Part shown: positions 1 through 64,000 of the stretch, in pieces
How positions within the stretch are numbered: position 1 is the stretch's first letter
Layout of the letters: every line of letters starts with the position of its first letter
Assembly: GCA_042408215.1 (NCBI GenBank)
Contig: JAYFMW010000030.1
Span: 320,001 to 384,000, forward strand
Origin: Microcoleus sp.
Lineage (GTDB): Bacteria > Cyanobacteriota > Cyanobacteriia > Cyanobacteriales > Microcoleaceae
Direction of reading: 5' to 3'
Length of the DNA stretch: 64,000 bases
Notes under the pieces: model-generated
What the model was told of the DNA's origin: nothing
Database searches by the model: none
What the model saw: only the letters and a program-made list of their open reading frames with translations
Program-made: the position numbers and the translations under genes

Positions 1-1
1 A

Positions 2-862
2 TTGCGCCAACAGCATCAACTCCAAGCTCAGATTTACGACACCATGCACAATTTGCTGCACCAGTTCAAAAGTCCGCTGACAGCGTTGCGAACTTTTGGC
101 AAGCTGTTGATGAGGCGGCTGGTGCCGGAAGACAGAAACCGCGATGTAGCTTCTAGTATTGTCCGGGAGAGCGATCGCTTGCAAGATTTGCTGTTACAGT
201 TCGATCGAACCGTGGACACCGGCGAAGCGAATCAGAGACTGCCATCTGGTACTTCAGACAGGGCAAAGTCCAATCTTGGATTAATTCCCCATTCTCCTCT
301 GTCGCTGTCACCTGCGGCGAATGTAGAGGCATCCTGTTCGGTTGCAGAAGTTTTAAAACCGCTGTTAATTTCAGCCGAGGCGATCGCCAATGAAAGACAC
401 CTGAAATTGCTGGCCGATATTCCTGTGGATTTGCTACCAGTCAGGGCTAATCCTAAAGCTTTGCGGGAAGTTTTGAGCAATTTAATTGACAATGCTTTGA
501 AATACACCCCCGCCGACCGCCAAATTTATATTAAAGTAGGGTACAAGACAGTGTTCGGCGATCGCAGCGCCTACAGCAAAAGGCAGGCCATAGCAGTTGC
601 TGTCAGCGACACCGGTCCGGGAATTCCCCCGCAGGATTTAGAGCATTTATTTGAGCGGCACTACCGGGGAGAAAAAGCGCAGACAGCAATTCCCGGAACA
701 GGATTGGGTTTAGCGATCGCCCGCGATTTAGTCCGCCAAATGCAAGGAGACATAGAAGTATTTTCCCCAGTCAATCCTGAATGGCTACCCTCTGTGGGGT
801 CTCATTTATACCCAACCGATCGCGGCACTACATTCGTGGTTTGGCTACCGCTTAATAAGTAA
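2..862 (+). CDS. Sensor histidine kinase, 5'-truncated by window edge (HisKA + HATPase_c; Hik2/CSK-like)
   Basis: H-box LLHQFKSPLTALRTFGKLL, N-box NLIDNALKY, G1 DTGPGI, G2 GTGLGLAI; the H-box resembles the cyanobacterial Hik2 family. Confidence 0.85.
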   Translation: MRQQHQLQAQIYDTMHNLLHQFKSPLTALRTFGKLLMRRLVPEDRNRDVASSIVRESDRLQDLLLQFDRTVDTGEANQRLPSGTSDRAKSNLGLIPHSPLSLSPAANVEASCSVAEVLKPLLISAEAIANERHLKLLADIPVDLLPVRANPKALREVLSNLIDNALKYTPADRQIYIKVGYKTVFGDRSAYSKRQAIAVAVSDTGPGIPPQDLEHLFERHYRGEKAQTAIPGTGLGLAIARDLVRQMQGDIEVFSPVNPEWLPSVGSHLYPTDRGTTFVVWLPLNK

Positions 863-875
863 AGCGCTCTATTAC

Positions 876-1583
876 TTGGAGACATTTTCTATGAAGCACC
901 AGCCTTTATTTGATAAAATTTCCAATTTTTCAAATTCTTTAGAATTTATCAAAAAACACTTTTTTAGAGTCCCATTTTTGGTCGCTTTCAACACTCTGAC
1001 TATACTAATGTTGGGTGGACTGAGCATATATGCCAAACTCAAAAACCAGGGAGATGGAGTTGAACGCCTGTTTAGCGATCCGTTTAATTTCTGGTTCCCT
1101 TACGAAGGCATTTTAACAGGATTTTCCGAAGTCCTGTGGTGCGTCGCCGTCACAACTTGTGCATTTACTTTCGGAGTGCTTCGCCAAAACAAATCCCGCA
1201 TTCGAGCCGAGAGCTTCTTATTTTTTAGTGCTTTATTGCTGGGAGTGTTTTTTCTGGATGACAGATTTCGGATGACTTTGATTCTTTCTGGTTTGGGGGT
1301 ATCTAAGAAATTAATTTATTTATGTTATGCGAGTGGAATCATCGTTTACGGAGTTAAGTTTTGGAGGTTCATCATCACCACTTCTTACTTGCCATTAATC
1401 GCAGCATTTATTTTATTTGCAATTTCCAGATTTGAAGATATATTTCCCGCCCAAAGTCAAGGAGTCCACGCAATGTTAGAAGATGGAACTAAGTTATTAG
1501 CTCTGCTCAATTTAGCGCTGTATTTTTGGCACGTATGTCATCAAGAAATTTGGCGCAATTTGCAGCAGAGTGAAGAGAATTAA
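876..1583 (+). CDS. Multi-pass membrane protein of unknown function
   Basis: 235-aa ORF with about 6-7 hydrophobic segments; start could be ATG at 891. Confidence 0.7.
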   Translation: METFSMKHQPLFDKISNFSNSLEFIKKHFFRVPFLVAFNTLTILMLGGLSIYAKLKNQGDGVERLFSDPFNFWFPYEGILTGFSEVLWCVAVTTCAFTFGVLRQNKSRIRAESFLFFSALLLGVFFLDDRFRMTLILSGLGVSKKLIYLCYASGIIVYGVKFWRFIITTSYLPLIAAFILFAISRFEDIFPAQSQGVHAMLEDGTKLLALLNLALYFWHVCHQEIWRNLQQSEEN

Positions 1584-1603
1584 TCCCAGCTAATTTTCCA
1601 CGA

Positions 1604-1717
1604 TCTCAATTCCGGTTGCACCGTCAGGTGATTGTTGAGGGTTGACAGTTGACAGTTAACAGTTAACAGTTAACTGTTAACTCGAATTTACTATTCCGAT
1701 GAAGAGAGGATTTTATC
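1604..1717. mobile_element. Degenerate copy of TATC..GATA MITE family
   Basis: Left end TCTCAATTCCGGTTGCACCG nearly identical to the copy at 44144; decayed right end TTCCGATG...TTTTATC; flanks CGA/TGA. Confidence 0.6.
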
Positions 1718-1729
1718 TGACATGATCGG

Positions 1730-1870
1730 CGCTCGACTTCTTGCCGCCTTTTCCAGCCTGAAGATTGATCTGCGAGGTTGTTTCTGCCTTCTGCTTGAGT
1801 TGAAAGTTGCAAAAAAAGAATTGGCTGGTGTTAGGCTTGGATGAAGTCGATCGACTTTTTCAATATCCTA
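1730..1870 (+). pseudogene. Fragment of an AAA-like (AAA_35-type) ATPase domain gene
   Basis: Peptide WLVLGLDEVDRLFQYP matches the Walker-B region of cyanobacterial AAA-like proteins; it runs straight into a heptamer array. Confidence 0.5.
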
Positions 1871-1882
1871 AAAACAAAATGC

Positions 1883-1989
1883 CCAATTACCAATTACCAA
1901 TTACCAATTACCAATTACCAATTACCAATTACCAATTACCAATTACCAATTACCAATTACCAATTACCAATTACCAATTACCAATTACC
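1883..1989. repeat. STRR-type heptamer array (CCAATTA)n, about 15 copies
   Basis: Seen directly. Confidence 0.95.
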
Positions 1990-2214
1990 CATGCCCCATC
2001 CCGGAGCAACGCTAGAGCCCAATTCTCATCTCCTGTTGTTTAGATTTTTTTTAAGCTGTCAAATTCCGCGCCCGTCGAGCTGGAAAGCCAAGGAGTTTGA
2101 CACCACGTCTCAATCGGCTGAGTCAGGCGATTTGAGATTGTCGATCGAAATCGGAAAGCACCCGCCAGAATGTCCAAAATTATTGATATTTTGCATTTAG
2201 GTGCTGTCTACATC

Positions 2215-2243
2215 TTGACAAAATACCCCCCAAGTGATAAAAT
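2215..2243 (+). promoter_or_regulatory. Sigma70-type promoter
   Basis: TTGACA-N17-TAAAAT with extended -10 TG, about 105 nt upstream of ORF 2349. Confidence 0.6.
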
Positions 2244-2348
2244 AAGTAAAACTTTTGATGAGGACGTAGACTGTCCCACCAAAAAACTAGCGCTTCTGAA
2301 GTTAAAAAACAGTTAAAAACAAAATATTGACTCTTGTAGATACCAACC

Positions 2349-2543
2349 ATGCAGACTCAAACTTCCCCATTTCTCACCGAACAAATAGTTAGTCGCATAT
2401 TTGCGACAGGCGAACTGAGCCGTGCTGACAGACAAAAGATTCAGTCAGCACTCTTAAATGATTCCATCGACGAAAATGAATTGAGTCTAATAGAAAAAAT
2501 CATGGAGGGAGTGGTCAAGGGAATCCTCGATGTAATGTATTAA
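2349..2543 (+). CDS. Small hypothetical protein (64 aa)
   Basis: ATG ORF with an upstream promoter and a downstream hairpin; resembles cyanobacterial small helical proteins. Confidence 0.65.
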   Translation: MQTQTSPFLTEQIVSRIFATGELSRADRQKIQSALLNDSIDENELSLIEKIMEGVVKGILDVMY

Positions 2544-2551
2544 TAATAGCC

Positions 2552-2584
2552 AGATCCCCGACTTCTTAAAGAAGTCGGGGATCT
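2552..2584. terminator. Near-perfect palindrome between convergent genes (bidirectional terminator or short dispersed repeat)
   Basis: AGATCCCCGACTTCTT-A-AAGAAGTCGGGGATCT. Confidence 0.6.
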
Positions 2585-2660
2585 AACATTTTCCTACTGA
2601 TTACTGACTACTGACTACTGACTTCTGCTGTAATATCTCAGACAATCACTACCTAAACTT

Positions 2661-2939
2661 TCAAAAATCCTCATCTGGGCCCTCATCTGAAGTCTCATCA
2701 AGGCGCACAAGTTCAGAAGGGGGTCGATCGCTACTCCAAGCCCACCACACGCAACCGCACTGACAGTGATAAAATTCCTGCCACTTGCGACGGTTAGACT
2801 CAGTGTATACTGGCGATCGCCGATTAATCCAGACACCCAGCGCATCCGTGCAGGTGGCACCGCACTTGGGACAGCAAAACTCAGTAGCGTGAACCGCCGC
2901 CGCAGCCCATTCGGGAGGATGTGGAGCAAAAGCTTCCAT
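2661..2939 (-). CDS. Small Cys-rich (Zn-ribbon-like) conserved cyanobacterial protein
   Basis: CCPKC and CQCG motifs, WINRRSPV, WQEFYHC. Confidence 0.75.
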   Translation of the reverse strand: MEAFAPHPPEWAAAAVHATEFCCPKCGATCTDALGVWINRRSPVYTESNRRKWQEFYHCQCGCVWWAWSSDRPPSELVRLDETSDEGPDEDF

Positions 2940-3300
2940 GTGTTAGAGATTCTAATTAAACTGTTGGTAGTTAACTGTTTGAGGCTTTCAAGACTATTGC
3001 CAACAGTTAAGCTGACAGAAAAGCAAATCTTGAAGTTGAAATCAATTATAATATCACTGGTCTATTTTAAACCTTTACCAGTACCCGATCGCCACATTTA
3101 CACAGGCATTGCACAAATGTTACAGCAAATCAAGGGTGGCCATTGCTTGACGCAAGCTCGCGATCGCATAACTCTGCTGTTAAGTGCATAATCCCGATTA
3201 CAGTTAATTTTTTTGACATTTACTCTCAAATCAAGAGTATAACTGATTTGATACAAGGCATCGGCCAACACTCTTAATTGTTATTTCAAGGATCGGGCGC

Positions 3301-4899
3301 ATGGGTATCTACAATTTTATCTCGTTTCTGGGCATATTTGGCTTGTGCGCGATCGCCTGGATTTTTTCAGAAAACCGACAGTCCAAGTATATTCCCTGGC
3401 GCGTCATCATCTGGGGTATTGGCCTGCAATTAGTCTTGGGATTTTTCATATTCCTGTTTCCCCCAACTCGCATTGCTTTAGAGGGGTTTACTAGCTTACT
3501 AGACGGCGTATTCACCGCTGCTGACGCTGGAGCAAGATTTGTATTCGGCAAAAACATTGTACCAATACCCGGTCAAGACCCGCCAGTTAATTTAGGATAT
3601 ATTTTCGCCTTTCGAGCTTTGCCAACAGTGGTCTTTTTTTCGGGATTAATGGCTTTGCTTTACAACATCGGCGTCATTCAAATTGTTACCGAAGTTTTCG
3701 CCAAAATCTTTTATCTGACAATGCGTTTGAGCGGTGCAGAAGCTCTCAGCGGTGCTGCCAATATTTTCGTAGGAATAGAAGCAGCAATTGTCGTCAAGCC
3801 TTATTTGGCAGACATGACTCGTTCTGAACTTTGTGCAATTCTCTCTTGCTGTTTTGGGACGGCTGCTTCTTCAACTTTAGCAATTTACGTCAGTTTCCTC
3901 AAGCCAGTTTTTCCAAATATTTTAGGGCATTTAGTTTCAGCTTCAATTATTGCGATTCCGGCTTGCTTTGTCCTCTCTAAAATCTTAGTTCCCGAAACAG
4001 GCGTGCCGCTGACAATGGGCGGCATTCCCAAGGAAGAACGAAAGCCTCAAGGCCACGAGTTTATCGGTGAAGAAATTACCGAAAATGACGGCAATAACCA
4101 TAAACAAGAGACAGTTGGTGGAGAACCAATCGAACGAGTTAGCCCTTTGGATGCAGCAATCATCGGCGCCTTAGACGGGGTAAAGATGGCAGTGGCGATC
4201 GCAGCGGTTTTGATTTTGATTTTAGGCTTGGTTTCCTTGGTAAATCAAGCTTTTGGAGCCTTAGCTAGCTTGCAGTCTTCAGAGAATATACTGTTGCAGC
4301 CGATCGGCACAATCTTCAGTTTTGTCACCCTACAAAACATTCAAGGAGCCTTATTTTACCCCCTGACTTTATTAACCGGAGTTCCCCTTGAAGATTCTTG
4401 GATAGCTTCAGTAATTATCGGACGGCGACTATTAGAAACAGCGATTCCCCCTTACCAAAGTTTAGCAGAAGCGGCGGCGAAAGGACTGGTGAGTTCTCGC
4501 ACAGTATTAATTGTCAGTTACGCCCTTTCCGGCTTCGCGCACCTCGCCTCCGTCGGCATATTTGTCGGCGGCACAATCGCCCTAATTCCTTCTCGCCGGA
4601 AAGACATTTCCGAACTTGGTTGGAAAGCATTATTTGTCGGCACCTTAGCCACAATGATGATTGCTTGTATTGCCGGCTTATTTGACACTGGAGACCCCAG
4701 CATTTTAGGCGCTAAAACAGCCCCCGCTGCCCCGCTAACAGCACCAGTTTCCCCAAAACCGCCGGCACCCCAAGGCGTTAATTCAACGCCGTCAGTTGCT
4801 CCAGCAATTGCCAGTCCGAAGCCCTCCCCTAATGGTGAAAAAGCGAGTCCAAAAGCTAATAGTAAATCTCCCTCTCCAGAATCCAAGAAAAGCCCTTAA
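3301..4899 (+). CDS. Concentrative nucleoside transporter (NupC/CNT family) with Pro-rich C-tail
   Basis: Motifs FAFRALPTVVFFS, SGAEALSGAANIFVG, YALSGFAHLASVGI. Confidence 0.9.
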   Translation: MGIYNFISFLGIFGLCAIAWIFSENRQSKYIPWRVIIWGIGLQLVLGFFIFLFPPTRIALEGFTSLLDGVFTAADAGARFVFGKNIVPIPGQDPPVNLGYIFAFRALPTVVFFSGLMALLYNIGVIQIVTEVFAKIFYLTMRLSGAEALSGAANIFVGIEAAIVVKPYLADMTRSELCAILSCCFGTAASSTLAIYVSFLKPVFPNILGHLVSASIIAIPACFVLSKILVPETGVPLTMGGIPKEERKPQGHEFIGEEITENDGNNHKQETVGGEPIERVSPLDAAIIGALDGVKMAVAIAAVLILILGLVSLVNQAFGALASLQSSENILLQPIGTIFSFVTLQNIQGALFYPLTLLTGVPLEDSWIASVIIGRRLLETAIPPYQSLAEAAAKGLVSSRTVLIVSYALSGFAHLASVGIFVGGTIALIPSRRKDISELGWKALFVGTLATMMIACIAGLFDTGDPSILGAKTAPAAPLTAPVSPKPPAPQGVNSTPSVAPAIASPKPSPNGEKASPKANSKSPSPESKKSP

Positions 4900-4916
4900 T
4901 ATCTTCTAAGAACTCC

Positions 4917-5163
4917 GTAGTGGCGGGTTTGAGAGATTGTCAATTATTGACAAATATTGTAGGTGAAACCCGCCCCTACAATTCTGTGAAAAATGTACGC
5001 GGGGATTTATCTTTGGGTGAGGGCGGGTTTGAGAGATTGTCGATTATTGACAAATATTCTAGGTGAAACCCGCCCCTACAAGCGGGGATTTATCTTTGGG
5101 TGAGGGCGGGTTTGAGAGATTGTTAATTATTGACAAATATTGTAGGTGAAACCCGCCCCTACA
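4917..5163. repeat. Three tandem copies of a ~64-bp REP-like inverted-repeat unit
   Basis: GGCGGGTTTGAGAG...GAAACCCGCCCCTACA at ~4917, ~5018 and ~5100; a reverse, degenerate copy lies at ~8082-8140. Confidence 0.85.
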
Positions 5164-5277
5164 AGCCCCTGACATATATTATTGTTTTTATGCGGATGCA
5201 ATCACCAATTCCCAATTCCCCATTACCCATTACCAATTCCCCATTACCAATTCCCCATTACCAATTCCCGAAAATTT

Positions 5278-5883
5278 ATGAATCCCGAACCTGAAATTCG
5301 CCGCCTATTAGATCTCATGCCCGCCTCGGGCAGGATGATGAGTAAAATTATTAATAAGCCTCAACAATCGACGGTAATTGAGTGCGATTTTCCTTTACCT
5401 TGGAATCGCGATCGCCCAATTTACATTAATTTTGACCTGTGGAGGCTTTTGTCTAAGCCGGAGCGGGATTTATTGACATTGCGTACTGTAAGTTTCCTCG
5501 GCAATTTTAAGTGGTTTAAACTGGATGTTTATCAAGGGGCTGCACTAGCTGGAATTGTCGGAACCGTTGTAGAATTGTGGCAAAGCGATCCGGTGGGAAT
5601 TGCGATCGCGGGCGGTTTGACGGGACTGGCGATGACTCGAATTTGGCGCGACAACCGCAGTTCTCAAGTAGAATTAGATGCGGATGAAACGGCGATTCGC
5701 GTGGCTCTAAGGCGTGGTTACAGCGAAGGAGAAGCCGCCAGACATTTGTTGTCAGCGATTGAAGCTGTGGCGCAGATTGAACAGCGCAGTTTGGATTTTA
5801 ACGAGTTGATTCGGTGTCAAAACTTAAAGGTGATATCGAATATTTCGGCGGTGGGTGTGCCCGATAGTGTTAGGAAAGATTGA
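5278..5883 (+). CDS. DUF3318-like protein
   Basis: MNPEPEIRRLLDLMPASGRM N-terminus and ELDADE..A..RRGY motif; the upstream extension in the ORF track is heptamer repeat. Confidence 0.8.
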   Translation: MNPEPEIRRLLDLMPASGRMMSKIINKPQQSTVIECDFPLPWNRDRPIYINFDLWRLLSKPERDLLTLRTVSFLGNFKWFKLDVYQGAALAGIVGTVVELWQSDPVGIAIAGGLTGLAMTRIWRDNRSSQVELDADETAIRVALRRGYSEGEAARHLLSAIEAVAQIEQRSLDFNELIRCQNLKVISNISAVGVPDSVRKD

Positions 5884-5906
5884 AAATACTATTTCACAAA
5901 CGATCG

Positions 5907-6750
5907 ATCGTGAGTCCCGCAGCCAAAGGACACAAAAGTGTTGTGTCCCTACAGATTAATATTTATTGTACCATTTGTAGGGACACGGCACTGCCGTGTC
6001 CTTGGAAGAAATCGGATAATAATTGTTATATTTAACGACTTACAGCCAATTCAAAAACAATCGTGAGTCCCGCAGCCAAAGGACACAACAGTGTTGTGTC
6101 CCTACAGATTAATATTTATTGTACCATTTGTAGGGACACGGCACTGCCGTGTCCTTGGAATAAATCGGATAATAATTGTTATATTTAACGACTTACAGCC
6201 AATTCAAAAACAATCGTGAGTCCCGCAGCCAAAGGACACAACAGTGTTGTGTCCCTACAGATTAATATTTATTGTACCATTTGTAGGGACACGGCACTGC
6301 CGTGTCCTTGGAAGAAATCGGATAATAATTGTTATATTTAACGACTTACAGCCAATTCAAAAACAATCGTGAGTCCCGCAGCCAAAGGACACAACAGTGT
6401 TGTGTCCCTACAGATTAATATTTATTGTACCATTTGTAGGGACACGGCACTGCCGTGTCCTTGGAAGAAATCGGATAATAATTGTTATATTTAACGACTT
6501 ACAGCCAATTCAAAAACAATCGTGAGTCCCGCAGCCAAAGGACACAACAGTGTTGTGTCCCTACAGATTAATATTTATTGTACCATTTGTAGGGACACGG
6601 CACTGCCGTGTCCTTGGAGGAAATCGGATAAGAATTATTATATTTAACGACTTACAGCCAATTCAAAAACAATCGTGAGTCCCGCAGCCAAAGGACACAA
6701 CAGTGTTGTGTCCCTACAGATTAATATTTATTGTACCATTTGTAGGGACA
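5907..6750. repeat. Tandem array of 153-bp units (5.5 copies), each with two inverted GTAG-type REP hairpins
   Basis: Unit starts at 5907, 6060, 6213, 6366, 6519, 6672; hairpins GGACACAACAGTGTTGTGTCCCTAC and GTAGGGACACGGCACTGCCGTGTCC. Confidence 0.95.
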
Positions 6751-6757
6751 CTCAAGC

Positions 6758-6974
6758 GTGCCCATTGGTGTCAACTTAAGCCTGAAAGCCCTGAGAAATC
6801 TGGTTTTTACCTGAGTCTAGATCCCCCTAAATCCCCCTTAAGAAGGGGAGTAGGGGGTGACTTTGATCGGACTCCTGTCCCCCCCTTCTTAAGGGGGGTT
6901 AGGGGGGATCTGGCCTTAATCGTCAAACAGTAGTCTGTGACAGGGTTTGGCCTTAAGTTGACACCAATGGGCAC
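6758..6974. mobile_element. MITE with 23-bp inverted ends, interrupting the last REP of the array
   Basis: GTGCCCATTGGTGTCAACTTAAG ... CTTAAGTTGACACCAATGGGCAC enclosing CCCCCTTAAGAAGGGGG palindromes; related copy at ~56425-56648. Confidence 0.85.
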
Positions 6975-7456
6975 TGCCGTGTCCTTTACAGCACTTAACA
7001 AGACTAAAAACTGCCTCGAAAGTCATATTTTTTATAAAAAAATGTTCTATCGCTCTAATTTTAGCATTCATGCTACTAACATTGCAGCTTTTTTGAAAAC
7101 CTTACATGAATTTTGAGCGTAACTGTTTGTTTTCGGCACTTCATAACGGTTTTTAGTGCTTGTATTTGCATTTTAAACGCCTATTTTGAACGTTTATTTT
7201 GAGCAATTAAATAAAAATTTATGGCAAGTTTTTTAATATTAAATTATGTAAAATAATGAATTCAAATTTGATTTGCGTCCTAAGATAACGTCATTGCTCA
7301 ACTCGATATAGTTTCCGATGGCCCTCCGGCAATCGAGAAAAAATCATCAGTTAGGACACATATTTATTGCAGTAGCTCGATACTCGATCGCGCTCGCACT
7401 CGCGTGCAAGTCTGTCACAGTCCTATGAGCAAACATACCCAATTTACAATACAGCC

Positions 7457-7867
7457 ATGAACACCCCAGAAACTCCCAATGCTTGGATTATTTACCGACT
7501 CCTGCCCAACTTTCAGCGCTTACCCGTCGCGCAATTTCGCAGCCGCAGTGAAGCAGAATCTTCCCTGAAAGCCATCCGGGAACTGCTACCCAATAGCGAA
7601 TTCATACTTGCTTTCGAGGTTGGGCTAGAAAATCCAACTAACGAACTCATTCAGCCCCCTGCTAAAGAGCAAAACTTGCCAAGTTCAGTTAACCGAGAAC
7701 TCTTGAAACTTTTCATTATCAGTTCTCCTCCTGTTGTTTCCCGCGTCATTCATTCTTTTCACCGCGATAATTTTGCCTGCGTTTCTGACTGGAGTCCCCT
7801 TATCCCAACTCAAAATCCCGGTGAAGTGATGAGCCTCTTAATTAAATATTTTGCCGCTAACTCTTAG
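7457..7867 (+). CDS. Hypothetical protein, apparently two small cyanobacterial domains fused
   Basis: N-part WIIYRLLPNFQRLPVAQFRSRSEAE; C-part IHSFHRDNFACVSDWSPL. Confidence 0.65.
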   Translation: MNTPETPNAWIIYRLLPNFQRLPVAQFRSRSEAESSLKAIRELLPNSEFILAFEVGLENPTNELIQPPAKEQNLPSSVNRELLKLFIISSPPVVSRVIHSFHRDNFACVSDWSPLIPTQNPGEVMSLLIKYFAANS

Positions 7868-7970
7868 CATTCGATCGAACAGTCTCGATCGTATTGATAG
7901 CGGTAAGGTGTGCACTGTACACCCTACATCTGAACAACTCATCATATCATCTCCAGTCGATTAACCCTAA

Positions 7971-8072
7971 CAGGACTTACGCGCGGGGGGCAAAAAACCC
8001 GGTTTCTACGTCAAGATTTCTCGATTTTATCCAGAATTTCTCTCAGAAACCGGGTTTTTTGCGTAAGTTCTG
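7971..8072. mobile_element. MITE with CAGGACTTACGC termini and 5-bp target duplication
   Basis: CCTAA-[CAGGACTTACGC...GCGTAAGTTCTG]-CCTAA. Confidence 0.85.
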
Positions 8073-8168
8073 CCTAATATGGTAGGGGCGAGCGATGCCA
8101 ACAATATCTGCCAATAATTGACGATCTCAAAAACCAGCCCCGGCTTTTAATCGCGGTCGTTCGCCGAT

Positions 8169-9965
8169 TTAATCACAATGATAAACTTGATATTCATACC
8201 CATCTACTGATGGCAAATCACGAGATTCAAGTTGACACTTTTGCGCTTCTAAGTTGACAGGTGCGCGAAAATTAATCAACCACAAATCTAGCGGACGTTG
8301 CAATTTGCTAAGTGTTTTGTCAAGAGTCGCTGCTACTAATTCCGGTGTCTTCCTTTGATGATTAGCCAAAAGAAATAGAGGAGAATCCGAAAGTTGAACT
8401 TCCTCCTTCTTCCTGACCTCTGTTACATCCGTTACATCCGTTACAGAATCCGTTGCCGAACTTTCCCATTCCCACCCTATCCCCATCAATTCTCCGATTT
8501 CTACATGAGTTTTCTGAGTAGTAGCAATCAACAGGGGAACTTTCGATACTTCGCGGATCATCGGAACTAAAAGGTCCGGTTTGTAATATTTCCGATAACC
8601 GAGATTAGAATTTACTGTGACACCGCCGATCAAACCCATTAATAAAATTAGCAAAACTGCTTTTTTGCCAGCAATTTTGATAGGTAAATTAAACCATTGA
8701 CTTTTTACTGTAGGTGTGTTAAAAATAACTGCCAAGGCTGAACCTAACAATAAGATTACCCCTGGAAAGTAAACAAAATTGTATCTAGCGCCGCGAGTTA
8801 GGTCAATACCAAGAATATATGTAAAACTAAAAAATAGCACAATTGCTGCTAGTACAAATCCGCCGAAAATCACTGTGCCTAAACGATTATCTTCCGTTTT
8901 TAAGGAAGTTTTAATACCGCCAATCAGCAGGGGAAGCGCCCAGATAAAATAGATTGTCATGGCGATTAAAGACACAATTACTACTGGGAGATTTGGCGAT
9001 TCAACGGGCAGCAAAGATATCACAGTAATCCATCCCGCCACAGCTTGAAAAATCGGACTTATCCAATCTAACCACGAGTTATCGCTACTCACAATCCAAT
9101 TGGTTAATTCGTTGCCATACTTGTTGGATAAAAATATCGGCATCCAAAATAAACCGCCCGCAACCGTGCCGATCGCAACTGCCAATAATCGCCAGAGGAT
9201 TTGAGATTGCCAAATATTAGGCTGATTTTTGTTAGCTTCAAATTCACTGTTTAAAATTGATAATTTCCAATTAAATTGCTGCGATAACACAGCAATTAAC
9301 GCTATTGCTTCCGCACACAAAGTCAGGGCAAAAAAGTAGTGTACTGCCAGACCAAAACAGTTAAAAAATACCCATAATATCACCGTCGAAACTGGCAATG
9401 ACTCGCGATGTTTAACCTGTTTTGCAGCTAATATAAAGCAAAATAGAGAAGCAATAACTAATAAAATCCCTAAGGTGTAATGGCGAGCTTCTTGAGCGAG
9501 ATAAATGCCGTAGGGAGAAACTGCCATCATCGCGGCCGCACATTGACCAACTAAACTAGAATTGAAAGCAAATTTGCCCAAAAAGTAAATAGCTGGAACT
9601 GAAATTACACCCAATAATGCTGGGAGCGATCGCGCAATCCAAACTAAACTATCCCCAGAAGGCCCAAACAGTCGCATCCACCAGTGGGCGAGCATAAAAT
9701 ACACTGGTGGATGATTGCTTTCTAGCAACAAATTGCTGAGTACGTCGGTAGTGTCGGCATCGGGGCTCCATTGCAGCGGTTCTAGTAAAGTAGAAAGATC
9801 GATCGCCCGATCGATCGGCACCCCTCGAAAACTGTTTCCCAAACTAAAAACTAGAGTCGAAAACTCATCCGTCCACAGCGGTTTCGAGTCCAAATTGGCA
9901 AAGCGCAACATCAAGGCGATCGCCGTCCACAGTAATAGCAATAACAATTGTTGGTTCTTAATCAT
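8169..9965 (-). CDS. GT-C (family 39/PMT-like) membrane glycosyltransferase
   Basis: LWTDE, NHPPVYF and AQEARHY motifs; many TM segments. Confidence 0.85.
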   Translation of the reverse strand: MIKNQQLLLLLLWTAIALMLRFANLDSKPLWTDEFSTLVFSLGNSFRGVPIDRAIDLSTLLEPLQWSPDADTTDVLSNLLLESNHPPVYFMLAHWWMRLFGPSGDSLVWIARSLPALLGVISVPAIYFLGKFAFNSSLVGQCAAAMMAVSPYGIYLAQEARHYTLGILLVIASLFCFILAAKQVKHRESLPVSTVILWVFFNCFGLAVHYFFALTLCAEAIALIAVLSQQFNWKLSILNSEFEANKNQPNIWQSQILWRLLAVAIGTVAGGLFWMPIFLSNKYGNELTNWIVSSDNSWLDWISPIFQAVAGWITVISLLPVESPNLPVVIVSLIAMTIYFIWALPLLIGGIKTSLKTEDNRLGTVIFGGFVLAAIVLFFSFTYILGIDLTRGARYNFVYFPGVILLLGSALAVIFNTPTVKSQWFNLPIKIAGKKAVLLILLMGLIGGVTVNSNLGYRKYYKPDLLVPMIREVSKVPLLIATTQKTHVEIGELMGIGWEWESSATDSVTDVTDVTEVRKKEEVQLSDSPLFLLANHQRKTPELVAATLDKTLSKLQRPLDLWLINFRAPVNLEAQKCQLESRDLPSVDGYEYQVYHCD

Positions 9966-9979
9966 TAATTCTCCATTAC

Positions 9980-11197
9980 CTAATTAACGTCCGTCACCCG
10001 CCAGCTCAGCTTCAGATTGATCCAGAAATTCCACAGAGTCACGGCTGCGATCGCAATCAACTTAGCCAAATATTCATTCATCCCAAAAACATTAAACAGC
10101 AAATTAACCAGCAGCACATTCAAAATCAAACCCATCAAGCAGATAGTATTAAATTTCAAGAGCCGTTTCAAGCGCTGGCGTTTCCCTGGCTGCCGCTTAG
10201 AAATATCCCCAAAAGTCCACAAATCGTTCCACAAAAAATTACTGATAATTGCTACTTCAGAAGAAACGATCGCACTGCGAGTCAGCGCGAAACCGAGGAC
10301 AGTCCGCAATACATAAAAAACCCCCAGATCCACAAATACCCCGCTGAAACCCACCGCGCCAAAGCGCAGAAATCGACCCATCGGCCAGCGGGCCAACCGC
10401 AACCTCAGCAAATGCCACAAATACTCAATATACTGTTTCCAGGTAACTTTGCTCTCCCCTTCAAGGCGCTCCTGAAACACGTAACCAACTTCTCCAATCC
10501 AGCGTATGTCGCCTCTGCCGAGCACTTCAATCAAAATTTTGTAACCGGTCGGATTCATCGTTTTGCCAGCAATACAACTGCGGCGTACCATAAAATAGCC
10601 GCTCATCGGGTCCGAAACTCGGCCCACGACTCCCGGTAGTATAATTAATCCCACAATCTGAGCTCCCCGCGATAAAAATCGCCTGACAAAGCTCCAGTCG
10701 CTCACACCTCCGTCGGCAACGTGGCGGCTAGCAGCGGCTAAATCGGCTCCCCGCTTAATTTCTGCTAAAAGCTGCAACAGCGTCTCTGGGGGATGTTGCA
10801 AGTCGGCATCAATGACGCCCAAAACCTCGCCCCGCGCTACTTGCCACCCCCGAATCACGGCTGTAGAAAGTCCCCGCTCCTGCTCGCGCCGCATCACCCG
10901 CAATTGGGGATAGTCGGGTGTTAAGGACAGGGCTACTTCCCAGGTGCGATCGGGGCTGTCGTCATCAACTACAATCAGTTCGTAGTGACCGGGAATAGTG
11001 CCATCGAGCAATTGGCTCAATTTTTCCACAATAATCTTGACATTTTTGCACTCGTTGTAGGTGGGAATTATTAGGGAAAAATAAATGGGGGATGCGCCTG
11101 CGTCTGTAGCAGAAGTTGAAGCTACAGTCGGTGCAGCCGGAATTTGTAAAGGGTTTGACGGCACTGGTACGAGGTGATTTGGTTGGTTGAGGCTCAT
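9980..11197 (-). CDS. Polyprenol-phosphate glycosyltransferase (GT2, DPM1-like) fused to a GtrA domain
   Basis: IIPTYNE, VVDDDSPD, DADLQHPP, SDPMSGYF; C-terminal GtrA-like RFLRFGAVG...NFLWN. Confidence 0.9.
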   Translation of the reverse strand: MSLNQPNHLVPVPSNPLQIPAAPTVASTSATDAGASPIYFSLIIPTYNECKNVKIIVEKLSQLLDGTIPGHYELIVVDDDSPDRTWEVALSLTPDYPQLRVMRREQERGLSTAVIRGWQVARGEVLGVIDADLQHPPETLLQLLAEIKRGADLAAASRHVADGGVSDWSFVRRFLSRGAQIVGLIILPGVVGRVSDPMSGYFMVRRSCIAGKTMNPTGYKILIEVLGRGDIRWIGEVGYVFQERLEGESKVTWKQYIEYLWHLLRLRLARWPMGRFLRFGAVGFSGVFVDLGVFYVLRTVLGFALTRSAIVSSEVAIISNFLWNDLWTFGDISKRQPGKRQRLKRLLKFNTICLMGLILNVLLVNLLFNVFGMNEYLAKLIAIAAVTLWNFWINLKLSWRVTDVN

Positions 11198-11339
11198 AGT
11201 TCCAGTTTTCCGAAAGTAAAATATATTTTGTTATGATTTTAGACTTGAGAAGATGTTTCATCCAGAGTTGATTTGTTAAGATATAAAAACGCCTTTAATT
11301 CTAGGTAGTGATTCTGTAATTGAACCGGAAAATAAAACT

Positions 11340-12503
11340 GTGGATGCAATTCTCGATCGAGCTTTACAAGGATACAACATCTCAACCGCAGATGCGTTGG
11401 TACTTTTGCAACAAAAAGAGCCAAATGCGATCGCCTCTATTCAAACAACCGCTGACTTGCTTCGTCGCCGACAATCTGGGGATACTGTCACCTATGCGAT
11501 CAACCACAATATTAACTTCACCAATATTTGTGAGCAGCATTGCAGTTTTTGTGCATTCCGCCGTGACGAGGGAGATCGGGGCGCTTTTTGGTTAAACGCA
11601 GACCAAATTCTCGAAAAAGCAACTGATGCAGTGCAGCGGGGTGCAACGGAAATTTGTATGCAGGGGGGATTACATCTTAAAGCTAAGTTAAATGGAACAT
11701 CCTTGGCTTATTATCTGCAATTAGTAAAAACTATTAAGGATAAGTTTCCTCAGTTACACTTGCACGCTTTTTCGCCCCAAGAAATACAATTCATTGCTAG
11801 GGAAGACGGCGTTAGTTTCAGCTATGTAATTTCTGCTTTGCGGGATGCGGGAGTCGGTTCGATGCCGGGAACCGCGGCGGAAGTTCTCGACGATGCGGTA
11901 CGACGGATTATTTGCCCGGAAAAAATAGATGCGGCAACTTGGCTGGAAATTGTCGGTACGGCTCACAGTTTGGGATTGCCGACAACGAGTACAATGCTTT
12001 GTGGGCATATTGAAACGGCCCAACAGCAGGTTTTGCATTTAGAAAAAGTGCGATCGCTCCAACAAAGTGCCATCGACAAAAACTATCCAGCGCGCATTAC
12101 AGAATTTATTTTACTACCATTTGTCGGACAATCAGCACCGGCACCTTTACGGAGTCGAGTCGGCCGCGACCAACCTATTTTAGCAGATACATTGTTACTC
12201 ACCGCAGTATCGAGAATCTTCTTGGGAAATGTGATTCCCAATCACCAACCGAGTTGGGTAAAATTAGGTTTAGCAGGAGCTACAGAAGCGCTGAAATGGG
12301 GCTGCAACGACATCGGCGGCACTTTGATGGAAGAGCACATTACTACAATGGCCGGTGCAGTTGGCGGCGGTTGTCAATCTGTCGAAGATTTGCAAAATGC
12401 GATTAGTTCTTTGGGGCGGAGTTATCAGCAAAGAGATACAATTTATCGACCTTTAGGGGTTGACAATTTGGCAGAAATAGGTGTTAAACTGTCCCGCATC
12501 TAA
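11340..12503 (+). CDS. cofH: FO synthase subunit 2 (radical SAM)
   Basis: [17 protein letters not shown]xxxCxxC motif, [22 protein letters not shown]. Confidence 0.9.
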
Positions 12504-12679
12504 ATTATATTTTTCGTCCCGCCCACCCCACAAGAATTTTATCAAAATAATTGCGATCGCACTTTTGACTCAGTTGCTAAAGTGCGATCGCTTCTCTAAA
12601 AAAACTGTAAATAAAAGAGTTAACCTTTTCAGATAAAATAGAATCAGATAATCTAGCAACTAGAGAGTTGTAAATAGCT

Positions 12680-13051
12680 ATGACAGACGATGTGATATGG
12701 GTTGTGACGGATAGCGCTCCTTTGGTCGCCGTTCCGTCTGGCAGTAGGGATGGGCAGCGGAGAAACCCATTTGATGACGAAGTGGAACAGACTGAGAATT
12801 CTAGCAGACGGGCTGTTCCCGTGAAAGTGGACAAACTAGAAGCAGGGGTAACTGAGTTCCTGCAACTGGTTGGGCGCGTATTTAGCCGTGCTAAGCAGGC
12901 AGCCGGAGATTTGCCGGGAATGGAATTAGATGAAATTGAACTATCGGTAGAAGTTAATGGCGAAGGGAAATTGAGCTTGCTGGGCAGCGGTGGCAAAGTG
13001 GGTGGAAAGGGTGCGATAACGCTGAAGTTTAAAACAGAAAAAACTAATTAA
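12680..13051 (+). CDS. Pepco/Trypco-like peptidase co-occurring domain protein
   Basis: MELDEIELSVEVNGEG...GGKGAITLKF signature; lies 14 nt upstream of a caspase gene. Confidence 0.75.
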   Translation: MTDDVIWVVTDSAPLVAVPSGSRDGQRRNPFDDEVEQTENSSRRAVPVKVDKLEAGVTEFLQLVGRVFSRAKQAAGDLPGMELDEIELSVEVNGEGKLSLLGSGGKVGGKGAITLKFKTEKTN

Positions 13052-13065
13052 AACAGTACGGCGAG

Positions 13066-15360
13066 ATGTCAAAAAATTTGGCGATCGTTATTGGGATCAA
13101 TAACTACAACCCCAACAACTTATCATCTCTGAAGTATGCCAAGCAAGATGCAGAATCCGTGCGAGATTTCTTTCTGCGCGAGGCAAAGTTTGATAAAGTC
13201 TGTTTTTTTTCAGATGATTCGGCGGACTTTCTATGGAAGGGCAATACAATTCCTAATCAGCCAACTTATGGCAACCTGATTTCTTTTTTGCACGATGGCT
13301 TTGAAACTAAACCGTTTCTGTCTGCTGGGGACAACTGTTGGTTTTTTTTTGCAGGACACGGGAAGCAACACGTCAACCAGGATTACTTGATGCCACAGGA
13401 TGCCAATCCGAGATCGATCCAGCGGACAGCAATTCCGGTAAACTACGTGCGAGAACGGCTCAGCCGATCGGGTGCAGACAATGTAATTCTAATTCTGGAT
13501 GCTTGTCGCACAGACGGAAGTCGCGGTGCTGCTGGAATTGGTGGTGAGTCGCAGCAGGGTGCGATCGTCATTTCTTCGTGCAGTCCGACACAAACAGCTT
13601 GGGAGATTGACGAACTGCAACATGGAGCTTTTACCTATGCACTTTTAGAAGGGTTGCGAATGCGCGGAGAACTCAACTGTGCCACGGTAGAAAGGCTCGA
13701 TTTACATCTGCGTCGCCGTGTTCCAGAACTGTGCGAGAAGTATGGCAAGTACCCCAAACAAAATCCCCGCACTGCTGTAGATCCGGCTGACAAGCGCTAC
13801 TTGCTCCTGATGCCTCAGCACGCAACGGAGACGGATATCAACACGCTCAAAATGAAAGCTTATCGATCCATGAATTATGATTTGGATGCAGCCGAACAGT
13901 TGTGGATTCGAGTGAATGCGGCTGCACAGGGTCGAGATATGGAGGCGCTTGAGGCTTTTCAAAAGATTGGTCAAATGAAGGCAGCGCATTCAGTTTCACC
14001 ATCTGTGCTGTCGCCAAATAGTTCCAACTCCGGCAGCAGAACATCCTTACCATCCGAGGTACAACCTGTCAGTTCGGTGCGATCCTCTCCTGTTCCTAGC
14101 AGGAAATTACGTGCATCTGCAACAGGAGTAGAAGTAGCTAAATCTGCTTTGAAACAAAAAAGATTGAGCCAAAAAGCCCTTGCTCAAAATTGCGGTCTCA
14201 CTCAATCAACAATTTCTCGATTCCTGAAACAAGAGCTAATTGATTGTGAAACATTTGAAATTATCTGCAAAGCTTTAGAGCTACCGCCAGAAGCTATTCT
14301 ATTAGGACTTACGCATGGGGGTTCAGAAACCGGGTTTTTTTACGAAAATACTTTGTTGCAGTCCGCAGATTCGGTAACACATTCGACTTCGCTCAGTGCT
14401 TTGGTCGGAATGCGTAAGTCCTGTCTATATAATCTTGCTGCTATTCCATCTATCTCCAATAACAAACAAATTAAATCCTCTGAAAATTTACCTTCTCCTG
14501 CTACTACCCACACTTTTGAGTTTGAGGTAATCTCGATCGATCAAAAAGGACAAACAATAGATCGTCGTCATCAAATAGCAGAACACCGCATAGAAAAACT
14601 TAGCAATGAGATTGCATTAGAAACTGTGTTGATACCGGGCGGTACTTTTCTGATGGGTTCGTCGGAAACTGAGTCAGGAAGAATGAACAACGAAAAGCCT
14701 CAACATTCAGTAACCATCCAACCTTTTCTAATAGGCAAATACCCTATTACCCAGGCACAGTGGAAAGCGGTTGCTGCTTTTGACAAAGTGAATCGAGATA
14801 TTGAACTCGAACCGTCCCACTTCAAAGGTGCAGATCGGCCTGTGGAACAAGTTTCTTGGTACGATGCTGTTGAATTTTGCGATCGCCTTTCCCAAAAAAC
14901 AGGACGCGAGTATCGTCTCCCAACAGAAGCAGAATGGGAATACGCCTGTCGCGCTGGAACTACAACCCCTTTTCATTTTGGAGAAACTATTACCCCCGAT
15001 GTGGCAAACTATGACTGCAACTACAGCTATAAGTCTGGGCCAAAAGCGAAAGGAAGCTATCGAAAGCAAACAAATACTGTCAAAAATTTTGCATTTTCCA
15101 ATGCTTTCGGATTGTTTGATATGCACGGCAACGTTTGGGAGTGGTGCTTAGATTATTGGCATGAAAGCTATCACGAAGCACCCACAAATGGAAGTGCATG
15201 GTTGACTAACAGTAACAATAATTCGCGGGTGTTACGAGGCGGATCTTGGTTAAATGCTCCGACAGATTGCCGATCGGCTCATCGTTACAACTGGGATTCA
15301 GGCGATCGAGTCAAGCGCTTTGGTTTTCGGATAGTTTGTCCTATTGTGTGGACTCCATAG
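13066..15360 (+). CDS. Caspase-like peptidase C14 + XRE-type HTH + FGE-sulfatase domain protein
   Basis: Dyad FAGHG / ILDACR; HTH LSQKALAQNCGLTQSTISRFL; FGE motifs RLPTEAEWEYACRAG, GLFDMHGNVWEWC, RGGSW. Confidence 0.9.
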   Translation: MSKNLAIVIGINNYNPNNLSSLKYAKQDAESVRDFFLREAKFDKVCFFSDDSADFLWKGNTIPNQPTYGNLISFLHDGFETKPFLSAGDNCWFFFAGHGKQHVNQDYLMPQDANPRSIQRTAIPVNYVRERLSRSGADNVILILDACRTDGSRGAAGIGGESQQGAIVISSCSPTQTAWEIDELQHGAFTYALLEGLRMRGELNCATVERLDLHLRRRVPELCEKYGKYPKQNPRTAVDPADKRYLLLMPQHATETDINTLKMKAYRSMNYDLDAAEQLWIRVNAAAQGRDMEALEAFQKIGQMKAAHSVSPSVLSPNSSNSGSRTSLPSEVQPVSSVRSSPVPSRKLRASATGVEVAKSALKQKRLSQKALAQNCGLTQSTISRFLKQELIDCETFEIICKALELPPEAILLGLTHGGSETGFFYENTLLQSADSVTHSTSLSALVGMRKSCLYNLAAIPSISNNKQIKSSENLPSPATTHTFEFEVISIDQKGQTIDRRHQIAEHRIEKLSNEIALETVLIPGGTFLMGSSETESGRMNNEKPQHSVTIQPFLIGKYPITQAQWKAVAAFDKVNRDIELEPSHFKGADRPVEQVSWYDAVEFCDRLSQKTGREYRLPTEAEWEYACRAGTTTPFHFGETITPDVANYDCNYSYKSGPKAKGSYRKQTNTVKNFAFSNAFGLFDMHGNVWEWCLDYWHESYHEAPTNGSAWLTNSNNNSRVLRGGSWLNAPTDCRSAHRYNWDSGDRVKRFGFRIVCPIVWTP
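14303..14423. mobile_element. AGGACTTACGCA-family MITE inserted in frame in the caspase gene
   Basis: TCTAT-[TAGGACTTACGCA...TGCGTAAGTCCTG]-TCTAT; 121+5 = 126 nt. Confidence 0.85.
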
Positions 15361-15372
15361 CCTTTGAATTGC

Positions 15373-16755
15373 TTATTCATCTGCTTCGGACTCTTCTTCC
15401 TCCTCATCCCATGTCGGTGTATAAGTTGGGTTTGGAGGCTGAGTTTCACCTAATTCTATAGCTAGCGTTTTGCGATACTGTTCTGCTTCAGCAACCTTGG
15501 TAAATTTAATTTCAGCTTTTTTTACAGTTTTAGTTTCTTCTGCAATTTTTTCAACTGCCGAAGAGATTTCATCTAATGTCACCTTAAAAAACTCCTTGCG
15601 CTCGTTAACTTTGTTGACGCTTTTATCTCGAAAATATTGATGCAATAAATTCTCTGTTTCTGGAACATTTTCCGAAAAAATCATTGCATGAATATCAAAG
15701 GGAAAGGGCACAGATGCTCCACTTAGTTCTTTAATGCGCTCCTCTGGTTCAATTCTTCGCGTCATCCCAATCTTATAAACATTATCTCCGAAAGAACCAA
15801 CATTTGAAATGATGTAGACATATCCTGATTTTGTCATCTGAGCGCGAGAAATCGCATTTCTTTGCTTGGCAAGAGCCTCTTCAAGTTGTAGATTCATTTG
15901 TTGCAACTTAAGTTCTAATTGTTCTCTCTGTTGACCTGTAGCTTGTTCGACCTCTCGGCGAGCTTTTTCTAAAGCTTGTTCTCTAATTTTTACTTCTTGT
16001 TCCGAATCTTTTCTGGCTTTTTCTATCTCCCGGCGCTCTCTTTCTTCTTCGCGCATTTGCTCTCTGATTCTCCGCTGTTCTTCAGCTTCCTCCTGTTTTT
16101 TCTCCAGAAACTCGTGAGTCAAATATAGTTCTTCTAGTTTTAGAGAACGATAACTAGGCACGATCGCACAGCGATTAGTTTCTGATAGCTTATTCAAAGT
16201 TTCAAAAGCTTTGTTGATCCTGGTTTCTAATTTAATGGCATTGTTATATTTAACTTGAAGCATTGCAGCATCGCACTCGCCATTAAATGCTCTCAGTATT
16301 AGCGTCAGAAAGTCATCGGTCATTTTTTTGCCTTTTTTCTTGCTTCCCTCTACTTCCCACGGTACATGACAGATGGCCGCCGTCTTATCTTTCAGCATTT
16401 TACTTTGTTGGCTTCTAATATGGTCAAGTCGGCGCTTGTATTCTTCAGAACTGCCAAAGTTATACTTGGATTTATAAAATCCGAAAGATTGAACTGATTC
16501 TGATTCTTCTACCTCACTGAGTTTCTGCTGGAGGTTTCTAATTTTAGCATTTAGTTTTGCTTGTTCGCTTGCAAGTTGGTCGAGTTCCCCTTGTTTGAGA
16601 TTTATGTTAGAATCTAATTGCTTTTCAAAGTCTTCTTTGGAAAAGAGTGAATCATATTTACGTAAAAGCTTTTTATGTTTTGCTAGTTTCAGTTGCGTGT
16701 ATGTCAAGGCGGCTGCTAGAACTAATGCTGATAATCCGAGGAGTGTTGACAACAT
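15373..16755 (-). CDS. DUF4041 + T5orf172/MUG113 (GIY-YIG-like) domain protein
   Basis: LRAFNGECD, coiled coil, GYVYIISNVGSFG..VYKIGMTRR, SVPFPFDIHA, RKEFF. Confidence 0.85.
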   Translation of the reverse strand: MLSTLLGLSALVLAAALTYTQLKLAKHKKLLRKYDSLFSKEDFEKQLDSNINLKQGELDQLASEQAKLNAKIRNLQQKLSEVEESESVQSFGFYKSKYNFGSSEEYKRRLDHIRSQQSKMLKDKTAAICHVPWEVEGSKKKGKKMTDDFLTLILRAFNGECDAAMLQVKYNNAIKLETRINKAFETLNKLSETNRCAIVPSYRSLKLEELYLTHEFLEKKQEEAEEQRRIREQMREEERERREIEKARKDSEQEVKIREQALEKARREVEQATGQQREQLELKLQQMNLQLEEALAKQRNAISRAQMTKSGYVYIISNVGSFGDNVYKIGMTRRIEPEERIKELSGASVPFPFDIHAMIFSENVPETENLLHQYFRDKSVNKVNERKEFFKVTLDEISSAVEKIAEETKTVKKAEIKFTKVAEAEQYRKTLAIELGETQPPNPTYTPTWDEEEEESEADE

Positions 16756-16871
16756 ATGAATCTGCCTTTCTAAGTGAATACGTCTTAATATAACTGTAAG
16801 CTTGTGAATCAGCCAAGTTTCCGGAAATTTAACCCGATCGCCCGCGATCGCATATTCATCCGCACCAAGTC

Positions 16872-16995
16872 CGGCAGGGGTTTCAACCCCTGCCTCAAAG
16901 CGAAAGTCCTCGCTTCAGAGGACTAATGAGTTCTTCAGTCCTATACGCGAGGACTTTCGCTAAAAGCCCCGTGGAATTAATTCCCTGGCGGACTT
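16872..16995. repeat. Cluster of palindromic dispersed repeats downstream of dapL
   Basis: GGCAGGGGTTTCAACCCCTGCC; GCGAAAGTCCTCGC...GCGAGGACTTTCGC. Confidence 0.7.
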
Positions 16996-17017
16996 TCGGT
17001 TTAAGCGAGACATCATA

Positions 17018-18256
17018 TTAAACCTTAAACTTCTCCACAATCCGTCTCATCGCCTCCTCCACATTCTCCCGACTATTAAACGCCGAAATGCGGAAATAAC
17101 CCTCACCCGCCGCACCGAAACCAGAGCCCGGTGTTCCCACCACATTGCAAGTTTCCAGCAACTTCTGAAAGAAATCCCAACTCGACAAACCATGAGGCGT
17201 TTTCACCCACACATAGGGCGCATTTTCGCCACCAAAAACCTCGATTCCCGCCGCTGTCAATTTCTCGCGAATAATCGCAGCATTTTCCATGTAAAAATTG
17301 ACTAATGCCTGAATTTGTGCTTTGCCAGCCTCGGAATAAACAGCCTCTGCACCGCGCTGCACTATGTAAGAAACGCCGTTAAATTTAGTAGATTGACGGC
17401 GATTCCATAACTTCCAAATTTCGACATCGGAACCATCTGCTGCTTTTCCAGTCAAAGTCTTCGGTACAACTGTTAACGCACAGCGAGTACCGGTGAAACC
17501 GGCATTCTTGGAGAATGAACGAAATTCGATCGCACAATCCCGCGCACCCTCAATTTCGTAAATAGAATGCGGCAAATTCGGATCGGAAATATACGCTTCG
17601 TAAGCCGCATCGAAGAAAATAATCGAACCGTTAGCTTTAGCATAATTTACCCAAGCTTCCAAGTGTTCCTTGGTTGCAGTTGCTCCCGTCGGATTGTTGG
17701 GAAAACACAGGTAAATTAAATCGACTTTTTTGTCTGTGGGAATTTGGGCTGTAAAATTGTTTTCTGCTGTAATTGGCAGGTAAACTAAGCCGCCATATTC
17801 GCCTTGTTCGTTCGCATCTCCCGTGTGTCCAGCCATCACGTTCGTGTCTACATATACCGGATAAACTGGATCGGTAACTGCGATCGTGTTATTGTTTCCA
17901 AAGATATCCAGAATATTGCCACAATCGCACTTAGAACCATCAGAAATAAAGATTTCCGAAGCATCCACATCGCATCCCCGCGACTTGAAGTCGTGCTCGG
18001 CAATTTTCTCTCTCAGCCAGTCATAACCTTGTTCCGGGCCGTATCCTTTGAATGTATCCCGCGATCCCATTTCCTCTACCGCCGCCACCATCGCGAGGCG
18101 ACAAGCTTCGGGTAGGGGCTCTGTGACGTCGCCAATCCCTAGCCGGATGATGGGTGCATCGGGATTCGCGTCTGCAAAGGCTTTCACCCTGCGCCCAATT
18201 TCGGGAAACAGGTAGCCGGCTTTGAGTTTGAGGTAGTTGTCGTTGATAGTTGCCAT
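17018..18256 (-). CDS. dapL: LL-diaminopimelate aminotransferase
   Basis: [41 protein letters not shown]. Confidence 0.95.
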
Positions 18257-18303
18257 TTTTGCGATCGTTTGAGAGTCGTAGAATAGCTTACTGCTAATTG
18301 GTA

Positions 18304-18504
18304 GTTGACTGTTAACTGTTGACTGTTGGCTGTTAACTGTTGACTGTTGACTGTTGACTGTTGACTGTTGGCTGTTGACTGTTGGCTGTTGACTGTTGAC
18401 TGTTGACTGTTGACTGTTGACTGTTAACTGTTGACTGTTAACTGTTGACTGTTGACTGTTGACTGTTGGCTGTTAACTGTTGACTGTTGACTGTTGGCTG
18501 TTGT
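18304..18504. repeat. STRR-type heptamer array (TGTTGAC/TGTTAAC/TGTTGGC)n
   Basis: About 28 copies seen directly. Confidence 0.95.
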
Positions 18505-18575
18505 CATTACCAATTCCCCATTACCAATTCCCAATTCCCAATTCTCCAATCTCAAATCTCAAATCGATCCGACCA

Positions 18576-18605
18576 TTGACAAAAAAATCAACCACCTTGT
18601 ATAAT
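18576..18605 (+). promoter_or_regulatory. Consensus sigma70 promoter
   Basis: TTGACA-N18-TATAAT, 28 nt upstream of ATG 18634. Confidence 0.7.
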
Positions 18606-18633
18606 TAGAATAGTGTGCAGCGCAGAAACAATT

Positions 18634-19722
18634 ATGGACGAGATAGAGTATGCCAGAGTCTATCAAGAACTGGCCGCAATTCTCAATGAATTTAATTTGG
18701 GTTGGGTCGCTCAACAGGTAGCCGATACAGTAGAGATTGGCAAAACCATTGAAGAGCGATCGCCCAAAAGAAAAACACCCCTGCTCAAGATAGAAGATTA
18801 TATCGCAAAAGAACAACTTTTGCTGTTAATTGATGCCATAGAACAAGCGACGGTCAATACTTCCGAAATGGAAGACGAAATTGCTTATTTCTTAAAAGTA
18901 GAATCAGAAACCTCTCCCCTCGGCACAAAAATTACATTTGCCTCATCAGGTGCTGAAGTAGCCAAAACAATCGATTTTGCCTCTCATCTTACAGCCCCAC
19001 GCAACAAACAGGCGATCGCCCTCAAAGACTTGCTCGAAAAACTGCCATCAGAGCCTCGCAACTACCTCACCAATTCCGAGATTAAAAGTAAACTAACTAG
19101 CTCGATCAATCCCGATTTCAACGGAGTTACCGAACAAGCAAACATCTTTGATGTTTACCTGTTCACTATACTTTTAAAAGCCATTGCCAATGAAGGAGCC
19201 ACCATATATTATAACAATATTTTAGACGAAACACCGAAATATTTAACATTTAGAAAAACAGCGGGGAAAATTCACGGTACTGCACATCCATATACTTACG
19301 CGGTAGTGGAATTTGCCGACAAACCACCCCTCGAAGTTCATCTCGGAGTGAAAGTCCAAGGTAGAGCCGGAGTTCTACATAACTGCAACATCTTAATTTT
19401 GTACCAAAAAGAAGCGAATATGTGCCGTTTGCTCAACCGGGAACCCCGGCATTCGCAAGTCATTTTAGCAGTAAAATCTCAGCACAGTACCTCGGAACTT
19501 AAACTAGAAATGGCCGGTGCTTTTATCGGATTAGCGTCAGACATTCGCTACGAAGGTGGCAGCTATTTCATTTCCAACAGTTCCTCAGAACCAGTCGCCA
19601 AACTGCTGACAATGGCCCGCAAAAAATGGGAACATAAGATATTTCCTAGAGCCACAAACGATGTGAATCGATTGATGTACTCATTTCAAACTATCTTTAA
19701 AGACTTTAAGGCGAGAAACTAA
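18634..19722 (+). CDS. Hypothetical two-domain protein; C-terminal half restriction-endonuclease-fold-like
   Basis: EVHLGVKVQGRAGVLHNCNI...LAVKSQ resembles a G.SG..H..D...ECK motif. Confidence 0.6.
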   Translation: MDEIEYARVYQELAAILNEFNLGWVAQQVADTVEIGKTIEERSPKRKTPLLKIEDYIAKEQLLLLIDAIEQATVNTSEMEDEIAYFLKVESETSPLGTKITFASSGAEVAKTIDFASHLTAPRNKQAIALKDLLEKLPSEPRNYLTNSEIKSKLTSSINPDFNGVTEQANIFDVYLFTILLKAIANEGATIYYNNILDETPKYLTFRKTAGKIHGTAHPYTYAVVEFADKPPLEVHLGVKVQGRAGVLHNCNILILYQKEANMCRLLNREPRHSQVILAVKSQHSTSELKLEMAGAFIGLASDIRYEGGSYFISNSSSEPVAKLLTMARKKWEHKIFPRATNDVNRLMYSFQTIFKDFKARN

Positions 19723-19729
19723 AATAAGG

Positions 19730-19885
19730 GAATGGGGAATGGGGCATTGGGCATTGGGCATGGGGCATAGTTAGTGGTTACTTGTTAGTGGTTTTTTTAA
19801 TATCAAATAACAAATAACAAATTACAAATTACAAATGCCCAATGCCCAATGCCCAATGCCCAATGCCCAATGCCCAATGCCCAAT
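19730..19885. repeat. Fold-back heptamer cluster (GGGCATT)n ... (TGCCCAA)n
   Basis: Opposed arms seen directly. Confidence 0.8.
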
Positions 19886-19924
19886 ATAATCTATCATGTT
19901 GCGAGCAACCTAACCTGACGAATA

Positions 19925-21742
19925 ATGTTTAAGAAAGATAAATCTTCCCTGCTGTTCACGATCGGAGCAGCCACACTGCTGATCGGTTTAGGCTTCATCA
20001 CCTACTTGATCGTCATCTCCCGTGGGCCCGGCAAAGATTTGCCAGCCGGCGCAACGGTTGTTCCCCAAGATACCATGATGGCCATCTCCATCAGCACCCA
20101 GGAATCGGAGTGGAAAAGACTGCGAGAGTTTGGTACCCCGGAGTCAAAAGCCTCCTTTGAAAAATTTTTAGCAGAAGTGCGCGATCGACTCCTGACAACC
20201 AACGGCTACGGCTACCAACAAGACATCCAACCGTGGGTGGGAAACACGATCATGGTTGCCTTTCTGCGAAACAAAGTAGCAATACCAGTCCCCCCGCCCT
20301 CGCCCAACGCGCCCCCGCCTCCCCCAATCCAACAGTCAGTAGCAATTATTCTGCCAATTGCCAACCCGATTAGAGCCAAAGAATTATTAGCAAAACCCAG
20401 ACCCCTCAACCAAGGAAAAATGGTTGAGCGCAATTACAAAGGGGTGCAAGTCACTGAAACTCAAGGCATACCCGATCGCAACTTCTCAGTCGCCGTACTC
20501 GGTACCAACTATCTAGCAGTCACCACAGATCCCACCGCCACCGACAGAATAATTGACACCTACAAAGGCGAACCTTCCCTAGCAAAAACCCCCGGTTATG
20601 GAGACGCCCTAGAACAAATAAAAAGTCCAGGCGCCTTCGGTCAAATCTACGTCAACATCCCCGTTGCAGCAGCCTTTGCAGCCGTCAACTCAGCCCGCGA
20701 ATTTTCGCCGGAAAACCTCGAAAAATTGCAACAAAATCAGGGATTTGCCACCACAGTTACGCTGGATACCGATGGAATTGGATTCAAATCAATCTCTTGG
20801 CTGAAACCCGACAGCAAGAAAAAAATAGCAGTAGAAAACAACGCTGAAAAAATGGCTAACCGTCTGCCAAATAACACAATAATGATGGTATCCGGTGGCA
20901 ACTTGCAGCGTTTGTGGCAAGATTACGTATTAGGCTCTGGTGCTAACCCGATCGCCCCGATCGATCCCCAAGTTTTGCGAACAGCCCTAAAATCCACCAC
21001 AGGTATGGATTTAGACAAAGACTTAATCAACTGGATGGCTGGGGAATTTTCTTTATCTTTAATACCAGCCCCCGCGTCGAATCCCAAAGACAAATTTGCT
21101 GCTGGATTTGTGTTTATGGTAGAAACAAACAACCGTCGCGCTGCCGACAAATCCCTCAAACAGCTTGATGACATCATGAGAACTAAAGGGTTTAGAGTCG
21201 AGGAAATTCAAGCCGGCGGCCAACCCGCGATTAAATGGACATCGCGCTTTGGAGGAATAACAGTTACTCGTGGCTGGATGAAAGATGTAGCGTTTTTAAC
21301 AGTAGGAGCACCTGTATTAGATGCGATCGTTCCAGCACCGAAAAGTCCGCTTTTAAGCAGCGAATTGTTCCAAAAAACAGTGCGATCGCAACTTAAGCCC
21401 CACAACGGCAATTTCTTCATCGACACAGAGACTGCATTCAACCCGAAAAACTTAGCTTTGCCGGAATTTCCCCCCAGTCAAAAAATCTGGATAGACGCCA
21501 TGCGATCCATCGGCGTTACAGCTTCAGTAATTGGCGATCGTACCACCCGCTACGACGCTTTTGTCAACCTCAAAAAATCAGAACAATCCACTCCTTCATC
21601 GACTCCTTCTCCAACTCCCTTGTCTCCTAGTTCATCTTCCCCAACTCCCTCTTCTGCGACTCCTTCTTCCCCATCCCCATCCCCATCCTTATCCCCATCC
21701 CCATCCCCATCCCCATCCCCATCCCCATCCCCATCCCCCTGA
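19925..21742 (+). CDS. DUF3352-like membrane-anchored protein with (SP)n tail
   Basis: N-terminal TM, YQQDIQPWVG, DLINWMAGEF; tail encoded by (CCCCAT)n. Confidence 0.8.
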   Translation: MFKKDKSSLLFTIGAATLLIGLGFITYLIVISRGPGKDLPAGATVVPQDTMMAISISTQESEWKRLREFGTPESKASFEKFLAEVRDRLLTTNGYGYQQDIQPWVGNTIMVAFLRNKVAIPVPPPSPNAPPPPPIQQSVAIILPIANPIRAKELLAKPRPLNQGKMVERNYKGVQVTETQGIPDRNFSVAVLGTNYLAVTTDPTATDRIIDTYKGEPSLAKTPGYGDALEQIKSPGAFGQIYVNIPVAAAFAAVNSAREFSPENLEKLQQNQGFATTVTLDTDGIGFKSISWLKPDSKKKIAVENNAEKMANRLPNNTIMMVSGGNLQRLWQDYVLGSGANPIAPIDPQVLRTALKSTTGMDLDKDLINWMAGEFSLSLIPAPASNPKDKFAAGFVFMVETNNRRAADKSLKQLDDIMRTKGFRVEEIQAGGQPAIKWTSRFGGITVTRGWMKDVAFLTVGAPVLDAIVPAPKSPLLSSELFQKTVRSQLKPHNGNFFIDTETAFNPKNLALPEFPPSQKIWIDAMRSIGVTASVIGDRTTRYDAFVNLKKSEQSTPSSTPSPTPLSPSSSSPTPSSATPSSPSPSPSLSPSPSPSPSPSPSPSP

Positions 21743-22008
21743 AAAACCCTCATATATAGCAACCGCCAAGACGGTTAGGACGTTCTGAATCGCTGAAACC
21801 ATTGCCCGGAATTGCCCGATCGCATCGACTTCTTGCTTCTTGCTTCTTGCTTCTTGCTTCTTCCTTCGGCTATAGCATTTTAAAAGTCGGCAATTCCAGA
21901 AGCCGGCTTTTTTGTTTGTACAAAAGGAAAGGGCCGAAGCCAATTTTTTGTTGTTTATAAAAGAAACCAAATAATTTTTAACTTTCTGTTTCCTTTCGCC
22001 CTTTTAAA

Positions 22009-22218
22009 TATAGCGGTTTTCAACCGCATGATATCGTTTCCGGTTGCATCGGAATGATTTAACCGCAGAGGGCGCAGAGGGCGCAGAGGGAGAGAAGAGA
22101 GAGATGAATAATTCCGATGCTACCGGATTTGATATGAGGTACAAGCCGATCGATGCCCTAGGCCCAAGGCCCTATGCCCTATGCCCAAGCGTACCTCATT
22201 GAACAGAGAAGGGCTATA
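22009..22218. mobile_element. TATAGC..GCTATA MITE carrying a nested TATC..GATA MITE
   Basis: Imperfect inverted ends TATAGCGGTTTTC...TGAGGTAC / GTACCTCA...GAAGGGCTATA. Confidence 0.65.
22032..22134. mobile_element. TATC..GATA MITE (103 bp), TSD TGA
   Basis: TGA-[TATCGTTTCCGGTTGCATCGGAAT...ATTCCGATGCTACCGGATTTGATA]-TGA. Confidence 0.85.
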
Positions 22219-22351
22219 TGTCATGGGGTAGATACAGCCTCTAGGCAGTGCGAGTTATACTGAGATTCTTAGAGAAAATATCCGATCAGGAAAGTGCAAA
22301 TGCTGACACCAATTTTACTCAAAAATTATCTAAGTGAGTTTTTAATAGACA

Positions 22352-25300
22352 ATGAAAACCACAAGAAACCTTCAAAAGACTCCGAAATTGCTATCAAAAA
22401 AAAGCATAACTCAGATGGCAATTCTTCTGCAAATTGTCCCGATTAATATTTATTTTTTATCGGCAAAAGCACAAGCCCAAACCATTGTTCCATCTCCCAA
22501 CGGAACGGGCACTACCGTTACACCGGCAACCCAAACCGGAACCCCTGCGCCGACAACTCGCTTTGACATCGAAGGCGGAAAATTATCGAGCGATCGGCAA
22601 AATCTCTTCCACAGCTTTGAACAATTCGGATTATCACAAAATCAGATTGCCAACTTTATATCAAACCCCAACATTCGCAACATCTTAGGTCGCATAGGCG
22701 GCGGCAGCCCCTCTATTATTAATGGCTTAATTCAAGTGACCGGCGGCAATTCTAATCTGTTTCTGATGAACCCCTCCGGGATTATATTTGGCAACAATGC
22801 CAGCTTAAACCTGCCCGCTGCTTTCACCGCAACCACCGCCACAGCCATAGGATTTGGTTCTAACTCATTTAACGCCACAGGTATTAACGACTACACCTCC
22901 CTCACAGGCGCGCCCAACTCCTTCACCTTCGGTGCCGGTCAACCAGGAGGAATTATCAACACGGCTGACTTAGCAGTCAAGTCTGGTCAAAACTTAACAT
23001 TGCTGGGCGGTACTGTTGTCAGCAGTGGCACTCTCAGCGCCCCAAACGGTCAAATTACTGTAGCCTCCCTGGCCGGGCAAAATGTAGTGCGCCTCAGCCA
23101 GCAAGGCAATTTGCTGAGTTTGGAAATCGAGCCGCCATCAGCAACAGCGCAAACAGCTTCGACATTGCCGATCGCATCCTTACCAGAACTACTCACAGGT
23201 ATCGGCGCAACTAACGCTACAGGTGTCAGCGTCAATGCTAGCGGTCAAGTTGTACTCACAGCGTCCAACCAAGTAGTAGCAGCCGGCGACGTGGCAGTAC
23301 AAGGTGCAAATGCTCGCGCGATCGCCATTCAAGCAGCCAACAACCTGACAACTGGCAACCTGACGAGTTCCCAAGCAGGCCCGATCGACCTGAAAGCCAA
23401 GGGCGACATTCGCAGCGGCAATCTCGACTCCCACTCCACCGACAACAGCGGCGGCAAAATCACCGTCACCAGCCGTACAGGAAAAGTACAGACAAGCAAC
23501 ATCAATTCTTCCTCCAGCGACAAAAACAGCAACGCCGCGGACATTGAAATTAAAGCAGAATTAAGCATTCAAACAGGGAACATAGACGCCCATTCAGAAG
23601 ATAAACAAGGCGGCTCAGTCACCCTCACCGCCCGCAACGACACCGAAGTCACCTACATCAACACCGAAGGCGCAACAGGCGGAGGAAATATTGACATTAC
23701 CGTCGGCCGTTATTTCCTCGCCACAGGCACTTTCACATCAGAACCCAACTGCTCGCAAGGTTGCAGCCTTTCCGCCTCCACAAGCACCAGTGCGAACGCT
23801 GGCGATATCACCATTCGCCACGGTAACGCAGCCTCGAACACTCTTTTCAGCGTCGGCCCCGACTATAACCAAGTCAACGGTACCGCCGGCATCATCGCCA
23901 CGGGAGGGCGTTCTCTACCAAATACGATTAAAAACGGAAGTTACAGTAATACTAAGCCTCAAGAACAGAAAATAGGGCCGACCACAATTAAGCTTAGCGA
24001 TTCTCCTATTTCGCCGACGCCCGCACCAACTCCTACACCAACGCCCGCACCTACACCGACGCCCGCGCCAACTCCCGCACCAACTCCCGCACCGACGCCC
24101 GCACCGACACCGACACCGACGCCCGCACCGACGCCCGCACCGACACCGACACCGACACCCGCACCGACACCGACACCCGCGCCAACTCCCGCACCGACGC
24201 CCGCACCCGCACCGAAACCCGCACCTGCACCAGCACCAGCGCCAACTCCCGCACCCGCACCCGCACCCGCACCAACTCCCGCACCCGCACCAACTCCCGC
24301 ACCAGCACCCGCACCAACTCCCGCACCAGCACCCGCACCAGCACCCGCACCAGCGCCAACTCCCGCACCAGCACCCCCAGAAACTCCCGCACCAGCGCCA
24401 ACTCCCGCACCAGCACCCCCAGAAACTCCCGCACCAGCGCCAACTCCCGCACCAGCACCCCCAGAAACTCCCGCACCCGCAAAAACGCTAACGCCAACTC
24501 CCGCGCCCGCACCCGTAACAGTTGTGCCGATCGCCCCGATAATTCAAACCCCGACACCCGTAACAGTTGTGCCGATCGCCCCGATAATTCAAACCCCCAC
24601 ACCCGTAACAGTTGTGCCGATCGCCCCGACAATTCCCACACCAGCACCCGTAACAGTCCTGCCGATCGCCCCGACAATTCCCACACCAGCACCCGTAACA
24701 GTCCTGCCGATCGCCCCGATAATTCAAACCCCCACACCAGCACCCGTAACAGTTGTGCCGATCGCCCCGATCGCACCCACACCAGCACCCGTAACAGTTG
24801 TGCCGATCGCCCCCACCATTCCACCTGTAACAGCAGCACCAGTGTCGCCTCCCCCAGTTTCAGTCAATCCCATACCTGTTGCGCCCCCCGTCGCGCCAAT
24901 TAATCTCGCACCGGTAGCGACACCAGATCTTGCTCCTGCACTCCCAGTGAGTCCGCTACCGAACACAAATCCTCTATTTTCCCCGAACTCACAACCGCTT
25001 CGTGAGATATCTAATTCCTTGCAACAGGGCAATTTACCCTCATTGACCCAGAATATCAACATGAACAAATTGCCAAGCGACGTCGGCTCGGTTGTTTTTC
25101 CCGTAGAGGAGAGATTTACCAGGGATTTTGTCGATTATCTGAAGTTACCATCACCAAATGCGATCGCCACCCTAGCAGATGCCCAAAATACACTGAGCCG
25201 CGTCCAAACAGCCACAGGCATTAAACCAGCTCTGATCTATATCAGCTTTCTACCCAAAGGTTCAACCGTCCCTCGCGACTACACCAGTTCGTCCATCTTG

Positions 25301-26362
25301 CGCGTGGAACAGCAAATTCAAGCCAGCGAGGAACTCGAACTGATAGTGGTAACAGCTTCAGGCGATCCCGTTCTCGTGCGGGTCCCCCAAACCTCCCGCA
25401 CCGAAGTCATGGCCCTAGTTCAGAGATTTCGCAATGAACTGACTAATCCGATCAAGCGCAATACTACAAGTTATTTGCCTTTGGCTCAGCAGCTTTATCG
25501 GATGATCCTAGCGCCGATCGAATCTGATCTCCAAGCGCGAGGCATTAACAACTTATCTTTGATCTCAGATGCGGGGCTGCGATCGATACCAATCGCCGCC
25601 CTCCACGACGGCAAAGGCTTTCTGATTGAGCGTTACAGTGTCGGCTCCATGCCCAGTCTGACTTTGACCGATACCAGCACCGCCAATTTCAAAAATACCC
25701 AACTTCTGGCAATGGGGGCGTCGCAATTTCCAGATATGAGTCCTTTACCTGCGGTGGAACTAGAAGTATCCTCGATCACTCCGCAGCAGTGGCCCGGTAA
25801 GTCTTTCTTGAACCAAGCTTTCACTCTGGCAAATTTGCAATCCCAGCGCCAGCAGCAGCCCTTTGGCATAATTCACCTTGCTACCCACGCCGAATTTAGG
25901 TCGGGAGACCCCAGCAATTCTTTCATTCAATTGTGGGATACTAAATTACGCTTAGATCAGTTGCGCCAAATGAGATGGCACAGCCCGCAAGTTGAACTTT
26001 TGGTTTTGAGTGCTTGCAAGACTGCTGTGGGCGATCGGGATGCAGAGTTGGGCTTTGGCGGTTTAGCCGTGCAAGCAGGTGTTAAATCGGCTTTGGCGAC
26101 TCTCTGGTATGTTAGCGACGAGGGGAGTTTGGGATTGATGTCCGAGTTTTACGGCCAGTTAAGAAATGCTCCTATTAAGTCAGAAGCCCTGCGGCAAGCG
26201 CAATTAGCGATGTTGCGCCAAACCGTCCGCATTGAAGGCGGGATGCTGCACACTTCTTCTGGAAACCAGCCACTGCCACCGTCCTTGGCCAACACACCCA
26301 GTCCGAATTTCTCCCATCCCTATTATTGGGCTGGTTTTAGAATGATTGGCAATCCTTGGTAG
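22352..26362 (+). CDS. Filamentous-haemagglutinin N-terminal (TPS) domain + Pro-rich linker + CHAT domain protein
   Basis: [22 protein letters not shown]; (PA/PT)n and [12 protein letters not shown] repeats; [29 protein letters not shown]. Confidence 0.9.
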
Positions 26363-26394
26363 TCAAGATTAGTCGATCGCGGGGAATTGGATTT

Positions 26395-26730
26395 CCCTTC
26401 TTCCTTCCTCCTTCTTCCTTCTTCCTTCTGACTGACATCCGTTACATCCGTTACATCCGTTACATCCGTTGCCGAACTTCCTTCTTCCTTCTGACTGACA
26501 TCCGTTACATCCGTTACATCCGTTGCAGAATCCGTTGCCGAACTTCCTTCTTCCTTCTGACTGATATCGTTTCCGGTTGCATCGGAATGATTTAACCGCT
26601 CCAGCGCCAGAGGGCGCAGAGGGAGAGAAGAGAGAGATGAATCATTCCGATGCTACCGGATTAGATATGACATCCGTTACATCCGTTACATCCGTTACAG
26701 AATCCGTTGCCGAACTTCCTCCTTCCTCCT
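26395..26730. repeat. Cluster of CATCCGTTA / CCGTTGCCGAACTTCCTTC repeat units
   Basis: Three related units seen directly, the last interrupted by a MITE. Confidence 0.85.
26565..26667. mobile_element. TATC..GATA MITE (103 bp), TSD TGA
   Basis: Removal restores CTGACTGACATCCGTTAC, as in the neighbouring repeat units. Confidence 0.9.
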
Positions 26731-26817
26731 TCGGCTATAATTCAAAACCCAAAACTCCCGAATCCCAGTACGATCGATCTAGCATCAATAAGTAAAAACT
26801 TTACGGGAGGATTTTTT

Positions 26818-27888
26818 ATGGATCTGGTTGTACTCCAGAACTGGCTCGACAATATCTCTTTTGCCATCCTGTTCTCGACAATGCTGATTTACTGGGCTGG
26901 TGCAGCTTTTCCTGGCATTCCCTATTTGTCGGCCTTGGGAACCGCAGGAATGGCGATCGCCAATCTGTCGATCGCCGCTTTACTCGGTTCCCGCTGGATC
27001 GAAGCCGGCTACTTCCCTCTCAGCAATCTTTACGAATCCCTATTTTTCCTGACTTGGGGAATTACCGCCATCCACCTAGTCGCTGAAAACATGAGCCGAT
27101 CGCGCTTAGTGGGAGTAGCGACATCCCCCGTAGCAATGGCAATTTCCGCCTTTGCCGCCCTGACACTGCCCGCAACCATGCAGTTATCAGAACCCCTAGT
27201 ACCCGCCCTCAAGTCCAACTGGCTGATGATGCACGTCAGCGTCATGATGCTCAGTTACGCAACTTTAATGGTAGGAGCATTACTGGCGATCGCATTCCTG
27301 ATCGTCACCCGCGGCCAAAACATCGAACTCACCGGCAGTTCCTTCGGTACCAGCAGCACCCGCAACGGCAACTACCGCCTCCAACGCCCTCAAAACCCCG
27401 AACCTCAAAGCTTAGAAACCGTCGCCGACAGCGGATTAGCTTTTATTGAACCATCTTTCAACTCCAGCAATAACGGTTTCAGTAACACCGCAGTGCTCGA
27501 ATTGGCAACAGTTCAAACCTCCTCAACCGCTCAATCTCAAACCGCAGAACTTCTCTCGCCCCAGCGCTTGAATCTAGCATCCACTCTTGATAACATTAGC
27601 TATCGGATCATCGGTTTAGGATTCCCTTTACTGACGATCGGCATTATTGCCGGCGGTGTTTGGGCTAACGAAGCTTGGGGCTCTTACTGGAGTTGGGACC
27701 CGAAAGAAACTTGGGCATTGATTACTTGGTTGATTTTTGCTGCTTACCTCCACGCCCGCATTACTCGCGGCTGGCAGGGAAGACGCCCAGCAATTTTAGC
27801 CGCCACAGGTTTTTTGGTAGTTTGGATTTGCTATCTAGGAGTTAATCTATTAGGCAAGGGTTTACATTCCTACGGCTGGTTTTTCTAA
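26818..27888 (+). CDS. ccsB: Cytochrome c biogenesis protein (system II, CcsA/CcsB)
   Basis: [27 protein letters not shown] motif [24 protein letters not shown]. Confidence 0.93.
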
Positions 27889-28025
27889 TAAAAACACTTG
27901 ACAGTTATTGGTTATGAGTTATTAGTTATTAGTTACCAATAACTGCTAATACATAACCAATAACCAATAACAACAGCAAACAGTCAACTGTCAACTGTCA
28001 ACTATTTCCTGAAAGGACAATTGAG

Positions 28026-28475
28026 ATGGACGATTCGCAAAATTTTCTCAAAGAAGACGATGTTTTGTCTACTTCTGTCAGCGCTTTAATGTATCAATGC
28101 ACCTTTAAAGTCAGCGAATTTTTGACGATTATGCAGTCAAAATTGCCAGAAGAAAAGTTGTTTACCGACGGTATGGATTGCGAACTTTTAAGTGCAGGAA
28201 AAGCTTGGAGAAAAGGAAAAATTAGGCTGCGTTTGGAGTTCTGCCAGAGCGAGCCTGATGTGCCGGCACAAAAAGCCCTGATGGTTCGACTTCGCTCACC
28301 AACCACCGCAGCCTCCGACGCACAAGATATCGCGCCAAACTATCCAGCAGATAGCTCAGACGAAACTGATACAGATGACGAATTAAATATCAGCGACTCA
28401 ACAGCAATAACTAATGATTTTCCTAGTTCTAGGTATCCAGACAATCACCCTCACAGTGTAGGAATGTGGAGTTAA
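28026..28475 (+). CDS. KGK domain protein
   Basis: GMDCELLSAGKAWRKGKIRLRLEFC. Confidence 0.8.
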   Translation: MDDSQNFLKEDDVLSTSVSALMYQCTFKVSEFLTIMQSKLPEEKLFTDGMDCELLSAGKAWRKGKIRLRLEFCQSEPDVPAQKALMVRLRSPTTAASDAQDIAPNYPADSSDETDTDDELNISDSTAITNDFPSSRYPDNHPHSVGMWS

Positions 28476-28650
28476 AAGTCATTAGTCATTAGTCATTAGT
28501 CATTAGTCATTAGTCATTAGTTGGTTGTTATTTATTGGTGAGTTGTTGATTGTTAGTTTTTTCCTGATAATAATCAATAACTCATAACCAAAAAACAACC
28601 AATAACTAATAACGAATAACCCATGCCCATTGCCCAATTCCCAATGCCCT

Positions 28651-29748
28651 ATGCCCTATCTGCCCAATGGACAATGGACAAACCTCCACGCTCAACTACA
28701 TCGGACACTTCGGCACCGAAAAATATTGCCGCCAAATCAGCGATCGCTAGTAGCTGTATCCGGCGGACAAGATTCTCTGTGCTTAATCCAATTACTGCTA
28801 GATTTGCAGCCAAAATGGGGCTGGCATCTCGCAATTGCCCACTGCGATCACCGCTGGCGTTCCGATTCAGAAGCTTCGGCCAATCATGTCGCACAATTAG
28901 CTAAAAATTGGGGAATATCCTATTATTTGGAAACCGCCGATCGCGTCGCTACAACAGAAGCCGCCGCCAGACAGTGGCGATATCACAGTTTAACCAAAAT
29001 TGCGATCGCCCACAACTATCCCTACATTGTTACAGGCCACACCCAGAGCGATCGCGCCGAAACTCTTCTCTACAACCTGATTCGCGGCAGCGGTGCAGAC
29101 GGACTTTCAGCCCTCACATGGGTTCGCCCCCTTGCCGATTTTCAATTGGAAAATTTCGATGACAATCCCCAATCCAAAATCCAAAATCCAAAATCCAAAA
29201 TTTATTTAGTTCGTCCCCTACTCGAAATAACTCGATCGCAAACAGGTCAATTTTGTCAAGAGCAAAAACTACCAATTTGGGAAGATTCCACAAATCAAGA
29301 TTTACAATATGCCCGCAACCGCATTCGAGGTGAATTATTACCTTATTTAGAAACTCATTTTAACCCAAAAGTCCAACAAGCACTAGCTCAAACAGCCGAA
29401 ATCCTCCGCGCCGACGTCGAATATCTAGAACTTGCAGCTAGCGAGTTGCTACAGCGCGCAATTTTGGCAATTAACGAACCAGAACAGGTCAATTGTCAAC
29501 TGCCAGTTAAATTAAACCGCCTGATTTTGCGCGAAGCACCCCAAGCCTTACAGCGACGGGCTATGCGACAACTATTACAACAAATATTACCCACCGCACC
29601 CAGCTTTGAAAGCGTAGAAAAACTGACAGGCTTAATCCTAGCCCCCAATCGATCGCAAACCGATCCATTTCCCGGAGGAGCGATCGCTCGAGTCGAACAC
29701 CCTGCGATCATTTTGGATCTGAAATGTGAACTTCCAACTCACACCTAA
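28651..29748 (+). CDS. tilS: tRNA(Ile)-lysidine synthetase
   Basis: VAVSGGQDS, HCDHRWR, GHTQSDRAET, RPLL, EDSTN, RNRIR. Confidence 0.93.
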   Translation: MPYLPNGQWTNLHAQLHRTLRHRKILPPNQRSLVAVSGGQDSLCLIQLLLDLQPKWGWHLAIAHCDHRWRSDSEASANHVAQLAKNWGISYYLETADRVATTEAAARQWRYHSLTKIAIAHNYPYIVTGHTQSDRAETLLYNLIRGSGADGLSALTWVRPLADFQLENFDDNPQSKIQNPKSKIYLVRPLLEITRSQTGQFCQEQKLPIWEDSTNQDLQYARNRIRGELLPYLETHFNPKVQQALAQTAEILRADVEYLELAASELLQRAILAINEPEQVNCQLPVKLNRLILREAPQALQRRAMRQLLQQILPTAPSFESVEKLTGLILAPNRSQTDPFPGGAIARVEHPAIILDLKCELPTHT

Positions 29749-31493
29749 GACAGATCGATCAAACCCGATAGAACTTCCCGCAACTGAGCAACTACCTGAG
29801 CTTCCTGCTCACTACTTTGCACAGATCGATCGAGTGTCCCCGCCATCCCTTCCAGCTTTTCGCGCAGCCCCCTCAAATTATCCTGCATCGGCTGCAACAT
29901 TTCTTGATAAACATTCACCCGGCCCCAGAGTTCCGCCACAGAACCTTTCTGGTTGAACACATTCTGCTCTAACTGTTTAATTTCATAGCGCTTCGCCTCA
30001 AGTTCCCCATTTTGGCGGTTGACATTACCATCAATTTGAGCTATGACATCTCGCAACTGCTGAATTTCCTTCTCCAGCCTTTGCAAATCATTCCCCTGTT
30101 GTTGTCGCTGAGTATCGAGCTGTGCAATTATCGGCCCCAAATCCATCTCTCGATCTTGTTTTTGAGGATTCGCAGTACCCAGCCTGCGCCACAGTAACGT
30201 CTGATGCTGGCTCAAAACATCTTCCCGTTCCCGCAACCTCAGCCGCTGTCCCACCAGAGTTTCATTCAACATCTGATAACTTTCCAGCTCATCTGCCATT
30301 TCATTTTCCAAAGCCATGCGATCGTACTCGCTAGCGGCTTGAATTTTCTCTTGCAGTTCCTCAATCGTCTGCTGCTGAAGCGTCAACTCCTCCTCTTGGT
30401 CATTAACAAACCGAAACACCTTTTCTAAATCGTGTTGCAGATTTTTGACTAGCCCCTGCAACTCGTCAACTGGCATCTTCTCCAGAGCTTGCACATCTAC
30501 TACTTGTTGCACCGTACCAGCAGGACCCCGATCGGATGCCAGCCTCGAAACTTGATCTCTGAGCTTCTCCACTGCGCGCACCTGCTCCTCCATCGACTGA
30601 ACCTGCTCCTCCTTAGCGCTGAGGGTACTTTGCTGCCTGGCTCGATCTGCCCTGGCCATACTCAAAGCATCAGCCGCTTGATACCACTCCAGCCAGCGGT
30701 TCTGGATATTTTGATGTTGTCGATCGACCTCTTCTTGCTGCTGCTGAGCATTTGCCCGTTTTTGCTCCAACTGCTGCCAGTGTACATCCAGAATTGCCTG
30801 CTGAGTCCCCACAACAGCAAAAGACTGATTCAGTTGTTCTCGAACCCCTTGTGCCGAAGCAACCGCCTCACCCAGCCTGTTCATCAGCTCCTGAATCCTT
30901 TGGGCCTGCTGTGCATCGACAACCGCCCCCTGCTGCACCTGAGACTGCTGAATCGCCACCTGCTGCTGCTCGCCCCGCAACTGTTCCCAAGCCCTCTCAA
31001 TTTCCTGACGGCTGCTTGCGACCTCATCCCGCAATCGGTTAGCTTCATCTCGAGTATTTTCGATTTCCGAGCGCTGCGCCTCCAGCCGCTCCAACTCATC
31101 CTCCATTTGAGCCAACTGCTCTTCCCGGGCTTGCATTTCCATTTCCCGGCGATTGAGTTCCTGACTCGAAAACGTCAGAGAAGCCTTCCACTGTTCAATT
31201 TCTTCTTCCTTATCCTTAAACTTGTCCTGTAACCGCGAGAAATTTTGCAGAATGCTCACCAACTGGCGGGCCGCCTCCTGAATCCGCTGGACTTGCTTGC
31301 TAGCGCTCAACTCCACCAGCACCAAGGTGCCGTCGTTAAACTTATTAGCTTCCTCCACTGGAATCACATCATCGACCGGGACAGCGCTCCAATTGTGTTC
31401 ACCCCGCTGACAAGCTAGCAGTTTCAGTTCAGCCTTACCGCCACCGAGGCCAAAGCCACTTCTCTGTTTTTGTACTTCTGCTAGATACAGCAC
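29745..31493 (-). CDS. hmpF: Pilus/motility coiled-coil protein HmpF
   Basis: GTG start giving MLYLAEVQKQ...ELKLLACQR; long coiled coil; divergent from a PatA/CheW/MCP/CheA cluster. Confidence 0.88.
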   Translation of the reverse strand: MLYLAEVQKQRSGFGLGGGKAELKLLACQRGEHNWSAVPVDDVIPVEEANKFNDGTLVLVELSASKQVQRIQEAARQLVSILQNFSRLQDKFKDKEEEIEQWKASLTFSSQELNRREMEMQAREEQLAQMEDELERLEAQRSEIENTRDEANRLRDEVASSRQEIERAWEQLRGEQQQVAIQQSQVQQGAVVDAQQAQRIQELMNRLGEAVASAQGVREQLNQSFAVVGTQQAILDVHWQQLEQKRANAQQQQEEVDRQHQNIQNRWLEWYQAADALSMARADRARQQSTLSAKEEQVQSMEEQVRAVEKLRDQVSRLASDRGPAGTVQQVVDVQALEKMPVDELQGLVKNLQHDLEKVFRFVNDQEEELTLQQQTIEELQEKIQAASEYDRMALENEMADELESYQMLNETLVGQRLRLREREDVLSQHQTLLWRRLGTANPQKQDREMDLGPIIAQLDTQRQQQGNDLQRLEKEIQQLRDVIAQIDGNVNRQNGELEAKRYEIKQLEQNVFNQKGSVAELWGRVNVYQEMLQPMQDNLRGLREKLEGMAGTLDRSVQSSEQEAQVVAQLREVLSGLIDLS

Positions 31494-33050
31494 ACTGATC
31501 GTCCTCTCGCTTGATGTTGTTTTACCAATCCCTGGATAGCACCCCTTCCTAACTTTAGCAGCAAGCGATCGCACTACCTGACTCAGGAGCGTCCAGAAAG
31601 CACTGCCGGAGATCGATCGCCTCAACTTCAGGTTTACAGTATCAATGCCACTTGATCAAGAGTAGCAAAACTGGGGGGACTGCTACAGTTCACAAAAAAC
31701 CTGGCAATGCTTGACATTACCGGACTTTTTGTGGCTTTTTTCGTACAGGATTGACCCGCACAGGTGAAACTGCAAACACCTCTAAACGGTTGCTGCACCC
31801 CTCAAAGGGTGAGTTTCCGCTTACTTTTCTAATTATATTTAATGCTGCATTCACACTACTCATTGATCCGAGTCCCACGCACTGACCGAAACAACCCGCG
31901 AAAAACTCTCTTACCCTGATAATACTCTTGCTTACCGACAGGCTCTCAATCCCAAAAACTGCACTTACTTGTATAAGATTCTTCTGTAAGTGTTACCTTG
32001 ATACCCACTAACTCAGCTTTGTAGGTCATCATTTCTATCAGCTTGGCATGAGGCATTCAACAAAAGGTCTGATTCGTTTTTTTCCCTAACTCTAAATTTT
32101 GTTTCCACCCCACATTGTTTCCAATTACTAACTGCCCTATTTCCTCGTCCACCAACCCCTTGACAATCCAACTTCTGGTTGGATGAAGGTAGTTGTCTAC
32201 TCGCTTGTTTCGCTTCCAGGTGATTTGCTGAATTGGGCGCGTGGTATATTTCCCTTTTTCAAGTTGCGACTGTAAAAATGCTCGGCGCTTATTGAAACCT
32301 TGATTGATTGATTTGAGATGCTTTCCGTCATAAAGAGTTGGCATAAATGTTGGCTTTTTCGCTGCAAAACCCACGAGGCGTTCGAAGCATAAATCTATAC
32401 CTGCTATGAGTTTGGGGTTTAAATCCACAATGGTAACAGGCTTTTCATAAACCACCTCAACCATGTAGGTAGCTGTTGCAGGAACTCTCCTTACCTCTCT
32501 GACATAAGAGTGCTTTTGTAGCAATTATCATCTCAGTTTGAGCTCGATGAAGTCGCCCGTTATTTTTCTGTTTCCCCCTTTGTCCTATCGATTGGTTATC
32601 ATAAATTAACAAGTTACGTCCGCAGGCTTTATGTTTGTATTTGGGGATGTAGGGGCGGGCTAAAAATAGATGGATATCCCGGTAATAAGCCCCCCTCGCC
32701 TTTGGCCAAGCTGACCAATCGTGAATAACTTGTTTGAGAACTTGATTGCTAACTTTTGCTGGTAAGGATTTATAGTCGTCTGTGGGTTTGACGATCGCAT
32801 ATAACTGTTTTAGACTTAAAGCAAATCCCACCCTCGACCCAAGCCCAAAAAAAACACACCAAAAAAGTGTTGCCTCACCCAATAGTTACCATGCTTGTAG
32901 AGATTTTTTGACAGGAATGATCGTTCATCGAACCGTTGAAAAAACTGATGCTGTCTGTCTATGTAATCTGCTATACAAATACTAGACAAGCCTAGACATT
33001 TGCTTCTTACTTCATCGGGAGCATGGGAGCAGTTATCCCTCAGTAAGCTT

Positions 33051-36000
33051 TCACGGTTTAGCCAACCGCGATACGCCAGTTGCTCCACTTGGGGAAACCC
33101 CAAGACCGCACTGGCTTAAATTTATCGCTGCATTCAAATCTCTATCCATCCCATGACCGCAACTTCCACAGTTGTAAGTTCTTTCTTTCAATGGCATATC
33201 TTGAATATGTCCGCAATTTGAACAGGTTTTGCTTGACGGGAACCATCGGTCGGCAACAATCACTTCACAGCCAAACTTTTTAGCCTTGTATTCTAGCTGA
33301 CGCTTGAATTCATGAAATCCACAGTCAGCTATTACTTGCGCTAACTTGTGATTCTTTAGCATCCCAGAAGTATTTAAATCTTCTACTACTATCGTTGCGT
33401 GGTTTTTGCAGAAGTAAGTAGTGATTTGATGAAGAGTATTCTTTCTGAGGTTTGCTATTTTGGCATGATGTTTTGCTAGCCTTTGTTTGGCCTTAAATCT
33501 CTGGCTGGAGCCTTTCACTTTTCTTGCAAGAACTCTGGATAGTCTCTTGAGTTTTGCCAGGTGCACTTTATAGTGTTTTGGGTTCGGAAATACTACGCCA
33601 GTTGAAAGCGTAGCCAACTCTTTCACCCCCAAGTCCACTCCCACAACTTCATGACTCTTGATGGTAGGTTCATGCTCAAGCGAATAAGCAAAAGCAATAA
33701 ACCAACTGTCGGCGGTACGCGAAATAGTGATTGACTTGCAAGTCGTGTGAGGCAATCCTTCGTAAGTTTTTACCCAGCCGATTGTTGGTAGCTTGATAGA
33801 TGTACCGCCGACAGGTATTGGTTTACCGCCTGCGTCAATTGTGAAAGAGTCGTGATGCCCCTTCTTTTTGAACCTGGGATGTCCACCTTTCTTCGAGAAG
33901 AAACGAGAGAAAGAATCTCCAAGATTGTCAAAGGCGTATTGAGTTATCTTTTGGCAGATTCCGGCTTCCTTGAGCCAGGCAAACTCAGGTTTTACGTGAT
34001 TGTTGAAGAATTTCTTGAGTAGGTATTTGTTGGGCTTTAGTTAGAGTCGATTAGGGAGTTGCCCCCCTAACCTCTCCTTCAGAACGGAACGTGATACTTT
34101 CGCATCATTCCGCTCCTCAATAATCCCACCTTTGTTACAGGTACGATTCAAGACTAACTATCGGGTTTTGACATCTTCTTTAGAATGTATTGACCCGTCT
34201 GTTGCTGTCTTTGCGTCGTGGCAGTGTCTATGCAAAAGTTGTAGGTTATCGTAGGTATCTTTTCCACCTAACGATGTTGGTTTAATATGGTCAACTTCTA
34301 CAATGTCTGTACTTGTGAAATACAAACCACAGTGAGTACAAATACCCTTTTGTCGTTTGATTAATGATGCAACTCTGTTAGGAGTTTCTGGGTACTCGCC
34401 TCTTCGCTTGCTCCAGTAAATCCAGTCTCCATTGTACGGACTAGCCTCACCTTTGACCTTTGTATGCCTTACGATTGGCGTATTTGTATGAGTGAGTAGT
34501 TCTAATCCATCTTCGGTACTGAAGCACCAATTGCGGTCACCTACTGTTCTCCAGTATTTGTCCTTATTGATGCTACCTTTTCCCCTCGATTTAGCCCAGG
34601 CTCTTAATTTTTGCCATGTCAGCATATCTACCCTTGAATAGGTTTGCTTACTAACTTGTGTCGAGTAATATTTCGACCATCCTCTGATGATTGGATTTAA
34701 CTTGCTGATTAAAGCAGCTTGGGAGGTGGTTTTATGAGTGTCTATTACTTCGGCAATCTTGGCTAAATGAGTCTTAACCTTGGCTTTTGATGGTGTGATT
34801 AGTGTTGTAAAACCAAGTTGTATCCCTTGTGAGCTGTTGGCACTTCTGTAATTACCTACTTTGTGCTGCTGTACATGGAATCCAAGGAACTCAAACCCTA
34901 CGTTACCGTCAATCTTAATGAGGGTGTGGGTTAGTTTTGTTTTATTTGGTTTTAATTCTCGTCCCATATCACGTAGCCACTCAGCGATTATCTCTTGACA
35001 TTTCTTGACTACGTTTAAATCTTTGTGGATTATCACGAAATCGTCGGCGTAGCGGATTAGGCTTAAGGCTATACGGTTCTCCCGTTTTTTTCCTTTTAGT
35101 GTTTCCGCGTATTGTTTTATTCTTTCTTCCATACCATGTAGGGCGATATTTGCAAGTAGGGGTGATATTACCCCGCCTTGTGGTGTACCCTCATTAGTAG
35201 GGAATAAAGAATCCTGGTCACAATACCCTGCTTTGAGCCATGATTTGATTTGACGGTTTAAAGTGGGGTATGTTTTTATCTTTGAGAGTAACGCTTTGTG
35301 GTCTATGCGGTCGAAGCATTTAGCAATATCAGCATCAAGCACATATTTGGCTTTTTTATTAATACTGTCGAATATTGCTTGAATCGCATCGTGGCAGGAA
35401 CGTCCTGGTCTAAAACCGTAACTGTTAGGCTCAAATTTTGCCTCCCATTCTGGTTCTAACGCTAGTTTCACTAACGCTTGCAGTGCGCGGTCGTTTATCG
35501 TTGGGATGCCTAATGGTCTAGTTTCAGTAGTACCAGGTTTAGGAATATTAACCCTACGAGTGGGTTTTACTTTACCTGTTAACTTTAACTTGCCTATCAG
35601 GTTGATACGTTGCTTTGGGGTCAATGCTTTTACACCATCCACTCCCGCCGTATTCTTTCCTTGGTTATCTTGTGTCACCCTACGTACCGCGATACACTTT
35701 GCAGACCAAGACCTAATCAGGGTTTTCTGAAGTTTGCGAACTGCTTTAACATCACCACGTTCACTCGCTTGGAATATTCGCTTTTGCAACTTAAAAGTCA
35801 CCCTTTCTAGCTTGCGCCAGTTGATGTCTTTCCACTCCACCGTCTGATTGTTCAGCGTTTTAGATATGTTCATTGCTACTTGTTCAACTCCTTTGGAATT
35901 ACCGAGTATCTGTTAGCATATCCCCCGCATTACCGAGGGCATTCCGCTTTTGATACCATCCCGCTCTCTTACACCGTTCGTTAGCTACTTACTGGTTATC

Positions 36001-36620
36001 GACCTTACCAGAGGTTTAAGAGAGTTACTTCGTTCCGATTACACATTGATTGAGTCTTTAGCGTGATGTTTTCCACCGGGTTTATTGGGCGGTGCTTATA
36101 AGTCGAATGGACATTCGCTTATGCCCTATCCTTGCCTTTTGGCTTGGTGTTATCAAGTTTTACCGCATTTTCAACGGATTTATCCTTGGTCAGCCATTTC
36201 ACCATTTATCATTACGATGGTTCAAACACATCATTGCTTTCGCTACGCATGGACTCTTGCTCGATAGTTACTAGATTTGGCTTCTAGTAGTTCTACCTTT
36301 TAACCCCGCTTTAGTTAATTGGTTGCTACCCAATTAACTAGGGGTTATGCTTTCACCTCTGCACTTGAGGGGAAGGACTTACCGCACGGCGGTTCACCTC
36401 CAAATGTAATCAGTTATCACCAGTCTTATCAACTAGGCTAACCGTCCCATAAGCGTTTCAGCTTATTTTAGGTTAAACGAATCGCACATCCATCTTTATA
36501 AAGGTAACACCAAGTAGCCAGTCCCCAGTTATAAGTAAACCTCGCTATGCCAGCGTGTTTACTCATGACCGTTGATTGACTCTTGTTTAGCTTTAACTTT
36601 GTTTTGATGGACAAAAGCAT
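33051..36620 (-). CDS. tnpB: IS607 TnpB RNA-guided nuclease; two exons (36620-36488, 34039-33051), 373 aa after splicing
   Basis: MLLSIKTKLKL...YKDG-L-KPNKYLLKK continuous frame; RuvC GVDLG, VVEDL, DRDLNAA; Zn finger CSNC/CGSC. Confidence 0.9.
34040..36487 (-). ncRNA. Group II intron (probably IIB, chloroplast-like class), 2448 nt
   Basis: 5' GTGCG at 36487; domain V GAGCGGAATGATGCGAAAGTATCACGTTCCGTTC; domain VI ending ...CTCTAAC at 34040; candidate EBS1 GUCCAU (36112-36107) pairs with exon end AUGGAU. Confidence 0.92.
34158..35873 (-). CDS. ltrA: Group II intron reverse transcriptase/maturase with HNH endonuclease domain
   Basis: RPLGIP, YGFRPGRS, GTPQGGVISPLLANI, YADD, FLGF, LNPIIRGW, EVDHI...NLQLLHRHCH. 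Confidence 0.95.
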   Translation of the reverse strand: MNISKTLNNQTVEWKDINWRKLERVTFKLQKRIFQASERGDVKAVRKLQKTLIRSWSAKCIAVRRVTQDNQGKNTAGVDGVKALTPKQRINLIGKLKLTGKVKPTRRVNIPKPGTTETRPLGIPTINDRALQALVKLALEPEWEAKFEPNSYGFRPGRSCHDAIQAIFDSINKKAKYVLDADIAKCFDRIDHKALLSKIKTYPTLNRQIKSWLKAGYCDQDSLFPTNEGTPQGGVISPLLANIALHGMEERIKQYAETLKGKKRENRIALSLIRYADDFVIIHKDLNVVKKCQEIIAEWLRDMGRELKPNKTKLTHTLIKIDGNVGFEFLGFHVQQHKVGNYRSANSSQGIQLGFTTLITPSKAKVKTHLAKIAEVIDTHKTTSQAALISKLNPIIRGWSKYYSTQVSKQTYSRVDMLTWQKLRAWAKSRGKGSINKDKYWRTVGDRNWCFSTEDGLELLTHTNTPIVRHTKVKGEASPYNGDWIYWSKRRGEYPETPNRVASLIKRQKGICTHCGLYFTSTDIVEVDHIKPTSLGGKDTYDNLQLLHRHCHDAKTATDGSIHSKEDVKTR

Positions 36621-36629
36621 TGTTCGACC

Positions 36630-37280
36630 TCAACACTGGATTTCTTGATTGCTCAATTCTGACAGGTCTTGTACGGGTTTGTCAATAGCCTTTTTCAGAT
36701 TCTCCTTGATTTCCTTGGAGTAATTTCGCCAACCGTACAAACGGCCAGAAAAACAGTGGATTATCGCCATCAAGTCTTCTACTAATTCATGTTGCGGAGA
36801 CAGTGATTCTTGATTGGCGACTACAATTTCACATCCCACTGATATCGCAAGCTCCTGAATGAATTCAAAGGCAAATCTGCACATCCTATCCTTGTGTGCA
36901 ATTACAATTGTTGATATTTCGCCTTTGAGCATTGACAGCATGATTGCTAGAAACTTTTTTCTCTTAAAGTTTAACCCACCACCAATTTCCGATACCCAGT
37001 CATCAACCGTCAGTCCTCTACCTAGGCAAAAAGCTTCCATAGCAAGTAACTGATTTTTCAGTTCTGGCTTCTGCCCGTTAGATGAAACTCGACAGTAAAC
37101 GATTGTCTTTCGGTTGGCTTCTATGGGTTTCAGACCGTTGGCTATCAAGAGATCGTCTTCTGTGTAGAAGCGATGGCCTGACAGGGTGCGCTTGGCTGGC
37201 AACTTCCCCGCGACATCCCAGCGCTGGAGGGTCTTTACTGATAGCCCAAGCTTTTTTGCGAATTCGTGTGGTTTGAACAT
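36630..37280 (-). CDS. tnpA: IS607 transposase (MerR-like HTH + serine recombinase)
   Basis: SVKTLQRWD, YCRVSS, EIGGGLNFKRK, HKDRMCRF, ELVEDL. Confidence 0.93.
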   Translation of the reverse strand: MFKPHEFAKKLGLSVKTLQRWDVAGKLPAKRTLSGHRFYTEDDLLIANGLKPIEANRKTIVYCRVSSNGQKPELKNQLLAMEAFCLGRGLTVDDWVSEIGGGLNFKRKKFLAIMLSMLKGEISTIVIAHKDRMCRFAFEFIQELAISVGCEIVVANQESLSPQHELVEDLMAIIHCFSGRLYGWRNYSKEIKENLKKAIDKPVQDLSELSNQEIQC

Positions 37281-37998
37281 GGTACACGTAAGAGGTTTGT
37301 CGGCAAGTGTACCACTTTGTTTATTTATTCACTAGCTAGGTACTAGCTCTTTCAACAACCATCATATTTTATGGAGGTAGAAAAGTTTATGGGCTTGTGT
37401 CCGGTAATGTGCGGTAAAATCCAGGGATTATCTGATCTAGTTTAGCACCCCAAAGCCGAAACAAGTCAACCGAAGGTAGAAGGCTGGCTTTCGGCTACAG
37501 GCGCTGCTCACCCAAGGGCGATCGCTCCTTGCACTTCAGCAGGCGCTCCCCCATGCCTTGAGTTGCAGGTCGTCTGGTCTCCGTCAATTCAACCCAAGCT
37601 CTGCTGGCCACAGGTAAAGTAGGGATTTGAACCGCGCTACCTTAGAATAGGGGAATGCCAAGCGCCTGCGCGTGAGTAGCAGGCGAGCAAAAAAGTATTC
37701 ACGCACCAAAACCGGACGGCTAATCAATGCTGATGGGAATGGTTGTTTGAATATTGGTCACAAGTTAACGACACTGCGGTGGGCGGTTTTGTAGTTAACG
37801 AGCGGTTTAACAGCAGCCGATAAAAGCGTACAAACATTAAATTTAGGCGAGTTCGATATTTGTCTAGATTTTTTGGCACTATGCCAACAATCAGGCAGAT
37901 CTGCGACACTTATTACAGTACAAAGCCTTGATTGTCGGTTGACGCGCACCTAGTCTTTTTCAACTCAGACACGGTTTTAAGGAGAACACTTTAGCTGC

Positions 37999-39237
37999 AT
38001 GCAGGGAAATTTGAGTGAAATTGACATCCGCAGCATCCTGCAACTGATTGAGTTAGGTCAGCGAACAGGAGAACTGTTCGTAGAGGCCTACAGCTCCATC
38101 GTCAGCAGCACTGGTACTCAACCTACCCAGCGCTCCCTTGCAGGACAATCCTGGTTTGTCTTCTGCTTCAATGGTCAGATTATTTACGCTACCCAGAGTG
38201 CGGGCAGTTTGTTTCGCTTGCGCGACTACCTGCGTCGCTACAAAGCAGACACCGCCCTCGACCAAATCCAAGTTCCCTACATGGCTTCTACCAATGCGCC
38301 AGAATACGGCTACCTGTGGGCGCTGCTAGAAAACCACATCCTCACCCCAGCTCAAGGGCGCAACATCATCCACAGCATGATCCACGAAACCCTCTTTGAC
38401 TTGCTCAGTCTCCACCAGGGTTCCTTCACCTTTGAAATGGGGTCTGCCTTAGCTCCTCAATTAACCAGCTTAGAAATTAGCTCCCTGCTGGCGAAGATTG
38501 TCAAACAGGTACAGCAGTGGAAGCAGTTTCACCCTCACATTCAGTCGCCCAACCAATGCCCGGTGATTTCAGACCCCGCCGAGTTGCAAGTGGCATTGCC
38601 TGTCAATACTTTTAATACTCTCAGACGCTGGGCTGACGGGCACACTTCGATCCGTCAAATGGCTCGCTACCTCAACCGAGATGTGCTGAGTGTCGCTAAG
38701 GCGATATACCCCTTCGTGCAGCAGGGATTGGTGCAACTATTTTACGAGCCTTCTGTTGCCCCTGCCAATAGCAAAAAAGAATGGTCGTCCCCAGAAACTA
38801 AAGTTCCCAAAGTTGTCTGTATTGACGACGACAATGTTATTCGCAAAACAGTCGAGTCAATTTTAAACGAACACGGTTACGAAGCTACTGCCATCAGCAG
38901 TCCCCTCAAAGCCTTGAGTTTAGTTTTTAAACTCAAACCCGATTTAATTCTGTGCGACATCGCCATGCCCGAACTCGACGGCTACGAAATTTGCGCTATG
39001 CTGCGCAATTCTAGCGCTTTCCGGCAGACGCCGATCGTCATGCTGACTGGTATCGACGGATTTATCGATCGAGTTCAGGCCCGGATGGCGGGAGCCACTG
39101 ACTACTTTACCAAACCGTTTGGCGAAAGCGAGTTATTAATGCTGGTAGAAAAATATATCGGCCCTGGTTGCCCGGAACTCCATCCATCGTCCAAATTATT
39201 AACCCAGGAACTCGATCGCGAATTAGAAGAGAATTGA
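37999..39237 (+). CDS. hmpA: PatA-family response regulator (PATAN + REC), HmpA/PilG orthologue
   Basis: MQGNLSEIDIRSILQLIELGQRTGEL; C-terminal REC VVCIDDD...DIAMP...KPF; locus context. Confidence 0.85.
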   Translation: MQGNLSEIDIRSILQLIELGQRTGELFVEAYSSIVSSTGTQPTQRSLAGQSWFVFCFNGQIIYATQSAGSLFRLRDYLRRYKADTALDQIQVPYMASTNAPEYGYLWALLENHILTPAQGRNIIHSMIHETLFDLLSLHQGSFTFEMGSALAPQLTSLEISSLLAKIVKQVQQWKQFHPHIQSPNQCPVISDPAELQVALPVNTFNTLRRWADGHTSIRQMARYLNRDVLSVAKAIYPFVQQGLVQLFYEPSVAPANSKKEWSSPETKVPKVVCIDDDNVIRKTVESILNEHGYEATAISSPLKALSLVFKLKPDLILCDIAMPELDGYEICAMLRNSSAFRQTPIVMLTGIDGFIDRVQARMAGATDYFTKPFGESELLMLVEKYIGPGCPELHPSSKLLTQELDRELEEN

Positions 39238-39298
39238 CTTTACTCAGCATAAGGGTTCAAAGTGCAAATATAATATAGAACCCATTTGAGATCTTTTA

Positions 39299-39498
39299 AC
39301 GATCGCCCGCAGCAAGCGATCGACTCACAGCAGTCGATCGCTCACAGCAGTCGATCGCTCACAGCAGTCGATCGGCTTCACAGCAGGCGATCGCTCACAG
39401 CAGGCGATCGCTCACAGCAGGCGATCGCTCACAGCAGGCGATCGGCTTCACAGCAGGCGATCGGCTTCACAGCAGGCGATCGGCTTCACGATCGCCCA
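39299..39498. repeat. HIP1-containing 17-18-bp minisatellite inside the IS5 left arm
   Basis: (CACAGCAGGCGATCGCT / ...CGGCTT)n, about 10 units, bounded by ACGATCGCCC direct repeats. Confidence 0.9.
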
Positions 39499-39616
39499 GA
39501 AAAGCTCTTTTTTTGAGGTGGTTCGGTTTAAAAGAGCGCGCTCGATAGATTTTCGAGTTGGTTGTCCCCCATCAAGTTTTGAGGTAAAATTACCAGAAAA
39601 AGACCCGAAAGCCATC

Positions 39617-40465
39617 ATGCCGTATTCTAGTAACCTAACGGACTCCGAATGGGAAATTCTCGAGCCTCTACTACATCAAATATTACCCGTTAAAAAGCCA
39701 ACTCGACCTCCTAGCTGGACTAAAAGAGAAATCTTAGATGGTATCTTCTATCAACTCAAGAATGGGTGTAATTGGGAAGACTTACCTAAAGACTTACCAC
39801 CCTACTCAACTGTATATTGGTATTACAAGCAATGGCGCTCAGAAGGAGTGCTTGAAGATTTGATGAAAGTCTTACATTCTCAAGTACGCGAACAAGTCAA
39901 AAAAAACCGAAGTGGACTACGTTGATCATTCTCGACTCACAAGCCGTGAAAAACACCTGTAATGCCAGTCTTGCATCGAAAGGATTTTGTTTCTACAAAT
40001 CGACGAATGGTATTAAAAGGCATCTAGCCGTTGATACGCTTGGGTTTCCCTTCTTTACTCATTGTACAAAAGCCCATGTATCAGATGATGCGGGTTGGAT
40101 TGAAATGTTGAGTAAAAACATCGATTATTTCAAGTCTAAACCAGTCAATATTCCCAAAATCACAATATTGCACGGGCGACGGTTATCACCCTGAACGTCT
40201 GACTATTGAGTTCAAGAAAATTTCTCCACAAATTCTGACCAAAATTAAGTTTGAACTCTCAAAAAAACCATCAAAACCACAAAAAGAAGCCGAGGGAAAA
40301 TCGGGATTTGTTCCGGTTAGGGCAAGGTGGGTGATTGAACGGTCAAATAGTTGGATGGAAAGATGCAAAATACTCGTTAAGAACTTCGAGAGAACTTTAG
40401 CTAATGCAACTGCCAAGGTAAATCTTTGTTTTATTAGGCTGATGGTTAAAAGGCTTGCGGTCTAA
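39617..40465 (+). pseudogene. IS5 transposase, split by an A-run frameshift (~39900) and a further lesion (~40175)
   Basis: MPYSSNLTDSEWEIL, IILDSQAVK, KRHLAVDTLG, RWVIERSNSW in different frames. Confidence 0.8.
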
Positions 40466-40773
40466 AAGATGTCAAATGGGTTCTATATTTGTTCTCCAGT
40501 GACTCGTTTAACCTAAATGAGCATAAATACTTAGATGCGGTGAGCTTGGTTCAATTCACTAATCTTGACAACAGACTTTCATAGGAGGGTGCAAGTCCCG
40601 AATTGCAGGTGCAGCCGTGAAAGCATAACCTCTAGTTGTATAGAAGGTGCAATTAATATTTAGTCGAAACGATGTTACCTTCATAAGAATTAATGCGGGA
40701 TGCGGGAAACGAGCGAGACTTTAGTCCTTCCTAGGGAAGCGGCGCGGGGGACTTCAGTCCCCGTGTTCTTTCT

Positions 40774-41181
40774 TTAGTTGGCCGAGTGATGTGGATCTTC
40801 TATATATTTTTTTACCACTTCACTACTAATATTACCTGCCGTACTCACAAAATAGCTGCTCGTCCATAAAGATGGCAGCTTTTTTAGTTGCGGGAACTCT
40901 GCCCGCAAATAACGGCTAGAACGACCCTTAAATAATTTAACGACTAACGCAGGGGTATCCGTTGGCTTAACAGCTACAAACAGATGTACATGGTCTGGCG
41001 CTAGAAGTAGCGCCAGAATGTCCCAACCTTTTTCAATTGACAGTTCCAGAAATATTTGGCGGGTTCTAGTTGCCACGTTCCCGATTAGAACTTTCTTGCG
41101 GCGCTTAGGGATAAAGACGAAGTGGTAGTTAAGTAAGAACTTGACGTGGTTGTGGGTTTTGTATTCAGGTAGTGGCAACAT
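40774..41181 (-). CDS. tnpA: Y1 HUH transposase TnpA
   Basis: YHFVFIPKRRK, DHVHL, KGRSSR, LWTSSYF, KKYIE; intact ORF. Confidence 0.93.
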   Translation of the reverse strand: MLPLPEYKTHNHVKFLLNYHFVFIPKRRKKVLIGNVATRTRQIFLELSIEKGWDILALLLAPDHVHLFVAVKPTDTPALVVKLFKGRSSRYLRAEFPQLKKLPSLWTSSYFVSTAGNISSEVVKKYIEDPHHSAN

Positions 41182-41262
41182 AAATATTTTGTCGATCTAG
41201 CTTGACGTATCCACTCTAGTCGCCTAAGCTAGACAAATCAACCAATCTTCGGGAAAATAGAG

Positions 41263-42731
41263 GTGACTAAAACCAAAAAAGCAATGGGAGTTCAGCAAGT
41301 ATTGCTGTCGCCCAATCAGGAACTTAAAGCGTTGTTGGAGTATCTCTGTCAACAATCAGGCAAGCTATATAACAGTGGTGTTTATTTGGCTCGTCAGACT
41401 TTTTTTCAAACCGGAAAAATGTTGACTGGAAAGTTTGACTTGTCCTTTGAACCATCAATTTCAAAGTCAATGGTTGCTAAGTCCTTGCCATCCACACCAA
41501 TGCAGCAAACATTGATGTCAGTCACAGAAGCTTTTAAATCTTTCAAAGAATTAAGAGATTTGTATCTCAAAGGTCAATTGCATTTTAAACCCAAGCCGCC
41601 GGGATACCTGAAAGGGTCTAAGTTGTTCAAAGTAGCTTATCCTAATTCTGGAGGTTTAAGGCCTAAACTTATCGGCAATCAGTTGAGATTCTCGTTGGGA
41701 TTGACGGTAAAGCGATGGTTTGGAGTTGACGAATTCTTTCTGCCTATGTCGTCAATCGATTTGAGATTTTAGATTTGAGATTTTAGATTTACCCCACGTA
41801 TAAATGCGGGGGCTTGAGGATTTTAGATTTGGGATTTTGGATTGATTCCACGGATCAATCCGGGGGCTTGTACCACCTTTGAAATTATTGGTCAAATCTG
41901 GATTTTTAGAGAGTGAAATAGTTGACGATTCTCCCTAAGAATGGAGTTTTTTACCTTGAGATATCCTAGGAGGTTGAAAAAGAACAACATAATCTGGATC
42001 TTGGCCAAGCATTATCAATTGACTTGGGGACTGCTGACAATTTAGCAGCTTGTGTCGATACACTAGGAAACTCCTTCTTAATTGATGCTCGTGCCATGAA
42101 AGCGATGAATCAATTGTGGAATAAAAAAGTCGCAACCAGAAAAGAAGGAAAGCCTGAAGGCTATTGGGATAACTGGCTAGACCGCGTAACTCGCAAACGC
42201 AATCACCAAATGCGTGATGGCATCAATAAGGCTGCGAAGTTGATTGTCAGCCATTGCTTGAAATACAGCGTCGGGAATATTATTTGTGGTGGGAATCAAG
42301 GTTTCAAATCCCATGTCAATATGGGAAAAAAGAACAATCAAAAGTTTGTTCAAATGCCTTTGGGAAAGCTGAAAGACCGATTAAATCAACTGTGTGACTT
42401 GCACGGTATTAAGTTTACAGAAACCGAAGAAGCGTATAGGTCCAAAGCTAGTTTTTTAGATGGAGACTCCCTGCCCAAATATGGTGAAAAACCGGAAGGG
42501 TGGAAAGCATCTGGAAAGCGAATTAAGCGTGGATTGTATCGGTCTGTCGATGGAACAGTGATGAATGCAGACTTAAATGGTTCCGCCAATATCCTGAGAA
42601 AAGTAGCCAGTAAGTTGGGTGTAAACCTTGACCGACTGGGTAGACGGTGCTTGACGACCGTAGCGAGAGTTAGAATTTGGATGTTACCCAAATCCGCTCT
42701 GTCCGCAGAATCTCAGTGGCTTCAGCCCTGA
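41263..42731 (+). pseudogene. tnpB: tnpB pseudogene
   Basis: Broken by a ~140-bp repeat insertion (~41755-41895, GTCAA at both sides) and TAG stops; SIDLG, TEEAYRSKAS, NADLNGSAN. Confidence 0.88.
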
Positions 42732-43303
42732 GAGTGTCAAATATTTCCGGTAAAGGTCGATGCCCAGTAGGTAGCAAGACCCCGATCGAGTCTAATTACT
42801 AGAAACGCAAATATTGGAGTATAATGGAGCAAGTCCCTAGATGAGTTTCATTCCATTGTCATCGTAGTAGTTGAATAAACATCATTGGTCGAAAGATGGT
42901 CAAAGGTCAAACAGGATTTTCCATTACAACCAAGTCGGTCAAGGCGAAATTGCTTCGTTCTAGTTTTGATATGCAGCCCACCAAAGCTGCTTATAACGAG
43001 CTCGTTCATTTCTATTTCTTGCTGATTGCATAAAATCCTCAAGGCATTAGCATTCCGACCAAAGAAGATGGGGGCTGGCGTTACTACGAGCTCCTCACGG
43101 TTAATCAGCCTTTTGTGAAAGGCTTTCCTTCTGGGATGAAAAGAGCCGCTATTAGGCAAGCGATTGGTGTTTATCAAAGTTGGAACTCAACCTATCAAAA
43201 ATGGTTGAATCGTCCCAAGAGAATGAAGCACCACAAGCCACCTGTTCATCCCAGAAAATTCAACTTTAACCCTCCGTAGGATGAGGGAATGTGGAAAGAG
43301 GAT

Positions 43304-43797
43304 GAATTGGGAATTACGAATTACGAATTACGAGTGGTTGTTTGGATAAATTACAAATTTCGAGTGGCTTTTGGGAAGAATTAGGAATTAGGAATTACGA
43401 ATTACGAGTTGTTTTTTGGAGGAATTAGGAATTAGGAATTACGAGTTGTTTTTTGGAGGGATTAGGAATTAGGAATTAGCCCTGATAAATTAGGAGTTAG
43501 GAGTTGAAAATTACGAATTACGAGTTGTTTTTTGGAGGAATTAGCCCTGAGAAATTAGGAGTTAGGAATGAGGAATTACGAGTTGTTTTTTGGAGGGATT
43601 AGGAATTAGGAATTAGCCCTGATAAATTAGGAGTTAGGAGTTAAAAATTACGAATTACGAGTTGTTTTTTGGAGGACTTAGGAATTAGAAATTAGAAATT
43701 AAAAATTAGGAGTGAGGAGTGAGGAGTTAGGAGTTAGGAATTACGAATTACGAGTTGCTTTTTGGAGGAATTCGTAATTCCTAATTCGTAATTCCTT
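43304..43797. repeat. Composite heptamer expansion (GAATTAG/GAATTAC with GAGTTGTTTTTTGGAG spacers) and a short inverted arm
   Basis: Seen directly; ends in TTCGTAATTCCTAATTCGTAATTCC. Confidence 0.9.
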
Positions 43798-44143
43798 CCC
43801 GATTCGCGTCATGTAGCTCCTAGGAAGCGGGATTTAGGAAAGATTGCAATCAAAATGGACTCCACAGGGATTATTTCCCGTAGATTTGCTAAAACAGCAT
43901 GGGACTCTCTATCTGCTAGAGAGATTGAATATTCTAGGGCTGTATCTCGTGAACTTGTTGAGTTGGCAAATCATTGGCGGTCTGATGTAATTAGTTTTGA
44001 ATACCTTGGAAGTTTGCGACCCAAACGCGAGAAGTATTCAAGGCGTTAAAATCAGAAACGTGCTTACTGGTTGAAAGGCAAAATCTATGAACAAGTGAAA
44101 CGAATTGCTTACCAAGATTATGCCATCCTCACAACTCGCGTTA

Positions 44144-44254
44144 TATCAATTCCGGTTGCACCGTCAGGTGATGTTGACTGTTGACTGTTGACTGTTGGCT
44201 GTTGGCTGTTGACTGTTGATGGTTTGAACAATACCGATGCAACCGGAAACGATA
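44144..44254. mobile_element. TATC..GATA MITE (111 bp), TSD TTA
   Basis: Removal restores CGC GTT AGT CCC (RVSP) in the TnpB frame. Confidence 0.9.
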
Positions 44255-44482
44255 TTAGTCCCATGAATACAAGCCGCCTTACCCCGTGGGGTGAGCAACT
44301 GTGGAGAGGATGCAAATTCCCTTCAACCCTACTTGAATTTGATGGCTATCAAAATGGTGCTGCATTAGTAGCAACGGTTGATGGGTATAGATCGGCGCAG
44401 TGGCTTAAATGTGGCTCGTAATGTGGCGTTAAAAGCAATCAAGCGTAACATCCCAGAGGCTACGCTTAATCTGAAAAGCTAG

Positions 44483-44727
44483 ACGCAGTAATGCTTTAGG
44501 TGTGCAATCAAACTAGAACGGTGTTTAGCGACTCCACGAAAGATTGTACGAGGCTTGGGTAAACTGCCTAAAGATTCCTACTTCACTACGCTCTATTTGG
44601 TTGGGCGAGTCCCACAAGCTGAAGGAAGCGACTACAGAGGAGTCGAAAAAGTGAACCCTAATTGGAACCTTGGGATTTATTCCGATTCACTCCAATTATG
44701 GGTTACTCGTAATCCTCTCTGCTCAAC
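44483..44727 (+). ncRNA. Candidate omega/reRNA scaffold downstream of the TnpB-like gene
   Basis: Nested inverted repeats AGAGGA/TCCTCT and AACCCTAATTGGA/TCCAATTATGGGTT; ends in TCAAC. Confidence 0.4.
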
Positions 44728-44907
44728 GATTATAGATCGTCTGCGGCCAACTCGGAATAGGTGGAACACTTGACAAATTCAAAAAGTTGGAGCGAAAAAA
44801 TGGAGAGCAATATGCGTAAAAACACTCGGTTTTGCCCAGCCCAAGGCGTTTCTAACGCTCGATCTGGATGATTATAGTAAATTGGTAGCAAAGTAGGTGT
44901 CAAAATT

Positions 44908-45444
44908 ATGACTATAGGCAGCCCAGATTTTATATTACCAGGACTAGGTGTAGATCAAGCTCCGGAATTCCAACAACTAGAAACTCCCGAAGGTGAGCTG
45001 CACCTGCGGTTCTATGTTCCTTCGGGGAATGAGTTCGCATTGCCAGCCACAGGAATTAGAGAGGTACTTTCGCCGTCCCCAGACCGGATGACACCCATAC
45101 CCAACGTTTCGTCCTTGCTGTTAGGTACGCTAAACATGAGAGGACGAGTGATCTGGGTGGCAGATCTCGGCCAATTTCTGGGAGACCAAACACCCCTGAA
45201 TACGGATAGACCCGAAATCCCGATTATTGCTGTTGAAGACCAAGATACGATTTTGGGGCTAGCAGTCGATCGAATTGTTGGGATGCACTGGCTCGACGTA
45301 GAGCAACTGCACTCCCAGAATAATGCACCAGACGGCATGATGCCTTTTCTGAGGGGAGAATGGATGTTAGGTGAACAAGCAAATCAAGTGCTCCGACTGC
45401 TAGATCAAGTGAAAATTCTGCGATCGGCGCGGTGGGCAGCGTGA
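44908..45444 (+). CDS. hmpC: CheW-like protein (HmpC/PilI)
   Basis: FALPATGIREV, LLGTLNMRGRVIWVADLGQFLG, GLAVD. Confidence 0.9.
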   Translation: MTIGSPDFILPGLGVDQAPEFQQLETPEGELHLRFYVPSGNEFALPATGIREVLSPSPDRMTPIPNVSSLLLGTLNMRGRVIWVADLGQFLGDQTPLNTDRPEIPIIAVEDQDTILGLAVDRIVGMHWLDVEQLHSQNNAPDGMMPFLRGEWMLGEQANQVLRLLDQVKILRSARWAA

Positions 45445-45573
45445 AATCGATTTTAGATTTGCGATTTTGGATTGGGGTCTAATCACAAAAAGTCACGCTA
45501 GGCGCGCATCTAACAGTCAAGATAAAAATCACAAATCACAAATCTAAAATCTAAAATCAAAAGAGGGGGGCAA

Positions 45574-48500
45574 ATGACAACAAGTACCAATTTTCAGCAG
45601 GACTACCAACGGGCAGAAGCGGCATACATGGATGGGAACTACCAAGAAGCCGCAAACCTAGTGTATCAATTAGTAGAAGATTTTCCCGAAGACCCCAGCG
45701 CCCGCCTGTTGTGCGGACACATCTACTGCTATGGACTGCAACAGTACGAGGTGGCGCGGGAACAATACACGGTGGTGCTCGGCTTGAGCGACGACCCGAG
45801 CTTGATCGAACACGCTCACAGTGGCATTAGCTACACAGACCAATTTACATCGGGAGAATTGGCAGAGGAAAATTTAGAGGCTTTGTCTGCTGAAACTCAA
45901 TTGGAATTCTATTCAGACATATCTCTTGAGTCCGGGTTAGAAGACCTGGATCTGGGACTTTTTCAAGGGGATTCTCCATCCATGTCTTTTCCAAGTGAAT
46001 CGCCTCTTGAACTGGAAAATGGGGATTTAGCAGACCTGGGCATGAGCGGCTTGGGCTGGGAACCAGAAGAGGAGAATCAAGGGGTCGCGTCCGATTTAAC
46101 TGGGCACTCAAACCCCTTTACAGGGGATAGTGGCGGGATGGCAGCTTATGCTGAGGAGTCGTCGGCCCTAGACGAGGATCTCGGCTCTGGCTTTGAAGAC
46201 CCTTTTGGTTTCGACGAGGCCGGGTTCGATCCTGGTGTTCTTCAAGACAACTTTCAAGACAGCAAGGTATTTGGTCATCCAGAACTGGACCCCGGAGATT
46301 TGTTTTCAGAAGCCCCGACTCAGGTTCTCAACGGTCGGAGTTTTCCTGTCGCAGAAATCGGCAACTCGATCGAGTTGGGCGAACTAGACTTGGACAATGG
46401 GCTAAGTGACAATTTTGACGAAGCTTTTGCGCCGCGGTCGTTTCCAGATGAACTGGAGCGGCCCGGCGACCCAGATGACTACTCTGCTTCGCCCCAGACA
46501 GGTCAGAATTACAGCCGGAAAGCAGCATCAGCAGAAGATGCCGACCCCTTCGCCTCGCCGATGTTGGAAGATTTTGGTCAGCCACCTCAAAACAGGCATC
46601 CCGAAATCGACTCGGAGTATTCGTCGAAGTATTCGCAGGGGGTCGAGGAAACACTGTTGATGGGAGGTGCTGTCCCCAATTCTCACTCATCAAAGTCGAG
46701 CCAGGGACAATTTAATTCGGCCGATCGATCTTCGAGCAATGGTTACGGCAACTCGCAGCCCAAGGCATTGGACCTGCCAGACAGTTTCGACTTAGACGCT
46801 TTTGAGGAAGACGCTTTCAGCGATGCTTTCTCTATAGACGAAGATGAGCAAGCGACATCTTTCGGATCGGGGGAAAAGCAAATCAGCGACTGGTCGTCAC
46901 CAATGGGAAAATCTGAAGAACAACACAGTGGCTTCTTGGACGAATTTGATGACTTTGACGATTTGGGCAATTTGCCGGATTTTGATATCTCAGAAGACAT
47001 CAATGGTTCGATCCTAACTAGAAGTAACAACAATTTCGGTAACTCGACCATCGGTATGATGGGTTCGACTGGCAGCAACCTGGACTTTGACAACAGTGAC
47101 GGCTCGGCAATTCGGGACGACGAGATCTTTAGCATTTCTGGCCCCGCTGACTCGTCAGTCTCAACTTTTACTTCGAATGACGTAGAACAGATCGACACTT
47201 CAGTGAATGTAGAGCAGGGGGGACTGGCTTTCTTGGAAAATGCCCCTTTGTTTACCAAACAGTTGTACACGGCGATCGGGGCCGGACTGGTTTCTCTGGT
47301 AGCTGTGGCTTTCGTAACCAACATCGCCTCTTATCAGGCGCAGCGACAAGAGAAACCGGAGGCGATCGTCTACCTGCGCCAAACTGGCTGGGTAATGACG
47401 GCCGCCGCAGGCTTTACGAGCTTTATGACTTCTTGGGGCATCGGCCAGTTGATCGCCAAGCAGGTGCGCAAATCCTCGGACAATTTGCAAGCTCAGTTTG
47501 ATGCGGTAGCTCAAGGAAATTTGGACGCTCGTTCTACAATTTACTCCGAGGATGAATTTGGCAAAATGGCTGCTAAATTCAACCATATGGTGAAAGTAAT
47601 GCAGGCGACGATTAGCGATGCGAGGCGCAAATCAGACGAGCAGGAACAGGCAAAAGAAGACTTGCAGCGCCAAGTGATTCGCTTGCTAGACGATGTGGAA
47701 GGGGCCGCCCGCGGTGACTTGACTGTGCAAGCAGAAGTGACGGCGGACGTGTTGGGCGCTGTTGCTGACTCGTTTAACTTAACGATTCAAAACCTGCGAG
47801 AAATCGTTCACCAGGTGAAGCAGGCGGCTAGGGAAGTCAGCAAGGGCGCTACGGATAGTGCCAAGTTTGCGGGGGATTTGTCTTCTGACGCCCTGCGACA
47901 AGCTGAGGAACTGGCGGCAACGCTGAATTCGGTGCAAGTGCTGACAGACGCGATTCAGCGGGTCGCAGAGAGTGCTAGAGAGGCTGAAGAAGTGGCCCGG
48001 GGCGCTGCGGCAACTGCTCTGAAAGGTGGTGAGGCTGTGGAGCGGACGGTGGCTGGGATTTTGGAAATTCGAGAAACAGTAGCAGAAACTACGCGCAAAG
48101 TCAAGAGGTTGGCCGAAGCTTCTCAAGAAATTTCTAAGATTGTGGCCTTAATTGCGACGATCGCCTCGCGGACGAATTTGTTGGCCCTCAACGCCAGTAT
48201 CGAGGCGGCCAGAGCTGGGGAAGCGGGCAGGGGATTTGCGATCGTGGCAGATGAGGTGCGACAATTGGCAGATCGATCGGCTAAGTCTTTGAAAGAAATC
48301 GAACAGATCGTGATGCAAATTCAAAGCGAAACCGGCTCAGTAATGACGGCGATGGAAGAAGGTACGCAGCAGGTAATTGAGGGGACAAGATTGGCAGAAC
48401 AAGCGAAGCGATCCCTCGAAGATATCATTCAAGTTACTAATCGAATTGACGTGTTAGTGCGATCGATTACTGCGGACACTGTAGAACAGAATGAAACAGC

Positions 48501-48663
48501 TCGTTCCGTCGCCAGTGTGATGCAAGCAGTCGAGCTAACTGCTCAGGAAACGTCCCAAGAAGCGCAGCGAGTATCCGGTGCTTTGCAAAATTTGGTAGGC
48601 GTTGCGCGCGACCTTTTGACATCGGTGGAAAGGTTCCGAGTAGAAACAGCAGAAAGACAATAA
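45574..48663 (+). CDS. hmpD: Methyl-accepting chemotaxis protein (TPR, acidic linker, 2 TM, HAMP, MA; HmpD/PilJ)
   Basis: [37 protein letters not shown]. Confidence 0.93.
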
Positions 48664-48804
48664 TTGATTGTTTAATGCTTTTTTTACTTGCTGATTTACA
48701 AGCACATTGGCTTGGAAATAATAAGAGGCAAAAAGCAACCTCGCAGCATTAAAACCGCTGCGGGGAAACCAATCCAGCACCTAAATAAACTAGGAGTTGC
48801 ACAG

Positions 48805-49641
48805 ATGAACGATAACATAGTAGAGGTAATTCCTGGCATCTTTGGTGAGATTCAGCCGACGGGCTGTATTATCTCTACTCTCACCAAATCTAGCAGTGGC
48901 TATGCCAACAAAAGACTGAGGATTAACGGTGAATGGAAAACGTTTACAGTTCACCGTTTAGTATTAGAAAATATCTTAGGTCGTCCGATTAGACCAGAAT
49001 ACTTTTGTTGCCATAGTTGCGATGTTCGCAACTGCATTAATCCTAACCATTTATGGGAAGGTTCTAGACTGGAGAATTCTCAAGACAGGTTTAGAAAAGG
49101 ACGGATTAAAGATGTAGGAAGTACATCTGCGCCTCAACCTAAAAAACTACCGCGAGGCAGAGAAGTAATTCCCGGCATTCGGGCTGAAATACAGCCGAAT
49201 GGCTGCATGATTTGTATCTTGGCTAAAAGAAGTGATGGTTACGCCATTAAGGGTACTAAAATTAATGGTAAAACTAAAAGTTTCTACGCTCACAGACTGG
49301 TATTGGAAAACAAACTGGGAAGACCGATCAAACCGGGTTATTTTGCGTGTCACAGTTGCGACGATCGCGGCTGTGTCAATCCCGACCATTTGTGGGAAGG
49401 AACTCCCGCCGATAACTCCCGCGATGCTATAGAAAAAAACCGCTTTCCTTTCGTTCCGGGCAAGATAGGTCCTAACCGCAAACTAAAACCCGAACAGGTG
49501 CAGCAGATTCGGGATCTTTTAGGTGAGGGGATATCGAAAAGAGAAATAGCCAGGACATTTGCAATATCTCGCAGTCAGATTATTCTGTTGGGAAGGGGAG
49601 AGATTTACCGAAAAACTGGGTCTAAAGCCCCGTCCTTCTAG
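48805..49641 (+). CDS. Free-standing tandem-HNH endonuclease with C-terminal HTH
   Basis: TAGGAG RBS; two copies of HRLVLE..LGRPI....CHSCD.R.C.NP.HLWEG...N; KLKPEQVQQIR...KREIARTF; last 10 codons come from the IS. Confidence 0.85.
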   Translation: MNDNIVEVIPGIFGEIQPTGCIISTLTKSSSGYANKRLRINGEWKTFTVHRLVLENILGRPIRPEYFCCHSCDVRNCINPNHLWEGSRLENSQDRFRKGRIKDVGSTSAPQPKKLPRGREVIPGIRAEIQPNGCMICILAKRSDGYAIKGTKINGKTKSFYAHRLVLENKLGRPIKPGYFACHSCDDRGCVNPDHLWEGTPADNSRDAIEKNRFPFVPGKIGPNRKLKPEQVQQIRDLLGEGISKREIARTFAISRSQIILLGRGEIYRKTGSKAPSF

Positions 49642-50948
49642 GACGGCTTTGTAAAGCTTTGCAAACATAGAGAAAAATCTTATATCTGCTGGAGTAATAT
49701 AAGGTGGGAGGTCAAACCATGCTAGTTTTTGAGTTTAAGGCCTACGGAAATAAGAGTCAATTTGTAGCAGTAGATGAAGCAATTCGTACAGCACAATTTG
49801 TCCGCAATAGCTGTATTCGGCTGTGGATGGACAACAACAAGATTGGGCAATACGACTTGCAGAAATACTGTGCCGTACTGGCTCATGAATTTCCATTTGC
49901 TGACGCACTCAACTCTCAAGCAAGACAAGCTAGTGCCGAACGAGCTTGGTCTGCCATCTCTCGGTTTTACGACAACTGCAAGAAGAAAACCCCTGGCAAA
50001 AAAGGGTATCCACAGTTTAAAAAAAACTGTCGTTCTGTCGAGTATAAAACTAGCGGATGGAAACTCGCTGAAGATAGAAAGTCTATAACCTTTAGCGACA
50101 AAAAAGGGATAGGCAAGCTTAAACTAAAAGGTACTCGCGACCTGCATTTTTATCAAATTAGCCAAATCAAACGGGTGAGATTGGTAAAAAAGGCTACGGG
50201 AGTATACGTTCAGTTTTGTATTGACGCTGAGCGAAAAGAGAATACTGAACCAACAGGAAAGACTGTCGGTTTAGACATGGGATTGAAGGAATATTACACC
50301 GATTCAAACGGAGTAATGGTTGAAAATCCCAAGTTCCTCAGAGCAGGCGAAAAAGTTCTAAAGCGGTGTCAGCGCCGCTTATCTAGAAAAGTAAAAGGTT
50401 CAAAAAATAGAGGCAAAGCTAGGCTGATTTTAGGAAAGCGCCATCTCAAAATAAGTAGGAAACGTAAAGACCATGCTGTGAAGTTAGCACGGTGCGTAGT
50501 TCAGTCAAACGACTTGATAGCTTACGAAAATTTGAGGATAAAAAATATGGTGAAAAATCACTGTCTAGCTAAGTCGATTAACGACGCTTCTTGGTATCAG
50601 TTCCGTGTCTGGATTGAATATTTTGGTAAAGTATTTGAGAGAGTCACGGTTGCTGTCAACCCAGCATATACCAGCCAAGAATGCTCTAACTGTGGTGAAA
50701 TTGTGAAAAAAACGCTATCCACTCGCACCCACGTTTGTAAATGTGGTTGTGTGATGGATAGAGATGAAAACGCAGCTAGAAACATCTTAAGTCGAGGATT
50801 GAGTACGGTAGGGCATACCGGAACTTTCGGACGAGATCCGAGCAACGCTTTAGGAGAATTAACCTCTACTTTGATTGGAGAAATCCGGTCATTGCAAGTT
50901 AGCTCGTAGAATAAAGAATCCCTGCGCGTTTACGCCAGGGAGTGTCAA
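49609..50948 (+). mobile_element. IS605/IS1341-type tnpB-only element inserted 3' of TTAC
   Basis: TTAC|CGAAAAACTGGGTCTAAAGCCCCGTCCTTCTAGGACGGCTTT left end; GAATCCCTGCGCGTTTACGCCAGGGAGTGTCAA right end. Confidence 0.9.
49719..50909 (+). CDS. tnpB: TnpB RNA-guided nuclease, intact
   Basis: GGAGG RBS; GLDMG, AYENL, DRDENAA; CSNC/CKCG. Confidence 0.93.
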   Translation: MLVFEFKAYGNKSQFVAVDEAIRTAQFVRNSCIRLWMDNNKIGQYDLQKYCAVLAHEFPFADALNSQARQASAERAWSAISRFYDNCKKKTPGKKGYPQFKKNCRSVEYKTSGWKLAEDRKSITFSDKKGIGKLKLKGTRDLHFYQISQIKRVRLVKKATGVYVQFCIDAERKENTEPTGKTVGLDMGLKEYYTDSNGVMVENPKFLRAGEKVLKRCQRRLSRKVKGSKNRGKARLILGKRHLKISRKRKDHAVKLARCVVQSNDLIAYENLRIKNMVKNHCLAKSINDASWYQFRVWIEYFGKVFERVTVAVNPAYTSQECSNCGEIVKKTLSTRTHVCKCGCVMDRDENAARNILSRGLSTVGHTGTFGRDPSNALGELTSTLIGEIRSLQVSS

Positions 50949-51016
50949 AGAGACCTGCTCTAAGACTCTACTAAAATAGACCAAATACAATAACGATTAA
51001 AATAAGGAATAAAACT

Positions 51017-54000
51017 ATGCAGCCAGAACAACAACAGAGGATCATGGGCTACTTTATTGAGGAGGCAAAAGACCACCTCAATACGATCGAACAAGGCTTG
51101 CTGAACCTCCAAGCGACGATCGAAGACCCAGAACTGGTGAACGAAGTATTTAGGGCTGCTCACTCAGTGAAAGGAGGAGCAGCGATGCTGGGGCTGACAA
51201 GTATTCAACAGACAGCCCACAGACTAGAAGATAGTTTTAAAGTCCTAAAAGAATGCAGCGTTAAAGTAGACCAACAGCTAGAGTCCCTGTTCCTGCGAAT
51301 TTTTGATACCCTGCAAGGGCTGTTAGAGCAACTGTCAGGCCCTTTTGGGCTGACAGAGGAATTGGGAGAACAGATGGTTCGAGAATTAGAACCAGTATTT
51401 GAAGAACTCAACGGTCACTTGGGAGGACTCACAGGACTTTGTGGACAGGACCTAGAGGAGGGCAACCATCAGCCGATACCTCCACAAGATTTTCGACAAG
51501 ATATGGCTGGGAGGGAGGCTGGGACAAGAGATTCATCTAACAGTTTTGTTGATGCCTCTGCGGGATACACTTCGAGATACACAGATTCCATAGAAGAAGA
51601 TAGCCCACTTCACCTAGTCTTTGACTCAGACGTGCCGGCGAGGATGCGGGAAATGCTGCAAGCATTTAAACAGCCCGAGGGAGTTCAAAGCCGACGGCTG
51701 CTAAAGAGCATTTGTCGGAACTTGAAAATAGCAGGCGAGGAATTTGAACTGCCACATTGGACAGTATTGATCGAAGCAGTAGAACAAGCGATCGCCAACC
51801 CAGAAAATACCTACCCTACCTTAGCCCCAACAATCATCAGAGACATCAAACAAGCCCAAGAACTGGTACTCTCCGGTCAAGAAGTGAAAATCGCAGTAGG
51901 GGCAAAACTCCAATCCCTACTACCAGTAGAACAAGAACCAGAAACCGACTTTGAAGACCTACTAGCCTTCGCTCAGCCCAGGACAAGAGAAGCAAACCAG
52001 GGCGCTACCGAAGATGTAGACCTTTATTTCAGAAACATCACCAGCCCCCGTGCCAGCGAACAAATGATGCCAACTATTTCTGGACTCAGTATAGACGAAC
52101 TATTCGACAAACTAGACAGCGGCGACGGGAACGACTACAACAGTGGTAAATCACCCCAATTTGACAACTCCCCAGGATTTGGAGAATCAGAAATCGAGAT
52201 AGGTTCCTTCAGAGGCTCAACACGCATGGGCCCGGAAGTCGGCGCAGCAGAACTCCACACCTTAGCAGACCTGTTCGAGGGCGACAGCCCTGAACTCGAC
52301 CACGCCTGGGAAGAAGCAGAAGACCTCGACTATGGAGCATCTTCTAGGATGTCCACAGAGGGAATGCTGTCGTCAGACGACGACGATAGCTCCGGCGATT
52401 TCACCGATTTGCTGTTTGACGAATACAGTACAAAAAACTCAGAAGCCAAGGCCCAGCCTCCGATAGACGACCTCACCAGTTTATTTGGCGAAGAATTTCT
52501 ACTCTTAGAAATTGGTAATTCTGCAGCAACTACCAGTAGAGAAGAATTAGATTTCAGAGAGCCTATAGCTGGAAAACAGCCCGCAAAAAATAATCAGCCT
52601 AGGGAATTCGATCGCCAAAGTAGAAACTCCCACTCCTTCAACGACCAGCCAGAAGAAGACTCCCTCGGTACACTGCTAGACGAAGTAGCAGCCCAAAGCT
52701 CAACCACAACCCAGAACAACAGGGATTTAGACCAATTCTTAGGCGACCTAGGTTCTTCAGAGTTTGCAGAAGAAGAGTTAACAGACACATCGGAGTATTT
52801 ACCCGATTTAGAATTAGACACCTTCGATAGGGAATCCAATGAACCTTTCGAGCAGAACGGCGGCAGCCAAAATTATGGCTGGGATGCAGAAGCAGCACTC
52901 AATCTACTAGAAATAGAAGATTCCTCGTCGCTCTCCACCTCCGGGGACGAATCAGACTTCAGCGATTTATTAGACATCAGCTCCGGTTTCCTCACAGCAG
53001 AGAACCAACCCCAGAAACTGCGAAACGATCGAGACCCAACAGCTCGCCACCCAGAAAAGGTAGCAATTGACAACTCCCTGAAGATAAAATTAGACCCGGA
53101 ATTAGAGGCATCCTTAGACCCAAACTGGCTGGAAAGTGCTTTTGGTCTAGAAGATGAGTCAAACTTCCAAACCAACCTAGAACTAGATGGTGCAGACCTA
53201 GACGCACTGTTTGGAAGCATCACCTCTGACCCGATTTCCAGCGATCGAGACTCACAGCCGGCTCTCAAGCTCCCACTGACGGGCCCCACATCCCAAGAAG
53301 CGGCAGATTTAGCAGAACTATTCGACTCCATACCTATCGGTACAGAAGGTTATGAGAGCGAGGAGGAATCGGTAATATCAGGAGAATTAGGCAAGGACTG
53401 GCTGAATTTTGAAAGCGACGCCGAATCGCCAAACGTAGAATTAAAACTACAAGATGACGACTTGGAGAGCCTATTCTCCGGCCCTGAAGTCGAGAACTCA
53501 GATGAACAGCTAGAAAACTTAGAAATAGTTGAACTTGAGTCCTTGTCCGATCGCAGAGGCTCTGAAACTTCAACAGCGGCAGCCGATGAGAGCAGCGCCT
53601 TCGATTTTTTGGAGGAAATGTTTAGCGAAATACCCTCTCTTTTGACGGATAGCGAAAGAAGAGACATCGAGGACAAAACCTCTCCTACTGAAGAATTCTC
53701 AACTGAACATCCCACCGGCTTAATAGATTGGAGCAGCGGGGACTTGACAGATAGAATTCAAACAGACACCATGAACCTCGACGAGGGCGATGACGATTTG
53801 TTTGATGCGCTAGAAACAGAGGATGCAGGAGGCGAATTAGAAAACTTTTTAACAGAACCGGATGAGCAATTGGGGGGTGACCTTGACTTATGGTCGGGAC
53901 TGGAAACGGGAGCAACATTCAACGGCCAAAAACTAGAAAGCTTCGATGAATTATTAGATTCCATAGATGCACAAGCCCTAGTGACAGCAGAACTAAGCAC

Positions 54001-56383
54001 TGGCTTTTGGGAAACAGACGACCAGCCAGAAGAATCAGACTCTGCACAACTAGAAGGCATGGATCTTTCCGACTTGTTTGACACCACAGAAGCGAGTTCA
54101 GAGAAAGACGAAGGCAATTTTGACGAATTAGAAGCGCTGTTGATAGCAGATGGGTCTGGGGCTGCAATAGACCGCTCTGAGGAAGCAAAAACGATTCCTG
54201 TCAGTAGCCAAATCTTCTCAGAACTCGAAGAATTGTTGAGCGAGAGGGAAACAATGCCCGAAATCCACGAGCAAGCACCGAAAACTCCAAGCAGAACTGA
54301 GGCTGCTGGGGAAAATCAGAATGACGACAATTTCGAGGATTTAGAAAAACTACTAGAAGATACGCCAGATGACCGCAGCCGCCAAGGCGAAAGCAACATC
54401 GTGCAGTCTGCTGTCAAGAGGCGCAGTCCCCGTGCCGGCGGCTTCGGCGACCAGACGATGCGGGTGCCGGTCAAGCAGCTAGACAACCTCAGTAATTTGA
54501 TGGGGGAACTGGTGGTGAACCGCAACAGCTTGGAACAAGACCAAGAACGGATGCGGCAGTTTTTGGACAATTTGCTGCACCAAGTTACTCTATTGAGCGA
54601 TGTCAGCCAACGGACTCAGGATTTCTACGAGCGGAGTCTTTTGGAAATTGCTTTGCTCGCCAACCGTCAGGGACATCGATCGCTGTGGCGATCGGAAGAA
54701 TCATCGCACCACCGGGAAAGTGCCTGGAGACCAGAAGAAATGGACAGATTTACCCCCTTCCACAGTCTGGCTCAAGAGATTATTGAGTTGATTGTCCGAG
54801 TGCGGGAGTCAGCGGCAGATATCGAGTTTTTGGTGGATGAAGCGGATCAGGTAACTCGCCAATTGCGGCAAGTCACAACTCAACTGCAAGAAGGTTTGAC
54901 GAAGGCTCGGATGAAACCTTTTGCAGAAACGACTGACAGGCTGTTCCGGGCTGTGCGGGAAATTGGGATTAAGTGTGGGAAACAGGCTCAGTTGCAGGTT
55001 GAGGGTAAGGAAATATTGATCGACAAAATGATTGTGGATCAACTTTATGACCCGATGACTCACTTGGTGAATAATGCGATTACTCACGGGATTGAACCGC
55101 CAGAAGTGCGTCTGGCTGCTGGTAAGCCAGCGATAGGTAGAATTACGATTCGGGCTTTCCACCAAGGTAATCAGACGGTGATTTCGGTGTCTGATGATGG
55201 GGCCGGAATTGATCCACAAAAAGTGAAGGCGAAGGCGATTAAGCAGGGTTTGTTGACGGCTGCTCAGGCTCAGCGGATGTCTCGCTCGGAAGTATACGAT
55301 TTACTGTTCAAACCCGGTTTCAGCACGCAAGAACAAGCTACAGAATTTTCGGGGCGGGGAGTTGGTATGGATGTCGTACTGACTTCTTTGCAGGAGATTC
55401 GGGGTACTGTGGGGACTGATTCTACTATCGGTAAGGGGACTGTGTTTACGATTCGCTTACCTCTGGTATTGAGCATTTCTAAGGCTCTCTGCTGTATTAG
55501 CGATCGAGCACGCATTGCTTTCCCGATGGACGGCGTAGAGGACATGATTGATGTGCCACGGGATCAAGTGACTACAGGTGCTGATGGCCAGCCTTGTATT
55601 GAGTGGCGAGGCTCGACTCTGCCTTTCCGGCCACTGCGCGAATTGCTGGCTTACCACCGCCATCTGGGCCGGGGCAGTGTTTATGGGTTTAATACTGACG
55701 ATGATATGATTTCGGTGATTGTGTTGCGATCGGCTGGTAATTTCTTGGCGGTACAAGTCGATCAGGTTTCCACAGAACAGGAAATCGTGATTAAGCAGTT
55801 GGAAGGGCCTGTCCCTAAGCCCCTGGGAATTGCTGGGGCTACGGTGCTTGGGGATGGCCGGATTGTGGCGATCGCAGATGTTCTGGAACTGATTGATTTG
55901 GCTACAGGGAAGTTGCGGAAGGATACACCGGGTACTCTTTGGGATGAGGGCGAGCGGGCCCCTGTGGAGCAGATCGAGGAAAAGGCTGAGCCCACAGTGT
56001 TGATTGTGGATGATTCCATTACGGTGCGATCGCTGCTGTCGATTACCTTTGAAAAAGCGGGCTACCGAGTTGAAGAGGCTCGCGACGGTAAAGAAGCATG
56101 GGAAAAAATGAAATCCGGTTTACCATGCGATATCGTGTTCTGCGATATTGAGATGCCGAGAATGGATGGTTTAGAGTTGCTTTCTCGGATGCAGAAAGAT
56201 CCGGTTTTGTGTGAATTGCCGATCGCGATGCTAACAAGTCGCGGAGCAGACAGACATCGCCAAATGGCATACGGTTTGGGCGCGAAAGGCTATTTCACTA
56301 AGCCTTATTTGGAGGAGCAGTTGATGGATGCTGCTTCTCGGATGCTCAAAGGTGAAGTTGTCGGGGCTCCGGTTGTTGTTTAA
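51017..56383 (+). CDS. hmpE: CheA-like hybrid kinase (Hpt, long acidic linker, HATPase, CheW, REC; HmpE/PilL)
   Basis: FRAAHSVKGGA, HLVNNAITHGIE, SGRGVGMDVV, VLIVDDS...DIEMPRMDG. Confidence 0.93.
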   Translation: MQPEQQQRIMGYFIEEAKDHLNTIEQGLLNLQATIEDPELVNEVFRAAHSVKGGAAMLGLTSIQQTAHRLEDSFKVLKECSVKVDQQLESLFLRIFDTLQGLLEQLSGPFGLTEELGEQMVRELEPVFEELNGHLGGLTGLCGQDLEEGNHQPIPPQDFRQDMAGREAGTRDSSNSFVDASAGYTSRYTDSIEEDSPLHLVFDSDVPARMREMLQAFKQPEGVQSRRLLKSICRNLKIAGEEFELPHWTVLIEAVEQAIANPENTYPTLAPTIIRDIKQAQELVLSGQEVKIAVGAKLQSLLPVEQEPETDFEDLLAFAQPRTREANQGATEDVDLYFRNITSPRASEQMMPTISGLSIDELFDKLDSGDGNDYNSGKSPQFDNSPGFGESEIEIGSFRGSTRMGPEVGAAELHTLADLFEGDSPELDHAWEEAEDLDYGASSRMSTEGMLSSDDDDSSGDFTDLLFDEYSTKNSEAKAQPPIDDLTSLFGEEFLLLEIGNSAATTSREELDFREPIAGKQPAKNNQPREFDRQSRNSHSFNDQPEEDSLGTLLDEVAAQSSTTTQNNRDLDQFLGDLGSSEFAEEELTDTSEYLPDLELDTFDRESNEPFEQNGGSQNYGWDAEAALNLLEIEDSSSLSTSGDESDFSDLLDISSGFLTAENQPQKLRNDRDPTARHPEKVAIDNSLKIKLDPELEASLDPNWLESAFGLEDESNFQTNLELDGADLDALFGSITSDPISSDRDSQPALKLPLTGPTSQEAADLAELFDSIPIGTEGYESEEESVISGELGKDWLNFESDAESPNVELKLQDDDLESLFSGPEVENSDEQLENLEIVELESLSDRRGSETSTAAADESSAFDFLEEMFSEIPSLLTDSERRDIEDKTSPTEEFSTEHPTGLIDWSSGDLTDRIQTDTMNLDEGDDDLFDALETEDAGGELENFLTEPDEQLGGDLDLWSGLETGATFNGQKLESFDELLDSIDAQALVTAELSTGFWETDDQPEESDSAQLEGMDLSDLFDTTEASSEKDEGNFDELEALLIADGSGAAIDRSEEAKTIPVSSQIFSELEELLSERETMPEIHEQAPKTPSRTEAAGENQNDDNFEDLEKLLEDTPDDRSRQGESNIVQSAVKRRSPRAGGFGDQTMRVPVKQLDNLSNLMGELVVNRNSLEQDQERMRQFLDNLLHQVTLLSDVSQRTQDFYERSLLEIALLANRQGHRSLWRSEESSHHRESAWRPEEMDRFTPFHSLAQEIIELIVRVRESAADIEFLVDEADQVTRQLRQVTTQLQEGLTKARMKPFAETTDRLFRAVREIGIKCGKQAQLQVEGKEILIDKMIVDQLYDPMTHLVNNAITHGIEPPEVRLAAGKPAIGRITIRAFHQGNQTVISVSDDGAGIDPQKVKAKAIKQGLLTAAQAQRMSRSEVYDLLFKPGFSTQEQATEFSGRGVGMDVVLTSLQEIRGTVGTDSTIGKGTVFTIRLPLVLSISKALCCISDRARIAFPMDGVEDMIDVPRDQVTTGADGQPCIEWRGSTLPFRPLRELLAYHRHLGRGSVYGFNTDDDMISVIVLRSAGNFLAVQVDQVSTEQEIVIKQLEGPVPKPLGIAGATVLGDGRIVAIADVLELIDLATGKLRKDTPGTLWDEGERAPVEQIEEKAEPTVLIVDDSITVRSLLSITFEKAGYRVEEARDGKEAWEKMKSGLPCDIVFCDIEMPRMDGLELLSRMQKDPVLCELPIAMLTSRGADRHRQMAYGLGAKGYFTKPYLEEQLMDAASRMLKGEVVGAPVVV

Positions 56384-56710
56384 TACAGCGTATTCCAGGT
56401 TTATGAAGTGTAGTAGGGACCAGGCCATGCCCTTCTTAGTGTCAACTTAAGACTGAAAGCCTTGAGAAATCTCGTTCACAGCCGAGTCTAGATCCCCCTC
56501 GCATCCCCCTTAAGAAGGGGAGTAGGGGGTGACTTTGAGAAGAATCTTGTCCCCCCCTTCTTAAGGGGGGCTAGGGGGGATCGAAGTTTAATAGTTAAAC
56601 AGCAGTCTCTGACTGGGTTTGAAGTTAAGTTGACACAAAGAAGGGCACGCTTGAGTGTCCCTAGGGGGATCGATAGGCGGGTGTACTTCATAAACGTGGA
56701 ATCTGCTGTA
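56384..56710. mobile_element. Multi-layer nested MITE/REP structure
   Basis: Outer IR TACAGCGTATTCCAGGTTTATGAAGT / ACTTCATAAACGTGGAATCTGCTGTA; REP-like layer; TGTCAACTTAA / TTAAGTTGACAC layer; CCCCCTTAAGAAGGGG core. Confidence 0.8.
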
Positions 56711-57031
56711 TCTAATTCAACTGCGATTATCTGCGTTGATCTGCGGTTAAAAAAGGGGGATTTTTAACCGCAGATAGTATTTTTTCAGTATTTTGTCAAA
56801 GAGGTGGATTGCCGCGGATTAACGCAGATTTGGATATTCATCAGCGTTAATCAGCGTTATCTGTCTTTATCTGCGGTTAAAACAGAGGATTTTCTGGGTA
56901 GCAGATAGTATTTTTGCAGTATTTTGTCAAAGAGGTGGATTGACGGGGATTAACGCAGATGTTCGATCGCCCGTTGGGTTTTGGTGGTACGCTGGTCAAG
57001 TGGGGTATAGCGAGAAGGCGATCGGTTATTT

Positions 57032-58303
57032 ATGGACACTGAAGAACTTTTAGAAAAATACGCAGCCGGACAACGGGATTTTCGGGGATCGCAGTTAAGT
57101 GGGATAGACCTCAAAGGAGCCAACCTGAGTGGCATAGACCTATACAATGCAAATTTGACGGGATCTGAGTTGAACAATGCAAATCTGAACAATGCAAACC
57201 TCCAAGGAGCAAACTTCAGTAGAGCAACCCTGCTAGGAGCCAACTTAAGTGGGGCCTATGGTAATGCCAACTTCAGTTTGGCAGACCTCAGCGGTGCTGA
57301 CTTGAGTATGGCAAACCTCAGTAAGGCAGATTTGAGTAATACTAAGCTGAACAATGCCAACCTGAGTGGTGCTCAATTAATCTCTGTATTGTTAACTAAA
57401 GCCACCTTGAAGAACGCAAATTTGAATAGAGCAAATCTGAGCAATTCAAATTTGACTGGTGCAAACTTGACAGGAGCAGAAATGAGTCAAGTGAAGTTAG
57501 AGGGTGCTAGTCTCGAAGATTCCAATCTCCAGAAAGCCAAACTCCGAGGAGTCAATCTGTCAGCATTGAACTTATCAGGGGTGAATCTGGCTGAGGCGGA
57601 TCTTAGTGCAGCAAATCTCACAGGAACTAATTTGCAAAAAGCCGATCTGGAAGGGACAAATCTCGAAAGAGCGAGTCTTCAAAAAGCAAATTTGATTAGG
57701 GCAAATTTGGAGGATTCCAACTTTCAGAAAGCCGACTTGACAGATGCTCAAAGCTATGGTTGGAATATCAAAAATGCCGACTTCACTGGTGCGACAATGC
57801 CCGATGGAGAAATCTACGAGCCCGTAGGCGATCGAAGAGGCTCCGAGCGCCAAATCGACAGCAAACAAATTTCTCAACAAGCGTCTAGTATGTTGTCGAA
57901 GAGAGTGACATCTATGACGCGCAAAATTATTCGTACTGACAAAGCTCCGGCACCCGTTGGCCCTTACAATCAAGCGATCGTCGCTACGGGTAATATGATG
58001 TTTGTAGCTGGCCAAATTGCGATCGACCTGAGACTAAACAATATTGTCTACACTGACGATGTGGCTAAACAAACACAACAAGTTATGGCAAATCTCGAAG
58101 CCATTTTAACAGAAGCTGGCGCGACTTGGTTAGATGTGGTGAAAACTACGATTTTTCTTAAGGATATGAATGATTTCGCTGCTGTGAATGCGGTTTATGC
58201 CAAGTATTTTGATGCGGAAACTGCACCGGCGCGCGCTTGTGTGGAGGTTTCGCGTTTACCGAAAGATGTGTTAGTTGAAATTGATTGTATTGCTGTGATT
58301 TGA
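57032..58303 (+). CDS. Pentapeptide-repeat protein fused to a RidA/YjgF domain
   Basis: A(N/D)LxG repeats, GATMPDG, then APAPVGPYNQA...PARACVEVSRLPKDVLVEIDCIA. Confidence 0.9.
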   Translation: MDTEELLEKYAAGQRDFRGSQLSGIDLKGANLSGIDLYNANLTGSELNNANLNNANLQGANFSRATLLGANLSGAYGNANFSLADLSGADLSMANLSKADLSNTKLNNANLSGAQLISVLLTKATLKNANLNRANLSNSNLTGANLTGAEMSQVKLEGASLEDSNLQKAKLRGVNLSALNLSGVNLAEADLSAANLTGTNLQKADLEGTNLERASLQKANLIRANLEDSNFQKADLTDAQSYGWNIKNADFTGATMPDGEIYEPVGDRRGSERQIDSKQISQQASSMLSKRVTSMTRKIIRTDKAPAPVGPYNQAIVATGNMMFVAGQIAIDLRLNNIVYTDDVAKQTQQVMANLEAILTEAGATWLDVVKTTIFLKDMNDFAAVNAVYAKYFDAETAPARACVEVSRLPKDVLVEIDCIAVI

Positions 58304-58722
58304 TTTCATGTTTTGAGTTAAAGTTCTCTTTTTAACCGCCGATAGTATTTTTTCAAAGAGTGGATTGACGCGGATTAACGCAGATGAATGAGCGCCCGTT
58401 GGGTTTTGATGGTACTTTGGCTTTTTTGGCTCGTTTTGAGCCGGAAGAATTAGTTTTATTGAACCGCGAAGACGCGAAGGACACGAAGGAAGAAGAATGA
58501 AGAGGAAGGAAGAAGTGGATGGTCTTTTATCGGGAAGGGTGTCCTACTTTGTCTGCGTTAATCAGCGTTATCTGTCTTTATCTGCGGTGAAAAAAGGGGA
58601 TTTTCTGGTAGCAGATAGTAGTTTTTTAAAGAGTGGATTGACGCGGCTTGACTCAGATGAGCGCGTGTTGGGTTTTGGTGGTAGGCTGGGAATGTACGGT
58701 GTAGCGGAGGGCGGGGTTATTT

Positions 58723-59946
58723 ATGGATGCTGAAGAACTTTTAGAAAGATACGCTAAAGGTGAACGACAATTTCATTCAGCTATGCTCAGAGGCGTAGAC
58801 CTCAAAGGTGCTGATTTAAGTAGGATAGACTTAAGCTCTGCAAACTTGACAGCAGCAGAGTTGAATGAGGCCAACCTAACGGGAGCAACGCTTAGTAGTA
58901 CAAACCTCACCAAGGCATCTCTGAAAGGTGCAAATTTGAGCGGGTTAGTAGCAGCTTCTGCTGCAAACTTCACTGATGCAGATTTGTGCGGTGCTGATTT
59001 GAGTAAAGCCAATTTGAATTCTGCTAATTTTAGTAATGCCAACTTCCATGAAGCAAACCTAAGTGATGCCCAACTAATTGGTGCAAACTTCACTGAAGCA
59101 TCCTTGATTGAAGTGTGTTTGAGTAGAGCTAAACTCAACAGCGCAAATTTCACTAAAGCAAACTTGACTGAAGCAGACTTAAGTCGGGCAGATATAACTA
59201 GCATAAAAATCAAAGATACTAATCTTCAGGGAGCCAAGCTGCGCGGTGTCAATTGGTCTCAAAAGGACTTGTCGGGTATCAATCTAGCAGAAGCCGATTT
59301 AGCTGGAGCCGAATTGATAGCAATAAATCTGAGAAACGCTTGTTTGCGGGGTGCAAATTTAGAAAGAACAGGTCTTCAAGGAGCTAATTTGATGCAAGCA
59401 AATGTGGAGGGAGCAAACTTTTGGAAAGCCGACTTGACTGATGCTAAAATCTATGGTTGGAATATTAAAAATGCAGACTTCACTGGTACAATCATGCCCG
59501 ATGGAGAATTTTACAAACCGCAAACCAATCAACAAGAATCTCAACAAGTAAAAGCTATGACGCGCAAAATTATTCGTACTGACAAAGCTCCGGCACCGGT
59601 GGGCCCTTACAATCAAGCGATCGCCGCTACGGGCACTATGCTGTTTGTAGCTGGCCAAATTGCGATCGACCTTAGACTAAACAATATTGTCTACACTGAC
59701 GATGTGGCTAAACAAACCGAACAAGTTATGGCAAATCTCGAAGCTATTCTGACAGAAGCTGGCGCGACTTGGTTAGATGTCGTGAAAACTACGGTTTTTC
59801 TTAAGGATATGAATGATTTCGCCGCTGTTAATGCGGTTTATGCGAAGTATTTTGATGCGGAAACTGCACCGGCGCGGGCTTGTGTTGAGGTTTCGCGTTT
59901 ACCGAAGGATGTGTTAGTTGAAATTGATTGTATTGCTGTGATTTAA
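58723..59946 (+). CDS. Pentapeptide-repeat protein fused to a RidA/YjgF domain (paralogue)
   Basis: Same architecture as 57032..58303. Confidence 0.9.
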   Translation: MDAEELLERYAKGERQFHSAMLRGVDLKGADLSRIDLSSANLTAAELNEANLTGATLSSTNLTKASLKGANLSGLVAASAANFTDADLCGADLSKANLNSANFSNANFHEANLSDAQLIGANFTEASLIEVCLSRAKLNSANFTKANLTEADLSRADITSIKIKDTNLQGAKLRGVNWSQKDLSGINLAEADLAGAELIAINLRNACLRGANLERTGLQGANLMQANVEGANFWKADLTDAKIYGWNIKNADFTGTIMPDGEFYKPQTNQQESQQVKAMTRKIIRTDKAPAPVGPYNQAIAATGTMLFVAGQIAIDLRLNNIVYTDDVAKQTEQVMANLEAILTEAGATWLDVVKTTVFLKDMNDFAAVNAVYAKYFDAETAPARACVEVSRLPKDVLVEIDCIAVI

Positions 59947-59961
59947 ATTCAGCAATAAAAC

Positions 59962-60268
59962 TCGGCGGTTGAAACCGCGTCTACACAAACAATGTCCGCC
60001 TCCGCGGACTAAGAGTAAAAGCGATCTCCTTAAATTGGGCAAAGTTTCGCAGGCGATCGCCCGTTTGAGGCAGCGGTTTACCTGAGTAGTCGTAGTGTTC
60101 TGCTAGGATACTCGTGAGAGCACCTGTATGGGAAAGCAATCTATCCTCCCATCCAGGGGAAGAAAGCGATTCTGTTTTGAAAATAATCAACCATTTTGGC
60201 ATTGATTTATATTTTCTTCAGTCCGCGTAGGCGGACTTCGTTTGTGTAGACGCGGTTTCAACCGCCGA
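59962..60268. mobile_element. Long inverted-repeat element enclosing a gene fragment
   Basis: ~52-bp arms TCGGCGGTTGAAACCGCGTCTACACAAAC...CGCGGACT and its near reverse complement at 60215-60268. Confidence 0.8.
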
Positions 60269-60480
60269 ATGATACTGAGGGGAAAGTGCGCGAATGTATT
60301 AACTTCTACAGCCGATCGCATTTGACCTGTCGCTGTCGCGCACTCTACTCCAAAATCTATCTGAAATCCTCAGATTTAAGCTCAATTAGCAATTAGAATT
60401 TACTACTAATTACTAATTATCTGTTGCCAATTAGCAATTAGCAATTACTCCAAAAGCAATTACCAATTACCAACTGTCAA

Positions 60481-62634
60481 CTATTTATTCAACGCTTCGC
60501 GGGCGGCTACCGCTTCGTCGGGATGAATATTCAATCGGGTCAAGTTGATCCGACCTTTGTTGTCAATTTCTCGCACTTTGACAATCACTTCATCGTTGAC
60601 AGCTAACTCGTCTTCCACTTTTCCGACGCGGTAGTCGGCTAGCTGGGAAATGTGAATCATTCCTTCTTTTCCTGGCAAAATCTCTACGAAAGCGCCGATC
60701 GGAATAATTCGGGTAACGTGACCAACATACACGTCTCCTGCATTTAACTTGCGTGTCATGCCTTGGATAATGCTGTAAGCCCGCTGGGCTTTTTCGCCGT
60801 CGTTGCCGGCAATTGTCACTGTTCCGTCGTCTTCGATGTCGATTTTGACACCGGTTTCTTCGGTGATGGCTTTGATTGTTTTGCCGCCTGGCCCAATTAC
60901 TAAACCGATGAATTCGGGGTCGATTTTCAGGGTTAGCAAGCGCGGTGCAAAGGGTGACATTTCCTTGCGGGGAGTGTCGATGGTTGCCAGCATTTTTTGT
61001 AAAATGTGCAGTCTGGCTGGTTTTGCTTGGCGGATGGCGTTGGCTATCACGTCTAAGGGTAAACCTTTGATTTTCATGTCCATCTGCAAAGCGGTAATGC
61101 CGGTGTCGGTACCTGCTACTTTGAAGTCCATGTCGCCTAAGAAGTCTTCAATTGCCTGAATGTCGGTCAAAATTCGTACTTCGTCGCCTTCTTTAATTAA
61201 TCCCATTGCCGCGCCGCTGACGGGTTGGGACAGGGGTACGCCTGCATCCATTAATGCTAGCGTTGAGGCGCAAACGGAACCCATTGATGTGGAACCGTCT
61301 GAGGAAAGGACTTCTGAGACTACCCGAATCACGTAGGGGAAGTCTTCTTTGGATGGCAACACGGGGAGTAAAGCTCTTTCTGCGAGGGCTCCGTGACCGA
61401 TTTCTCGCCGTCCTGGCGATCGCATTGGCTTGGTTTCTCCCACGGAAAATGGCGGGAAATTGTAGTGGTGCAGGTAGCGTTTGTCTTGCTGTGGGTGCAA
61501 GTCGTCTCCTAGGTCTTGGGCATCGCCTGGGGTTCCCAGGGTGGCTGCGGACAAGACTTGGGTTAACCCCCGATTAAACAACGCACTGCCGTGTACTCGC
61601 GACGGGAGCACCCCTACGCGACAAGAAACGGGTCGCACCTCGTCTAGCTTGCGGCCGTCTACACGGACGCCATCTTCGACGATTTGCTTGCGCATCATTG
61701 TTTTGGTGACGTCCTTGAAAACGTTGTCGATCGCCTTGCTGTTGGCGGTGGCGGCTAGTTTTACTGGGTCGTCTTCTGAGAGTTCGGCGATCGCAGCTTG
61801 GACTGCATTTGCCTTAACTTCGTCTAAAGCTGCATTCCGCTGATTTTTGTCTTGTTCAAATTTCGACAAAATAAAGCGGATTGGGGCACAGGCGCGATCG
61901 CGAATAAAGTTTTCTAGGGTTGAGTCTAGGGATGGCCGTTCTTCCACCACCAAATCTATTCCCAATTCCGCCATAATTTCGCGCTGGGCTTGGATCAAGT
62001 CACAGGCTGCTTCGTAGCCGAAGTCGATCGCCTCGATGATATCCTGTTCGGGCAATTGATTAGCGCTGGCTTCCACCATGATTACTCCATCAGGAGAACC
62101 CGCCACCACTAGATCTAATTCGCCTTCTTTGATTTCGCTGTAGGTGGGGTTGATGATGAAATCATCCCCTACCAAACCGACTCGCACCGCCGCCATCGGC
62201 CCGTAAAACGGCATTCTTGCCAGCAGTATCGCCACTGAAGCGCCCGTCACCGCCAAGACGTCTGGGGGGACTTGTTCGTCCATCGACAGCGTTGTCGCTA
62301 CAACTTGGATGTCGTCTCTGAGCCAGCTCGGAAATAGCGGACGCAGGGGGCGATCGATCAAACGACCTGTTAAAGTCACTTTTTCTGGGGGCCGTCCCTC
62401 CCGCCGCAAAAATCCACCGGGAATTTTACCGCCTGCGTACAGTCTCTCTTCGTAATCCACCAACAGGGGTAGGAAATCAATTCCCTCTCTCCCCTGTGAA
62501 CGGGTGGCTGTTACTAAAACCGCCGTCTCACCTGACTGAATCAAAACTGCACCGCCTGCTTGAGGCGCCAGTAAACCAATCTTCAGTCTAATATCCCGTC
62601 CATCAAAGGATATTGACTTGTCTATCTCTACCAT
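60481..62634 (-). CDS. pnp: Polyribonucleotide nucleotidyltransferase
   Basis: [30 protein letters not shown] and S1 domains. Confidence 0.97.
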
Positions 62635-63026
62635 GTAGCACTGTTTCCTTATCTACCACATTCTTTCTCTGTCGGGATCGTAGCATTAACCACAGGGGTT
62701 TGAGGGACGAGAGCCAAAAGACAGGGATAATCCCCTGTTCGATCGAGTTTTGGCGCTGAAATTATGAGTAATTATACTCTGTTGTTTAGGTATTGTTGAG
62801 ATGGTCTGGTCGATGGGGCGATCGCCCAATACCTGAAATAGGTGGTACGATTGACTTTCGTTTGGGCCTAGGGCATTGGGCGCAGCGAAGCTCCGGGATG
62901 GGGCATGGGGCATAGGGAATTGGACAATTTTAGATTTTAGATTTTAGATTTTAGATTGATTGGTAATTTAAATCTAACCAATAACTAATAACTAATAACT
63001 TACAACTAATAACTGAGTTAAATAAA

Positions 63027-64000
63027 ATGGCAATTTTACACGGTAGCTGGTTACTCGATACAGAAGACAAAGGCTTATTTATTTGGGGGGAAACTTGGCG
63101 GAAAATTGGGGCGATCGATACCATAGAATCGGGGATGAATCTTCGCCTTCCCTTGGCAATGACCGAAGCTGAGTTAAAGACTTTCCTAACTTCCTTGCAG
63201 CAGTCGGGTAAACTGAATTGGCTGTTCCCCGAAACCGCCGAAACACCACAGGAACAAGGCAAAAAAATTAGGCGATCGGCAAAAAATCACAAGCCAGAAG
63301 TTACAGCGGAAAACTCATCAATTCGCAGGGAAATTCGGGCGATCGCACTTCCTACCCAAATCTCCGAATCTAACATAAATCTGGTGATGCCGCAGCACTC
63401 AGCAGCAGCACTTTCATCACCTGCAAAAATCGAAGAGATTTACCTTTATCCCTGGCAAGTTGAGGGTTTTTGTCTCAATCCTCAAGCAGCTTTTATTTTC
63501 TTGCAAGCACTGCCGCTTAACAGCACAGAAGCTGACTTTTTTGTCGGTTCTGATTTGCGTTTTTGGTCTTATATTGCTAGGTGGAGTTTAGATTTGTTGG
63601 CGAGATGCAAATTTTTACCAGCATTAGAAATACAGTCTGACGGTTCGGCTATTGCTAAATGGCAGCCTCTGTTAGATAGTTCTACAGATCAACTCCGACT
63701 CGCTACTTTTAGCAAGCAAATGCCGACGGCTTGTCGAACATATCAAGGGCAGGAAGAAGGAAATTCGGCAGCGGATTTAGTAACGGATTTAACGGATGCA
63801 AGACGAGGAAATTCGGCAGCGAGCAAGGTACGGGATATGGCGGTGGATTTGCCGGTGGGGGCCCAGGAGTTGGTGTTGGGATTTTTGAGCAGTGTTGTAG
63901 ACAGTCAAGTGCGATCGGCTATTAGTTCAAATCTTGGCTCAACATTAGAAATCAAAACAGTTTCTCCTACCCGCGAATGGCTGCAATCTTTGCAGCAGGA
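63027..64000 (+). CDS. SNF2-family helicase N-terminus (runs off window; absent from ORF track)
   Basis: MAILHGSW...LFIWGETWR...YLYPWQVEG...GSDLRFWSYIARWSLDLLARCKFLP, open to the window end. Confidence 0.8.
   Translation, partial: MAILHGSWLLDTEDKGLFIWGETWRKIGAIDTIESGMNLRLPLAMTEAELKTFLTSLQQSGKLNWLFPETAETPQEQGKKIRRSAKNHKPEVTAENSSIRREIRAIALPTQISESNINLVMPQHSAAALSSPAKIEEIYLYPWQVEGFCLNPQAAFIFLQALPLNSTEADFFVGSDLRFWSYIARWSLDLLARCKFLPALEIQSDGSAIAKWQPLLDSSTDQLRLATFSKQMPTACRTYQGQEEGNSAADLVTDLTDARRGNSAASKVRDMAVDLPVGAQELVLGFLSSVVDSQVRSAISSNLGSTLEIKTVSPTREWLQSLQQ

Follow-up and report, generated by a model that had tools for sequence, protein, structure and literature searches.

The 64,000-nucleotide stretch of Microcoleus sp. 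DNA analysed here (GCA_042408215.1, JAYFMW010000030.1:320001-384000; the window) contains a three-level nest lying throughout on the minus strand, in which a group II intron interrupts the tnpB gene of an IS607 element that itself interrupts an outer tnpB (Table 1). The three-level anatomy and the junctions of the intron and of IS607 proposed in a preliminary description of this DNA were recovered exactly, while the outer element, placed there at 31711..37413, was found by homology to be slightly wider (approximately 31684-37449).

Table 1. Features of the nested locus in window coordinates
Feature	Position	Strand	Basis or remark
Outer tnpB element, left part	37347..37449	-	Homology with C11; start codon 37360-37362
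Outer tnpB element, right part, pseudogene	31684..32967	-	Pfam OrfB_IS605 on fragment
Complete IS607 element, 4,379 bp (1,931 bp without intron)	32968..37346	-	Common ends, empty site
IS607 tnpA, serine recombinase, 216 aa	36630..37280	-	Pfam, NCBIfam
IS607 tnpB exon 1, 44 codons + 1 nt	36488..36620	-	Pfam HTH_OrfB_IS605
IS607 tnpB exon 2, 2 nt + 328 codons + stop	33051..34039	-	Pfam, NCBIfam
Predicted omegaRNA (guide-RNA) scaffold, IS607 right end	32968..33200	-	Conserved structured 3' end
Private in-frame 45-nt hairpin insertion, tnpB 3' end/guide-RNA region	33073..33117	-
Group II intron, 2,448 bp	34040..36487	-	Phase 1 of IS607 tnpB codon 45
Intron-encoded protein, 571 aa: RT, maturase (X), HNH	34158..35873	-	Pfam, NCBIfam
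Domains V and VI	34040..34117	-	Rfam RF00029 alignment
EBS1 GUCCAUU	36106..36112	-	Covariation with own 5' exon across family
EBS2 UGAUAAA	36205..36211	-	Family covariation with IBS2
Intron target in tnpB exon 1: IBS2 + one-base spacer + IBS1	36488..36502	-	Sequence, pairing analysis
IBS2 TTTATAA	36496-36502	-
IBS1 GATGGAT	36488-36494	-

IS607 splits codon 6 of the outer tnpB after the first base. On another contig, a paralogue 88-89% identical (C11:59151-60518) runs through this position without interruption and represents the empty site, which confirmed the earlier proposal that taking out IS607, with AG at both junctions, rejoins the beginning of the outer tnpB. The outer tnpB was also correctly named as host of the nest, but its pseudogene state had been missed. 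In comparison to the intact 408-aa C11 copy, it carries 14 additional nucleotides near 32854 and one each near 32509 and 31860, together with in-frame stops at C11 codons 304 and 341, and it retains only fragments of a TnpB ORF with OrfB_IS605 and TNB domains, whereas the C11 paralogue possesses both. Three frameshifts and two stops, in addition to the IS607 insertion, identify it as a dead pseudogene.

The IS607 element and its interrupted tnpB

The IS607 recombinase is intact, as had been claimed: the tnpA product matched Pfam MerR and Resolvase and scored 197 bits against the NCBIfam model NF033518 for IS607 family transposases (cutoff 110), covering positions 2-186 of the 187 in the model, with an RVSS motif at residues 64-67. 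The genome contains no other full-length tnpA of this IS607 subfamily. As is characteristic of IS607, the gene is followed downstream, after intron removal, by a tnpB with the RuvC D-E-D residues and a zinc finger. The ends of the element (left CTAGTACCTAGCTAG..., right ...TTGTATAGCAG) are common to 4-5 paralogues and 28 relatives. An AG core precedes the left end and closes the right end, and GAG was found directly before the left end at 28/28 independent insertion sites. Inverted repeats are absent and, by comparison with the empty C11 site, there is no target duplication, both in keeping with the family.

In a comparison of five copies, the 3' end of IS607 proved conserved as well as structured and showed compensatory changes; by analogy with the system in PMC10690162 it may serve as the scaffold of an omegaRNA. 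An Rfam search of positions 31500-37600 at E values up to 1 returned nothing beyond domain V/VI of the intron, including no RAGATH-18 and no group I intron. The 45-nt hairpin insertion is missing from four paralogues, and variants lacking it occurred in public runs X1 and X17. Its identification as a dispersed repeat was considered and rejected, as it occurs only once in the genome.

Zedaveinyte et al. (preprint PMC10690162) dissected a Clostridium botulinum IStron with TnpB and omegaRNA, a system that resembles the window element in its serine TnpA (catalytic Ser near residue 67), its order of tnpA then tnpB without terminal repeats or target duplication, its identical core dinucleotide at both junctions and a target motif adjoining the left end, which probably also acts as the TAM. 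Its right-end guide RNA would have a counterpart in the predicted scaffold here. The core differs, being AG within GAG here and GG within TGGG in that system. An IStron, as described there, carries a group I ribozyme with splice sites at the IS ends, whereas the window intron is an independent group II retroelement. With no group I hit in 31500-37600, and with a group II intron that is internal to tnpB and has splice sites apart from the IS ends, the identification of the locus as an IStron was rejected.

Joining the tnpB exons (36620-36488 + 34039-33051) yielded 1,122 nt encoding 373 aa with zero stops, in agreement with the preliminary prediction of a 373-aa TnpB carrying all three RuvC acidic residues. 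Exon 2 aligned with ISDra2 TnpB (8bf8, 8ex9, 8exa) over residues 18-312 (E 9e-48), the D, E and D residues and the zinc-finger cysteines all coinciding, and it was recognised by Pfam OrfB_IS605 and Cas12f1-like_TNB and by NCBIfam guided_TnpB (260 bits, cutoff 100). In contrast to ISDra2 TnpB, the window gene belongs to an IS607 element, contains an intron and encodes a private insertion of 15 aa close to the C-terminus. Exon 1 matched Pfam HTH_OrfB_IS605 (E 1.1e-10) and is 90-92% identical to copies without the intron in other genomes. Intron-less homologues were colinear at the predicted junction in 3/3 paralogues (C10, C13 and C20) and in 5/5 other genomes examined.

Without splicing, the reading frame ends after 50 codons, so that TnpB can be made only from a spliced transcript. 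The dependence of TnpB on splicing put forward in the preliminary description therefore held at the level of sequence; splicing itself drew no such support from the RNA libraries. Contigs from two of three RNA libraries (X16 and X17) contained the exact intron-less joint with 1-2 differences, and it was absent from X1 and X11 (all runs were compared as contigs, and X11 covered the intron only). These contigs probably derive from intron-less DNA copies, since the X17 contig (record 28) also lacks tnpA, a deletion absent from the window. Intron-less copies at least 99% identical were present in two runs, indicating that the intron insertion is recent.

The group II intron and its target sites

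The Rfam model Intron_gpII (RF00029) matched the 3' end of the intron with 57.8 bits (gathering score 40) over model positions 1-77 of 77, stopping exactly at 34040, and its alignment displayed a domain V stem with the AGC triad and a domain VI with a bulged GA; the branch-point A is predicted at 34047. Both boundaries followed the GUGYG...AY consensus, with GTGCG at 36487-36483 and AC at 34041-34040 (...CTAAC). The earlier claim of an intact RT-maturase-HNH protein was likewise upheld, as the 571-aa ORF, located upstream of domain V, matched Pfam RVT_N, RVT_1, GIIM and HNH as well as the NCBIfam group II RT/maturase model TIGR04416 (333.7 bits, cutoff 300), and its full-length RT has a YADD motif. 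Its best solved relative was 6me0 chain C (E 3e-106), to which the RT-maturase aligned over residues 8-564; the protein differs from that in the solved RNP (6me0/6mec/8fli) by its C-terminal HNH domain. We take these structures to be the Thermosynechococcus T.el4h group IIB intron, the search result itself being labelled 'Maturase reverse transcriptase'. This closest solved RT gives an indication that the intron may belong to the group IIB/chloroplast-like subclass.

The intron is non-degenerate, with a full-length ORF and 14 private changes among 1,019 family-invariant columns, a count within the 0-16 found in 24/26 other family copies. Of the non-coding, ribozyme columns without variation among the other 26 copies, six are privately altered in the window intron.

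EBS1 had initially been proposed as GUCCAU, pairing with the exon end AUGGAU; the pairing was correct, and the true EBS1 is the longer GUCCAUU (Table 1). GTCCAT is present twice in the intron, and the copy at 36249-36254 is no EBS1, because it is conserved in relatives whose exons differ. The EBS1 loop, in contrast, varies among copies to match each copy's own 5' exon: at least six contiguous pairs were formed with the own exon in 14/21 distinct copies in comparison to 23/420 mismatched pairings. For EBS2, at least six pairs were found in 14/23 own pairings and in 140/506 controls. The window intron has seven EBS1-IBS1 pairs and six of seven EBS2-IBS2 pairs, the exception being an A.G mismatch at exon position -10, which makes its insertion site an imperfect one for homing. 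A perfect EBS2+EBS1 target (EBS2 match 7/7) is present in the C13 paralogue and is unoccupied. Intron relatives 84-91% identical sit at other sites, and the family is a large, target-diversifying one, with many copies carrying different EBS1/EBS2 at different sites. Mohr and colleagues are said to have reported in 2010 that such introns spread by EBS divergence.

Origin and significance of the nest

We consider it highly probable that three selfish elements, each independent of the others, piled up through successive insertions to form the nest. The oldest layer would be an IS200/IS605-type tnpB-only element, now a pseudogene, into which an IS607 with tnpA, tnpB and a right-end guide RNA would have integrated at codon 6 by serine recombination at the AG core in the GAG motif. 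Reverse splicing followed by target-primed reverse transcription would have brought the intron into codon 45 of the IS607 tnpB, on the sense strand, with the seven EBS1 pairs and the six of seven EBS2 pairs directing it there; this may have happened either before or after IS607 landed in the outer tnpB. The intron presumably still splices, full-length TnpB then arising from spliced mRNA only, and the 3'-end guide RNA could be produced from spliced or unspliced transcript. The nest would have no joint function, and appears to reflect the share of the genome taken up by tnpB together with the tolerance of insertions in dispensable mobile genes.

A less favourable outcome, which we regard as possible but doubtful, is that the locus is inert: the intron would no longer splice or be expressed, tnpB would have been killed, and IS607 would survive through tnpA or not at all. 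The RNA-library data, which gave no evidence of splicing, the six private ribozyme changes, the private 45-nt insertion within the guide-RNA region and the unoccupied perfect target on C13 are all compatible with such decay, and the sister nests are degraded (the C6 RT is broken and the C17 RT has YPDD, not YADD). The window copy itself speaks against it, as its RT-maturase-HNH ORF is full length with YADD, domain V/VI scored far over the Rfam threshold, the private-change count is typical of the family and the spliced 373-aa frame is open with all catalytic residues present, while the near-identical intron-less copies point to a recent insertion.

The preliminary description had further suggested that the intron could spread by retrohoming, by IS607 transposition or by TnpB-driven homing, and none of the three routes was supported. 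Among the matches listed from 144 family genomes, which ranked above a further 193 weaker ones, no other place spanned the exon-intron junction; no genome contig contained the exact 30-mer that bridges exon 1 and the intron, and a 19-mer occurred in eight metagenome contigs that were all unrelated (8/8 without a blastn match to the nest). The absence of a second copy in these searches argues against a cooperating composite, in which TnpB output would be gated by splicing and the intron would gain routes through IS607 transposition and TnpB-guided homing. Such cooperation would be in keeping with the intactness of both inner elements, with the lack of any other tnpA-bearing member of this IS607 subfamily in the genome, and with the recurrence of family introns in tnpB genes, for which PMC4810608 also speaks. 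The predicted 20-nt guide has one other genomic match, in the intact outer-type tnpB on C11, but this site has GAC instead of the GAG found at 28/28 insertion sites, and is empty. Moreover, 36 of 40 distinct family copies in relatives do not adjoin a same-strand tnpB and four do (the 5'-truncated match L085 was left out, and L082 and L083, which share one intron, contributed a single copy), indicating that the intron family is independent of TnpB elements. Taken with this evidence, cooperation is improbable.

Other family insertion sites include ribonucleotide reductase, 6-phosphogluconolactonase-type, GST and GroEL-type genes, among others. On a loose test there was weak enrichment of tnpB near family introns (6/21 loci in comparison to 11% of random 3.6-kb windows of the same genome). 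All three full-length family introns in the genome touch tnpB sequences (3/3): that of the window, that of C17 within the last 10 codons of another tnpB, and that of C6 between two tnpB wrecks. This exceeds the prediction from tnpB-like coverage (approximately 220 loci, or ~2.7% of the genome) and suggests some real tnpB preference or survivorship bias, so that 'pure chance' is too simple. We nevertheless give little credence to the stronger proposal that family introns favour TnpB elements as targets, the 3' guide-RNA region among them, and make TnpB or guide-RNA output conditional on maturase-assisted splicing. If true, it would give group II introns an equivalent of the conflict between intron and guide RNA known from group I IStrons, and the window locus would gate the sole autonomous copy of an IS607 subfamily.

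Mis-joining of repeats during assembly is the least credible source of the nest and can practically be dismissed: although the genome is repeat-rich and in 30 contigs, and contigs of public runs show odd joints within the intron, all four junctions were bridged by public-run contigs with 0-7 differences (run X1 records 3 and 7; run X17 records 26 and 29), and reading frames and EBS/IBS pairing fit exactly.

The locus provides a fully mapped natural example of an RNA-guided nuclease gene whose expression is possible only through group II intron splicing. Because both inner layers are intact and matched intron-less controls exist in the same genome, it is a convenient test case for whether introns silence TnpB or merely gate it, for how the intron family retargets, and for the proposal in print that RuvC nucleases acquired HNH domains via such insertions.

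Insertion of a group II intron in tnpB is a kind of nesting already in print, and is expected where tnpB-like sequence makes up such a share of the DNA. Kapitonov, Makarova and Koonin 2016 (PMC4810608, Suppl. Fig. S9) reported that tnpB genes of cyanobacteria can harbour group II introns and that the insertion point within TnpB genes varies. The PCC 7107 case shares with the window element an intron of ~2.5 kb encoding RT-GIIM-HNH, in sense orientation within the tnpB frame, and a transposon that is also present as intron-less copies. The host element there is an IS605 with a tyrosine transposase, whereas here it is an IS607 with a serine recombinase; the window element is in addition nested in a further tnpB pseudogene and is the single copy to carry the intron. 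The published alignment picks up again around TnpB residue 51, not far from codon 45 of the window gene.

Architecture of the nested elements

Every feature of the nest lies on the minus strand of the window (contig C30, 320001-384000; genome size 7.36 Mb). The preliminary description placed a group II intron inside an IS607 tnpB that itself lies inside a further tnpB, and this observation was confirmed with corrections; its interpretation was partly supported. When the two exons were joined by their coordinates, the resulting 1,122 nt encoded 373 aa without a stop, and all three RuvC acidic residues of the joined TnpB aligned with those of ISDra2 TnpB. The predicted junction is also borne out by intron-less homologues, as three paralogues in the same genome (contigs C10, C13 and C20; 76-85% identical) are continuous across it and the matches to exons 1 and 2 are directly adjacent in 5/5 other genomes of the genus.

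Features of the nest (window coordinates)
Feature	Position	Strand	Evidence or remarks
Outer tnpB element	~31684-37449	-	Homology
IS607 element	32968-37346	-
IS607 tnpA, 216 aa	36630-37280	-	MerR-type HTH and resolvase domain
IS607 tnpB exon 1	36488-36620	-	HTH_OrfB_IS605 domain
IS607 tnpB exon 2	33051-34039	-	OrfB_IS605 and Cas12f1-like TNB domains
In-frame 45-nt insertion, perfect hairpin	33073-33117	-	Private to the window copy; unique in genome
Group II intron	34040-36487	-
Intron domain V/VI	34040-34117	-	Rfam, 57.8 bits against a gathering score of 40
Intron ORF, 571 aa	34158-35873	-	RVT_N, RVT_1, GIIM and HNH domains
EBS1 (GUCCAUU)	36106-36112	-
EBS2 (UGAUAAA)	36205-36211	-

Deletion of the IS607 element recreates a tnpB start, MVVER^(D/H)YIDRQ... 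(^ marks the junction), as had been predicted, and an intact 408-aa paralogue on contig C11 (C11:59235-60461; L037:236-1462) is uninterrupted there, reading GAAAGA-C-ATTACAT versus GAAAGAG-IS607-ATTACAT in the window. The outer tnpB of the window is dead: IS607 splits codon 6, further insertions add 14, 1 and 1 nt, and two stops fall in frame.

All four junctions of the nest are bridged by contigs from public sequencing runs, the 3' splice site by X1 record 3 (0 differences), the 5' splice site by X1 record 7 (7 differences in 800 nt), and the right and left ends of IS607 by records 26 and 29 of X17. As X1 may be the sample from which the genome came, its bridges do not constitute independent support.

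The Rfam match to domain V/VI terminates precisely at the 3' splice site originally proposed, and the intron begins with GTGCG at 36487 and ends with AC. Its protein, described earlier as an intact RT-maturase-HNH, scored above the cutoff of the NCBI group II RT/maturase model (333.7 bits versus 300), and among solved structures it comes closest to the maturase-RT of entry 6me0 (E 3e-106), from a Thermosynechococcus group IIB intron. In 1,019 alignment columns that do not vary among 26 other full-length copies, the window intron has 14 private changes, a number resembling that of the other copies (0-16 in 24/26), and it does not look degenerate. In runs X1 and X16, contigs covering the region 36234-36487 join the intron 3' end to intron position 1 or 254, and one contig of this set jumps back 253 nt; these joints, all absent from the window, may reflect assembly artefacts, circular RNA, or intron variants in tandem or nested arrangement.

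Intron targeting and predicted splicing

The closest intron paralogue, on contig C17 (84%), occupies another site, and two short loops set it apart from the window copy. In relatives, EBS1, the first of these loops, follows the end of each copy's own 5' exon, with at least 6 contiguous pairs in 14/21 distinct copies in comparison to 23/420 mismatched pairings. The second loop, EBS2, follows exon positions -9 to -15, with at least 6 pairs in 14/23 own pairings versus 140/506 controls. In the window, EBS1 forms 7 pairs with GAUGGAU and EBS2 forms 6/7 pairs, position -10 being an A.G mismatch. The pairing of GUCCAU with the exon end, proposed earlier, holds. GTCCAT occurs twice in the intron, and the copy at 36249-36254 was rejected as EBS1 since it is kept in relatives whatever their exon. 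A perfect 7+7 EBS2/EBS1 target (TTTATCA-A-GATGGAT^T) is found at C13:79983-80027, within a tnpA-less and frameshifted IS607 paralogue (C13:79464-81040; L038), and this site is better matched than the occupied one, yet carries no intron.

The evidence establishes structure. The proposal that TnpB production depends on splicing follows from the reading frame, which ends after 50 codons if the intron is not removed, whereas splicing itself is inferred from the maturase and the ribozyme core, both intact. In two further public runs, the RNA libraries X16 and X17, contigs place 34039 exactly against 36488 and show 1-2 differences from the window. This exact joint agrees with the predicted junction and could be taken as spliced RNA; however, the X17 contig also lacks tnpA, which is present in the window, and thus derives from another, intron-less and tnpA-less DNA copy. 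We read the exact-joint contigs of X16 and X17 as near-identical empty sites rather than spliced RNA, and such sites point to a recent intron insertion.

IS607 ends and mobility

The IS607 recombinase is intact as previously claimed, and passes the IS607 transposase equivalog with 197 bits versus a cutoff of 110. Its gene is the sole full-length tnpA of its subfamily in the genome, where little of tnpA is left in the paralogues, and the subfamily is mostly tnpA-less, a full-length gene being kept at only 5/30 left-end loci. The element ends CTAGTACCTAGCTAG... and ...TTGTATAGCAG are common to paralogues. GAG precedes the left end in 28/28 copies from ~20 genomes at unrelated sites (2/30 loci were dropped as their match fell short of the first bases), and position -4 is never C. 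AG is therefore present at both junctions, upholding the core proposed earlier, and agrees with the core dinucleotide of a serine recombinase. The C. botulinum IStron has, by contrast, a GG core in TGGG, a sequence that also serves TnpB as its target-adjacent motif (PMC10690162); here the core is AG within GAG.

The last ~130 nt of IS607 are conserved, with stems showing compensatory changes, and presumably represent a guide-RNA scaffold; this candidate matched no Rfam family. The 45-nt hairpin insertion adds 15 residues near the TnpB C-terminus within the presumed scaffold, and runs X1 and X17 contain variants that lack it. The predicted 20-nt guide, which flanks the right end of IS607, matches one other place in the genome, namely the intact outer-type tnpB on C11, where the empty site has GAC in place of the GAG found at 28/28 IS607 insertion sites.

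Spread of the composite by retrohoming, IS607 transposition or TnpB-driven homing had been envisaged, and no sign of it was seen. Of the better-scoring places listed for 144 family genomes, ranked above a further 193 weaker matches, only the window spans the exon-intron junction, an exact junction search of genome contigs gave 0 matches, and 8/8 junction matches in metagenomes were unrelated to the nest.

The intron family and its tnpB neighbours

Nesting of introns in tnpB is already a published kind. Kapitonov, Makarova and Koonin (2016; PMC4810608) describe group II RT-HNH introns in IS605 transposons of Anabaena and Nostoc, show identical 2,511-bp introns inside Coleofasciculus TnpB ORFs in a supplementary figure, and add that other introns occupy various positions in TnpB genes. 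Those hosts are IS605 elements whereas the window host is IS607, which is a difference of host element and not of kind. Among the titles and abstracts listed for group II introns with TnpB or with IS607, none described an IS607 case, and a group II intron within an IS607 tnpB may be unreported.

With two queries alone, 255 tblastn matches define ~220 tnpB-like loci in the genome (198 kb, 2.7% of its DNA). The intron family has a match in 124/144 family genomes, and 4/40 distinct copies in relatives abut a same-strand tnpB. Other relatives lie in ribonucleotide reductase small-subunit genes (3, in three genomes; L076, L090, L102), inside one 6-phosphogluconolactonase-type gene (two copies, L082/L083; G126:C1:2353600-2363000), in a GST, in or next to a GroEL-type frame (L108), and directly downstream of the RT-HNH ORF of another intron (L101), a possible twintron. 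A tnpB is not a requirement for the family.

All 3 full-length copies in the source genome touch tnpB sequences. The C17 intron (C17:621100-626578, L002; intron 1501-3979), whose RT has YPDD in place of YADD, lies in a third tnpB type, 10 codons short of its stop, where the guide RNA would be encoded; L094, from another genome, has a related intron in this tnpB family, 24 nt farther downstream. Introns at L084 and L071 are also at tnpB 3' ends; altogether, 4 tnpB-associated copies occupy this guide-RNA region. On contig C6 lies a degraded nest (C6:775816-781131, L003) in which a pseudogene of the outer-type tnpB and another tnpB fragment flank an intron that is truncated at its 5' end (73% identical, RT broken after 327 aa). 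Overall, there is some excess of the family in tnpB over chance, by preference or through the harmlessness of such insertions.

Five elements of ~790-850 nt in the same genome (C30:136577, C20:318719, C6:739068, C6:417823 and C6:102982; L004-L008) are 98-100% identical; each opens with the 5' end of a group II intron (71% identity to nucleotides 1-469 of the window intron) and follows ATATCAA(T/G)T(C)(C/T/G)GGT. These are probably ORF-less mini-introns, and one of them lies ~160 nt upstream of yet another tnpB.

Follow-up and report, generated by a model that had tools for sequence, protein, structure and literature searches.

In the 64,000-nt stretch of Microcoleus sp. DNA that was analysed (the window), an IS607-type element is inserted in the tnpB pseudogene of an unrelated outer element, and its own tnpB is split by a group II intron. 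It is likely that this three-layer nest of mobile elements was built by ordinary transposition and does not represent an ongoing attack of one element on another. The initial annotation had proposed such an attack, in which the guide RNA of the inner element would direct the cutting of uninterrupted outer copies elsewhere in the genome and their conversion by homing. The features of the locus are listed here; C10, C11, C13, C20 and C26 are copies of the two elements elsewhere in the same genome.

31684..32967, minus strand: right arm of the outer element, with the tnpB pseudogene and its own 3' end (matches C11:59251-60518, 88%)
32948..32967, minus strand: predicted 20-nt guide ATTACATAGACAGACAGCAT, coinciding with outer-tnpB codons 6-12 downstream of the interruption (same coding letters in C11)
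32968..33125, minus strand: omegaRNA scaffold to the right end ...TATAGCAG, overlapping the tnpB 3' end (covariation)
33074..33118, minus strand: additional hairpin of 45 nt, in frame, within the scaffold and the TnpB tail (alignment; folds separately)
33051..34039, minus strand: tnpB exon 2, 329 codons and stop (Pfam OrfB_IS605 1.1e-24, Cas12f1-like_TNB 1.7e-24)
34040..36487, minus strand: group II intron, 2448 nt, GTGCG...CTAAC (Rfam, Pfam, alignment to the intron-less C20)
35873..34158, minus strand: intact intron RT/maturase/HNH ORF, 571 aa (Pfam RVT_1, RVT_N, GIIM, HNH)
36488..36620, minus strand: tnpB exon 1, 44 codons and one base (Pfam HTH_OrfB_IS605 1.5e-10)
36630..37280, minus strand: tnpA, IS607-family serine transposase, 216 aa (NF033518 and Pfam)
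37281..37346, minus strand: left end of the IS607 element (CTAGTACCTAGCTAG...), kept in C10, C13, C20 and 27 external loci
37347..37350, minus strand: target/TAM motif AGAG in the left flank, with AG shared with the right end ...GCAG as putative crossover dinucleotide
37348..37449, minus strand: left arm of the outer element, with its left end and tnpB codons 1-5 (matches C11:59151-59249, 87%)

The IS607-type element

The IS607-type element spans window positions 37346..32968 on the minus strand (4379 nt) and contains tnpA, a tnpB split by the 2448-nt intron, and an omegaRNA with covariation support. At its right end the minus strand reads ...TATTTGTATAGCAG/ATTACATAGACAGACAGCATCAG..., where the slash marks the boundary between 32968 and 32967, and the left flank reads ...GTTGAAAGAG/ with the G at 37347. 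Among the matches listed, the right end ...TATAGCAG is common to 5 own-genome and 74 external copies. BLASTN similarity to the four other own-genome copies (C10, C13, C20 and C26) ends exactly at 32968, and TAGCAG ends all 74 listed external right-end junctions, beyond which the sequence is unrelated and different in each of the 74. In the external survey of 80 loci, 77 right ends and 27 left ends were found, and this conservation of the ends among independent copies at different sites is as expected of an IS607-family element. The right end and left flank letters quoted in the initial annotation are present, and both its boundary at 32968 and the guide start that it drew from this boundary are borne out by the four other own-genome copies and the 74 listed external ones.

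The assignment to the IS607 type was likewise confirmed, as TnpA scores 197 bits against NCBIfam NF033518 (IS607 family transposase; cut-off 110). TnpA has an N-terminal MerR-like HTH (Pfam MerR 1.7e-09) and a Resolvase domain (8.5e-14), and tnpA is the sole close copy of its kind in the genome. The translation of tnpB exon 2 contains the RuvC D/E/D residues (VGVDLG, VVEDLN, DRDLNAAINL) and a CxxC..CxxC zinc finger (CSNCGH...CGSCGH), and it is 85% identical to the protein of C20, which is an intact TnpB of the same family (358 aa). The frames of tnpA (216 aa), the intron ORF (571 aa) and both tnpB exons are all open with the catalytic residues kept, in contrast to the neighbouring outer-tnpB pseudogene. 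Subtracting the intron and the 45-nt hairpin from 4379 nt leaves 1886 nt, and full-length external copies are 1884-1889 nt long. The other four own-genome copies of the family are 76-83% identical or fragmentary, so the genome holds no recent transposition products of this element.

The outer element

The outer tnpB is unrelated to the tnpB of the IS607-type element and is interrupted on the minus strand between codons 5 and 6. Frameshifts and in-frame stops make the host copy a pseudogene, and Pfam OrfB_IS605 was found on one fragment of its right arm; the flank of its left arm is that of an orthologue in a related genome (locus L082). The C11 paralogue has an intact ORF of 408 aa. Its letters at the guide translate as M-V-V-E-R-H-Y-I-D-R-Q-H-Q, and the insertion point falls directly after codon 5. 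Since these same letters are coding in the intact C11, the original claim holds that the guide comes from outer-tnpB coding sequence. The host copy and C11 are ~87-88% identical, with perfect matches of only 16 and 26 nt at the site. In many genomes, outer-family copies at one conserved locus are a mixture of intact and broken genes according to a crude ORF scan; domestication would have been suggested had all of them been intact. A plus-strand ORF at 37672..37794 was considered as a TnpB C-terminus and rejected, as tblastn with the C11 protein gave nothing there at E up to 10.

The group II intron

Group II introns are recognised by domain V/VI RNA, a GUGYG 5' end, an AY 3' end and an RT-maturase ORF, and bacterial ones with RT-maturase-HNH proteins can reside in other mobile elements. 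The intron described here resembles the latter in its GUGCG...AC ends, domain V, intact protein and residence, and it differs from them in that the host gene is a tnpB. Its domain V/VI matches Rfam RF00029 at 34040-34117 with 57.8 bits (gathering score 40), and its ORF contains RVT_1 (7.6e-48), GIIM (1.5e-17) and HNH (5.4e-14) domains. The boundaries were fixed against the intron-less C20. The intron is located after codon 44 of tnpB, and when 36488 is joined to 34039, the ..YKDG-L-KPNKY.. of C20 is recovered; precise splicing would restore a continuous tnpB frame, and in practice the intron could silence tnpB. It was found in 0 of the 80 external loci of the element family. On contig C17, a relative of the intron adjoins a tnpB 3' end.

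The intron-less joint 34039/36488 is present in contigs of the RNA libraries X14 and X15 and in none of the DNA run X1. We rejected this joint as a sign of splicing because the X14 contig also skips tnpA (36644/37296), which points to an intron-less, tnpA-less DNA copy of another strain as its source.

The omegaRNA scaffold and guide

RAGATH-18 is a type of IS607 guide RNA (reRNA) found downstream of tnpB. The Rfam RAGATH-18 model had no match at E up to 1 in window positions 28000-42000. In an alignment of 56 scaffold sequences, 24 base pairs are 99.0% paired and 9 of them have compensatory changes, and the covariation score was reached by 0 of 500 shuffles. The 158-nt scaffold folds with an MFE of -57.1 kcal/mol (z -3.59). 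The 45-nt hairpin is missing in the other four own-genome copies and present in three external ones (L029, L046 and L058) with different stem sequences; it is unlikely that this insertion breaks the omegaRNA, since the stems in the three external copies have changed and still pair. The guide is predicted to be the 20-nt sequence ATTACATAGACAGACAGCAT that begins just past 32968, where the similarity between copies stops.

The RNA evidence consists of assembled contigs of public runs. Scaffold contigs are far deeper than tnpB-body contigs in two RNA libraries, which is a weak hint only, as the scaffold is common to all family copies. A low-depth X14 contig bridges 32888-33065; we discounted it, as it also carries deletions typical of C26 and may be chimeric.

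The target motif and the empty site

GAG is located at the left flank in all 30 independent insertions (26/26 distinct external and 4/4 own-genome), and position -4 in the 26 external flanks is A in 14, T in 6, G in 6 and never C. The AGAG proposed in the initial annotation therefore fits the derived motif, DGAG. The right end is GCAG in 74/74 listed external and 5/5 own-genome copies. Position -3 is thus the sole difference between self and target, and discrimination by a single base of the motif is implied.

The orthologous locus L082 and the window form a before-and-after pair. L082 contains the outer element in uninterrupted form, with the sequence GAAAGAG/ATTACATAGACAGAAAGCAT, and its flanks share 96.5% identity with those of the locus in the window across 1400 nt and 99% across 588 nt. 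Comparison of the empty site (GAAAGAG/ATTACAT) with the occupied one (GAAAGAG[CTAG...GCAG]ATTACAT) reveals no target-site duplication and the same dinucleotide in the flank and the right end. The uninterrupted orthologue is also a pseudogene. The absence of the insertion from a locus with 96.5-99% identical flanks suggests that the insertion is fairly young.

Other possible targets of the guide

A search of the genome with the guide, allowing up to 4 mismatches, returned two sites only, the element's own junction and C11:59251. The match at C11:59251-59270 is 20/20, and 26/26 counting on. C11 is the one other outer-family copy in the genome and has GAC where GAG would be needed, a trinucleotide seen in 0 of the 30 insertions; in this search the genome showed no target with the canonical motif. 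Family members in other genomes also match the guide 20/20 (L083, L084, L086, L088, L114 and L121), and they are preceded by GAC or AAC. Position -1 is C in 37 of 38 uninterrupted outer-family copies, the sole exception being the empty L082 locus. Judging from these copies, C is the ancestral state of the family, and for this reason the C in C11 was rejected as an escape mutation selected by the guide.

The full-length nested junction is present in 1 of 144 family genomes (that of the window), and the same insertion in a second, non-orthologous outer copy was not found among the 144. A joint of 32967/37348 with one additional letter in an X14 contig was rejected as an excision product, since with this letter the minus strand reads GAC, as in a C11-type paralogue. 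The proposed cutting of uninterrupted outer copies elsewhere is not supported by these results, as the only other guide site lacks the motif. Neither is their conversion, given that the host copy and its orthologue are pseudogenes, that C11 is 87-88% identical and that the nesting is confined to one genome.

Proposed origin of the nest and alternative explanations

In the proposed origin by ordinary transposition, a copy of a tnpB-only element at this locus would already have decayed when codon 6 changed from CAT to GAT, probably by drift in the dead copy, creating the GAG trinucleotide. The IS607-family element would then have integrated at this GAG by means of its serine transposase, with no target duplication and with AG common to the flank and the right end. 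Insertion of the group II intron at codon 45 of the inner tnpB would have preceded or followed this event. OmegaRNA transcription is predicted to run past the right end, with the next ~16-20 nt serving as the guide; such transcription into the flank would automatically make the guide spell whatever lies there, in this case the conserved beginning of the outer tnpB. On excision, TnpB-omegaRNA would cut the scarless donor joint GAAAGAG/ATTACAT..., and it may also cut sister chromosomes that lack the element, with recombination then restoring the element copy. C11 has the protospacer with the ancestral GAC, and it is predicted to go unrecognised so that both copies persist. The element would in these respects function by analogy with other IS607 and IS605 elements. 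A 2021 study of TnpB in elements with Y1 transposases reportedly found that the guide stems from the right flank, that the TAM and the transposase target motif are the same, and that cleavage of the donor joint leads to sister-chromosome recombination. The present element differs in having a serine recombinase, expected to act through a dsDNA circle, instead of a Y1 enzyme acting on ssDNA, and its motif is also different.

We consider it very improbable that guide-loaded TnpB actively cuts uninterrupted outer-tnpB copies and converts them by homing, in a drive of transposon versus transposon that would also spread the intron. The 20/20 protospacers in C11 and in other genomes speak for such a drive, and the intact C20 TnpB could load the RNA in trans, in which case splicing would not be needed. 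Mears et al. (10.1101/2025.02.20.638934) reported a gene drive in which TnpB spreads IS605 elements through multicopy plasmids. The logic is alike, with an insertion in a multicopy sequence re-programming the guide against copies without the insertion, and the setting is different: here two chromosomal paralogues have diverged (~88% identity) instead of being identical molecules of a plasmid, the motif is missing from the single other copy and no spread is seen in 144 genomes. In addition, every matching site is preceded by a GAC or AAC that none of the 30 natural insertions shows, the intact C11 copy persists, and the arms available for conversion are 87-88% identical, with perfect stretches of just 16 and 26 nt beside the insertion point. 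Were such an attack to take place, nature would offer an instance in which one RNA-guided transposon polices or invades another, and the concept of gene drive on plasmids would be widened to families of insertion sequences.

It is unlikely, though less so than the drive, that the IS607-type element is an inert fossil in which the intron blocks TnpB, no omegaRNA is made and the guide match has no consequence, including for retention at its own locus. The interruption of tnpB by 2448 nt after codon 44, the single-copy state of this lineage in a genome whose other four copies are diverged or fragmentary, and the absence of the intron from the 80 external loci are consistent with this explanation. 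Against it are the open frames and kept catalytic residues that distinguish the element from the neighbouring pseudogene, the canonical ends and domain V match of the intron, the apparent youth of the insertion and, as a weak hint, the depth of the family-wide scaffold in two RNA libraries. For the preferred explanation, the anatomy, the boundaries, the motif, the census of targets and the structured RNA are observed, and RNA production, splicing and TnpB activity are predicted. A final alternative is that the TAM is leaky at -1, or that TnpB binds without cutting, so that TnpB (spliced or supplied in trans by C20) engages the first codons of the intact C11 tnpB and of similar GAC-flanked copies throughout the genus, causing RNA-guided interference, repression or occasional conversion between two unrelated tnpB families. 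The conservation of GAG could stem more from the preference of TnpA than from that of TnpB; stringency at -1 is expected from the natural insertions and from a distant relative. We consider this alternative very improbable. If it were true, the conserved His-6 codon (CAT) would be a natural protection of the outer family.

Comparison with a known system and significance

A study by Zedaveinyte et al. (10.1101/2023.11.20.567912) characterized CboIStron, an IS607 element of Clostridium botulinum, and reported that its TnpA_S strictly needs the core dinucleotide and that the TAM library motif equals the 4-nt integration site motif. CboIStron and the present element both have a serine transposase with an N-terminal HTH followed by a same-strand tnpB, and both lack a duplication of the target. 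In each of them a core dinucleotide occurs at the left flank and again as the final two scaffold bases, the 4-nt target motif contains this dinucleotide, and the guide, predicted in the present element, comes from the right flank. A cut-and-copy role in retention is likewise inferred. The motif is DGAG with an AG core in the present element and TGGG with a GG core in CboIStron. The CboIStron intron belongs to group I, extends across the element and overlaps with the omegaRNA, whereas the group II intron here brings its own RT/HNH gene and lies within the tnpB frame, ~1 kb upstream of the omegaRNA. Given this arrangement, the conflict between splicing and guide of the CboIStron type is not expected. 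The activities of the present element are, in contrast to CboIStron, predicted.

The locus provides a clean before-and-after pair for an IS607 insertion, and for a family that is common in filamentous cyanobacteria it adds a DGAG motif well sampled through 30 insertions and an omegaRNA backed by covariation. It also illustrates how one ancestral base beside a perfect protospacer would put a paralogue beyond the reach of the guide. With its presumed dependence on the splicing of a group II intron, the tnpB is a testable case of layered selfish elements.

Boundaries and organization of the inner element

The features of the inner IS607-type element (37346..32968, minus strand) and of the unrelated outer tnpB element that it interrupts between codons 5 and 6 all lie on the window minus strand, as determined by ORF listing, Pfam and Rfam.

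Features of the inner and outer elements
37280..36630 (-): tnpA, serine recombinase of 216 aa with MerR HTH and Resolvase domains
36620..36468 (-): TnpB N-terminal HTH ORF, 50 codons (ORF listing, Pfam)
35873..34158 (-): reverse transcriptase/maturase/HNH ORF, 571 aa (ORF listing, Pfam)
34040-34117 (-): group II intron, domain V/VI (Rfam RF00029; score 57.8 bits, gathering threshold 40)
34040..33054 (-), stop 33053..33051: open frame of 329 codons with OrfB_IS605 and a Cas12f1-like TNB domain (ORF listing, Pfam)
33118..33074 (-): extra 45-nt hairpin, in frame, in the TnpB tail
32882..32057 (-): second (outer) tnpB fragments (ORF listing, Pfam)

TnpA scores 197 bits against the NCBIfam IS607 family transposase model (cut-off 110). 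BLASTN of the 30 contigs of the window's genome found four further copies of the inner family with 76-95% identity (contigs C10, C13, C20 and a fragment on C26), and the similarity of all four to the window stops at 32968. The right end reads ...GTATAGCAG or ...GTCGAGCAG in 5/5 copies with complete divergence beyond, and the left end is CTAGTACC or ATGGTACT in the four copies that retain one, each preceded by a flank ending in GAG. A protein-seeded scan of public genomes gave 80 external loci from Microcoleus, other Oscillatoriales and Nostocales. The right end was found in 77 of these, and TAGCAG terminates all 74 printable junctions, followed by unrelated sequence; the left end was found in 27, giving 26 distinct flanks that all end in GAG (30/30 with the four copies of the window's genome). 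Position -4 of the 26 external flanks is A in 14, T in 6, G in 6 and never C. The window copy is 4379 nt and full-length external copies are 1884-1889 nt; subtracting the 2448-nt intron and the 45-nt hairpin from the former leaves 1886 nt.

Two more TnpB-like coding stretches occur in the window, 41931-42608 (+) and 50169-50786 (+), with ~35% identity to the outer and the inner protein, respectively. At 28488-28640, several plant microRNA precursor models of Rfam match the same ~130 nt weakly on both strands, all far under their gathering scores, which suggests that this intergenic stretch contains a long hairpin or an inverted repeat.

The outer element and its empty site

Both the inner and the outer TnpB match NF040570, and BLASTP detected no significant similarity between the two proteins. 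The outer copy that hosts the insertion is a pseudogene with frameshifts and in-frame stops. One other copy is present in the genome (C11:59151-60518, 87-88% identical); it carries no insertion, and its 408-aa ORF, starting MVVERHYIDRQHQ, is intact. Among 144 genomes from the same family, 56 have outer-family matches, the window's genome counted. Locus L082 of a related genome (G041) shares the window's flanking DNA, with 96.5% identity across 1400 nt on the upstream side and 99% across 588 nt on the downstream side, and its outer element is uninterrupted, GAAAGAG|ATTACATAGACAGAAAGCAT. L082 is the orthologous pre-insertion state, which shows that the IS607 insertion was precise and without duplication. 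Only short ORFs are left in its outer copy, whose 91% identity to the window copy is below that of the flanks, as expected of a pseudogene.

About 20 outer-family copies (L094-L110, ~70% identical to the window copy) in many genomes of the genus have common flanking sequences on both sides, so that many species seem to have kept this tnpB element at one locus. Some of these copies were intact (408-417 aa) and others broken in a crude scan.

The guide and its candidate targets

The initial annotation proposed that this copy would cut uninterrupted outer-family copies and could convert them by homing. It placed both the guide and the left flank correctly: the 20 nt past the right end spell codons 6-12 in the outer tnpB, and the flank ends in GAG as in 30/30 insertions. 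With up to 4 substitutions allowed, the 7.36-Mb genome has two sites for this guide, its own junction and C11:59251, which has 0 mismatches and is preceded by TGAAAGAC. Beyond their own junctions, the guides of C10, C13, C20 and C26 match nothing in the genome at under 3 mismatches.

Position -1 is C in 37 of 38 uninterrupted outer copies (the C11 copy, 28/29 external copies and 8/8 further loci), which makes C the ancestral base; the copies with C have CAT, CCT or CTT as codon 6. The sole G is that of L082, and the G thus appears to be a change peculiar to the decaying window locus, where a C to G change would have made the GAG that the IS607 element used for integration. The guide matches 20/20 next to GAC in six copies (C11, L083, L086, L088, L114 and L121) and next to AAC in L084.

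How strictly TnpB reads the motif can be compared with one characterized IS607 element, for which it is reported that TnpA_S integration is strict for the core dinucleotide, that only TGGG was depleted from a TAM library, that this is the same 4-nt motif as that of TnpA_S integration, and that the last two scaffold bases are the final TAM bases (10.1101/2023.11.20.567912). The window has a like layout, with flank DGAG and right end GCAG. As the guide's own sequence adjoins the right end, the element must avoid self-cutting, and the sole base separating GCAG from a permitted GGAG is position -3; the window TnpB is predicted to discriminate a single base of the motif. The retention model and the rule that the TAM equals the target site are described as established for IS605 (PMC10055086) and IS607 (10.1101/2023.11.20.567912), and a preprint reports that TnpB can act as a gene drive on multicopy plasmids (10.1101/2025.02.20.638934). 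Full-text literature searches listed no paper whose title or abstract has a TnpB guide directed against a different insertion sequence, which is weak evidence of absence.

The omegaRNA scaffold

Alignment of the last 112 nt of 56 copies yielded 6 consensus helices comprising 24 pairs, with 99.0% of cells paired (93.2% when shuffled), both-sided changes at 9 pairs (80 cells) and a covariation score reached by 0/500 shuffles; sliding the partners reduced pairing to 36-54%. The 158-nt window version folds at -57.1 kcal/mol (z -3.59). No Rfam family, RAGATH-18 included, matched the scaffold. The 45-nt hairpin is also found in L029, L046 and L058 with different stems, while L050 and L034 have an enlarged version. 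A second optional insert of ~24 nt lies between the first two stems in alignment rows L041 and L053, with which L059 and L061 have a shifted right-end match in common; the scaffold of this family accepts optional insertions at two places.

Other copies and loss of tnpA

TnpB is intact (358 aa) in the C20 copy, has lost its start in C10 and is frameshifted in C13, and each of these three has a different internal deletion of tnpA. The C26 copy is a deleted tnpB remnant with the scaffold kept. No other close copy of the window tnpA occurs in the genome; the other IS607-type transposases are 28-51% identical.

Most of tnpA is gone in C10:62686-64056, C13:79460-81040 and C20:489334-490788, and of the external copies for which both ends were located, roughly half are likewise short (1276-1457 nt); loss of the transposase with tnpB and omegaRNA kept thus appears recurrent. 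The C26 remnant (C26:191968-192216, L113) has a 95% identical scaffold and its own guide, and could be an ORF-less guide module for TnpB in trans.

The group II intron

Alignment to the intron-less C20 copy places the end of exon 1 at 36488 and the start of exon 2, which carries D/E/D and the zinc finger, at 34039. The intron starts with GTGCG and ends with CTAAC, and a precise splice is predicted to restore ..YKDG-L-KPNKY... The intron was found in 0/80 external loci; exon 1 is matched in 77 of them, and in most of these the exon 1 and exon 2 matches meet at one and the same base. Relatives in the genome are on C17 (84%) and C6 (73%). The literature searches likewise listed no paper whose title or abstract has a group II intron inside a tnpB, again weak evidence of absence.

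The closest relative (C17:622600-625078) lies directly downstream of the part of yet another tnpB that encodes its C-terminal zinc finger and RuvC, which would place it in or next to the guide-RNA region of that element; this intron lineage may have a preference for tnpB elements. Additionally, the 5' 470 nt of the intron match five places in the genome at 70.7% over 481 columns with identical BLAST statistics, which suggests a second group II intron family in several near-identical copies.

Places matching the intron 5' 470 nt (BLAST)
C30:136576-137011
C6:102548-102983
C6:417389-417824
C6:738634-739069
C20:318718-319153

Public sequencing runs

Part of the stretch is present in 19 of 23 public runs, four of which were compared with the window as contigs only. 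An intron-less joint occurs in two RNA libraries from two studies. It is not counted as splicing of the window copy: one such contig is also without tnpA, so that its source is a related copy lacking the intron. Another contig, in which 32967 is linked to 37348, has the C11-type base. In RNA libraries X14 and X15 contig depth over 32968-33200 is much above that of the tnpB body, which is only a weak hint because the scaffold is common to all family copies and contig depth cannot rank the parts of a gene.

Implications for the nested insertion

The proposed RNA-guided assault on a rival tnpB family is without a target: no site in the genome has both the protospacer and the motif. The 144 genomes show no sign of spread. 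The outer family would be protected by its ancestral base at -1. The window most likely holds an ordinary IS607 insertion, whose guide is predicted to serve retention of the element at its own locus.
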